Part shown: in pieces, positions 1 through 35,559 of the stretch
Layout: every line of letters begins with the position of its first letter
Position numbering within the stretch: position 1 is the first letter of the stretch
The notes under the pieces: generated by a model
Told to the model about the DNA's origin: nothing
Databases searched by the model: none
Seen by the model: only the letters and a program-made list of their open reading frames with translations
Source of the DNA: a virus
Taxonomy: Duplodnaviria; Caudoviricetes
Length of the DNA: 35,559 nt
Direction: 5' to 3' (one strand)
IMG/VR virus record: IMGVR_UViG_3300038673_000605
Span: 1 to 35,559 of that record
Made by a program: the position numbers and the translations under genes

Positions 1-1325
1 TAGAATTTGGTCGGGTCCAGGTCAACCTTGTTATACGCCACCTGCCGGTACACACTATCACTATAATTACCATTCATCCCCTTCACAGTGCCGTCAAAGA
101 AATCATCAGGGTCAATCTGGTAATTCAAAGGATCACTAATGTCTTTGAAACATTGGATTAAACCATCGGCACTGTTCCTGGTGAAATCTGGCGTAAGGTT
201 ACAATTAGCATCCGGAGGGGCCACAACAACATTAGGCTTACTAGCATCCTCATCAGTGTAAATTTTGAAATTCTCAGACGACATAGTGGCACTGGAGCCG
301 GAGATGTTGCTGAACATCAACATGAAAAAGGGCGAACTCCAAGTAAAACCAGAAGCAGCCCGACCCCAAATAGGCTCATCCCCAAAATCAGTACCCCCCT
401 CAGTGTCCACATATATCTCCATACTCCCATCAGCATAATATTTCACCCTGAAATTAGGGTTAGATTCCGTGCCGATGTTCAACTCAGTCTGAGCCACGAA
501 AGAAGTTTTCTGACCAGCCTTATACCTTAAAATGCCCATGTAAAGCTTACTATTAGTATGATAAAGATAGAATCGGATGTAATTGCTTGAACTGGTGTTG
601 TTCACGAATGAAATGTTCGCAGGGTTTGATTCAAGGATGTAACAAGACATGTGGCAGTCGGTTCCACTCACATATTCCATGTCAAACTCCAACGTCCACT
701 CAGGAGAATAGGTGGTTTGGTTCCTGAGAATTACCCGGCCCCATCCACCATAACCGGCCCCGGCAGTGTTGGTTCCAGTGCAAACAAGTTTTCCACCTGA
801 AACTGAAGCACTCCCAGGACTCATATAATAGGCCAGATAAGCCGTCCACGTATCCGTATAGTTGCTGGAGTAATCGTTTTCGTGGATTATGACCTCATCA
901 GTGTCATCATATCCTGATTCAATCTCACCATCATCCTCACCACCCTTACTGTAAAGTAGGGTTAAGAATGAGTTAAGATTGTTACTAACCAATTCTGCGG
1001 GTATTTTCAGTAAAGAGTTATTATAATTCAAGAATTTCTCTTCAGGAAGGCCCAGAACATAATAACCCATGTGTGGGCTTGCTTCGTTGATTGCCAGGTT
1101 CTCACTAGTGTTTACTGGTATAACTCCCCACCGGCTGTTAAGGCCTTTAATTATCCTTGTGGGGTTGTATTTTGTTTTAACAACTTCCTCGGCAAGACCC
1201 AATATTTGTTTAGCCTGGATTGGGGTGCATGGGATATTTATTGTTTCGGTTCCATCGGTTTTTATCTCATCATCGTTCCGTACGTGGGGGTTGGTGAGGG
1301 TTATTGGACCAATATAATTACTCAT
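1..1325 (-). CDS. Tail-associated structural protein, truncated at the left window edge (absent from the ORF track)
   Basis: ATG at 1325-1323 opens MSNYIGPITLTNPHVRNDDEIKTDG...; I read about 270 codons without a stop. Rich in aromatic, Ser, Thr and Gly residues; lies directly after the tape measure gene in transcription order. Confidence 0.75.
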   Translation of the reverse strand, partial: MSNYIGPITLTNPHVRNDDEIKTDGTETINIPCTPIQAKQILGLAEEVVKTKYNPTRIIKGLNSRWGVIPVNTSENLAINEASPHMGYYVLGLPEEKFLNYNNSLLKIPAELVSNNLNSFLTLLYSKGGEDDGEIESGYDDTDEVIIHENDYSSNYTDTWTAYLAYYMSPGSASVSGGKLVCTGTNTAGAGYGGWGRVILRNQTTYSPEWTLEFDMEYVSGTDCHMSCYILESNPANISFVNNTSSSNYIRFYLYHTNSKLYMGILRYKAGQKTSFVAQTELNIGTESNPNFRVKYYADGSMEIYVDTEGGTDFGDEPIWGRAASGFTWSSPFFMLMFSNISGSSATMSSENFKIYTDEDASKPNVVVAPPDANCNLTPDFTRNSADGLIQCFKDISDPLNYQIDPDDFFDGTVKGMNGNYSDSVYRQVAYNKVDLDPTKF

Positions 1326-1350
1326 TTCTGATTCGCTCCATTGTTTTCAG

Positions 1351-1366
1351 GAAAAAGAATTAAATA
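1351..1366 (+). promoter_or_regulatory. Candidate archaeal BRE/TATA promoter for the counter-oriented gene
   Basis: Purine-rich GAAAAAGAA followed by TTAAATA (1360-1366), about 35-45 nt upstream of the ORF at 1401/1413. Confidence 0.4.
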
Positions 1367-1400
1367 TCAAAACAGAAGATAATGTTAATACAAAAGGAAT

Positions 1401-1820
1401 ATGGTGATTGAGATGGTTTTTTGTCCGGAATGTGGAATGGAAATTAAAGAAAAAACAGCAATGCATTGTCCCGAATGTGGAACAAAAATAATCCAAACAC
1501 CAAAACAAAGCAAACCATCACGTTTAGATAAATATGTCAAAAGAACCTTGAAAGAACCAGACGCTGGTGGTAATTATTATTCAAAACGTGAAAATGAAAT
1601 AGTACCAACAGAATCAAACATGGCAACCGTCCAACCTAGAAAAAGATTGTTAGATAGGTTCACAGAAGGATTGCTTGCTTATGTTATCTGGTTTTCAATA
1701 ACTCTTATTTTAGGAATCTTTTTATTACTAATTATTGGTGCTTGGACAATTATAGCGTCTCCTATAATAGCTGCAATTATAGTTTATATCATTTTTAGGG
1801 ATGAAAATAGATCTTATTAA
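1401..1820 (+). CDS. Zinc-ribbon protein with two C-terminal transmembrane helices (moron-like)
   Basis: FCPECG...HCPECG at the N-terminus and a hydrophobic hairpin at the C-terminus; AT-rich; opposite strand to the tail operon. The start may be ATG 1413 after GGTGA. Confidence 0.8.
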   Translation: MVIEMVFCPECGMEIKEKTAMHCPECGTKIIQTPKQSKPSRLDKYVKRTLKEPDAGGNYYSKRENEIVPTESNMATVQPRKRLLDRFTEGLLAYVIWFSITLILGIFLLLIIGAWTIIASPIIAAIIVYIIFRDENRSY

Positions 1821-1824
1821 TCAA

Positions 1825-4800
1825 CTATCCGAAGTCGTACATGTTATATTTGTCAGCTGCTTCTTCCATTGCTTCATTAGCATACCTTTTAATCTCTTTT
1901 TTGTAATGTTCCATTCCTACAAATGTGCCTTCTAATTTAATTGCACCCTCATGGAAGTGGATCCCCCCATCCTTTTTACTGGATCCTGGTCCTTGTGGTG
2001 GGGGGGAGTACGTTCCAGCCAAAGCCCTTCGGGATAAATCATAATCCCTGTTAGCTATCCTGGCCCAAACATGACTGTTACCGTCATAAGTTCCCCACAT
2101 CATCTCTGATGGAAGACCAAACAGGGTAGAAGCAACATCCATAATCCCCAGGGTCATGTCGAAACAGTTACCACCCGAATCAAGAGCAGTTAAAGGATTC
2201 ATCAAATGGCCGCCATACCCCACATACTCAAGGGCGGGGCCAATATCCGTCATGAACTGAGCAAAATCACCAGCAGGGCCACTTGGAGGGTTCCAGAATC
2301 CTCTTATCAACTTGGCAGCCATATCGAAGGGTTGCCCCCCTATTACAGCCCAAGTATGTGGAATCGAGGTTCCATCCCATACACCATTGCTGAGTCCACC
2401 GCCCAGACCAAATCGGTTTCCTTCACTCATTAAAAATTGAGCGCCATCATAGCAATTAGTCTGTCCTGACCTCCAAACTTCCTCATTTGTCTTCTGATCA
2501 CCATAATAGAATGAATAACTCAATGGTGCGGCCATTCCGTCTGCTATTGGGTTGAATCCACCCAATCCTGAGAATCTGTTGGCCATGGCACTGGCAATAT
2601 ATCCACTACCAACACCCGACCTGGAGGCCATGGTACTAACAATAGTATCCTTGATAGGGCCACGTGGAGGACCATAAAAAGCTCCACCTCCCCCACCACC
2701 AGATCCACTACCGGTTGACGCGGGGCCCCAAGGCCATGTAAATGGAGGAATTATGCTCTTAATAAAGTTATAAACTTTTGTTCCCAGATTAGTTAAACTA
2801 AAACTTCCAGTTATTCTGCTAACTTTACTATAAGCCCATGCTGCTGCGTTAGTAGCTAATAAGGATATGTTAAACTCTCCAACTATGCGGTTAACTTTTG
2901 TTTGAACCCATGCAGTTGCAGTTCTCATCAAAGTAGTTATATTAAACTTGCCACTGATTTTGGCAATTTTGCTCCTAATCAAATTAAGACCATGAGTAAA
3001 GAGCGTTGTTAAGTTAAGCGAGCCCGTAATGCTTGCAAGTTTGGATCTAATCCATTTGATTACATCTCCAGCGGTTGGTAGTTTAAAATTTTTAATATTT
3101 CCTTTGAAGTCGTGGATGCCTTCGCTGACATCACGAATAAAATCGGCGAACCTTTTGATATAACCTGCCCCGGTTCGTATATATCCTGCAAATGTCACAA
3201 CATACGGTGTGGCGGCACGGATACCTTCAGCCAACCATTTAGCACCATCAATAAGTAAATTAAATTCAGGTTTGGCCTTTTTAATTTCTGGAGCCAAATC
3301 TTTACTAGCATCACTGACAGGGAATAACGCTTCCCACAATTCACCGAAAGCCTCTTGCAAAGGACTCCACACTTCACCAAGTGCACTTCCAAGTTCGCTG
3401 GCAGCGCTTGATAATTCTGTCCAAACATCCCCAAATGCACTGCCTACATCTCCAAAAGCTGCCCCAATTTCATTAATGGCAGGACCAAGTACGATCCATA
3501 CTTGGTTTAATGCCTGTCCAACAATAGTCACGGCCCCTTTGAAATCAGACCAGGTATTACTGACAAAATCAACCAGGCCGTCTTTAAAAGAAGTTAATGG
3601 CCCTGTGAGTTGTTGGAATATTCCACCCATACCCCAATCACCAAACGGGGCTTTAAGATATGATATAACGTCTTGGATTGCTCCTTGGAAATCTCCAGTG
3701 AATAGATCATAAATAATATCGGCACCTTTTTGGAGAGGATTGAATAATGCGGCTAATGGGTTTGTTAATCCTTGGATTCCTTTAGTGAAGTTCCATAGAT
3801 TGTTTGATACTTCTCCCCCAGCTTCAAACCAATCATCCATCAGGTTCAAAAAATGACCTGTGGCAAGGCCAATCGCGGTTCCAAATGATGCGACTCCTGC
3901 CATTGCACCTGTTGTCAATCCTCCACCGGCTGCAATTTCACCACCACTTAAACTCAAAGCTGCAAGGGGCCCTAATGCAAAATCTCCTGCGAAGGAAGTA
4001 GCTTTACTTAAAGTACTTGTCGTGGTTCCAGCAGTACCTGGTCCTTTGTTTGCCGCGTTAGCGATAGCTGCCTCTTCAGCTTCCATCCTATATAACTTCA
4101 TTGCATTATAAGCAGCAACACCAGCACTGACCACAGGAGCAAGGGCCGTGGCCAATAAACCAGCAGTTCCAACCATGAAAGCAAGAGTAGTACTCCAACC
4201 ATCGGTTTTAGTATCTAAATCTATAACAAAATCAAGCACATCTTCAATATAAGGCAACAATTTCTCTCCAACATTAGTAGCCGCCATTTGGAGTTTGCCC
4301 TTAATCTCTTCCCATTTAATTGATGCAATATCTAACTGGGATAGGCCAGAGTATCCTTCATCAACCAGGGCCTTATTAAGCGCATTTATTCTTTCAGACA
4401 CCGTTCCCTGGTCCTCAAGAGTGTCTAATTGTTGTTTAAGAATGCTGTCACGCTCTAACTGGGTGGTGTTACCAGTCAGTATATATTCTTTAAGGTCCAT
4501 TTGGGTTTCAATTGCGCTTTTACCCATGGCCTGACTTGTAACAAGATAATCCGCAGTAGCAATTCCCAACTTTTTAAGCTCACCAGACGTTAAGTTTGTT
4601 TGTTTAGCCACAGCTCCAGTCATGAGGTTGTTCATGAAAGTGTCATCACCAGGGACCTCAGCAACTATCGTCTGTATTTCTTTTATATAATCTTGGGCCG
4701 CACTGGTGCTCATCTTCGTTTGAAGATAAGCAGCGTTAAATTCCTTAGTTGTGGCACCAGTCCATGCAGTCTGAATCACTTCCATGGCCCCAATACCACC

Positions 4801-5118
4801 AGCAAGGCCAGTTACTAATGTTCCGAGGTCGCCTAATTCATTTTTAGCGGCGCTGGCTCCTGACTTGAGAGTTCCAAATGCAGATGCGCCCTGAGTTTTT
4901 AGGGTGCTTAGTCCTTTGCTTGCTGCACTAGCTCCCTTACTTATATTGCTCACACTTGTGTTGGCCTTGTCAGCCCCTTTAATAAGGGTGCTTGTGGTTG
5001 ATGAAGATTCGCTTTTAATCTTATCCAGCCCTGCTTTGACATTATTACCAGCACTGCTCATAGCACTGCTCATAGCATCTTTGGCAGCCAGTATAAGTTC
5101 AATTTTATAGCTTCCCAT
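1825..5118 (-). CDS. Tail tape measure protein with two C-terminal transglutaminase-like (Cys-His-Asp) domains
   Basis: 1097 aa, Ala/Gly-rich, with periodic W/F amphipathic repeats; follows the tail tube and chaperone. C-terminal motifs NCYDG..HTW..FD and NCFD..HVW..YD. Confidence 0.9.
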   Translation of the reverse strand: MGSYKIELILAAKDAMSSAMSSAGNNVKAGLDKIKSESSSTTSTLIKGADKANTSVSNISKGASAASKGLSTLKTQGASAFGTLKSGASAAKNELGDLGTLVTGLAGGIGAMEVIQTAWTGATTKEFNAAYLQTKMSTSAAQDYIKEIQTIVAEVPGDDTFMNNLMTGAVAKQTNLTSGELKKLGIATADYLVTSQAMGKSAIETQMDLKEYILTGNTTQLERDSILKQQLDTLEDQGTVSERINALNKALVDEGYSGLSQLDIASIKWEEIKGKLQMAATNVGEKLLPYIEDVLDFVIDLDTKTDGWSTTLAFMVGTAGLLATALAPVVSAGVAAYNAMKLYRMEAEEAAIANAANKGPGTAGTTTSTLSKATSFAGDFALGPLAALSLSGGEIAAGGGLTTGAMAGVASFGTAIGLATGHFLNLMDDWFEAGGEVSNNLWNFTKGIQGLTNPLAALFNPLQKGADIIYDLFTGDFQGAIQDVISYLKAPFGDWGMGGIFQQLTGPLTSFKDGLVDFVSNTWSDFKGAVTIVGQALNQVWIVLGPAINEIGAAFGDVGSAFGDVWTELSSAASELGSALGEVWSPLQEAFGELWEALFPVSDASKDLAPEIKKAKPEFNLLIDGAKWLAEGIRAATPYVVTFAGYIRTGAGYIKRFADFIRDVSEGIHDFKGNIKNFKLPTAGDVIKWIRSKLASITGSLNLTTLFTHGLNLIRSKIAKISGKFNITTLMRTATAWVQTKVNRIVGEFNISLLATNAAAWAYSKVSRITGSFSLTNLGTKVYNFIKSIIPPFTWPWGPASTGSGSGGGGGGAFYGPPRGPIKDTIVSTMASRSGVGSGYIASAMANRFSGLGGFNPIADGMAAPLSYSFYYGDQKTNEEVWRSGQTNCYDGAQFLMSEGNRFGLGGGLSNGVWDGTSIPHTWAVIGGQPFDMAAKLIRGFWNPPSGPAGDFAQFMTDIGPALEYVGYGGHLMNPLTALDSGGNCFDMTLGIMDVASTLFGLPSEMMWGTYDGNSHVWARIANRDYDLSRRALAGTYSPPPQGPGSSKKDGGIHFHEGAIKLEGTFVGMEHYKKEIKRYANEAMEEAADKYNMYDFG

Positions 5119-5196
5119 TTGGCAGCTCCGCTAAAGGTTTCTAAAACTGTTAAATAAAAAATAAAAAAAGGGCATGGTCTAATGACTATGAAATAG

Positions 5197-5481
5197 TTAC
5201 ATTTTCTTAATATTTTCCTTGAAAGAGGGTTCGTTAAGGCGGTTTAATGATTCTCCAGGTGTCCATTCATAATCATCTTCAACAACAGGATCCTCTGATT
5301 TGGGTTTGCCAAAGATGCTTTCCATCTTACCCTGCCACGTTAACTGTTCATGTTTCCGAGCGTACCGGATGATCATGGCATTGTACTGATCATCTTCGTT
5401 TTCAAACTCTTCCCGATTCAGTCCTCGGTAGTGTTCTGCTTCCCAGTACTCGAGTCCTGGTCCGAATTCATCTGATTCTGA
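5197..5481 (-). CDS. -1 frame extension of the tail assembly chaperone (lambda gpGT-like)
   Basis: 94 open codons (SESDEFGPGLEYWEAEHYRG...NIKKM*) in the -1 frame, beginning right at G GAT TTT (5487-5481) and filling the gap before the tape measure gene. Confidence 0.7.
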   Translation of the reverse strand, partial: SESDEFGPGLEYWEAEHYRGLNREEFENEDDQYNAMIIRYARKHEQLTWQGKMESIFGKPKSEDPVVEDDYEWTPGESLNRLNEPSFKENIKKM

Positions 5482-5909
5482 AAATCCTCATCATCATCTC
5501 CAGAATAGGCTGATAATAACTTTTTAGCACCTTGCATCATGTTTTGACGGCCAACTTCTTCCAAGTCATCAAGTTCCTTATCAGTCCATCCACGAGCCTT
5601 CTTTTTTCGGCGTTCGATGGCGTTTAAAATATCTGCTAAATCTTCCTCATCCAAATATTCCAATTCTTCATCAGATATGGGAGTTATGAGTGATTTTACT
5701 AGTTTCTGAGCTTCTTCATCCCATTTTTCCATCTTTTCATCATATACGTCTGAATTTTTTATTTTACTTATCTCTGCGTTTTTCTTCACAAGAGAGATTA
5801 TTTTATTGCTTATTTTCTTTTTCGTCTTAGCCAGTTCTCTTGGTTTACCCATGAATTTGATTGGAGACTTATACTTCTTGTCCAATATGTGCATATCATT
5901 ATTTTCCAT
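5418..5909 (-). CDS. Tail assembly chaperone (gpG-like)
   Basis: Charged helical 163-aa protein between the tail tube and tape measure; GAGGTG SD; slippery heptamer near the 3' end. Confidence 0.75.
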   Translation of the reverse strand: MENNDMHILDKKYKSPIKFMGKPRELAKTKKKISNKIISLVKKNAEISKIKNSDVYDEKMEKWDEEAQKLVKSLITPISDEELEYLDEEDLADILNAIERRKKKARGWTDKELDDLEEVGRQNMMQGAKKLLSAYSGDDDEDFQNQMNSDQDSSTGKQNTTED

Positions 5910-5914
5910 GTAAA

Positions 5915-5964
5915 CACCTCAATAAAAAAAAATAATTAAATAAAAAGAAAAATAAAGAAAGAAT
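5915..5964 (-). terminator. Oligo-T-rich archaeal terminator-like tract
   Basis: Several T runs on the minus strand immediately after the tail tube stop codon. Confidence 0.45.
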
Positions 5965-6987
5965 TTAAGTTATAGCGGCTAAAGCGCTGACCACAGTAGC
6001 TCCAAGAATCCTGTCAGTACCAAGACCATTATCAACACCATCATAGTACTGGGCGGTGAAGTCAATATCATACATGACAGTCTTATCAGCATCCTTATCA
6101 GGATCACATTTAGACACGTTCACCTTAGGCATCTGGAAATCTAACAAGTAATCATGGCCAGTTTCGATTTCAGGACCCGTACATGTTAACTGCAATTCAC
6201 GATCAGTGATGACAGTACTGATAGATGTCCCAGTGGGGGAACCAGTCAGATAAGTCATGAACTCTGCTTTTGTCTCATATGGGAACTGTAAACTGCCGGT
6301 AACGGCCCAATCAGTAGGTGTTAATATATTAGCGATTAGGCCATCGCTTCCATCAGCGCCGAAGAGTTTATCAACACTCCTCTCAATCTTAATAGCAGCC
6401 TTGGTCACATCAGTTTTAGCAGCCTGATCCAATTCCACGGCCAACTGCCCCCAACTGAAAGGCGCGGCGGTTGTATAAGTCCTTGTAGGGTTAGTTTTAC
6501 CACCATCAAAGCCACCAGCGTCAAAGGTTGCTTTTAGGCTGATGGGGCCCGGACCATCATATCCAATCTCCAAACTGGAGAGAATTGCACCAGTATAAGC
6601 TTCCACGTCATAGGCACTTGACATACCGGGAACCCACCGGGTCAGGCTCGCACTGAGTAAACTGTCCCATGCTTGTGTGAATTCATGAGTATAACTGGTT
6701 GCAGTGTTCACAGTACTAGTCGCGGATCCGAAGATTAATTTCAGTAACGGTTCTAATCCTCCCTCTGGCCATGCTGGCAATTCAAGTGTGCCGTTGAGTT
6801 CTGCCTGTTTACGGTACATGAATTTACTACCAGGCACTCCATCGCAGATGTCCAAATCTTCATCAGTGATGTTTGGCTTAATTCCCCATTTAAGATACCT
6901 TAAAAAGGTTGTTGGGGCTACATAAGTGTTATAAGTGCTTTCGATGGCAATACCACCAGCATAACTCTTTTTACTTCTCCGAGTCAT
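5965..6987 (-). CDS. Major tail tube protein
   Basis: 340 aa, beta-rich, with GIAIESTYNTYVAPT, YTHEFT and YTGAILSSLEI segments typical of siphovirus tail tubes; fits the gene order. Confidence 0.85.
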   Translation of the reverse strand: MTRRSKKSYAGGIAIESTYNTYVAPTTFLRYLKWGIKPNITDEDLDICDGVPGSKFMYRKQAELNGTLELPAWPEGGLEPLLKLIFGSATSTVNTATSYTHEFTQAWDSLLSASLTRWVPGMSSAYDVEAYTGAILSSLEIGYDGPGPISLKATFDAGGFDGGKTNPTRTYTTAAPFSWGQLAVELDQAAKTDVTKAAIKIERSVDKLFGADGSDGLIANILTPTDWAVTGSLQFPYETKAEFMTYLTGSPTGTSISTVITDRELQLTCTGPEIETGHDYLLDFQMPKVNVSKCDPDKDADKTVMYDIDFTAQYYDGVDNGLGTDRILGATVVSALAAIT

Positions 6988-7181
6988 TTCTTAGTCCCTC
7001 CTGTGGGTTTGGCTCGTTCATATAATCCTTTCTCTAATTCCTTGGCCTGTTCCTCGGAGACTTCAAATTCCCCCTCAACAGGCACCTCTCCAACACCAGG
7101 CACCCATTGGGGGCTTGGTGCTTTGCTTTTCATCTTAACCAGTTTAGATTTGGCAGTTTTCTTATCAGGCAATAATATCAC
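6984..7181 (-). CDS. Small virion-module protein
   Basis: GAGGTGA SD followed by TTG (probable start about 7172); the stop overlaps the tail tube start (ATGA). Confidence 0.65.
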   Translation of the reverse strand: MILLPDKKTAKSKLVKMKSKAPSPQWVPGVGEVPVEGEFEVSEEQAKELEKGLYERAKPTGGTKK

Positions 7182-7196
7182 CTCAAAAAAGTTTTT

Positions 7197-7658
7197 TTAA
7201 TAATAATTAGCATAAAAAATAATCCTGGCCGCTGCAACCATGTTGGATGGGGTCTTAGGCTCCTCATCATAAATCACATTAGGTTCGGCCCAGTAAGCCT
7301 CAGTACAACTCCCACCAAAGGTCATGTCTGTTAAGATACTGGCCTTCAGGAGCGGTATTATCCGGTAAACTTCCTTAGTGGCCTTGGAGATCTGGCCAGA
7401 CACGTATAATGTGAGATGCCAGGGTGTGCTGAATGGTGAATCTGGAGGGTTTGGTCCTGCAAAATCCAATGTTCCTTCCTCGGTAACGGCTCTTATGCTG
7501 AGTGTTTTCCCAGGTGGCATCTTACTAGTGTCATAATCACCAACCACCACTTCATCAAGAACAGAGACTTGTTCTTCGTCCACTGTTTCTTTGAGGGCTT
7601 TCATCCGTGCTTCAAGGTTCGTGGCTGTTCCTAGAATCGTCATAATTTCTCCATCCAT
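7197..7658 (-). CDS. Putative tail terminator/completion protein
   Basis: Size and position between the neck gene and tail tube; probable start MTILG at about 7643, overlapping the upstream stop. Confidence 0.6.
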   Translation of the reverse strand: MDGEIMTILGTATNLEARMKALKETVDEEQVSVLDEVVVGDYDTSKMPPGKTLSIRAVTEEGTLDFAGPNPPDSPFSTPWHLTLYVSGQISKATKEVYRIIPLLKASILTDMTFGGSCTEAYWAEPNVIYDEEPKTPSNMVAAARIIFYANYY

Positions 7659-8152
7659 TTTCCTAGTTCATTGGCTTTCCTTTGGACTTTGGGCTCGGCT
7701 TGTCTGGCTCCTTTCTGTAGTGAGTGAGTTCCCTGGGCAGGTCCAACACTCCGGGCGAAAATATCCTTCCCTTTAATACAGAAATGAAGAACTCCTCTCT
7801 GCTTTCCCTGTTTGGCTATGTATTTGCCTTGATGGGTCTGTCCTCGTCCCTTTGCGAAAACAGGGCCGCGGCCATCTTCAAAATATTTAAACCATGGGGC
7901 AATACCTTCATCAGCATAAACCTCACCACCCCGACTAGTGGCACGGTGCCTTATAGCCGACTTAGTGGTTCCACCCTTCCCATGACCACTACAATGCTGA
8001 CCACGAGGGATGAAAAGCTGAACATCACTCTGGATAATTTTCAGCATACTAGTAGTGTCTTTTAAGAAGCGTGGGGCTACTGCTGATGATTTTTTAAGCA
8101 ACCGTTCAGGGAATCCTCCATCACTAACTTTCGCATGGATCTCAAGAACCAT
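7640..8152 (-). CDS. Neck/tail-completion protein (HK97 gp10-like)
   Basis: Basic protein with GTTKSAI...APWFKYFEDGRGP...ARSV motifs; fits the gene order. Confidence 0.7.
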   Translation of the reverse strand: MVLEIHAKVSDGGFPERLLKKSSAVAPRFLKDTTSMLKIIQSDVQLFIPRGQHCSGHGKGGTTKSAIRHRATSRGGEVYADEGIAPWFKYFEDGRGPVFAKGRGQTHQGKYIAKQGKQRGVLHFCIKGKDIFARSVGPAQGTHSLQKGARQAEPKVQRKANELGKWMEKL

Positions 8153-8565
8153 CAGTACCTCCTTCTCCGATGGTGGGTTTTACTCCCATAAAACGGCCTG
8201 TTGATACTTGAATTGTTCCTCGAATACCTTCCAGCCGGTTTACTGTTCTTGTTTTCAGCCAGCCAACCGTCCAGTATCTTATAAGCTTTGTTTTCCCATG
8301 CCACGGCAGTGGGGCTTCTCTCATCACCCGTCATGGCCAGACCATCCACATACTCCGCAGCTGCCAGTAAAGTTGCAGCTTTCTTAATAGCATCAGGGAC
8401 TGGAGTGGGGACTGTGGAATCAATCAGTGTGGCATCCACCAGTTCATCACCAGTGGCCACAGCATCAGCCAGTATATCCGTGTCGATTGTGCCGATTGTT
8501 TCCAGTTTCAAGACTTTCCTGGTGACCTCAGTAGAATCCGCGTAAGTCAAAATAAAATCCTCCAA
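8152..8565 (-). CDS. Head-tail adaptor protein
   Basis: YADSTEV start and PTPVPDAIKKAATLLAA helix typical of gp6/gp36-like adaptors; probable TTG start about 8550 after GGAGG. Confidence 0.75.
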   Translation of the reverse strand: MEDFILTYADSTEVTRKVLKLETIGTIDTDILADAVATGDELVDATLIDSTVPTPVPDAIKKAATLLAAAEYVDGLAMTGDERSPTAVAWENKAYKILDGWLAENKNSKPAGRYSRNNSSINRPFYGSKTHHRRRRY

Positions 8566-8621
8566 AAATAAGGGTTTAAATTATGTGGTTTTAAAAAATT
8601 AAAAAAAGGGGTAAGTGGGTT

Positions 8622-9155
8622 TTAGCTACCAGTAGGCGTGAATGTGGTGATAACAGTTCCACCAGGCCATGCCTGGCCACTAGCAGTTACGGTCTTCTTA
8701 ATACTCAGAACCCTGGCAGAAGCAACAGTGGCATCTGTCTCAACTAAGTCCAATCCAACCATTCCCTCAATAGTGTGTTCACTGTTCACATTCAAAGAAC
8801 CGATGCTGGTTGTGCCTGTTCCATCAGCGCCTTTATCCTGAACGTCAAGGGTCATGTAATCTGTGGCCTGGCCTATGTCACTGTCAGGAACCACAATAAC
8901 CTCTGAGACTGTGCAGGCTGCTGGTGCTTTGAAGATGGCCCGTTCAAAAGTATCACTGGCGGCCGCATCAGCAGGGATGTAAACGGATTGCTGTTCGGTT
9001 AAGGCATCCAATGACTCCAAAGCGGATTCAATGGTGCCTATATCACTTTCGTTGGTTGATATTCTACTGTCAAGGTTAGAAAGTTCCGCTTTGATTACTT
9101 TGGGGATTAATCGTCCGGCATAGACCATCTGAGTGAATTTGTGTAATAATGCCAT
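8622..9155 (-). CDS. Putative head fibre/decoration protein
   Basis: Short coiled coil followed by a beta-sandwich-like domain, directly downstream of the major capsid gene; GGAGGT SD. Confidence 0.55.
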   Translation of the reverse strand: MALLHKFTQMVYAGRLIPKVIKAELSNLDSRISTNESDIGTIESALESLDALTEQQSVYIPADAAASDTFERAIFKAPAACTVSEVIVVPDSDIGQATDYMTLDVQDKGADGTGTTSIGSLNVNSEHTIEGMVGLDLVETDATVASARVLSIKKTVTASGQAWPGGTVITTFTPTGS

Positions 9156-9181
9156 AGCATCATACCTCCATAAAATCTGTC

Positions 9182-9215
9182 AAAAAAAGGAGATTATGGT
9201 GGAGTAATCCTCCAC
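9182..9215 (-). terminator. Hairpin plus T-run after the major capsid gene
   Basis: GTGGAG/CTCCAC inverted repeat, then a T7 run on the minus strand. Confidence 0.5.
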
Positions 9216-9216
9216 T

Positions 9217-10116
9217 CTATAATCCAGTCTGGACCTGAGCTCCTCTAGGTTCTTCCAGGGCCACAGCGGTGGTGGCTCTCATGAAGATTATCAGTTTTTC
9301 AGGATCTTCATCCAAGATTTCCTTAACCTTCACATTGATGAATGGTGCGTAACCTTCCATTCCTTTCAACACACTAGGGTTGAAGGCGTTAGGGTTCACA
9401 TCATAAGCCACGGTGGCAGGGGGCATGGTCCTATCGAAACCTATACAAGTTCCGTGGGTCATCCTCTGGCCACCATACATGAACCGGTTAGGGCCGTCAT
9501 CAAACTCTGGGAAGTCGTAATCCTTACCAGTCATGGCCTCTTTATAGTCACAGAGTTCGGTGAAATTGGTTTCATCCAGACAGAAAGTGTTCAACTCCAT
9601 GGGAAGGCTGTCATCGTGGTATGCGACTTTCATCCTACGAATGTCCAGGTTTATACTGGAACTAGTCTCCCATACGCCATCTGAGAGGGTTGCGGTGCTA
9701 GCTGTTCCTCCATTTTTCAGGGCATTCACAACATCAGTTTCAATGTCACGGCCCACAAAGTAGGCGTGTTTGGTTATGAAGTTAAGTATGCTCTGGCCGT
9801 TCTGTTTCAGTTTAGTTATGTCTATAACTAGTTTGAAACCACGGGTCTCCACGGGGATTGATTCCCCTTTCATTCCACTGGTCCGAACTATTTCCAGTTC
9901 AGCACCAGGGGCGATTTTCTGGGCCCCTTTGGAAAGGCCGGAAGTTAAATCTTCCTCAGGTGTTGCTTTTTCCTGGTAGAAAACGTACTGGTCAGCATTT
10001 ACGACCTTATCCTTATTCATGTAGGGAGTGACTCGTAATCCTTTAGCTACGAGTCTGGTTATCCTGGTTTGCAGGAAATCCCGGTTGAATAGTTGATCAT
10101 TAACTGGTGTGTCCAT
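9217..10116 (-). CDS. Major capsid protein (HK97 fold)
   Basis: 299 aa; IAPGAEL and RDIETDVVNAL backbone-helix-like segments; follows the scaffold and cement genes. Confidence 0.8.
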   Translation of the reverse strand: MDTPVNDQLFNRDFLQTRITRLVAKGLRVTPYMNKDKVVNADQYVFYQEKATPEEDLTSGLSKGAQKIAPGAELEIVRTSGMKGESIPVETRGFKLVIDITKLKQNGQSILNFITKHAYFVGRDIETDVVNALKNGGTASTATLSDGVWETSSSINLDIRRMKVAYHDDSLPMELNTFCLDETNFTELCDYKEAMTGKDYDFPEFDDGPNRFMYGGQRMTHGTCIGFDRTMPPATVAYDVNPNAFNPSVLKGMEGYAPFINVKVKEILDEDPEKLIIFMRATTAVALEEPRGAQVQTGL

Positions 10117-10143
10117 TTCTTATTCCTCCATTTAAGTTTTTAA

Positions 10144-10650
10144 TTAGTCAGCCACGGCCTGTGGCACTCCTTTAGCCAGGGCGTCAATGTAAATTCCACT
10201 TGATGCATCGGCGGATTCTATGGCTACAATATTCGTGGTGGTGTCCTCTTCCTTGTCCATCACATTCTTACCAGATGCGATTCCAAGGTAATCTCCAGGG
10301 CTAACGGCCTGGTTAGTTGCGATTAGTTTAACCCTCACACGTTTCCAGCCCACCAGGACAATGTTACCATACCTGCGGGTGTAATTCCCGGAGGTTTTAC
10401 TTTCCCCTGGTAGTGGGCCTCTAGGGTCTCCGTCTATGAATCCGATCTGGATTCCGCTGGCACTGAGTTGGACGGTTTTATCCGCACTGGTGCATATTTC
10501 CACGAAATCTCCATCATCGAGTTGGGAGGCGAAACTACCTCCCTCCCTGTATTCCCCACTTTTCAAGAGGGTTTTTTCGTTATAGGTGAAGTTTCCTTCT
10601 TCTAAGTCGAAGGTTTCCCCACCTTGTGTGGTGTTTTCGTAATGAGTCAT
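10144..10650 (-). CDS. Capsid cement/decoration protein
   Basis: 168 aa with GDFVEI and VSPGDYL beta motifs, between the scaffold and major capsid genes. Confidence 0.65.
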   Translation of the reverse strand: MTHYENTTQGGETFDLEEGNFTYNEKTLLKSGEYREGGSFASQLDDGDFVEICTSADKTVQLSASGIQIGFIDGDPRGPLPGESKTSGNYTRRYGNIVLVGWKRVRVKLIATNQAVSPGDYLGIASGKNVMDKEEDTTTNIVAIESADASSGIYIDALAKGVPQAVAD

Positions 10651-10662
10651 CTTCTATACCTC

Positions 10663-12021
10663 CTATGGTGTCATCCCGTGCTCTTCACAGGTCTCCTTGT
10701 ACTTTTCATAATCGAAGTCACCATCACCATCATCATGGGTCTGGCGGGAAATCTCCTCAGGGTTCCAGAGTTGTTCTTTGAAACTGGCCAGCATGGTGTC
10801 AACCTTCTGATCAGCGGTTTTACCTTCCTCACCTTCATCATCTTTGTAGGCCAGGCAGGCTTCGAGAACTCCTTCTTCCATGGCAGGGGTGATTTTTCCT
10901 TCTTTAATTTTCACACCGATTTTGGCGGTTAGTTCGGCTTTGCGTGCTTTGAGTTGCATGTCTGCCAGTCCTGCTTTGACTTCAGCGGTTTCACCCTGGG
11001 CAGTGGATTTGATTAAATCCTCAATCCCACTCATGCGGGTGTCAAATTCTTCTTTAGTCACAAACTGAGGGGTGCTTTCTTCGGCAGGATTTCCACCACC
11101 TTCAGCGGCCTGTGCGCCAGGGGCTTCTTCTCCTTCTTCAGGGTTTCCTTCACCTTCTTCTCCTGGGTTTCCAGGGTTATTTTCATCTGTCACGTTATCT
11201 TCCTCCATTCCAAGTTTTGCAGTTAGGACCAAGTCATCAGGAACCAGGCCAGTTTTACAATCCCGGCAACCTCCCTCATCGACATAATCCGTCCGTTTAA
11301 TTCCTTTAAATTCTTTCAAAACATAGTCTGCATCTTCATCTTCACATGGCTCCCCTCTGATAGGGGCCACCACGCTAACATTCTCCAATTCGCCCTGAGC
11401 ATATAATTCATCCACTAAGGGGTTGGTGTGCTCAGTTTTAGTCGCATAGATGCTGTTCTCGTTATATCCAATCTCGGTGATCTGGCCAACATCCAAGAGG
11501 TTCAACTTCTTCAATGTCGGATACTGGGCCAGGAGTTCCTCTGGCAGGTGGTCTAAACCAAGGGTGATACCACCGTTGTCTTCAATCTCCTTCTGGAAAA
11601 CTTCAAAAGCAGAGGGTATTGTTTCCTTTGGGACTTTAACACGGCTGGGCTTGTCATTCACGAAGACGTTATGGATGCCGGTTCCCCATATTTTCATACT
11701 GGGCCCGGAGTTGGATGCTTTCAATTCTCCAAGTGCTTTTCGGTACGTTCGTGATTCCATAGCTTTTATGACATCATTGAAAACTTGTGTCTGTTCTTTG
11801 GACTCTCCGAGTTTTATTTCACCATCAAGACCTGTACTGTAGGGTATCAAGAAATAAGTGTCTTCACTGTAGTTGTATGCGATTATCTCGTTTCCCACTG
11901 TGGAAGTGTACTTTAAGTCTAACCATTTGCCGGGTTCCTTTTCGGGATTGAATTTCTTATCTAATGCGACCCTTATTTTGCTTTGAAGAGCTTCATAAGT
12001 GTTTTCAGGGTCAAAAGTGAT
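10663..12021 (-). CDS. Prohead protease/scaffold protein; probable ATC/ATT start
   Basis: LDH and VSV motifs then an acidic scaffold-like tail. The frame stays open 41 codons upstream of the called GTG (11898) to ATC 12021/ATT 12024, just after a GAGGTGA SD and an in-frame TGA. Confidence 0.75.
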   Translation of the reverse strand: MTFDPENTYEALQSKIRVALDKKFNPEKEPGKWLDLKYTSTVGNEIIAYNYSEDTYFLIPYSTGLDGEIKLGESKEQTQVFNDVIKAMESRTYRKALGELKASNSGPSMKIWGTGIHNVFVNDKPSRVKVPKETIPSAFEVFQKEIEDNGGITLGLDHLPEELLAQYPTLKKLNLLDVGQITEIGYNENSIYATKTEHTNPLVDELYAQGELENVSVVAPIRGEPCEDEDADYVLKEFKGIKRTDYVDEGGCRDCKTGLVPDDLVLTAKLGMEEDNVTDENNPGNPGEEGEGNPEEGEEAPGAQAAEGGGNPAEESTPQFVTKEEFDTRMSGIEDLIKSTAQGETAEVKAGLADMQLKARKAELTAKIGVKIKEGKITPAMEEGVLEACLAYKDDEGEEGKTADQKVDTMLASFKEQLWNPEEISRQTHDDGDGDFDYEKYKETCEEHGMTP

Positions 12022-12126
12022 AATATCACCTCACAATTTTGTTTTTAAGTTAATGAAAATGAGTTAAGGAAACCTAACACTGACTAGGGGGTTGAAATAA
12101 TGAGAAAAATAATTATTAAGAACAAA

Positions 12127-13536
12127 TCATACTGGCACTAATTCAATATATTTGAAGACTCCCCAATCACTGTCCACAGTGCCCGTTTTAACCATTTTGA
12201 AGTTCATTCCACGAGGCAATAATACTTCAGCCTCTCCGGGGTTCAGTGTTTTAGACATGTCTAAAGCAGTGCTCCCCTTAGGCATGTTAATTTTAAGCAC
12301 CGTGTCTGTGTCTGTAAATGTAGATAGGTCAAATGTTTCTTTAGAAGTGCTCATATATCCTTTATCAGAATAGGAACCATTCTTAACAAAGGTTAATTTC
12401 TGATCACCAGTTCCGCGCCATAGAACTGTATCTTTAGTAAGCTGTTTTTTTGCTATAACCCCATCCAATACTTTAACACTCTCTTTTATTTTAGGGATCA
12501 TCTCTTTAGGTGTGAATAATAGATTTTCGCTCACTTTCCCAGTTCGGAGATATTTGTTAATAATTTCATATGTCCCCTTGTTTCCATCTTCAGTATATAA
12601 TTGGAGCGTTTTTTTCTCTTTCTCGGTTAATGACTGGTTTTTGGTCTTTGATGATGAGGGCGTGGTTTCTTCAACTTGTTGAATAATTTTGGCCTGTTCC
12701 TTACCAGTCGCATTAGGACCGGTTCCATCCTTAGGAAGTTTATAACCCTGCTTCTCTAAAAGGGCCTTTTCCAGTTTATTCCGCTTTTTAATCTTCTTAG
12801 CATAATCCTCAGCATCCTTCTTACTATCAAAGTAAACCGGAACACAAGCACACCATGGATGAATCGGAGGGATATACTTAGTTTCGTCAATATCAAAAAT
12901 CCGGCCACTGAAAAGTTGAATACACCTTTTACAAGCCGCGGCACGGTAATCCACTATGAAATATTTAGCACCCTCAGCTTTAGCCTGGGACCAACTAGCC
13001 GTATTACTTCCACGCATGGTTTCGGTGGTGGCAATCTTCCGGGCCCGGTCCTGGCTGATGCCAATCTTATCACTCATCTCCTTAACAATCTCAGTGGGGA
13101 ATTTCTTCTGAGCATAACCATCGGCCAGGATTTTCCCCAGATCCTTTTTAAGGTCCGTGTCCATCTTGGTGACTAACTGCATCACACTGTCAACCATGGT
13201 GATTTGGACTATACTGGAAGATGCAGATGGGGCCACGTTGCCCGTGTTAAGGCCTATCTGGAATGCATCGGCGAGGTTCTGTTTAAAAGTAGTTATGTCT
13301 TCGGTGTTGGCATCGGTGATTACAAAGCCACGGTTCACCATGGCCCTTAAAACCTGTTCTAATTGGTTTGGGTCTTTGAATGTTTTAACAGCCTGTTCGA
13401 GTTCTGCTTGGCCTAATTTCAAGACTTTCTGTAATAATTGTTGGTTGTCTGCGATTTTGTTATACAAGCCGTCGGGGAGTGATTTGGGTTTGGCCACCTC
13501 GTCCCAGGCCGCAGCCTGCAAAGTCATCGGTGCCAT
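12127..13536 (-). CDS. MuF (SPP1 gp7-like) minor head protein fused to a C-terminal ADP-ribosyltransferase domain
   Basis: MuF motifs RARKIATTE, CKRC, PPIHPWCAC. ART motifs YT..Y..INKYLR, LWRG, YMSTS, EAEVLLPRG (R-S-E class). Confidence 0.9.
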   Translation of the reverse strand: MAPMTLQAAAWDEVAKPKSLPDGLYNKIADNQQLLQKVLKLGQAELEQAVKTFKDPNQLEQVLRAMVNRGFVITDANTEDITTFKQNLADAFQIGLNTGNVAPSASSSIVQITMVDSVMQLVTKMDTDLKKDLGKILADGYAQKKFPTEIVKEMSDKIGISQDRARKIATTETMRGSNTASWSQAKAEGAKYFIVDYRAAACKRCIQLFSGRIFDIDETKYIPPIHPWCACVPVYFDSKKDAEDYAKKIKKRNKLEKALLEKQGYKLPKDGTGPNATGKEQAKIIQQVEETTPSSSKTKNQSLTEKEKKTLQLYTEDGNKGTYEIINKYLRTGKVSENLLFTPKEMIPKIKESVKVLDGVIAKKQLTKDTVLWRGTGDQKLTFVKNGSYSDKGYMSTSKETFDLSTFTDTDTVLKINMPKGSTALDMSKTLNPGEAEVLLPRGMNFKMVKTGTVDSDWGVFKYIELVPV

Positions 13537-13556
13537 GATAATGATTCCTTACTATT

Positions 13557-14933
13557 TTATTCTGCGGGCGTGTTGGTGGGGTTTAAAATATCCATAGCTC
13601 CACTTATCAGTTCTTCAGGGTTCACAGGTTCACCTTCTCCATTAACAATGGGGAATACTTGCTGTTGCTGTGGTTCTGTGAATTCGTCTTCAACCTCTAT
13701 ATCTGCGTATTGTTTCATGATACGTTTCAGGAGTTGTCTGAACCATTCTGAGGATGTGTCTATCTGGAATTTGTCAGCCCATGGTTGTAATGCTGCTAAT
13801 AATGCTAATAAGTCGTGTTGGTTGAATTCTTCAAAACCGAATTTAGGATATTTGGTGACGGTGAAGTTCAGATCTACCAGGGTCCGGATCCGTTCCTGGA
13901 TGCTGTTGGCCAGGTCCTCATGCACTCCATCCAGGAAGATGTATAATGTTTCTGCATGGGTTTGGCTCTGTGCATAGCTGCCTCCTTTGGCTTCGGCCTG
14001 GCCTAATAGGAGGCTGCCTATCATGAAGGCCTGGAATATTTGGTGATTGTGATAGTTGATGAAGTCCATGAAGGCTTCTCCACGGTGCTGTGATTCCAGG
14101 ATTTCATATTTCTCCCCAGATTTTCCAGTGAACCCTGCGGTTCCTTCATGTATACTGTCAATGTTGGCCTGCATCTCCTCAGGGTTACTTGATCCTTCCT
14201 GTGCTTCATATCCGACCACAGTTGGCCCTTCATGCTTCTCCAGGAACACAGCGGCCCAGAGGAGTATTTGGTGTTTCATGAAATGATCATCATAACAAGC
14301 CCTTAGGATGGCACGGCCGTATTTGTTGCCGAACTTCTCATCAAAAGCGAAAATAATACACTTCTCAGCCGGGATGGGTATTGGGTTTCCATTCACCCAT
14401 TGGGTGACCTTTTCAACATCCCCATACTCATCATAATCAAAACAGTTGTACCATATCGTGCTAATGGGGAGTGATTTGATAGTGTCCCATACAATCCTGG
14501 ACTTGCCATCTATCTCCTTGAATATCATGTTGCATTCTGAGACTGCGAATCCATAGGGGAGGGCAGTGTAAAGGTTTTTTCGGACCTGTCTGAAAGGTGT
14601 TCTGAGGTTCTCGATAACATCCCGTACGAAGTCGGCCACCTCCACATCCTGGGGGTCTTCACTGGCAGGTGTGATTATATACTTCTTTTTAAGGAGGCTG
14701 TAAGTGATTAGGCGTTCTGCGGCTTTGACTTGGGGGTCGTTGAGCATCTGGTTATAGTCACGGTAGTTGAGTTTGTCCGGGTTGTAACTGGATCCGAACA
14801 TTTGTTTAAGCCAACTGTAACTAGGGATTCTACTCTTTTGGGGGCCGGTTAGGTCTTTGACTTTGATGTCTGGGTTGGATGCTTCTATTCGCAGGTTGCC
14901 TCCCAGGTGGAAGTATTCATTATAATCTATCAT
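13557..14933 (-). CDS. Portal protein (Mu gp29/DUF935-like)
   Basis: ALPYGFAVSE, NKYGRAILRACY, FLEKHEGP and GGSYAQSQTH motifs; follows the large terminase. Confidence 0.9.
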   Translation of the reverse strand: MIDYNEYFHLGGNLRIEASNPDIKVKDLTGPQKSRIPSYSWLKQMFGSSYNPDKLNYRDYNQMLNDPQVKAAERLITYSLLKKKYIITPASEDPQDVEVADFVRDVIENLRTPFRQVRKNLYTALPYGFAVSECNMIFKEIDGKSRIVWDTIKSLPISTIWYNCFDYDEYGDVEKVTQWVNGNPIPIPAEKCIIFAFDEKFGNKYGRAILRACYDDHFMKHQILLWAAVFLEKHEGPTVVGYEAQEGSSNPEEMQANIDSIHEGTAGFTGKSGEKYEILESQHRGEAFMDFINYHNHQIFQAFMIGSLLLGQAEAKGGSYAQSQTHAETLYIFLDGVHEDLANSIQERIRTLVDLNFTVTKYPKFGFEEFNQHDLLALLAALQPWADKFQIDTSSEWFRQLLKRIMKQYADIEVEDEFTEPQQQQVFPIVNGEGEPVNPEELISGAMDILNPTNTPAE

Positions 14934-16263
14934 CTAGGTTTCCTCTTCCTTTCTTACTGAACTTGTATGAACGTTTACTTCTCGTGTAACCAGTTACAGA
15001 ATTAGTTAATCCCCTAGTGGCCATTATGGGGCCTCTCCACATGTCTGGACAGTGGTCATTTGTTTTCATCGGCCTGTCTTCCCCTCTGGCTTGGGCTTTT
15101 GGGTCCCATGCATAACTCTGGGCCTGAGCCACGCTATTGGGGCAGTTCACATTACTAATCTTAAACCGTTCCTCAGCGATCAGCTTCTGAATTTCATAAA
15201 TATCCCTTAATGTTTTGGGAGTGTAAGTTACGACTTTAACTCGGCTGCCCTGGTAATCCTTTTTAGCTAAAACGCTCCTTATTGCGGCTGCATCGTGAGA
15301 AGTTACAAATGAATGTAAAGGTCTGCCTTGGAGCATGGCCAGTGCACCTTTAAAGTGGCCGGCTTCGTCTCCCATTATCAGTTCGTTGGGTGTTAATTGT
15401 CGGCCCTGGTGTTGGCTCACATCCCAGTAAACTTCATCTAAAAGGTGATAATGGTTTCCATAAGGGGTTCTTTTTATCCCGAATAATCCAAAAACAGTTA
15501 CATTTCCAAGGCCTTCATCAGTACCAATCACATAATAATCGTAAGAATTAAAAGGAGGAGTTCTGAAAGTGTGAAGTGATTCAACAAACCGGTCATATAT
15601 GGCCCCCTCAGCTGTGACCCATAACCCTTTAATTTTCCTTTTATGCCCTAATGTACCTGGTGGGTATCGGAGCTCCATCGTCTCAATATACCCTTTAGGG
15701 AGAAATGGATTATCATAAAGCTCCCAGTGAGAAGTGTAAACCTTTCCGGCCTTAATAAGTTCAGTGTTATCTATTAAATCAGTTTTAATCGGATGGTACG
15801 GACTATTACTGTTCATAGTCATGTAGGCCCTGGCACCCTCAAGGCTCAACCTGTCCAGAATAGTATCCAGAACAGTTTGAGGATAAGTGTCAGCTTCATC
15901 CAGATCCGCCCCACCAATAGTCATCCCCTTAATAATCTCAGCGGCGGTCTCATTATGGCAACCAACAAGCCAACAAATATTTCCTTCAACCTCAATATAA
16001 CCCTTACCCCCACGGTAATCATAACCAATACCAAAATGGTCCATAATAGCCATCTGAGGGACTAATACATTCCTTAAAAGGGCCGTTCTACTTTTACCTC
16101 CCTGCAAAAAATGATAATGGGGACTTGTTAAAATGAATTGAAGCCAAGCAAACCGACTAGTAATAGTTTTAGTGGACCTCACGGCCCCCTCAAAAATGTT
16201 AATATCAGCCGTGGCCTCTTCAATAACCTTTTTCGATTTCGGTGTGAGACGTTCAATTTCCAA
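14920..16263 (-). CDS. terL: Terminase large subunit (PBSX-like)
   Basis: Walker A EGAVRSTKT, Walker B DLDEAD, motif III MNSNSPYH, DNPFL, GLWVTAEG and nuclease KTNDHCPD. Start placed at TTG 16263, next to the terS stop. Confidence 0.93.
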   Translation of the reverse strand: MEIERLTPKSKKVIEEATADINIFEGAVRSTKTITSRFAWLQFILTSPHYHFLQGGKSRTALLRNVLVPQMAIMDHFGIGYDYRGGKGYIEVEGNICWLVGCHNETAAEIIKGMTIGGADLDEADTYPQTVLDTILDRLSLEGARAYMTMNSNSPYHPIKTDLIDNTELIKAGKVYTSHWELYDNPFLPKGYIETMELRYPPGTLGHKRKIKGLWVTAEGAIYDRFVESLHTFRTPPFNSYDYYVIGTDEGLGNVTVFGLFGIKRTPYGNHYHLLDEVYWDVSQHQGRQLTPNELIMGDEAGHFKGALAMLQGRPLHSFVTSHDAAAIRSVLAKKDYQGSRVKVVTYTPKTLRDIYEIQKLIAEERFKISNVNCPNSVAQAQSYAWDPKAQARGEDRPMKTNDHCPDMWRGPIMATRGLTNSVTGYTRSKRSYKFSKKGRGNLDDRL

Positions 16264-16264
16264 A

Positions 16265-16885
16265 TCAGTCTTTGCTGCTTGTATCGTCTTCGAGGTCTTC
16301 GTCTTCCTCTGTCTTCTGGAATAACCTGACAAACTCCTCACGCCTTTTAGCTTTATCCTCACCTTCTTCAGGTTCGCCAAGTGCATCCTGTTCAATCATA
16401 ACAACTTCACCATAGGCATCAGCAACCTGTTTCAAGAACCAAGCTTTACCTCCAGGAGACTTGAAGAATTCATCATCAATTGCAAGACCCATACAATCCT
16501 TTTTCAATTTCATTAAATCTTCTTGAAATTCCTTGGCGTTGTCTGCATGTCTTCGTCGCATCTCTAAAATTCTTCTCTCGTTCTCTGTTCTGAAATTTTC
16601 ATCAACAAAATCATCATAAGCTTTACATCGTTCAATCCAATTCCATTTAGCAGAATAAGTTTTAAAAGTATTGAAATTAGGAATATTGGGGGAAGGTTGA
16701 TTTTGGTTGATTTTGGTTGATTCTTCAACTTCTTTCACTGCGATTTTGTGTGCTTTTTCTATTGTTCTGAATGGCCCTAGGTCTCGGTATAGGCAGAATA
16801 GGTGGTACCCTTTGTTTGGTTCGTTTTTTCTTCGGGTCCAGATTTGGTCTTCTTCTGGTTTTGTGGCAGTCATGTTGGTCACCAT
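16265..16885 (-). CDS. terS: Terminase small subunit
   Basis: W.R...E..K.Y..F..YRDLG and S.KWNW.ERC.AYD motifs; immediately upstream of terL. Confidence 0.8.
   Translation of the reverse strand: MVTNMTATKPEEDQIWTRRKNEPNKGYHLFCLYRDLGPFRTIEKAHKIAVKEVEESTKINQNQPSPNIPNFNTFKTYSAKWNWIERCKAYDDFVDENFRTENERRILEMRRRHADNAKEFQEDLMKLKKDCMGLAIDDEFFKSPGGKAWFLKQVADAYGEVVMIEQDALGEPEEGEDKAKRREEFVRLFQKTEEDEDLEDDTSSKD
16695..16722 (+). repeat. Tandem 10-bp repeat (GGTTGATTTT x2.8) inside terS
   Basis: ggttgatttt ggttgatttt ggttgatt read directly. Confidence 0.85.
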
Positions 16886-17220
16886 GTTTTTGTTAAGTTT
16901 TTGGTGGAAATTTTGGGAATTTTTTGTAAAAGTTGGAAAAAATTAATTAGATTTTGGGAAAATTAGTAAGAAATAATGTTAAAATTTAGGATTAATTTAG
17001 TGGTTTTGGGGTTACTTCGTTATACGGAAGGATGACGAAGTGGTTATTGTGGTCTGGTTAGGGTATTGTTTTTGGTGTTTTGTTTATGAAAATAGGTTAA
17101 TTTATGGGTTTTGTGGTGGTTTTTGTTGTAATGTGTGAACATTGATTTTTAGAATATTCTGTATAAAATAAGAATTTCGTGTTTACAGGGTTTTGAACAA
17201 TTACATAAAATTGTGAAGGC

Positions 17221-17427
17221 TTAATTTATGAATCCGTATAATTGGATTACACCTGTATGATCTTCATCTGCATATGTGGCTTCTTCTCTCCAAGCTTCCA
17301 TGTGTATTTCTGGAGTTTTTGTTATTTGTCTGATGTCTTCTTTGCATTTTTTAATGGTTTTGAATCGTTCTTTTGTGGGTGTGTTATCGGAGAATCTTAT
17401 TTTGAATCCAACTATTTGTTTTGGCAT
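17221..17427 (-). CDS. Hypothetical protein
   Basis: GGAG SD; tightly packed in the operon. Confidence 0.65.
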   Translation of the reverse strand: MPKQIVGFKIRFSDNTPTKERFKTIKKCKEDIRQITKTPEIHMEAWREEATYADEDHTGVIQLYGFIN

Positions 17428-17429
17428 GG

Positions 17430-17873
17430 TTATTTCTCCACCCTATATTTGTCGGGATAATAATCAACCTGACGCTCAGTGGTTTTTTCTATTGCATCTT
17501 TGGCCATTGTTTCCATTTTTTTATTGATATCTTTGAGTGTTGGCTGTTGCCATTCGATTATCTGTTTAATGGCCTGGACCTGGTAATGTTCCTTAGCTTC
17601 CACTACGGCCTCTGAGTCAATTTCAACGTCAGGGCCCTTTCGTAATCCTATTAAATGATTAATCAAATGTTCAATTTCATGCCATAATGTGTGGAATATC
17701 TCATCCGGTGGAAGATCTGTTCCTAACCTTATCCACCTTTCCATGGGATGATTTAAACCTGCTTGTTGAGCCCCATCATAGTATATTTTAGGGTCGAAAA
17801 TAATCTTATATTTTCTGGAGGCCAGTGTGATTGAATCTCCAATTTTAAGGTTATTAACATCAATCTTTTGCAT
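17430..17873 (-). CDS. HEXXH zinc metallopeptidase-like protein
   Basis: IRLGTDLP...FHTLWHEIEH followed by a downstream Glu (SEAVV); ImmA/IrrE-like minimal zincin pattern. Confidence 0.7.
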   Translation of the reverse strand: MQKIDVNNLKIGDSITLASRKYKIIFDPKIYYDGAQQAGLNHPMERWIRLGTDLPPDEIFHTLWHEIEHLINHLIGLRKGPDVEIDSEAVVEAKEHYQVQAIKQIIEWQQPTLKDINKKMETMAKDAIEKTTERQVDYYPDKYRVEK

Positions 17874-18084
17874 CTTTTCTCCTCTTTTCAGCTAATTTAT
17901 AGATGATATCGTTATGAATATGAATCGTGTCTTCTTCCAATCCCAGAGCCCTCAATTCTTCCTCTGAGTATGGTTCCCAAATAAAAGTGTAACTTATGCA
18001 TCTTGTGTCTGGGTGTAAAAATTCTGTTATCCTAACCCGGGTTGAGAATGGAATTAAAAGGACTGCCTTTTTGATTAAATTCAT
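17860..18084 (-). CDS. Hypothetical protein
   Basis: GAGGAG SD; overlaps the next gene start. Confidence 0.6.
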   Translation of the reverse strand: MNLIKKAVLLIPFSTRVRITEFLHPDTRCISYTFIWEPYSEEELRALGLEEDTIHIHNDIIYKLAEKRRKDAKD

Positions 18085-18100
18085 GACATCTTCTCCTCAT

Positions 18101-18202
18101 TTACTCTCTGCGTGGGTAGAGATAGTTGGTTTGCATGTTCCAATATTCTTCCTTGGTGACTGGTTTGTCCTTTCCAGGGATGAGTACTGTGCTGAATGTC
18201 AT
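18101..18202 (-). CDS. Small hypothetical protein (33 aa, not in the ORF track)
   Basis: ATG 18202, MTFSTVLIPGKDKPVTKEEYWNMQTNYLYPRRE*; fills an operon gap. Confidence 0.4.
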   Translation of the reverse strand: MTFSTVLIPGKDKPVTKEEYWNMQTNYLYPRRE

Positions 18203-18311
18203 TATTCTACCCTAATTTTTGGGAAAAGTATTACTGTTATTTATAAAGGTCGTTGAAAGAAGTGTTCTCCATGCTCAGAATACAGCTGTGAACATTTTTG
18301 AAAGTATTACT

Positions 18312-18791
18312 CTAAAGGAAGGTGATAATCTCAATCACCCTATAAGCAACCATCACACAAAAAGTGGCAAAACCGCCAGCAGCAGCCCCTACAATTGCAC
18401 CTATTAAAATTCCCCTTCGACGGCCCTTATCTAATAATTTCTGTTTTTCTTTCTCTTGAATACCTTTAATCTTCTCATCTTGAGTGTTGTTGTGTTCTGT
18501 GGTCAAACCCAAACCCTCTCTTAAATTAAACATTTGGTTATTGAAATTTTCTTTGAGGTTTGATATTTCAGTCATTATGTTACCATATGTTTCATACGTT
18601 CTCCGATCTAAAAGAGAGATTGTTTCTTTCTGGTTTTCCTGTTCTTTCTCTGCTTTAGTTATTCTGCGTTCATGGTCATCTAATGTTGTTTTAGCTTTTC
18701 CCCAATCTTCTTGGTGGTGGCAGTTATGAACTGGTTCTGTGACAACCACACCCTGGTCCTCTTCCGGTAGGTTTTTATCTTCTGGTATCAT
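18312..18791 (-). CDS. Coiled-coil protein with a C-terminal membrane anchor (lysis-module/holin-like)
   Basis: LDDHERRITKAE coiled coil, basic RRR, then a hydrophobic helix; resembles XhlA-type architecture. Confidence 0.6.
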   Translation of the reverse strand: MIPEDKNLPEEDQGVVVTEPVHNCHHQEDWGKAKTTLDDHERRITKAEKEQENQKETISLLDRRTYETYGNIMTEISNLKENFNNQMFNLREGLGLTTEHNNTQDEKIKGIQEKEKQKLLDKGRRRGILIGAIVGAAAGGFATFCVMVAYRVIEIITFL

Positions 18792-18848
18792 AGTTTTTCA
18801 TGCCCTCCAGGATCCCGTTCATCTTGGGGGGATACCCAATATCATGAT

Positions 18849-19232
18849 TTATACGCTGTCTTCTGAATCTGCGTTCTCATTCCTTTTTTCAGCAACCCAT
18901 TGACTTACAAATCCAAAAAGACCTGTGACAACAACTGTAAGGGCTGGTGGGGAGAAAGCAATAATCTGGCTTTGGTAAGCTAAGATTATAGGCCAAACTG
19001 CTAAGAGGAGTGTAGTTAAATAATCGAACCGTATCCATTTTTTAACAGTCTCAACACTATCTTTAACTCTCTGGTTAGATGCATATTGACTAATGAATGC
19101 CATTACTATTGTTGCTAGGGCAATGTATTCTGGGGGAATGTAAATCCAGAAATAACTTATTAATAGAAGTGCTAAAGGCACTAATGCTAACAGTCCGGTT
19201 GTTAAAATATCAATTGCTTTTTTCAGTTCCAT
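18849..19232 (-). CDS. Holin-like four-helix membrane protein with an internal duplication
   Basis: Two similar halves (..PPEY..FISQY..R and ..PPAL..FVSQW..R); AGGAG SD. Confidence 0.65.
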   Translation of the reverse strand: MELKKAIDILTTGLLALVPLALLLISYFWIYIPPEYIALATIVMAFISQYASNQRVKDSVETVKKWIRFDYLTTLLLAVWPIILAYQSQIIAFSPPALTVVVTGLFGFVSQWVAEKRNENADSEDSV

Positions 19233-19247
19233 AAATTCATCTCCTTT

Positions 19248-19331
19248 TTATAATTCTATTAATAAATAAATGAGAGTTAACAAGGCCGCGCCTGCAAAAC
19301 AGATGATTGGAAGGTAATGTTTCCTATTCAA
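19248..19331 (-). CDS. 27-aa single-helix membrane peptide (not in the ORF track)
   Basis: AAGGTGG SD then TTG: MNRKHYLPIICFAGAALLTLIYLLIEL*. Confidence 0.55.
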   Translation of the reverse strand: MNRKHYLPIICFAGAALLTLIYLLIEL

Positions 19332-19445
19332 TGGTACCACCTTATATAGGGTGTTTTAGGGGCAGGGGCTTCTAAAAACTTTTACGCAGCTTATTTTTTT
19401 CGGTTAAAAACGCATGAGGAATTAGACTGCCCCTAAAATCGTGTC

Positions 19446-19895
19446 TCATAGATAATGTATGAGCTTTGTTTTGTGCCTATGTGTCTGAAAGGTTTCATTC
19501 AGCACATCCATCTTACTTTGTGGTTCTGCTTTTTGAGGTGTTTCCATTTTGGAAACAACTGGTTCGGGTTCGGGTTCTGGATAATATGGTGTAAGCCATG
19601 CTCCACTATGATATACTTTCTCTCTTCCTGAAAAAGAGTAATCACTATCACAGTATATGCATGTTAGTTCATCATTACGCTTTAAACCACGAATTAGGCA
19701 GTTATAATGCCCACAATTAGGACAGTAGTTTAGGAAAGCATAATGAGTGTACCATCCTTCACTTACACCTGTGGTGTATCCTTCACCTGAAACGACCCCG
19801 ACACCGGAAGTCGTGGCACTTGATACTGCCATTGTGGAAATTCCGATAACGAGTAAAAGTAAGGGGATGTATATTTGTAGTCGTTTTGGCTTGAT
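19446..19895 (-). CDS. Secreted Cys-rich (zinc-binding) protein with a signal peptide; ATC start
   Basis: GGAGGTG SD, in-frame TGA, then ATC AAG CCA... giving (M)KPKRLQIYIPLLLLVIGISTMAVSSA; NYCPNCGH...ELTCIYCDSDY motif. Confidence 0.75.
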   Translation of the reverse strand: MKPKRLQIYIPLLLLVIGISTMAVSSATTSGVGVVSGEGYTTGVSEGWYTHYAFLNYCPNCGHYNCLIRGLKRNDELTCIYCDSDYSFSGREKVYHSGAWLTPYYPEPEPEPVVSKMETPQKAEPQSKMDVLNETFQTHRHKTKLIHYL

Positions 19896-20158
19896 TCAAA
19901 CACCTCCTTGATAAGGGGCGTTCTCTTCTCGTTGCTACGGCTACGCCTTAATCTCGCCACTGACTTGTTTAAAGCCCGAGCTAAGGCTGATAAAAACATG
20001 ATATCACCTTTAAATTTTAATTTAAAATAATAAATAAGCGGTGGGCCGTGGGTCTTTCGCATGCTCCCACTTCCATTACTAAGAGTTACTAACCGGCTTT
20101 CACTCTGTTCACTTATCCAGGCTATACTGGAACGGCCCTATTAGTAAATTATTTTGGC

Positions 20159-20273
20159 AACTGTACGGAAATTCCGAACAGTTCAACCAGTCACAACCTG
20201 TGACAATTTGTCACGTTTTCAACTTGTGCAAAATTTGCACGAGTTCTAACTACTATAATTTGTAGTATGTTCT
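20159..20273. repeat. Array of five sequence-diverse palindromes with 26-bp periodicity
   Basis: Dyad centres at 20171, 20197, 20207, 20233 and 20259; 3-nt centres AAT/ACC/ATT/AAT/ATT; units mostly begin AAC and end GTT(C). Confidence 0.85.
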
Positions 20274-20389
20274 CAATCTTCATGAGGGCGGCCTCTAAGC
20301 CGTTCCTTGTCAATGCAGTTAATCATAACCTGATAAAAAGAATCATCCTCATCCTTCTTCCTACCCTTCTTTTTCAAAGTCTCTGACAT
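20273..20389 (-). CDS. Small hypothetical protein (38 aa, not in the ORF track)
   Basis: GGTG SD, MSETLKKKGRKKDEDDSFYQVMINCIDKERLRGRPHED*. Confidence 0.5.
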   Translation of the reverse strand: MSETLKKKGRKKDEDDSFYQVMINCIDKERLRGRPHED

Positions 20390-20403
20390 AGCCCCACACC
20401 ACT

Positions 20404-20565
20404 TCATATCGAGTACTGGTTAAGGTCCGTGGCCCTGCAAACCAGTTCATCCTTATCCACACGGAGGTTAACACTTCCACAGTTCAAACAATAATTAACC
20501 ACCTTCTCATTAACGGTTAAGGCTTTATCACCACAGTCTAAACACTTGTAAATGGTTAGTTTCAT
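20404..20565 (-). CDS. Small zinc-ribbon protein
   Basis: YKCLDCG...YCLNCGS; start re-placed at MKLTIY (20565). Confidence 0.7.
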   Translation of the reverse strand: MKLTIYKCLDCGDKALTVNEKVVNYCLNCGSVNLRVDKDELVCRATDLNQYSI

Positions 20566-20941
20566 ATATACCAAAGCCTTTAAACTAGAGGTGGTTTGGG
20601 GACAGTTTACCGACATATCCCAGGTCCACAGTGATTTAATATGGCTTTTACTCCAGGAAGCAGTGTCATAGAATATATGACCATAAAAAAGGGCGTGTGT
20701 GGGGGCCTTTTAAAGACAACGCCCCAGGTCTTGGTGTCCGAATAGACGGAGGTGAACATTATAATATGGAAAAGTGTAGGGGATTTTAGATGTTGATATC
20801 GACTGTTCATCACGACCAAATGATGAATTAAACTCCTAAAAATCCCCTAAAATCTAGGAGTGAAAATTAGGGGGGGTTGGAGAAGATGCCAGATTGGTGT
20901 CGTTTTTGCTGTGAGGGCATCTTCCCCGTTGGGGTTAAAAA

Positions 20942-21502
20942 TTAAATTAATACTACTTCTGCATTGGGATATCTATTCTGAATGACTGGTTCATCACATG
21001 TTTTGCAGGTGATGGTGAAATCTTCATCACTCCTGTAATTAAACCAGTTTATTTGTGGATCGTCTGCCAATTCTTGGAGAGTAGTGGAATAATTTTTGGG
21101 TTCCTTCGGTTTCGGGAAAGGAGGATTACTATAACCTGCCATTGCTGAAAGTGAAACTTCCTCCTGGACCAGGCCACAACTTTTACAAACAGTTTCCCCA
21201 TGGCCACCATCATATTTCAACTTAGAAATACGCTTTTCGGGATTTCCAGGTTGGCCTATTTCACAGTCATGGTCTATGTCTTCACATAAAGGTGTGACCA
21301 ACTCCAAGGCACAACTCCGACAGGAGTACCAATGAGCAATTACTACCTGACCATTAATAACCCTTTTATCCCTGAATTTATATGTGTCTTCTGGGTCTAT
21401 GGGTGTTTCTCCAACTTTTAACGTTTTTCCACATTGTTTACATTTGATTGTGGGAATACCACTCTCTTCACAGCTTTCGTGTATGTTTTGTAACGACATC
21501 AT
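20942..21502 (-). CDS. Multi-zinc-finger protein containing a TFB/TFIIB-type zinc ribbon (candidate transcription regulator)
   Basis: CKQC, CRSC, YDGGHGETVCKSCGLVQEE (TFB ribbon-like) and CKTC. Confidence 0.65.
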   Translation of the reverse strand: MMSLQNIHESCEESGIPTIKCKQCGKTLKVGETPIDPEDTYKFRDKRVINGQVVIAHWYSCRSCALELVTPLCEDIDHDCEIGQPGNPEKRISKLKYDGGHGETVCKSCGLVQEEVSLSAMAGYSNPPFPKPKEPKNYSTTLQELADDPQINWFNYRSDEDFTITCKTCDEPVIQNRYPNAEVVLI

Positions 21503-21640
21503 TCTGAGAAAGTAATGATAGTGTTTTTCTTAAAAAACTTCAATAATCTGTGTAAGCTTAAAGCAATCCTTTATATGCTTTACGGTTTTTAGCTGTGAAA
21601 ATGGGTCAAAAATAGTAAAAAAAGAGAGAATATTAAAAAA

Positions 21641-22189
21641 TTAATCTGCAAAATATTTGTATAATACGTTTTGTAACTTCCCACTGAAACTATCCCCCTC
21701 TTCCTGAGAAATTTTTTCAACTAAACTTTTAGGAAGGGAAACACTTTTACGGACAAATGCATCCTCAGAAAGTTTCAGATAATGATCTAGCATGAATAAA
21801 TCAATAAGTATGGCCTCCTGAAGGGGGGTGACTTTAGCCTGTCTTATCCTATTCATCTCATCAAAAGCTTTATTTTCTATAATCCTTTCATTCTTGTATG
21901 TGTCTGTTCCAAAACCTCCAAACATTCCTGTGATATATCCACTGATGAGCCCTGCGTAACTGAAGAGATTCAAATCTCGGAGCCCTAGTTTATATCCGTG
22001 ATAAACTGCAAATGGGATGTAAAGATCGGTTCTTAACCCTGATTCTGTGCGTTCTTTGAATCCCTCCATGGTGTGGAATCCTGATACATTTAATTCTTGC
22101 ATCAATTCAACAATCTGTTCATCAGTCACGTCTTCTAAGAAAAAAACTTCTCTCGGGTCTAATTTTACATTATATGCATCTTCTATCAT
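21641..22189 (-). CDS. Protein with a C-terminal ribbon-helix-helix DNA-binding domain
   Basis: VRKSVSLPKSLVEKI...SFSGKLQNVL matches the RHH pattern. Confidence 0.7.
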   Translation of the reverse strand: MIEDAYNVKLDPREVFFLEDVTDEQIVELMQELNVSGFHTMEGFKERTESGLRTDLYIPFAVYHGYKLGLRDLNLFSYAGLISGYITGMFGGFGTDTYKNERIIENKAFDEMNRIRQAKVTPLQEAILIDLFMLDHYLKLSEDAFVRKSVSLPKSLVEKISQEEGDSFSGKLQNVLYKYFAD

Positions 22190-22202
22190 TATTTATTCCT
22201 CC

Positions 22203-22388
22203 TTATGCATGCCAAAATGGTTTGTGCTCTTCAACTAACTTTATTCCTTCAGAATAACCTAACTCTTCCAATAATTCTTCTAAAAAACGATCATAATCCA
22301 TATGAAACTCCTCAATATTTAATCCAATTTCATCGGTGTTTTTTTCAATTAATTTTTCTATTTCCTTTTTAAACTCTTTAGGAGTCAT
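22203..22388 (-). CDS. Small hypothetical viral protein
   Basis: Acidic 61 aa ending FHMDYD..LEELGYSEGI..KPFWHA; AAGGA SD. Confidence 0.7.
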   Translation of the reverse strand: MTPKEFKKEIEKLIEKNTDEIGLNIEEFHMDYDRFLEELLEELGYSEGIKLVEEHKPFWHA

Positions 22389-22412
22389 GTTAAATCTTCC
22401 TTTAAAAATTAA

Positions 22413-23084
22413 TTAAATTAGTACAGCAGGATCAATCCTTCCTAATGTACTACTATTCTTAAGAACTCTTTGCACCACATCTGTACCGTTAAGATTGAAA
22501 TTGTTTATATCATCACTGATTATGGATTCTTCATTTCCATTTTCATCAGTTGATATTTTGAAGTGTCCCCTATCAAGAACATCTAATATTTCTCCCTCGA
22601 TTTGTTGTTCACAAACTGAATCAATTTCACAGTTTAATAAATCCATTAATGCTTCTTTTAAATCCACAGTGTTATATATGTCCGAATCGTGTCCAGTTAA
22701 CCATAGAATCCAGTTTCCATTTTCACAGCTAACATCATATTCAACATCTAACGCATCTAATGCGGCACAAACTACTGGTGCATCGCCTGCAACTCCCCAA
22801 TTAACATAAAATCCGTTCCCATCCCATTCGATTTCTCCGAACTCATTTATGTTTTTGTCTTCTTCTTTTGCAAGAGTTAATAAGTGTTGTTTGAGTTCTG
22901 TTTGGGTTTTAAAGTATCCAATAAAATCTATGTTTTCATTGTTGATTTCAGTCATTGTTTCAATTAGTTGTTTTGTGACTTCTGTTTCTTCGTAGCCTTG
23001 TAATTTTTCATAACTCCAATCGAGGACGTAAAATTTGTGTTCGCTTCGTTTTAGTTTCCAATTCACATATATTTTTTTGTTCAT
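22413..23084 (-). CDS. Acidic hypothetical protein
   Basis: 223-aa ORF with a GGTGA SD and its own upstream TATA box. Confidence 0.75.
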   Translation of the reverse strand: MNKKIYVNWKLKRSEHKFYVLDWSYEKLQGYEETEVTKQLIETMTEINNENIDFIGYFKTQTELKQHLLTLAKEEDKNINEFGEIEWDGNGFYVNWGVAGDAPVVCAALDALDVEYDVSCENGNWILWLTGHDSDIYNTVDLKEALMDLLNCEIDSVCEQQIEGEILDVLDRGHFKISTDENGNEESIISDDINNFNLNGTDVVQRVLKNSSTLGRIDPAVLI

Positions 23085-23145
23085 TTTTTCACCAACTTTT
23101 TTGAGAAGTAAATTCTGCTTCTACTAGTTAATAAGTTATTAATAG

Positions 23146-23154
23146 TATATAAAA
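23146..23154 (-). promoter_or_regulatory. TATA box for the 23084-21641 gene cluster
   Basis: TTTTATATA on the minus strand about 60 nt upstream of ATG 23084. Confidence 0.55.
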
Positions 23155-23169
23155 TTAACTATTCTGATC

Positions 23170-23233
23170 AATAAAAATAGTGACCAACCCCTGGAGAAGT
23201 TGGTGAAAACAAAACTCCAAAGACGGCCACCAC
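23170..23233 (-). ncRNA. Candidate ~60-nt antisense small RNA
   Basis: TTATATA upstream (23262-23256), terminal stem GUGGCC/GGUCAC, U-run end, and a loop with 13 nt complementary to the SD region of ORF 23084. Confidence 0.35.
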
Positions 23234-23281
23234 AGTAATTATTTACTTCTTTACATATATAATTAAACAGGACGTGCACGT

Positions 23282-23899
23282 ATGCCTGGATTAAAAATAA
23301 GAGAAATAAAATTCACAAACAGTCAAAAATACGCTAAAGTAGATGCTGAAGACTATGATTGGTTAAATCAATGGGAATGGCAAAAATTCAGCAGACAGGA
23401 TGATCCTGATAATTATTATGCTGTAAGATGGGAAAATGGCAAAATGATATATATGCACCGCCAAATCCTCGGACTAAAAAAAGGAGAACGATCGCGACAC
23501 TTAAACGGTCGTGGATGGGATAACCGTCGCAGCAACCTTAAAAAATTAACACATGAAGGGGTTATCAAATCGGGGAATAGGTGGATTGCACGTATCAAAG
23601 TTGATTACAAATATATTCAACTTGGTATATTTAAAACAGAACCTCAAGCAACTAGGAAATATCAAGAAGCTAAACGAATTATTGATGATAAAAGAGTTGT
23701 TAATAAAATAGATAAAATACAAAGTATAATAATTCAAACTCGAAAAACAAGCAAATACAAAGGAGTAACTTGGAACAAAAGTAAAGGGAAATGGGCAGCT
23801 TATAGTTATATAAGAGTCCATCATGGATTGTTTGATTCGGAAGAAGAAGCCAATCAAGCTGTTGAGGACTATAGAGAATATAGGAAAAATATTAAATGA
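23282..23899 (+). CDS. HNH homing endonuclease with AP2 DNA-binding domains
   Basis: AKVDAEDYDWL, YMHRQILG, RHLNGRGWDNRRSNL, RWIARI..LG.F and TSKYKGVTWNK..KW motifs. Confidence 0.88.
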   Translation: MPGLKIREIKFTNSQKYAKVDAEDYDWLNQWEWQKFSRQDDPDNYYAVRWENGKMIYMHRQILGLKKGERSRHLNGRGWDNRRSNLKKLTHEGVIKSGNRWIARIKVDYKYIQLGIFKTEPQATRKYQEAKRIIDDKRVVNKIDKIQSIIIQTRKTSKYKGVTWNKSKGKWAAYSYIRVHHGLFDSEEEANQAVEDYREYRKNIK

Positions 23900-23913
23900 T
23901 CATGTCGTCAACC

Positions 23914-24363
23914 CTACAATTCTGTTCCATATTTCCCAATAGCTTCATCTAAAGACATTTTAAGCCCATGGCCACCATAGCATCTGTAATAAATTGCGTA
24001 AGAACTTGTATAATCTATTACATTATCCCTATTTGGAGACATTTTATAAACCATTCGTTCTCCGCATTCAGGACATTTCTGGTTAGAACTTATTGTATTC
24101 TTCCCTAAGGCCACTCCTGTTGGAATTGAAATGCATCTTGGAAATTCCCTAATTTTACCCTCTTTATCCTTTCCAGGTTCAAATTTCCATTCAATGCCTC
24201 TGGTGAAATCTCCTTCTTCTAAAAAGAATTTACCTTCCAAGTTATTTTCGATGTTTTCTTTATTTCCATCATATCTATTTTTAAAGTATTCTGCCTCCTT
24301 TTTGAGATCTACACCTTCATATTTTCCAACCAATCCCTGCTCTTCATTACTTGGATAACTCAT
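23914..24363 (-). CDS. Hypothetical protein with a zinc-ribbon motif
   Basis: CPECGERM...YRCYGGH; directly downstream of cas6. Confidence 0.65.
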   Translation of the reverse strand: MSYPSNEEQGLVGKYEGVDLKKEAEYFKNRYDGNKENIENNLEGKFFLEEGDFTRGIEWKFEPGKDKEGKIREFPRCISIPTGVALGKNTISSNQKCPECGERMVYKMSPNRDNVIDYTSSYAIYYRCYGGHGLKMSLDEAIGKYGTEL

Positions 24364-24374
24364 TTAAACACGTC

Positions 24375-25088
24375 CTAAGCCATATCTACCATGCCAAAGC
24401 CCATGCTTGTCTTCTCACCAAGGCCCACCTGCCATGCGAATTCTAATAATTTCTCTGGTCCTGTTAATTCAAACTTCATCTGATTAGATCTGTGATAAAT
24501 CTCAATATTATCCTTTTTTATTATAATCCGCTTCTGTTTAACAGTACCTTTTAAGGGTTTGAAATCTAAATATAAATGGTCATGGTTCTTATAATAACTC
24601 CAATACTTTTTAAACAAGTTTTCGTTCAACCTCTCTTTAAATTCTGGCTCTCCGGGGCCCAAATCCCATGTTTTTCCGTCTCGTTCCGTTCGTAGATAAA
24701 TTGGGCTTAACGTTTTAAACTTCATATTCTCAGTGAATTTGGGTGTTTTCATGATTTCTGCTTTTTCCACTTCCGCCTGGACTCCCTGGAAGTCTATTTT
24801 AGGGTTACTGAAAAGACCATACCAGAGGTTTTTAATAAACTCCTCATTCACACTGGAAACTTGGACTTGGAACTTGCCATCCTTGGTAACTAATCCATCT
24901 GGTTGGATCTTTAACTGTGGGATCTGGACCTGGCTGAATGTGAAATATTTAAACCCTCTTGAGTCGTGCAATTCGGTTGCAAAATGAGTGTCTTCAAGTG
25001 CATTGTAAATAACAGTTGCTATTGTATAATTATTGTTATAAGGTAGTTTGAATCCTGGAATCGTTTTGAATGTTATTTTTAATCTCAT
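24375..25088 (-). CDS. cas6: CRISPR-associated endoribonuclease Cas6
   Basis: MRLKITF start, LHD..GFKYFTFS, FKTLSPI and the C-terminal G-loop GLGEKTSMGFG. Confidence 0.95.
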   Translation of the reverse strand: MRLKITFKTIPGFKLPYNNNYTIATVIYNALEDTHFATELHDSRGFKYFTFSQVQIPQLKIQPDGLVTKDGKFQVQVSSVNEEFIKNLWYGLFSNPKIDFQGVQAEVEKAEIMKTPKFTENMKFKTLSPIYLRTERDGKTWDLGPGEPEFKERLNENLFKKYWSYYKNHDHLYLDFKPLKGTVKQKRIIIKKDNIEIYHRSNQMKFELTGPEKLLEFAWQVGLGEKTSMGFGMVDMA

Positions 25089-25855
25089 CTATTCCAATCC
25101 TCCGGACGTTCGTTTCTTAACTCTGGAAACATGACTCCATCAAGATAATAACTCCCACCTTTATCCAGGGCAAATTTTGAGAATAGCATAGACCAACGGA
25201 CTTTATCGTATCCTTGTAATGGGCCGTATTTGTCATATAAGGAGAAATAAGGGAGGTTGTTGGTGACTATGTATGCCCATATGTCTCTCCACGTCCACCA
25301 TTTAAGTGGAAATGATACGAACCTTTGGCCTTCTTTTTGAATTAGTTGATTAGAGACTCTTTCTCTCCTTGTGATACTTTCTTCAGCCCTGATTCCCAAT
25401 ATTTCTATGTTGATGTTTCTTTCTTTCATTATTTTGAATAAATTGCCAAAGAATCTTTTGCTTGATGGGTCCCTCTGGCCACGTACAAATAACTTATTAG
25501 GATCAACTCCTAATTCTAAGGCTATTTTGGTAAGTTCCTTGGTGACTTCTTTGGGTTGTTTTATTTGTTTAGAGTCGTAGTCATAACCTGCGCTGAAGTG
25601 ATATACTGGGATGTTCGGCTCTATTATTAGGGCCATGTGGAGGAGGACTAAGCTGTCTTTTCCTCCACTGTAAAGGACTATACATTTGTGGTTGTGGATG
25701 AGGTCTGTTAACATTTGTTTGGATTGATTAACCTTTCTTTTATATTCTTTCTGCTTGGCCCACATCCCAAACATTGCCCTGGTTTTTCGTGGCATGTTTT
25801 GAGAATGGCATTTACCGTGTGATTTCATGTAACACAATCCCTGTAACCACGTCAT
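25085..25855 (-). CDS. cysH: CysH-like (PAPS reductase family) protein of the type IV-B locus
   Basis: YSGGKDS PP-loop, GIRAEESITR and PLKWWTWRDIWAYI..NNLPY..LYD; probable start about 25795 (MPRKT). Confidence 0.9.
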   Translation of the reverse strand: MTWLQGLCYMKSHGKCHSQNMPRKTRAMFGMWAKQKEYKRKVNQSKQMLTDLIHNHKCIVLYSGGKDSLVLLHMALIIEPNIPVYHFSAGYDYDSKQIKQPKEVTKELTKIALELGVDPNKLFVRGQRDPSSKRFFGNLFKIMKERNINIEILGIRAEESITRRERVSNQLIQKEGQRFVSFPLKWWTWRDIWAYIVTNNLPYFSLYDKYGPLQGYDKVRWSMLFSKFALDKGGSYYLDGVMFPELRNERPEDWNR

Positions 25856-26276
25856 TAATAAAAGGTAGTCTATTAGTTGTTTCTATTTTGAATCTGGGTA
25901 ATCCTTTGTAGGGGGCTTTTCTAACTGGTAAGTGTTCGTTTTCTCCTCCAAAATGGACAATTATGTCTGGTGGGCTTTTTTGCCATATTAATGATTGGAT
26001 GTGATTTTGGATTTTTTGGATTGGTTCTTTTCCATTGACTTCCATAATTATGTGTTCTTTTTCTTCGTTGGCTTTCCAAAAAACATCTTCTGTACTATAT
26101 CTTTTAATTTCGTGGGCGTTCTTTGCAGAATGAAGATGTTTATCTCTGAGTTGACAATTAGAGTCTATCAAATGTATAGTTGTGGGGCCAATCATGGTGA
26201 ATATTGTCCTATAACATCTCGTAAGGTTACCATCACTATTCATTTTATGATATGCTAATTCAATATCACTCTTCAT
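25812..26276 (-). CDS. Unknown protein embedded in the type IV operon
   Basis: ATG 26276 overlaps the csf3 stop (ATGA); no family recognised. Confidence 0.65.
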   Translation of the reverse strand: MKSDIELAYHKMNSDGNLTRCYRTIFTMIGPTTIHLIDSNCQLRDKHLHSAKNAHEIKRYSTEDVFWKANEEKEHIIMEVNGKEPIQKIQNHIQSLIWQKSPPDIIVHFGGENEHLPVRKAPYKGLPRFKIETTNRLPFINDVVTGIVLHEITR

Positions 26277-27001
26277 ACTCCCACCGTTATCTGGCTCTGT
26301 GGTACCAGGCACATCTTAACATTCCGTTTATCCCAATAAGGTGGCTTATATGATGCGTTCATAAATTGACTACCTTCGATTAATGGGAATGTTCTGGCCA
26401 TCTCCTGGGGAATTGGTCTCATGATATTTCCATCTTTGAAGAAACTATAATCTGTTTCTGTTTCTTCGATTTTGAAATCCAATATTTTCCCTCCACCTAT
26501 AGCTCCTTTTTTCCCTAAGCTGGTGAGGTGAGGGAGTATTTTTTCCAGGTCTTTTGGATCTGCGCAGGTGTAAAATGTAATGGTGTGTGGTGTGATGAAT
26601 GGTAGGTTGATCATAAAGTCCTTGAAATAGCCCCTATCAGTGTGTACTCGGCCTTGTCTTTGCCGTGGTTTTAATTTATCCACATTTTTATCCTGAAATC
26701 GTTTATAAATCGTAGATTGATATAATGGAGCCTGGTCAAATATGCTAACAGATGCGTGGTAAACATCTCCAGTTTTTTTGATTGGTATTTGCAGATCTTC
26801 AACTGGGACAATCTGGTCAGAGGGGAGGATATAGAAAAGTTCACCTAGGGCATCCCGCATACAAAGATACTGTACCAGTGAGTCGAAGTATAACCATGGG
26901 TGGGCCAAAAAAACCGGTGGTCGTACTTTGAAAGATATTTGGAGAGGACTGTAATCCTCTCCGCACTGGTATTCATTTATCTTTTGTTTGATTACTTCCA
27001 T
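26273..27001 (-). CDS. csf3: Type IV Cas5-family subunit Csf3
   Basis: PLQISF..PV....LYFDSL, YHASV, GYFK, ITFY, SLGKKGAIGGG, RPIP and YKPPYW motifs. Confidence 0.88.
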   Translation of the reverse strand: MEVIKQKINEYQCGEDYSPLQISFKVRPPVFLAHPWLYFDSLVQYLCMRDALGELFYILPSDQIVPVEDLQIPIKKTGDVYHASVSIFDQAPLYQSTIYKRFQDKNVDKLKPRQRQGRVHTDRGYFKDFMINLPFITPHTITFYTCADPKDLEKILPHLTSLGKKGAIGGGKILDFKIEETETDYSFFKDGNIMRPIPQEMARTFPLIEGSQFMNASYKPPYWDKRNVKMCLVPQSQITVGV

Positions 27002-27840
27002 TTTTTCACCATCTCATCCAGTTGCTGGATTATGGCTTCCTTGTTTTCTGTGATGTAATCTAAGTATGGTTTTTCATCCTCTGAGTTGTAGGGGTAGTTT
27101 AATCTTACTTTTCCATAGCCACTGCCACTTTTACCTCCTATGTATGGCCTTTCTTTCCAGAGGTTTAACATCCTTATGAGACAAGCTTTTTCATGAGGTT
27201 GTGGGTCTTCCAAGCTGATTTCGTGGGTGAATCGTGTTCCTGTGATGAGGGTTTGGAACTCGTATTTCATCTGCGTGGCGGCTTCTCCTTCTTCTCTGTC
27301 TTCTTTAAGGCTATCTAGACGTGTTCCAAAATCTTTACTCCGCAGACCATAGGCGCTGAAGTTAGGTTCTCCCTGTTCATCAAATGGGAGATAGTGGGCT
27401 GTTTCTTTGCAGACTATATCTGCCATCCCTACTTTGAGTTTGCCTTGTATCATCTGATTTCCTAATGCGGAACCTAAAAGACTGATTGGTGGGATGTGTT
27501 TCCTGATAGCATCCTTCATTTTAAGATTAATTGCACCTTTATCTTTCGCATCAACAGCCTCTAACATACCTCCATCGAAGAGGAAATGATATACTTTTTT
27601 AGAGTCTAATTGGTAATCCAGCAGGTCAAGGAAGTCCTGCATGATCAATGATCTCAAGTTTCCTCTGATGCTGTTCCCGTGAATAGTTGGGATAAGATCT
27701 ATTTCCTCTTCTCCTGTTTCTGCATTCTTAACCACGGTTGGTAAGACTAGGATTGGTTTAATGGTTCCATGGCTTTCTGACCCTCCATGATGTATTGGGC
27801 TTAACGCTTCAATGTTTCCTTTTATTACTTCTGTTTCCAT
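26992..27840 (-). CDS. csf2: Type IV Cas7-family backbone Csf2
   Basis: ALSPIHHG, IPTIHGNSIRGNLR, LFDGG, PPISLLG, GKLKVG, QM.YE.QTL..G and IGGKSGSGYG motifs. Confidence 0.92.
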   Translation of the reverse strand: METEVIKGNIEALSPIHHGGSESHGTIKPILVLPTVVKNAETGEEEIDLIPTIHGNSIRGNLRSLIMQDFLDLLDYQLDSKKVYHFLFDGGMLEAVDAKDKGAINLKMKDAIRKHIPPISLLGSALGNQMIQGKLKVGMADIVCKETAHYLPFDEQGEPNFSAYGLRSKDFGTRLDSLKEDREEGEAATQMKYEFQTLITGTRFTHEISLEDPQPHEKACLIRMLNLWKERPYIGGKSGSGYGKVRLNYPYNSEDEKPYLDYITENKEAIIQQLDEMVKKWK

Positions 27841-27841
27841 A

Positions 27842-28237
27842 TTAATTACCTCCTAATGTTGCCTGGCCCTGTTCTGCTAATTTGCGTTCTTCTTTCATTT
27901 TATCAACTTGCTCTAAGGCCATCATCACAATATAATTAGTCTCCTTCCTTAACACGTTCAAAACATAAGGTCTGTTCTCTTCTAAAAATTCTATTATCTC
28001 GGTGTTAATGTTCACCATGGGGACTTCAACATTCTTTTCAAGTGCTTCTGTGAATTGTTTGACATTCACAGCTCCTGATGCTTCCCTCACTCGTTCTATA
28101 AAGAATGTGTGGGCGCTTTTAACCCCTATTTTTCTCCATGGTATTCTTATGTAAATTTTAGCCAAAAGATAGGCTAATTTGCTTTCAGTTTCTAATTCTA
28201 ATTTCTTTTTTTCTTCCATCCAATCACCTTTATTCAT
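27842..28237 (-). CDS. cas11: Type IV small subunit Cas11 (Csf4)
   Basis: Small all-helical protein between csf1 and csf2, the canonical IV-B position. Confidence 0.7.
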   Translation of the reverse strand: MNKGDWMEEKKKLELETESKLAYLLAKIYIRIPWRKIGVKSAHTFFIERVREASGAVNVKQFTEALEKNVEVPMVNINTEIIEFLEENRPYVLNVLRKETNYIVMMALEQVDKMKEERKLAEQGQATLGGN

Positions 28238-28895
28238 TTAAATAGACACATAACCTCCAGATGGGACTGTGTGCATATTTTTTAATCTTCTTTGCTGTAT
28301 TACGTGGATTATCCAACTTCCTATAATGGTGCATTGACAATTCTCCGGTTTCCAATTCTGCTTTTGGTATTTTAAGCTCTCTTAATTCTTCAATTGTTTT
28401 GAATAATTCTTGTATCGCCTCCACTTCAACAAAATAAGTGTCATAATCAACACAACAACAGATTAACCCTTTATTGTCAGGGTTGACTTTGTTTAACATC
28501 TTTATCCAGCCCACTTTCTGCCAAGTGTTAGTCAGGTAAAGAATGAATGGTTCGTCTGGTAAATTAAGAATAATATCTTTAGCTTCTTGTTTTTTGAATT
28601 TTTTAAACTCATCATTAGTTATTATCCACATTGACCTGCGTAATTCATTAGATCGGGATATTAATGGTTTGCAGAATTCACATACCACGTCTCCCTGGCT
28701 GACCTCTGGTCCGGCTGTGAAGTTTCCTCCAAACTTTTTTTTATAACCATAGTTCGTTTCCTGACCACATAGGCAGCAGGTTCCTTTTTTATCCCCTAAA
28801 AATTGGTTTGTAATGGTTTTAACATTCCATTGGTTTAATATTTCTGGTTGTGTGTTCTGTTCTTGAACTGTACGGCTTAATGTCTCCATATTCAC
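28230..28895 (-). CDS. csf1: Type IV large subunit Csf1 (Cas8-like)
   Basis: CCLCG...NFT......VCEFC zinc site and LP.EPF......QK..W motif. Confidence 0.85.
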   Translation of the reverse strand: MNMETLSRTVQEQNTQPEILNQWNVKTITNQFLGDKKGTCCLCGQETNYGYKKKFGGNFTAGPEVSQGDVVCEFCKPLISRSNELRRSMWIITNDEFKKFKKQEAKDIILNLPDEPFILYLTNTWQKVGWIKMLNKVNPDNKGLICCCVDYDTYFVEVEAIQELFKTIEELRELKIPKAELETGELSMHHYRKLDNPRNTAKKIKKYAHSPIWRLCVYLNE

Positions 28896-29296
28896 TTACT
28901 CCTCCTAATTATTCTCATCCTCTGTTCAGGGGTTGCGATTCCGCTCCGTTTACATTCATTATCAGTAACTTCTCTCTCCCTCTCTTCATCCAATTCTTCA
29001 TTATTATTTTTACTAATATGTGGTCCAAGCTCCCCACTGCCTGGTTTGTTATCGCTTTTTCGCATGTGTTTAGGCCATCTTTTCCTGAAATCCTGTTGAT
29101 ACTTGCAGTTTCTTTCATCCTTAGCTTCCTTGGATTGGTCTTTATGTCGTTTCCTCTTAGGTGTGGGTGTCTTGCATATTGTGCAGATCCACCTACTAGT
29201 CTCTGGATCCCATACTTCTTTGATAAGGTTACCACATTTCTGACATATTCTAATATTTCTTTTACTCTTGAATCCCCTGTTCTCGATAATAAGCAC
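28892..29296 (-). CDS. Basic zinc-finger protein
   Basis: CQKCG...WICTIC followed by a Lys/Arg-rich region; the stop overlaps the csf1 start. Confidence 0.65.
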   Translation of the reverse strand: MLIIENRGFKSKRNIRICQKCGNLIKEVWDPETSRWICTICKTPTPKRKRHKDQSKEAKDERNCKYQQDFRKRWPKHMRKSDNKPGSGELGPHISKNNNEELDEEREREVTDNECKRSGIATPEQRMRIIRRSK

Positions 29297-29299
29297 CCC

Positions 29300-30166
29300 T
29301 TAAATTATAGGTATGTTTAATCGTGCTGTGTCGGTCTTGCTTTGGATGGTCATTCTTGTTTCGTTCTGGATTTTTGGAGGTAACATATGGAACACTTTCA
29401 GTAATGTTTTCTGGTCCTTGAACCGTGCGATTATATGGTCCTGACTCGTGGCATTTTTGAGTCCAACATTCTTTTTACAGTCTGCTGTGGTTGTGTAAGG
29501 CCATAATATATCTAATATTTGGCCAATGGTGGTTTTGGGTTCATATTCAGCAGTGCCTTCTGTTTCTATTACTGGTATTGCCTTTTCTTCTTCAACCGTA
29601 AAATCCTGTTCTGGTTTTTCAGTTGCTCCTGGGAGACTGTACCAGTTGGTCTTGTCAATCACCCGCACCTCCACAGTACCATCCTTCACCAAGGGGGTCA
29701 CGGCCTGATAAGCCACCTGACTAGTCACATCCTCATACTCCCTTAAATAATCCCTTATGTGTCTTTTATTGTATTCGCCGCCTTTCTCTAACAGTTCAAG
29801 TACTCTTTCTCCTCTGATCTCCAATAATGGTGTTTTCTTCGCCAATTTACCACTCCCTTCTCCTGTTTTTTTCTCCACAATTTCTATGTACTTCATGGCC
29901 TTGTCAGTCAGTTTGTACCGTTTATGACTGCCATGTATGACCTCCAGGAATCCTATTTGCTCCATCCTGGATAGGAGCTTAACATTGTAACTGAAATAAT
30001 AAGGTAAAACATTGTTAACCTGTTCCAATCCGAACATGTCTTCTGGTAATTCTTTTATGGCTTGTTTGATTCTGTCCCCGCCAGGGATTCCGTGTTCCCG
30101 TTGGCAGAATCCACATTTGCCGTTTTCTAGTTTTGCGTTTAATCCGCAGATTTTACAGTTTGCCAT
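29300..30166 (-). CDS. Zinc-finger plus winged-helix-like DNA-binding protein
   Basis: N-terminal CKICG..CGFC; LSRMEQIGFL..RYKLT and LVKDGTVEV..WYSL wHTH-like segments. Confidence 0.6.
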   Translation of the reverse strand: MANCKICGLNAKLENGKCGFCQREHGIPGGDRIKQAIKELPEDMFGLEQVNNVLPYYFSYNVKLLSRMEQIGFLEVIHGSHKRYKLTDKAMKYIEIVEKKTGEGSGKLAKKTPLLEIRGERVLELLEKGGEYNKRHIRDYLREYEDVTSQVAYQAVTPLVKDGTVEVRVIDKTNWYSLPGATEKPEQDFTVEEEKAIPVIETEGTAEYEPKTTIGQILDILWPYTTTADCKKNVGLKNATSQDHIIARFKDQKTLLKVFHMLPPKIQNETRMTIQSKTDTARLNIPII

Positions 30167-30171
30167 TTTTT

Positions 30172-30735
30172 TTAACCCTCCATCATTTGTTCCATTTTCT
30201 GGTATCTTTCCTTCATCTGCATTGCATCATGGAGACTGTTATGCACCTGGCCCTTTTTTCCTTGAGTTTCCTGTAAAATCTCCAAGGGAACACCTAAGAT
30301 TTTGTCCAAGGAGCATAGACTTTGATTGTAATAATACTTGTCATCCTCCTTGACTCCTTCCAGTCCTCCGAGGAGGTCGGCTAGTAAAACCCAGTCAAAG
30401 GCCAAACAGTCATTCCAGAACTCGTATTCCTCGAACTGTTTTAACCATTCTTTCAGATACGTTTTTATCCGTTCTTTACCGTCTTTGATTTCAATATTGC
30501 CTATGAAGTCCTGATTATTCCAAACATCCGTATCGTTGAATTTTAGTTTCTTGAGGACATTTTTCCGGATCCACTTAGTAACCTGGCTTTTATCGTAATC
30601 ATTAAACTCCGCATAGAATGTCAGGCCATGCTCTGAAACCATTCCTATACTAATAATGGTGGTGTTTGGGTGGAGGCCGGTCATTTCAGTGTCGAAAAAT
30701 ATTTTAGTTGCCATATATTCACGTCCATTATTCAT
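30172..30735 (-). CDS. DEDDh 3'-5' exonuclease (Rv2179c-like)
   Basis: IFFDTEMTGL, ISIGMV, FYAE, AFDW and HNSLHDA motifs. Confidence 0.88.
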   Translation of the reverse strand: MNNGREYMATKIFFDTEMTGLHPNTTIISIGMVSEHGLTFYAEFNDYDKSQVTKWIRKNVLKKLKFNDTDVWNNQDFIGNIEIKDGKERIKTYLKEWLKQFEEYEFWNDCLAFDWVLLADLLGGLEGVKEDDKYYYNQSLCSLDKILGVPLEILQETQGKKGQVHNSLHDAMQMKERYQKMEQMMEG

Positions 30736-30976
30736 TTAACCCAAAATGAACCCCCATTCCAAAAGCTGCAATCAGGCCCCCAAGGATATAAATTCCTGCA
30801 TTCTGACTCATATGGTTTACATCATCACAACCAAAATAAACCATTAAACAGGATATTCCTATACCTATACTTATTATTGTGAATGCTATTTTGTTTCCAG
30901 TTGTGAATTTTGGTTTTATCTTCTTTTTACTCCATTCTGGTGTTTTTTTCCAATGTTCCTGATGCCTTTCAGTTAT
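30728..30976 (-). CDS. Two-helix membrane protein; probable ATA start (not in the ORF track)
   Basis: 82 codons, (M)TERHQEHWKK...IAFTIISIGIGISCLMVYFG...IYILGGLIAAFGMGVHFGLNE*; fills the operon gap, with an in-frame TAG five codons upstream. Confidence 0.55.
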   Translation of the reverse strand: MTERHQEHWKKTPEWSKKKIKPKFTTGNKIAFTIISIGIGISCLMVYFGCDDVNHMSQNAGIYILGGLIAAFGMGVHFGLNE

Positions 30977-31000
30977 ATTCCCACGCTCCTATTCCTTTTT

Positions 31001-31183
31001 TCAATATCCTAATAATTTAGTTGCAGTATACATGCCTAAGAAAAACACAAATGCAAATACTATGAATATTAGAAATATTTCCCCAATCCCCGTCCTGGAT
31101 GGTTTATCTTCACATTTAACCCAAGTTCCATCATTTTTTAGGATTATTTTACACCCTTCAATATCGTTATCCACTTTTAACAT
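31001..31183 (-). CDS. Small membrane protein
   Basis: C-terminal hydrophobic helix; GGAGG SD. Confidence 0.6.
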   Translation of the reverse strand: MLKVDNDIEGCKIILKNDGTWVKCEDKPSRTGIGEIFLIFIVFAFVFFLGMYTATKLLGY

Positions 31184-31224
31184 CCTCCTCTGTTCTTGTT
31201 ATATCACTATAAAAATATTTAATA

Positions 31225-31452
31225 TTATGCCTTATCAAACCCTTTACAAACCCTCAAAACCTTCACCACAGCAAAACCACAAAGCCAACAAGTGGACTCT
31301 AAGGTAACAATATAATCCTTCTTAGATGCCGAAACACACTCCTTATCAACCTTCTGGTACTGGCCACACATCCGGCAAAACTCATACTCTACCATGTCAT
31401 CAACCCATAAACAGATGTTCCAAGATAGGTCAACCAAACCAAAGTCATCCAC
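31225..31452 (-). CDS. Small zinc-finger protein
   Basis: FCRMCG...CWLCG; probable start about 31395 (MVEYEF). Confidence 0.55.
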   Translation of the reverse strand: MDDFGLVDLSWNICLWVDDMVEYEFCRMCGQYQKVDKECVSASKKDYIVTLESTCWLCGFAVVKVLRVCKGFDKA

Positions 31453-31586
31453 CCATCACTCTTCTCCCATGCACTCAACAGGAAAATAGAGTTAGCAGCC
31501 AACCATAAAATAAAACAGATCGGATTTTTAACCACATTCAAGAATGCACCAATCAATGCAAAAATGATTCCAGAGGCCATCACCAA
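31389..31586 (-). CDS. Small membrane protein resembling short viral PnuC-like proteins
   Basis: LIGAFLN..K...FILW..AN and Y......G...W pattern. Confidence 0.55.
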   Translation of the reverse strand: MVMASGIIFALIGAFLNVVKNPICFILWLAANSIFLLSAWEKSDGWMTLVWLTYLGTSVYGLMTW

Positions 31587-31606
31587 ATTAGTCTTTGTAA
31601 CCTGAA

Positions 31607-31825
31607 TTATTCAACCACCACCCATGATTCACCGTTCCATTGCATGTTTAACATTTTCAAACCTCTGACAAGTGCATCACAGGCTTTTTGAGCTAATTCT
31701 AAAAGATACTCCCATAACTCTTTAAAAAAATCCACCAACTCTTTATATTCAGCCTGTTCTAATGGTAATCCTCTATAAGTTCCAAAGTTTACAAGTTCAT
31801 AAGTTATCAGTGCGAGTTTATTCAT
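31607..31825 (-). CDS. Hypothetical protein
   Basis: Overlaps the upstream stop; operon packing. Confidence 0.55.
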   Translation of the reverse strand: MNKLALITYELVNFGTYRGLPLEQAEYKELVDFFKELWEYLLELAQKACDALVRGLKMLNMQWNGESWVVVE

Positions 31826-32510
31826 TTAAACAACCCCATTGTTTCCTTTTTGCACTTCTTAATTCGTTCCACCATCTATGCTCTAAACTAAATACAGTTT
31901 CTCCTTGGCGGAAATCGTTAGGACTTTCCCACTGCATCTCTCTCATTTTCTGCCACAGTTCAGGGTAATATTTAAACAAAATCCGCAATTCATTTAATTT
32001 TTGTAATGGACAACACCAACAATTATAACGGCTTCTCTGTTTGTAAACCCCCCCAAAATCAAACCCTTCAGCATAACAGAGTTCTAAAGCCTTTTTTTCA
32101 GTGTAACTATAATCAATCAAGGGGTACCTAATAATACCTTTTTTATACCTTTTGTTGTTGGTCCTATGAAGTTCATCAGCCGCCATTCCAACATACTGAG
32201 TTAACCCATTCTTGTACTTACCTAAATATTTGTTAATATTATCTCTTTTAAGCCCCGTACACCACCTAACAAGTGGAGATGCAAATCCCCATTTTTTAAA
32301 TCCTTCTTGTATCTTTTTAGAAATGTCTATGTGTGTTATGGACATTCCTACATATTTCTCCACTTTTTCAAGATGTTCATCAACCCCTGGCCACATCCAG
32401 GATCCAACATCAGCATACACGATTTCATCTAGTTCCAGTTGGTTTTGTTTGATGAGAATTAACATTGCTGTGCTGTCCTTCCCACCTGAGTAAAGAGCTA
32501 TATTTTTCAT
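31818..32510 (-). CDS. Second PAPS reductase/CysH-family protein with a Cys cluster
   Basis: YSGGKDSTAM, RWCTGLK, YVGMAADE..R, YPL and NCWCCP motifs. Confidence 0.88.
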   Translation of the reverse strand: MKNIALYSGGKDSTAMLILIKQNQLELDEIVYADVGSWMWPGVDEHLEKVEKYVGMSITHIDISKKIQEGFKKWGFASPLVRWCTGLKRDNINKYLGKYKNGLTQYVGMAADELHRTNNKRYKKGIIRYPLIDYSYTEKKALELCYAEGFDFGGVYKQRSRYNCWCCPLQKLNELRILFKYYPELWQKMREMQWESPNDFRQGETVFSLEHRWWNELRSAKRKQWGCLNE

Positions 32511-32533
32511 AAGATATTTTTTACTTCTTTATA

Positions 32534-32785
32534 TTACGGTTTACCGAAGTTTAATTCTTCTTTAGTTATTTCTAGCCTAATTTTAAATGCTTCTTTGATA
32601 AAATTACTTGTAAAAATTCCTATATCATATTGTGTCTTCTCAAAAACCCTATCCAAATCATTAGTAATTACAACTTTAAATTGAACATAATTAGGGTTAG
32701 TGTGCTTATTTCTAAATTCAATCAATTTAAAAGCGGTAAATAATATAATTAATTCCCAATAATTCCAATAATTTTTTTCACTCAC
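32534..32785 (-). CDS. Hypothetical protein
   Basis: GGAGG SD and GTG start. Confidence 0.55.
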   Translation of the reverse strand: MSEKNYWNYWELIILFTAFKLIEFRNKHTNPNYVQFKVVITNDLDRVFEKTQYDIGIFTSNFIKEAFKIRLEITKEELNFGKP

Positions 32786-32800
32786 AAAATCCCTCCTTTT

Positions 32801-33370
32801 TTAATCTTTTTCATAATAAATATGCTCTGTATTTCCCTTAACTTCCCTAATTTGCTTTGGAAATTGTATAATAGGATAGATATGTCCTGTGAAAAAGTCT
32901 TCCCACCACCCCACAAATCCCATCAAAAATCCCTCCTTTTCTTCCCTTTCCATTTCATCACTCTCCACATAAGCACGTTCCGTCATCAACTGCAACCTGT
33001 ACCCCTCCAAACAACCACCACCACTCATAAACCACCACACCTGCAACATTCCAATTGAAAACTTCAATTCAGTTCCATTCATGTTGACCGAGCCTTTTTG
33101 CATTTTAGTATCATCTGGTGGAAGCCAGCTACACTTAGATTGCTGGTTTAATGGTGTTGTTAACTGGAACTGTTTACCTTTAATGTTTACTATGTCGCCC
33201 CTGGAGTCAGTTGGCCCTATTTTAGAGTGTTTAATGCCATCCGTCATTTTTGGATAAAATTCATATCCAAAGTTTTCCGCGGCCATTAAAATGAGTTCTG
33301 CAAATTCTTTAATCGTTGAAATTTCACCTAACATGTAACAGACAAATTCTTCAAATTCTTCATTATTCAT
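32801..33370 (-). CDS. Hypothetical protein
   Basis: GGAGG SD; start overlaps the upstream stop. Confidence 0.65.
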   Translation of the reverse strand: MNNEEFEEFVCYMLGEISTIKEFAELILMAAENFGYEFYPKMTDGIKHSKIGPTDSRGDIVNIKGKQFQLTTPLNQQSKCSWLPPDDTKMQKGSVNMNGTELKFSIGMLQVWWFMSGGGCLEGYRLQLMTERAYVESDEMEREEKEGFLMGFVGWWEDFFTGHIYPIIQFPKQIREVKGNTEHIYYEKD

Positions 33371-33597
33371 CCTATCCTCCCTAAAGGAATTGGCCCTTTT
33401 TCCTTTGCTTTCTCTTCAAATAAATTAAAAAAAGTTCTAAACGCACTGCAATGTTTACAAGGTTCATAAATGCCTTCGTCTAAAACATCCTCTTCGTATT
33501 CAAAATATTTCCTGTTTTCCTGTTTTATTCTCCTGATATATGGGCACCAGAAAACATGATATGTCCCGTTTTTTATGTTAGCAACAAACCTAATCAT
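33367..33597 (-). CDS. Ada-type metal-binding domain protein
   Basis: FVAN....YH..WC....I..EN..YF......GIYEPCKHC pattern. Confidence 0.75.
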   Translation of the reverse strand: MIRFVANIKNGTYHVFWCPYIRRIKQENRKYFEYEEDVLDEGIYEPCKHCSAFRTFFNLFEEKAKEKGPIPLGRIG

Positions 33598-34334
33598 CCG
33601 AACAATCCCTCCAGCGTTGTCTGCTTATCCTCCTCTGTTATCTCCACCGTTGGAGTGGCCACCTCAGCCTGTTCCAAGAGCATCCGTGACTTATTATATT
33701 CTTCCTCGGACAGACTCCTAATATGGGGATAGCCAACAGTGTTAAGGGCTTCATTAACTTTCCAAGCACCATAAAAATCCAATAATAAAGAATTATGCCA
33801 AATAACCTCACCAACCACCCCATGAACTAAAAAGTTAACTGTGGCCATGAGACAGCAGGTATGATCCACATCCTCTGCAACCATGTAACTTCCTGGCCTT
33901 TCAACATGTGCAGCTAGAAGACACCTGCCACTGCCAGCTGATGGGTCACTCATCTTAAGCGGACCGTCCTTCTGAACATTGCCTATATTTATCTTGGCCA
34001 TTGCAGTGCAGATTTCATGTGGTGTGAAAAACTGTCCTGCCTTCTCACGCTGATAAGGAGTGCTGATGCAGGATTCATAATAAGTTCCTGGGAAATCAAA
34101 CCATTCTACGCTTTTTAATTTTTGGTTCATGGTGAGGATGAATTCCTGGTACATTTCGTATAGGATCCTGATTTCATTCTTGGTGTAATTCTTATCCCAG
34201 GTCATGGACTGGTCTGTGAGGTGGCCCATGATAATGTATTCCAGCCAGTCGTCAAAGACTCTGGCCAGGTCGTGTTTATTGGTTAGTTGGCCTATTAGTT
34301 CATGGAACTTTTTAAAGCCTGGTGGGATGTCTAT
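33594..34334 (-). CDS. N6-adenine DNA methylase-family protein (short form); probable ATA start
   Basis: GQFFTP and SAM-binding DPSAGSG. The frame extends 35 codons upstream of ATG 34229 (FKKFHELIGQL..HDLARVFDDWL) to ATA 34334 after GGAGG. No NPPY/F catalytic motif is visible. Confidence 0.8.
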   Translation of the reverse strand: MDIPPGFKKFHELIGQLTNKHDLARVFDDWLEYIIMGHLTDQSMTWDKNYTKNEIRILYEMYQEFILTMNQKLKSVEWFDFPGTYYESCISTPYQREKAGQFFTPHEICTAMAKINIGNVQKDGPLKMSDPSAGSGRCLLAAHVERPGSYMVAEDVDHTCCLMATVNFLVHGVVGEVIWHNSLLLDFYGAWKVNEALNTVGYPHIRSLSEEEYNKSRMLLEQAEVATPTVEITEEDKQTTLEGLFG

Positions 34335-34510
34335 TTAAATCCCTCCAGAGTGGCCTGCTGGTTCTGATTGAATAATTTATTTAAATCACCCCAGAGTTTT
34401 TCCCGATCATGATCAATACAAAAATCACGAATAATGTCCCATAACTCCCCTCTAAGGATACCGACATCCTGATTGGGTAAAGGTTTCCTCCGATCAATAA
34501 CTTTGCTCAT
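34331..34510 (-). CDS. 59-aa protein ending in a PIP-box-like motif (not in the ORF track)
   Basis: ATG overlaps the PCNA stop; MSKVIDRRKPL...NQQATLEGFK*. Confidence 0.65.
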   Translation of the reverse strand: MSKVIDRRKPLPNQDVGILRGELWDIIRDFCIDHDREKLWGDLNKLFNQNQQATLEGFK

Positions 34511-35286
34511 TACATCGCCGCAATGCGTGGAGCGGTTAAGAATTCCAGCTGGCCAACATTTTCTAATCTGAAAATCAGAGATAATGGGATATCCTCACCC
34601 AACCCAACACTTACCTCATCAGAAAAAGGAGTTCTGCTACTGATTAAAGATTGAACTCTTGATGTTGCGTAACAACCAAAAACCCTATCTTTATACTCCG
34701 TATCGGTTTGGAAGGATGCATCCATTGATACTTTCTCTTCACCCTTCTCAGAATGCTCTGCAAAACAGGTTAAAATATGGTCAGTTTCTTCTGATGACTT
34801 GAAATATAGTTTCTCTGAGATAGAACTTGCAGCACAAACAACATCCTTAAAGTCTTTAAAACAGACCGTATATTTGGCAGGCCATTTCACGTCTGGAACT
34901 TTAGGGACATGATCATAATGTTCATCAATAGTTCCAAACTGTGATTTGAATTTAATCGCATTCACACCATCAAAATATTCAAGGATTAAATTATTTTCCT
35001 CAACTATGATGAGCACATCTTTACCGTTCCTGTAAGCAGCTAATACTTTCTTCAAATACTCACAGTCCGGCTTAAAAGTTACTTTTTCCTTATCACAATT
35101 ATACTCAAACATGGAAGGTTTCAACTTCAAAAAAGCCAGGCTAATATGAGACCTATCCAGTGTGTGGAATTCCATCCCATCCTCTGATATAACTAGATAA
35201 ATAGTGTTATCCAGTTTTTCAACTAGTTTAAGAGCATTTATAACTCTTTTACTACTTTCTTTATCAAATATCGCTTTAGCAATCAT
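34510..35286 (-). CDS. pcn: DNA sliding clamp (PCNA homolog)
   Basis: 258 aa; LDRSHISL, VGLGEDIPL and FLTAPRI are PCNA signatures. Confidence 0.9.
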   Translation of the reverse strand: MIAKAIFDKESSKRVINALKLVEKLDNTIYLVISEDGMEFHTLDRSHISLAFLKLKPSMFEYNCDKEKVTFKPDCEYLKKVLAAYRNGKDVLIIVEENNLILEYFDGVNAIKFKSQFGTIDEHYDHVPKVPDVKWPAKYTVCFKDFKDVVCAASSISEKLYFKSSEETDHILTCFAEHSEKGEEKVSMDASFQTDTEYKDRVFGCYATSRVQSLISSRTPFSDEVSVGLGEDIPLSLIFRLENVGQLEFLTAPRIAAM

Positions 35287-35545
35287 TTAATACACCTCTT
35301 TTCATGATAAATTTCCTGCCCCGATCCACATGGCTACATCTACCACGAAAGTGAAAACTAGGGCACGGTTCACAGAACCATTCATCAAGATACCAGCTGA
35401 CCTCATAGAAATCATTGGACCCCCTGACACCCAACTGCAAAAGCACGCCATCATCAAAAATAACGTAGATGCCAGCCAGTTCCGGATCCATGGCATACTC
35501 ATATGGTAGGAAAATTTTACTTCCCTCCAGGGCCACTGGATCCAA
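35276..35545 (-). CDS. SWIM zinc-finger protein (may extend beyond the right edge)
   Basis: YEVS.....WFCEPCPSFHFRGRCSH SWIM-like pattern. Confidence 0.7.
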   Translation of the reverse strand: MDPVALEGSKIFLPYEYAMDPELAGIYVIFDDGVLLQLGVRGSNDFYEVSWYLDEWFCEPCPSFHFRGRCSHVDRGRKFIMKRGVLNDC

Positions 35546-35559
35546 ACAGGGTGCGAAGT

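Follow-up and report, generated by a model that had tools for sequence, protein, structure and literature searches.

A viral palindrome array related to segments of RhuM and Bro-N genes, and its possible role as docking sites for host defence proteins

The virus record and its palindromes

The window analyzed here is the whole of a virus record, 35,559 bases long with an estimated completeness of 34%, and carries head, tail, terminase and PCNA genes. A complete type IV-B locus with its own Cas6 and without a CRISPR array (csf1-cas11-csf2-csf3-orf-cysH-cas6, 24375-28895) lies 4 kb from the palindromes discussed below. The unassigned orf between csf3 and cysH is 166 aa long, and a Cas6 match is present in 3 of 10 related viral loci (L002, L006, L008). 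Contigs of runs X2, X3 and X5 do not extend over the cas genes, which says nothing for or against their presence in those runs. Other genes include a MuF head protein fused to an ADP-ribosyltransferase domain (12127-13536), the extension of which differs among relatives; an AP2-domain protein on the strand opposite to its neighbors (23282-23899), which by eye has an HNH-like N-terminal part and is likely a homing endonuclease; and a second PAPS-reductase-family gene with an N6 methyltransferase (31818-34229), separate from the type IV-B cysH. Neither a RhuM nor a Bro-N gene was found within the 35.6 kb, and since the record is a fragment, the virus may encode a reader protein of its own in the remainder.

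The host is likely a member of the Methanobacteriaceae, because the organism-named relatives of Cas6 (3 of 95) are from Methanobacterium and Methanobrevibacter, and the virus-bearing runs are bioreactor samples. A genome scan with the portal protein gave one weak Bacteroidota match. A 94-nt contig from run X5 contains 39 bases that match window 18640-18678 exactly, flanked by two copies of a CRISPR-like repeat that is presumably of the Methanobacteriales type, and this stretch is likely a host spacer. An 88-nt contig from the same run contains 35 bases found exactly in csf3 (26349-26383), perhaps a second spacer.

The palindromes and the slot that contains most of them are as follows:

19535-19561, minus strand: sixth RhuM-like palindrome, perfect core 19539-19557, center 19548, in frame in the ORF at 19446-19832
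19988-20274, no strand assigned: strain-variable slot containing the array, from contigs of runs X2, X4 and X5
20157-20186, plus strand: unit 1, RhuM-type site, center 20171, ATVRKFRTVQ in the gene frame
20190-20204, no strand assigned: unit 2, perfect 6-3-6 palindrome, center 20197, sharing a half-site with unit 3, Bro-N-like grammar
20194-20220, minus strand: unit 3, Bro-N-type site, center 20207, ETVTNCHRL type
20218-20245, plus strand: unit 4, RhuM-type site, center 20233, STCAKFA type
20251-20267, no strand assigned: unit 5, degenerate palindrome, center 20259, core like a TTNCS Bro-N variant

The five palindromes of the original prediction were confirmed in sequence and position, at 20159-20183, 20190-20204 (GTCACA-ACC-TGTGAC), 20200-20214 (GTGACA-ATT-TGTCAC), 20221-20245 and 20251-20267 (TACTATA-ATT-TGTAGTA). 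Their centers are spaced 26, 10, 26 and 26 bp apart as it had reported, and the three-frame translations it gave (ATVRKFRTVQ-PVTTCDNL, QPVTICHVF and STCAKFARV-LTTIICSM) are correct. Three of the array units carry mismatches, and the 26-bp period is not conserved, as spacings in other arrays are 21, 22, 26, 32, 38, 39, 42, 45 and 62. A structured RNA had been suspected at 20036-20146, where folding is no better than in shuffles (z -0.18 and -0.32). Across the window, Rfam returned a single chance-level match, outside the array, and ARAGORN returned none.

How far the cluster departs from chance depends on the criterion. At a loose criterion of five of six pairs the cluster is unremarkable, with the observed count of 6 reached in 68 of 500 block dinucleotide shuffles, while at six of seven pairs a count of 5 is reached in 5 of 500. 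Four strong palindromes within 70 nt occur in 2 of 1000 shuffles. With models built from gene-borne palindromes, more than one site per 110 bp was seen in none of 200 shuffles, and the observed scores of 30.9, 27.2 and 33.7 bits compare with a shuffle maximum of 18.7 bits, a test that is partly circular because four of the RhuM training genes came from the unit-1 pattern. Compared with 38 independently found genes, units 1 and 4 each match at 25 of 27 positions, unit 3 at 22 of 27 and the 19548 site at 21 of 27, against 20 of 27 for the best other place in the window; unit 2 (19 of 27) and unit 5 (15 of 27) do not stand out. The decisive evidence for the array is homology, not palindrome counts.

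Palindromes inside RhuM and Bro-N genes

The original prediction proposed a link to RhuM and Bro-N genes, which proved right for units 1, 3 and 4. Unit 1 is identical to RhuM gene L062 at 29 of 30 nt, the sole difference being synonymous, and it agrees at 25 of 27 with an independently found RhuM gene (L087) and at 30 of 31 nt, off-symmetry base included, with a lone site in three related archaeal-virus-like records. Unit 4 matches an annotated RhuM gene on plasmid NC_017070 at 27 of 28 nt (E 0.008) and RhuM gene L082 at 25 of 27, while unit 3 matches Bro-N gene L190 at 26 of 27 nt. Units 2 and 5 show a likeness to Bro-N cores, with no gene match found: the best match of unit 2 to a Bro-N gene is 19 of 27, and the core of unit 5 is one base off that of Bro-N gene L114. 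At the level of sequence, units 1, 3 and 4 are segments copied from inside RhuM and Bro-N genes, asymmetric flanks included.

Pattern searches place many of these segments in genes and some outside them. Of the 17 viral stretches with the unit-1 pattern, 6 lie in RhuM ORFs that are intact, 1 lies in a disrupted RhuM ORF and 10 lie outside such genes; the unit-3 pattern occurs in 36, with 32 in Bro-N genes and 4 orphans; and the unit-2 pattern has two viral matches, both outside Bro-N genes. The exact unit-1 variant had no match in metagenomes, and the unit-5 variant had none in 401 Bacteroidota genomes and two on plasmids, which is at chance level. Matches on a Methanothrix plasmid and in Pseudoalteromonas were set aside as not being palindromic units. 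When the whole array, with no protein in the query, was searched by blastn against plasmids, 33 records matched, 24 of them under annotated RhuM genes (many being near-identical Bacteroides plasmids), and one unannotated match is a Bro-N gene; against phages, 9 records matched, none under an annotated RhuM or Bro-N gene. All genes that match units are bacterial or from bacterial-type viral records, and the RhuM and Bro-N gene sets are Bacteroidota or viral.

The site centered at 19548 is among the strongest palindromes of the window, has the top model score and is closest to RhuM gene L079. It reads VVSKMET within the Pro/Glu linker of the ORF at 19446-19832; five of six homologs of this ORF have a related linker motif, V/T-V/I-S-K-x-E, and a degenerate DNA version of the site is present in a related virus (L145).

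Within the genes themselves, the palindrome is a regular feature. From 36 RhuM loci, 25 distinct segments were parsed, the other 11 loci being duplicates or fragments, and all 25 contain a palindrome with 8-10 of 10 pairs, at the same codon position in 24 and with differing sequences. Pairs 2-6 are Watson-Crick in all 24 in-register genes and include several pair types but never G-T, consistent with a dyad at the DNA level. The RhuM-class dyad has a 3-5 nt center and family flanks, a form that units 1 and 4 share. The 38 candidate Bro-N loci yielded 23 parsed segments, with at least five of six pairs in 22; in this family too, the palindrome varies in sequence while its codon position is constant. 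The outer pairs are near-invariant and common to both families despite their different reading frames. Second cognate copies near the genes, at no more than two mismatches, were found in 6 of 47 rows, two of these being a tandem gene pair, and no convincing upstream operator was seen in the four second-copy rows viewed.

The AlphaFold model of a RhuM protein (mean pLDDT 81.7) contains a winged helix-turn-helix at residues 32-102. Among 48,161 chains, the best match to this region is the DNA-binding domain of pSK1 Par (8CSH; rmsd 1.5 over 51 residues), a moderate fold match at Z 7.2, under 8. Foldseek with the RhuM model found nothing at E 0.001, PDB sequence searches with RhuM and Bro-N gave nothing significant, and an ESM Atlas search returned RhuM clusters only. 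In classic helix-turn-helix proteins, positions 1 and 6 of the recognition helix are base-reading positions.

We parsed 134 RhuM domains from 174 proteins and compared 69 variable columns with the palindrome, which lies ~20 codons downstream of the recognition helix. The best predictors were residue 1 of that helix for the outer half-site codon and residue 6 for the inner codon, and columns between helix and palindrome had lower covariation scores. In leave-one-out prediction, the two helix residues gave the correct inner codon for 111 of 134 domains, whereas 84 other columns gave it for 73 and a majority rule for 45. Among distant pairs, the inner codon was the same in 563 of 710 with the same helix position 6, against 509 of 4227 otherwise, and the outer codon in 1010 of 1491 with the same position 1, against 275 of 3446. 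The covariation is also seen in 41 tree cherries (Fisher p 0.011), and a matching pattern is visible by eye in Bro-N. That two recognition-helix residues predict the half-site suggests that each RhuM protein likely binds the site in its own gene. More specifically, each protein likely reads its own palindrome through the winged helix-turn-helix, with helix position 1 reading the outer and position 6 the inner half-site, so that these two positions would set many specificities. It is possible that the covariation in part reflects helix-wing coupling within the protein, or block recombination.

These findings also bear on whether the palindromes simply spread themselves. As recombination or template-switch hotspots, or as targets of an unknown recombinase, they could accumulate wherever they are tolerated without benefiting the virus, and the outer pairs common to both families, the many orphans (10 of 17 and 4 of 36 viral matches) and the degeneracy of several units would all be expected. 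However, the covariation is position-specific and involves the recognition helix, which points to read-out by a protein, and the packing of units through overlapping shared flanks, together with the in-frame fit of the 19548 site in its linker, suggests selection. We therefore consider mere self-spreading quite unlikely.

Read-out by a protein instead lends weight to the binding-site panel of the original prediction. The array is very probably a set of DNA sites to which RhuM and Bro-N proteins of the host bind, whichever role binding may serve.

Occurrence and possible function of the array

The array lies in a slot that varies between strains. A contig from run X5 (depth 5.7) agrees with the window at 19838-19987 and at 20275-20441 but has 592 different bases between these stretches, and contigs of runs X2 and X4 diverge from the window at 19987. 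Another X2 contig diverges at 20078, and its 30 visible letters contain two imperfect palindromes, which is only a hint. A second variable slot adjoins the array at 20323-20684, where contigs of X2 and X3 skip a 70-aa zinc-ribbon ORF, and a GC-rich hairpin (20286-20305) stands just beyond the right edge of the array slot, in flanking sequence that related contigs retain.

Searches for a close viral relative carrying the array were negative: it is absent from 10 Csf2 loci and 33 terminase loci, array-flank patterns had no match in viral and metagenome contigs, and a protein scan with the ORF at 19446-19832 returned no viral locus. Mixed arrays are present in unrelated phages (L016, L019, L021, L217 and G175), of which L016, L019 and L021 were retrieved with a two-part pattern and are partly circular as evidence. 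In G175, a Bro-N-type and a RhuM-type site overlap via a shared flank, as in the window. Six records chosen for one site contained 5 extra sites in 220 kb, compared to none in 589 kb from 10 control records and one in 12 shuffle rounds. Sites are also found inside ORFs (19548; G172), which fits a position-independent role.

Several further occurrences were observed. A lone RhuM-type site at 6924-6954 of L143, and also in L145 and L148, sits in a divergent promoter gap of these related archaeal-virus-like records, with a TATA-like box ~25 bp away. In L021, about five different palindromes (1370-1545) lie downstream of an ORF6N gene (ORF 1568-2218, minus strand) whose own variable segment is palindromic. 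The unit-3 dyad core recurs as tandem iteron-like repeats at ~1500-1620 of L014, L017 and L022, by eye apparently in phage replication genes. The Bro-N site may resemble phage origins, and origins could be its natural target.

The array after the ORF6N gene in L021 is one of the observations that would suit a different use of the units, in which they would be donors for diversifying a RhuM- or Bro-N-like gene located in the remainder of the viral genome, or binding sites for a protein of that type encoded there. The fragmentary state of the record and the gene-like flanks retained by the units would suit it as well. A palindrome-only donor would, however, break the match with the helix ~20 codons upstream, the units come from two families with different frames, and RhuM and Bro-N genes were absent from all 24 viral records searched (the window included, most of them incomplete), with controls found in five of five. 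This use is very improbable.

The sites could also serve as operators or sensors through which RhuM or Bro-N proteins of the host or of a co-resident element tune viral minus-strand genes downstream. The array lies ~150-270 bp upstream of a small ORF and membrane or cell-wall ORFs, and in G002, G170 and G171 the lone site, which lies in a divergent gap, has by eye a TATA-like box at ~25 bp. Yet other copies are inside ORFs or past gene ends, five or six specificities per row exceed the need of an operator, and a related contig retains both flanks but has other sequence in the slot, so that a regulatory role appears unlikely.

The second branch of the original prediction, in which the array supplies guides to the Cas6/type IV-B complex, did not find support. 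In this scheme, hairpin RNAs from the array would be cut by the viral Cas6 and bound by the type IV-B complex, possibly silencing host rhuM or bro-N. A complete csf1-cas11-csf2-csf3-cysH-cas6 locus without an array, 4 kb away, speaks for the scheme, and the RNA of type IV-B complexes is described as not known in the structural report (PMC7937560). The array strand also folds well (z -3.6 and -5.5), but palindromes fold on either strand by construction. The minus-strand linkers that had been likened to a CRISPR 3′ handle are, beside units 1, 3 and 4, the flanks of RhuM and Bro-N genes, which removes this support for guides; they differ from the repeat end beside the spacer in run X5. No conserved 8-nt 3′ handle was found, as the linkers differ from one another and the array has no exact ATTGAAA-N handle. 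Repeat-spacer structure was likewise not found: the window contains no exact 14-mer repeated at a distance of 50-85 bp, and the 20 largest repeat families listed include no near-identical direct repeats of the mini-array type, which would have a period of ~60-75 bp. No palindrome array is present in eight type IV-B records fetched whole (three of them 100% complete, most incomplete), and Csf2 was found in nine type IV-B records and in none of 21 others searched, of which 16 were picked for such sites and most are incomplete. Furthermore, the units are ~26 nt, compared to the heterogeneous 55-60 nt RNAs reported for the solved complex (PMC7937560), and there is no reason for a guide to sample only the palindromic segment. 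A guide function is highly improbable; the type IV-B complex may bind some array RNA, and nothing ties that complex to the array.

The array likely works as decoy docking sites rather than CRISPR guides. Both families carry a defence annotation: PADLOC assigns RhuM to PDC-S05/S23 and the matched Bro-N group to PDC-S13/S04, with PDC-S05 corresponding to Virulence_RhuM (PF13310) and PDC-S13/S04 to Bro-N (PF02498). One PDC-S05 protein with a RhuM domain lowers the plating of T7 and T5 ∼1000-fold (10.1101/2024.09.26.614923), S05, S13 and S04 are present in archaea (PMC12988326), and RhuM is among the genes enriched next to invertible genes, in a table with restriction and BREX neighbors at its head (PMC9881135).

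We propose that the palindromes copied from RhuM and Bro-N genes would act as docking sites that occupy or placate host defence proteins. The virus would collect one site per specificity and pack the units by letting neighbors share outer flanks, which would give rise to the 26- and 10-bp spacings. During replication, the site copies would either titrate these proteins or identify the viral genome as self, in the way that aba acts for BstA (see below). The chief objection is that titration would increase defence if the proteins did no more than repress their own genes; for the model to hold, docked protein has to be the harmless form. That the array is a multi-specificity DNA decoy or self-tag protecting the virus against host defence proteins is, on balance, probable, and this protective reading is favored by the annotation of both families as defence, by the number of specificities, by a slot that varies between strains, by copies that do not depend on position and by the precedent of BstA and aba. 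A broader joint reading can be offered tentatively, as a plausible but somewhat doubtful extension: alleles of RhuM and Bro-N type would encode both a recognition helix and the palindrome it reads, with docking as the harmless or self state, and bacterial and archaeal viruses would counter them by capturing one site for each allele into a library that involves no protein, can be updated and, much like spacers, is exchanged between strains.

If the array does protect the virus in this way, it would be a kind of anti-defence made of DNA alone and aimed at several targets, and it would offer a first way into the mechanism of RhuM (PDC-S05) and Bro-N (PDC-S13/S04), two widespread yet poorly understood families. 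A predicted site, two specificity residues and a natural antagonist can be named, which are testable in E. coli. Natural versions of the helix-to-half-site code run into the thousands (24,458 representatives at E 1e-10) and would provide ready orthogonal protein-DNA pairs, and the sites in a virus could reveal the defence alleles in its host population.

Comparison with known systems

The literature searched contains no description of these palindromes or arrays, most subscription papers lying outside its coverage, nor does it mention the gene-internal palindrome or the covariation of that palindrome with the helix. Type IV-B loci of archaeal viruses have been described before, some accompanied by a mini-array and some lacking one, and that of Fuxivirus carries a virus-borne CRISPR mini-array (10.1101/2023.08.24.554615). 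Both are short, non-coding arrays whose units vary, in an archaeal virus with type IV-B genes, whereas the array in the window has no identical repeats, consists of ~26-nt units that are all palindromic and from one gene segment, and does not co-occur with type IV-B elsewhere in the records searched.

The PDC-S05 and PDC-S13/S04 genes are the closest counterparts in sequence, as units 1, 3 and 4 copy their segments, while the array itself is non-coding DNA in a record without those genes. A phage protein that binds DNA within its own gene is not without parallel. Roi of phage HK022, which Clerget and Boccard are said to have described in 1996, is reportedly a DNA-binding protein with a site in its own gene, and RhuM, modeled as a winged helix-turn-helix protein with a moderate Z, would be similar in that its specificity residues track the site in its own gene. 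Roi has a single site, in contrast to the many variable sites here, and we know of no variable helix-site code or orphan arrays in other viruses reported for it.

The BstA system of Salmonella prophage BTP1 provides the precedent for protection. Its aba is a DNA element of a defence locus, cognate to one BstA allele, that protects the carrier phage and also acts in trans at high copy (PMC8585504). BstA is a KilA-N-like DNA-binding protein, and units 1, 3 and 4 likewise derive from within candidate defence loci. No BstA-family protein is among the Pfam matches of the 54 window ORFs, which is a weak test. As described there, aba is one 63-bp element with terminal direct repeats, is not a palindrome, lies at the start of the gene and gives self-immunity to a phage that encodes BstA. 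The array differs in having several mid-gene dyads, taken from the genes of other elements and from two other families, in a record without those genes, and it is by analogy with aba that a protective role is proposed.

Follow-up and report, generated by a model that had tools for sequence, protein, structure and literature searches.

A viral operon assigned to CRISPR subtype IV-B that carries its own Cas6 and a gene of predicted SPOUT fold

Introduction

Which RNA does a subtype IV-B CRISPR complex hold, and to what end? The RNA cargo and function of IV-B systems have been open questions since the subtype was defined. The IV-B Csf2/Cas11 proteins of Mycobacterium sp. JS623 form a filament on 55-60-nt RNA (PDB 7JHY; PMC7937560). 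The RNA bound in the solved IV-B complex was random, non-CRISPR RNA, and its source system has no maturation enzyme. The Mycobacterium complex showed no enrichment of co-expressed type I-E crRNA, the occurrence of IV-B correlates negatively with that of other CRISPR systems, and Cas6 is described as absent from IV-B "with rare exceptions".

The locus considered here belongs to a virus whose closest relatives are located in Methanobacterium genomes, and it includes cas6. Its 4.5 kb encode a candidate maturation enzyme and an enzyme fold of known chemistry, and related genomes yielded host I-B repeats as a candidate substrate. Thus, roles as a sponge, as a guided modifier, or in CRISPR-independent processes should be separable by a few in vitro assays. 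The reading that we favor, if true, would bear on how methanogen viruses cope with host CRISPR immunity.

A compact operon assigned to subtype IV-B

By the window, we mean the whole stretch of DNA analyzed: 35.6 kb of a partial tailed virus, at least 14 kb of which lies outside. Seven genes, all on the minus strand, occupy 24375..28895 in the order csf1-cas11-csf2-csf3-X-cysH-cas6:

28230..28895, minus strand: csf1, Cas8-like large subunit with CxxC...CxxC (PADLOC Csf1_0_IV, E 3e-36)
27842..28237, minus strand: cas11, small subunit (PADLOC Cas11_0_IV, E 1e-24)
26992..27840, minus strand: csf2, Cas7 backbone (PADLOC Csf2_0_IV, E 4e-68)
27431..27466, minus strand: stretch of csf2 matched by a host spacer at 31/36, every difference synonymous
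26273..27001, minus strand: csf3, Cas5 (PADLOC Csf3_0_IV, E 4e-53)
25812..26276, minus strand: X, predicted minimal SPOUT (TrmL/CspR-like) methyltransferase-fold protein of 154 aa (profile, model, Foldseek)
25085..25855, minus strand: cysH-like PP-loop enzyme (Pfam PAPS_reduct, E 1e-18; alignment)
24375..25088, minus strand: cas6 of the host type I-B family (PADLOC, E 5e-66; TIGR01877, 165 bits against a cut-off of 59)

Neighboring genes overlap or directly adjoin: a 4-nt ATGA is common to csf3 and X and again to cysH and cas6, and 1 nt separates cas11 from csf2. The likely start of csf1 is the ATG at 28889, with a ribosome-binding site, giving a Csf1 of 221 aa. Assembly pieces from the likely source run cover the operon at the depth of its flanks (9.4-10.3), which is not independent evidence. 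Elsewhere, the window encodes terminase, portal, capsid, tail tube, and PCNA (Pfam, PHROGs), and a Pfam and PHROGs scan of its 42 ORFs reveals no cas1, cas2, dinG, recD, or cas10. An earlier note on this DNA had proposed this operon, at this place, without cas1, cas2, or dinG; the PADLOC and Pfam profile matches, the common strand, the tight junctions, and the ORF scan bear it out. The note had also put the operon in the viral early region. The viral setting stands, given the terminase, portal, and capsid genes; "early" is a putative label read from gene content.

On gene content and Csf2 phylogeny, we assign the operon to subtype IV-B, in agreement with the earlier note. It has the csf1/csf2/csf3 core, cas11, and a CysH-like gene with the PP motif and no catalytic Cys, and the locus is free of helicase, nuclease, adaptation genes, and array in the 35.6 kb covered (at least 14 kb lies outside). 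The presence of cas11 and the absence of DinG and an array argue against IV-A and IV-E. The locus has neither the RecD helicase nor the array of IV-D, and it possesses a 221-aa Csf1, not the Cas10-like HD subunit of IV-C. The single departure concerns Cas6, whose absence is typical of IV-B but not defining. Csf2 is 85-89% identical to that of three Methanobacteriaceae loci. One of these, L013, at 85%, is labelled IV-B in the supplement of PMC7038947, and it falls with the window in one clade (support 98) of a tree built without reference Csf2 from IV-A, IV-C, or IV-D. The four Cys of Csf1 are invariant in all 26 aligned sequences. The guide-binding subunits are intact here and under purifying selection in relatives.

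An intact-looking Cas6 and the repeated gain of cas6 by IV-B operons

The viral Cas6 is predicted to be an intact endoribonuclease: its family score is high, its Gly-rich loop is intact, and Y28, H41, and K47, invariant in 16 of 16 aligned sequences, correspond in alignment to the Tyr/His/Lys triad of the Pyrococcus enzyme (chain 3pkm, Cas6 of P. furiosus). Three pairs of relatives gave dN/dS values of 0.12, 0.08, and 0.18 for IV-B-linked cas6, similar to the core genes, so the gene is under purifying selection in these relatives. In two loci, L036 and L037, the expected start position of cas6 has no standard start codon.

The nearest cellular relatives are 41-45% identical. Two host operons were annotated, each representing one of the two host Cas6 families, and both are type I-B. 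The 12 IV-B-linked Cas6 sequences do not form one clade (AU p 7e-5). Thus, methanogen viruses gained Cas6 for their IV-B operons at least twice, and two Cas6 families of host type I-B systems served as sources. Its position within the operon also differs, with four placements in all. For the window's own family of viral Cas6 (8 sequences), a single origin gave p 0.14. In these phylogenies, which are quick trees, viral Cas6 branches outside the host enzymes sampled, which leaves room for a drift in specificity.

Cas6 travels with the ribonucleoprotein core. The window, L011, L020, and L021 form one Csf2 clade (support 95) and all possess Cas6, whereas their CysH proteins do not form one clade (p 1e-8); Cas6 thus follows the core, not CysH. 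All 12 viral Cas6 genes with context lie within or directly beside a IV-B operon, a linkage biased by the fetching of loci through Csf2. For 33 related terminase genes with no IV-B gene in reach, the DNA within 10 kb likewise has no Cas6 (flanks are limited), and a Cas6 scan of viral contigs gave no match. The earlier note's picture of an intact, operon-coupled Cas6 is thus upheld by the triad, the selection on relatives, and the co-inheritance with Csf2, and the phylogeny that it had called for places the enzyme in the host type I-B family, on a viral lineage outside the sampled hosts.

Presence is patchy. Cas6 occurs in 10 of the 22 loci of the window's Csf2 clade and is missing from 12 (7 of the 14 with full flanks), as it is from all 40 more distant loci; the SPOUT gene is missing from 60 of 64 loci. 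Neither is needed for IV-B function, and because about half of the close relatives do without Cas6, the enzyme does not set the RNA cargo for the subtype as a whole.

A SPOUT-fold protein and an exchangeable slot

The earlier note was right that a gene lies between csf3 and cysH, but it need not be called unknown: with its start corrected to 26276, X is predicted to have the fold of a SPOUT (TrmL-like) RNA 2'-O-methyltransferase. Specifically, X has a profile match to TrmL 7e3t (E 3e-6). A predicted model with pLDDT 86, used in place of an earlier low-confidence fold from 7 sequences, matches CspR in Foldseek (E 7e-8) and the TrmL-like fold with a VIA Z of 16.5 (rmsd 2.4 over 143 aa). R23 is invariant in 14 of 14 sequences and N17 and G110 nearly so; these candidate residues align with the TrmL motifs for catalysis and SAM binding, and the last (C-terminal knot) motif has diverged. 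In all four SPOUT loci with DNA context, one of them with a distant Csf2, the gene lies between csf3 and cysH.

The neighboring CysH-like protein (likely start 25825 or 25795) contains SGGKDS and has no C-terminal catalytic Cys, as described for IV-B CysH-like proteins (PMC8175902); its closest solved relative is CysD 1zun (E 3e-14). The slot adjoining cysH varies among relatives: it holds SPOUT, N6/N4-methylase-like, PAPS-reductase+GNAT+ParB, or glycosyltransferase-like genes. In two relatives, QueF plus a DUF6610 gene replace cysH, and CysH has been swapped between near-identical cores. By predicted function, the slot is a swappable cassette of nucleic-acid-modifying enzymes.

Candidate RNAs in virus and host

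As the earlier note had reported, the window contains no array, by repeat search, exact-repeat finder, two-copy scan, or periodic scan, and it has no mini-array either; both are likewise absent from two CheckV-complete Cas6-bearing relatives, G204 and G205; at least 14 kb of the present virus lies outside the window. The first periodic scan missed one of two TIGR-array controls, so a looser scan was added, which scored 7-12 for controls, 5 for the window, 4-6 for the null, and at most 6 for relatives, a thin margin for weak arrays. A 36-nt array near IV-B in L008 and L009 proved to be part of a separate TIGR-Tas system. Neither the window nor G204 or G205 has a host-like repeat; for solitary copies in the window, about five distinct host repeats reached at most 21/30, below the null maximum of 23, and a sixth reached 20/30. 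The window has no tRNA. Rfam at E<=1 gave nothing relevant, the sole snoRNA match lying outside the locus and scoring 30 bits, under its cut-off of 70. One non-coding segment, 23075-23157, is 81% common to the window and L011; it was ruled out as RNA cargo, having a TATA-like box, a ribosome-binding site, and folding z of -0.8 and -1.6.

The hosts do supply repeats. In genome G155, a 134-repeat array adjoins an I-B-like operon, which encodes a Cas6 43% identical to the viral enzyme. Among the 132 spacers of this array, one matches csf2 at 31/36 (shuffled spacers have at least 10 mismatches), and the 186 spacers of other host arrays have no near-full match to the window. The match shows exposure of the operon to host immunity, not counter-defense.

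What the complex may do

Cas6 cuts CRISPR repeats. The earlier note had left the substrate as either host pre-crRNA or a viral RNA; of the two, host pre-crRNA has the better support, as the viral DNA covered yielded no array and its Cas6 falls in the host I-B family. With no array in the window, G204, or G205, the host's is the only known substrate class at hand. The reading that we tentatively favor, though we would put it somewhat short of even, is that viral Cas6 would cut host CRISPR repeat RNA and hand the crRNA to the Csf filament, where CysH and the SPOUT methylase would chemically modify it, with counter-defense against CRISPR as the outcome. Against a sponge reading, the host already has a Cas6, and one of the virus's own is not obviously needed. 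Also weighing against the favored reading are the many loci that lack Cas6 or SPOUT, the possible drift of Cas6 specificity, the result for type I-E crRNA with the Mycobacterium complex, the negative correlation of IV-B with other CRISPR systems, and the incomplete L011 genome, which showed neither a second Cas6 nor a match to the main repeat of the hosts.

A rather unlikely alternative is that the Csf filament serves as a scaffold on an RNA unrelated to CRISPR, from the virus or from the host (tRNA, for instance), which CysH and its exchangeable partners modify; Cas6 would then be a dispensable helper for trimming or capping and would by now cut a different hairpin. The varied modifying enzymes beside cysH, the QueF and DUF6610 replacements, the swapping of CysH on near-identical cores, the optional Cas6, and the non-CRISPR RNA of the solved complex all agree with it, but neither Rfam nor the tRNA search offers a candidate viral RNA in the window, the 23075-23157 segment is promoter-like, and the repeated gain of a CRISPR-specific enzyme is left unexplained. 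It is less probable that Cas6 loads host crRNAs so that the complex, guided by them to complementary nucleic acid of rival viruses or plasmids, would modify or silence that target and protect the lysogen. Every guide-binding subunit is intact, with purifying selection in relatives, and several IV-B relatives are located in assembled host genomes; TrmL-type SPOUT enzymes are not known to have an RNA-binding domain of their own, and X could therefore obtain its specificity from a guide complex. However, some spacers in host arrays are directed at IV-B genes, and guides borrowed from such arrays could be turned against the virus itself; helicase and nuclease are absent; and we found no report of target binding by any IV-B complex.

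We consider it unlikely that Cas6 works on its own, be it as a rival to host Cas6 or as a mis-processing anti-CRISPR, and has no more than the promoter in common with the operon. Viral homologs of Cas5, Cas8b, and Cas3 can reportedly be stand-alone anti-CRISPRs, and the variable position and patchy presence of Cas6 would fit. Yet Cas6 is co-inherited with Csf2, its 12/12 placement inside or adjoining IV-B operons (fetched through Csf2) speaks against independence, and so does its absence around the 33 IV-B-less terminase genes (limited flanks). Beyond the counter-defense reading, we speculate, as a long shot, that IV-B is an RNA-guided RNA-modification machine, snoRNP-like: Cas6 would cut guides from host CRISPR transcripts and load them into the Csf filament, a 2'-O-methyltransferase and a PP-loop adenylating enzyme would be aimed at the guide or its paired target, and relatives would swap other modifiers onto the same core.

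Comparison with known systems

Both Cas6-bearing IV-B systems and IV-B systems of archaeal viruses are already published. The earlier note's view that IV-B typically has no Cas6 is sound as a generality, but the note overstates the case, Cas6 in IV-B being a catalogued rare exception. Pinilla-Redondo et al. 2020 (PMC7038947) list the Methanobacterium sp. PtaU1.Bin097 IV-B loci MVQY01000060, ...005, and ...020. The first is L013, with neither Cas6 nor SPOUT in its DNA context. L093 and L095 (contigs C5 and C20 of the same genome), which we equate by contig number with the other two entries, have Cas6 at 380 bits on profile Cas6_7_IV. Thus, two Cas6-bearing Methanobacterium loci appear to be catalogued already as IV-B; unlike the present operon, they have a distant Csf2 and no cysH, with DUF6610-cas6-QueF-methylase instead. 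Among the matches listed, no report describes Cas6-bearing IV-B in methanogen viruses or joins SPOUT with type IV, and Cas6 plus SPOUT within one IV-B operon was not found in the openly accessible literature searched.

The IV-B operons of Fuxivirus (PMC10848311) and a Methanoperedens virus (10.1101/2023.08.02.551345) are likewise virus-encoded, have cysH, and were proposed to serve counter-defense; Cas6 has 0 occurrences in the two main texts. The cas7 of Fuxivirus is matched by a host spacer, like csf2 here, but Fuxivirus has a mini-array and the window does not. TrmL/CspR tRNA (C/U34) 2'-O-methyltransferases (7E3T, 9J5P) share the minimal SPOUT fold and an aligned N-x5-R motif with X, at 16-19% identity, whereas X resides within IV-B operons. 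The Methanobacteriaceae type I-B Cas6 enzymes share family and triad with the viral Cas6 at 41-45% identity, the latter being a separate lineage outside the sampled hosts with no cognate array. Finally, the Mycobacterium sp. JS623 system (PDB 7JHY; PMC7937560) has the same csf1-cas11-csf2-csf3 core and the CysH-like partner typical of the subtype and, like the window, neither array nor adaptation genes; the present operon differs in belonging to an archaeal virus and in carrying its own Cas6 and a SPOUT-fold gene.

The operon and its virus

Profile searches identify Csf1, Cas11, Csf2, Csf3, Cas6, and a PAPS-reductase-like protein in the window, and the seven genes of the operon, which overlap or abut one another, occupy the minus strand where the earlier note placed them. 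The record is a single contig of 35,559 nt carrying terminase, portal, capsid, tail, and PCNA genes. It is a partial virus genome, because an identical Cas6 is recorded on a 49,961-nt contig. The three closest Csf2 proteins in genome collections (85–89% identity) come from Methanobacterium or Methanobacteriaceae assemblies; therefore, we infer a Methanobacterium-like host. Window features are as follows; below, L, G, and P handles denote loci, genomes or records, and protein homologues of relatives or hosts.

12127–13536, minus: MuF minor head protein fused to an ADP-ribosyltransferase domain
20194–20240: two adjacent similar palindromes in a noncoding stretch
23282–23899, plus: HNH/AP2 homing-endonuclease-like gene, opposite to its neighbors, 0.5 kb from cas6
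24375–28895, minus: csf1-cas11-csf2-csf3-X-cysH-cas6 operon
25812–26276, minus: gene X, between csf3 and cysH
30172–30735, minus: DEDDh 3'-5' exoribonuclease-like gene
31818–32510, minus: second PAPS-reductase-like gene
33594–34229, minus: N6-methylase gene

The last three genes share the operon's strand and lie upstream of it; they show no consistent linkage to it in relatives.

The operon is IV-B, as first proposed. Specifically, in the Csf2 tree, the window protein falls in one clade with that of L013 (MVQY01000060), which carries the IV-B label in the supplement of Pinilla-Redondo et al. (PMC7038947). The CysH-like protein possesses SGGKDS and lacks the C-terminal catalytic cysteine, the traits with which CasCysH is described in PMC8175902. 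Profile searches of the window find no DinG, RecD, Cas10, Cas1, or Cas2.

Cas6 and its origins

The window Cas6 keeps Y28, H41, K47, and the Gly-rich loop, and those three residues align with the Pyrococcus triad. Its suggested kinship to host Cas6 stands at the level of family (41–45% identity to host enzymes of the family heading type I-B operons) and not of clade: in trees, it lies outside the sampled host Cas6 clades. Among 64 distinct Csf2 loci (86 matches before identical sequences were removed, two partial ones omitted), Cas6 occurs in 10 of 22 from the Methanobacteriales-type Csf2 clade, in both L093 and L095 (one Methanobacterium genome, distant Csf2), and in none of the other 40; for loci with complete flanks, the counts are 7/14 in that clade and 0/20 in others, none of them independent, as the loci were reached via the window Csf2 and are related to each other.

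One clade for the 12 IV-B-linked Cas6 proteins is rejected (p 7e-5). A second host I-B family accounts for four, which have 43–46% identity to its members L111 and L112; for the remaining eight, one origin and several are both compatible with the data (p 0.14). The dN/dS of IV-B-linked cas6 is 0.08–0.18 in three pairs of relatives, dS being saturated against the window. Cas6 tracks Csf2 at loci where CysH was swapped. In the relatives L036 (about 3800) and L037 (about 4545), cas6 frames without a standard start codon follow a clear ribosome-binding site; a non-standard start, damage, and sequencing error are alternatives.

A SPOUT gene and its alternatives

Gene X, formerly of unknown identity, encodes a conserved 154-aa protein with 7 close homologues and four distant ones of similar length, and is a predicted methyltransferase. 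A 14-sequence profile matches TrmL (E 3e-6). The structure model (pLDDT 86) resembles CspR/TrmL by Foldseek (E 7e-8, TM about 0.7) and by VIA-align (Z 16.5, rmsd 2.4 Å over 143 residues), and Arg23 is invariant in the alignment. The gene sits between csf3 and cysH in all four loci with DNA context (the window, L020, L021, and L148, the last with a Csf2 only 39% identical to that of the window). One clade of these loci is rejected for Csf2 (p 1e-75), whereas the CysH data are compatible with one (p 0.39), a pattern consistent with SPOUT and CysH traveling as a pair. Compared with the window CysH, identity is 69% for L020 and 38% for L011, although the Csf2 of each is 89% identical to the window Csf2. 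The SPOUT dN/dS, from one usable pair, is 0.34, above core-gene values. Cas6 and SPOUT homologues (P0002/P0121 with P0128/P0129; P0005 with P0133) have longest contigs of identical size (41,935; 16,541; 5,219), a hint of more operons with both.

Elsewhere, the SPOUT slot holds N6/N4-methylase-like genes (L011, L012), PAPS-reductase/DUF3440, GNAT, and ParB_N (L002, L003, L016), or glycosyltransferase-like and methylase-like genes (L140). The two proviral IV-B-like operons of the one Methanobacterium genome (L093:248–5399; L095:1128–6287) read csf1-cas11-csf2-csf3-DUF6610-cas6-QueF-Trm1-like methylase and lack cysH, a gene set that suggests 7-deazaguanine chemistry in place of CysH. DUF6610 is possibly DpdA/TGT-like, which is only a lead.

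Two short ORFs lie directly 3' of cysH in relatives. One of 36–43 aa (L005:12356, L036:3624, L033:11102, L037:8588) begins M-G-S-(G/S)-G-G, has Asp nine residues past Met in 4/4, and ends in a basic tail; its product, absent from the window, might serve the PP-loop enzyme as a peptide substrate. The other is a conserved 7-codon ORF, MD[SA]KGK[DN] (L007:13061, L025:4165, L028:3110, L031:8452), whose L031 copy has a strong ribosome-binding site.

Candidate RNAs and host CRISPR systems

The reported lack of an array is borne out: searches for repeats, mini-arrays, and periodic arrays, which could miss weak or unusual ones, find none in the window, itself part of the virus. Host-like repeats, Rfam families, and tRNAs are likewise absent there, and Cas6-bearing G204 and G205 (CheckV-complete) and G005 (79% complete) yield no array. 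For the first palindrome, three host genomes have a 27/28 match that apparently falls within a gene and outside any array or tRNA.

Candidate host substrates for Cas6 exist: of the 201 Methanobacteriaceae genomes searched, 83 contain a match to Cas6, and 8 of 20 regions around such matches yield arrays. In host genome G155, one of 19 searched in the genus, an I-B-like operon has an adjoining array in which 1 of 132 spacers encodes, in frame, a conserved Csf2 motif. The spacer matches 31/36 in the window and 32/36 in L011, L013, and L002; every difference from the window csf2 is synonymous, and shuffled spacers give at least 10 mismatches. This spacer probably derives from an unsampled relative. 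In the Cas6-bearing virus L037, the csf3/cysH junction (L037:7817–7849) is matched at 30/33 by a spacer from host array L110. In a hot-spring phage group, a TIGR-Tas system (L008:2034–3480; L009 about 7900–8300; TIGR_Tas_endo E 7e-51, 36-nt-period array) lies about 0.7 kb upstream of a IV-B operon.

Proposed function

We tentatively favor a counter-defense role, possible but short of probable. The notion is that Cas6 would cut host I-B pre-crRNA and feed it into the Csf filament, where CysH and SPOUT would modify the held RNA; the modification chemistry is proposed at every step. The chief counterevidence to this scheme is threefold: Cas6 is optional among IV-B loci, a Mycobacterium IV-B complex is reported without crRNA enrichment (available text of PMC7937560), and IV-B is described as tending to avoid other CRISPR systems (10.1101/780106). 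In addition, neither a second Cas6 nor a main-type repeat is found in the incomplete genome holding L011.

We consider RNA chemistry independent of CRISPR rather unlikely. Less likely again is that guides are borrowed and aimed at other elements, and least likely is that Cas6 acts as a stand-alone enzyme.

Relation to known systems

The 2025 classification lists IV-B as still without demonstrated function (available text of PMC12669027), and archaeal-virus IV-B is already published (PMC10848311; 10.1101/2023.08.02.551345). Cas6 in IV-B is a stated rare exception (10.1101/780106). The L093 Cas6 matches profile Cas6_7_IV at 380 bits; therefore, Methanobacterium cases are probably already in the data set naming those exceptions. 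Neither SPOUT in IV-B nor the repeated acquisition of Cas6 by methanogen viruses is the subject of any paper located in our literature searches. Shmakov et al. (10.1101/270033) described an N6-methylase and an ADP-ribosyltransferase-family gene next to IV-B, a precedent for neighboring modifying enzymes. The distinctive trait of the window locus is the presence of Cas6 and SPOUT together in one operon.
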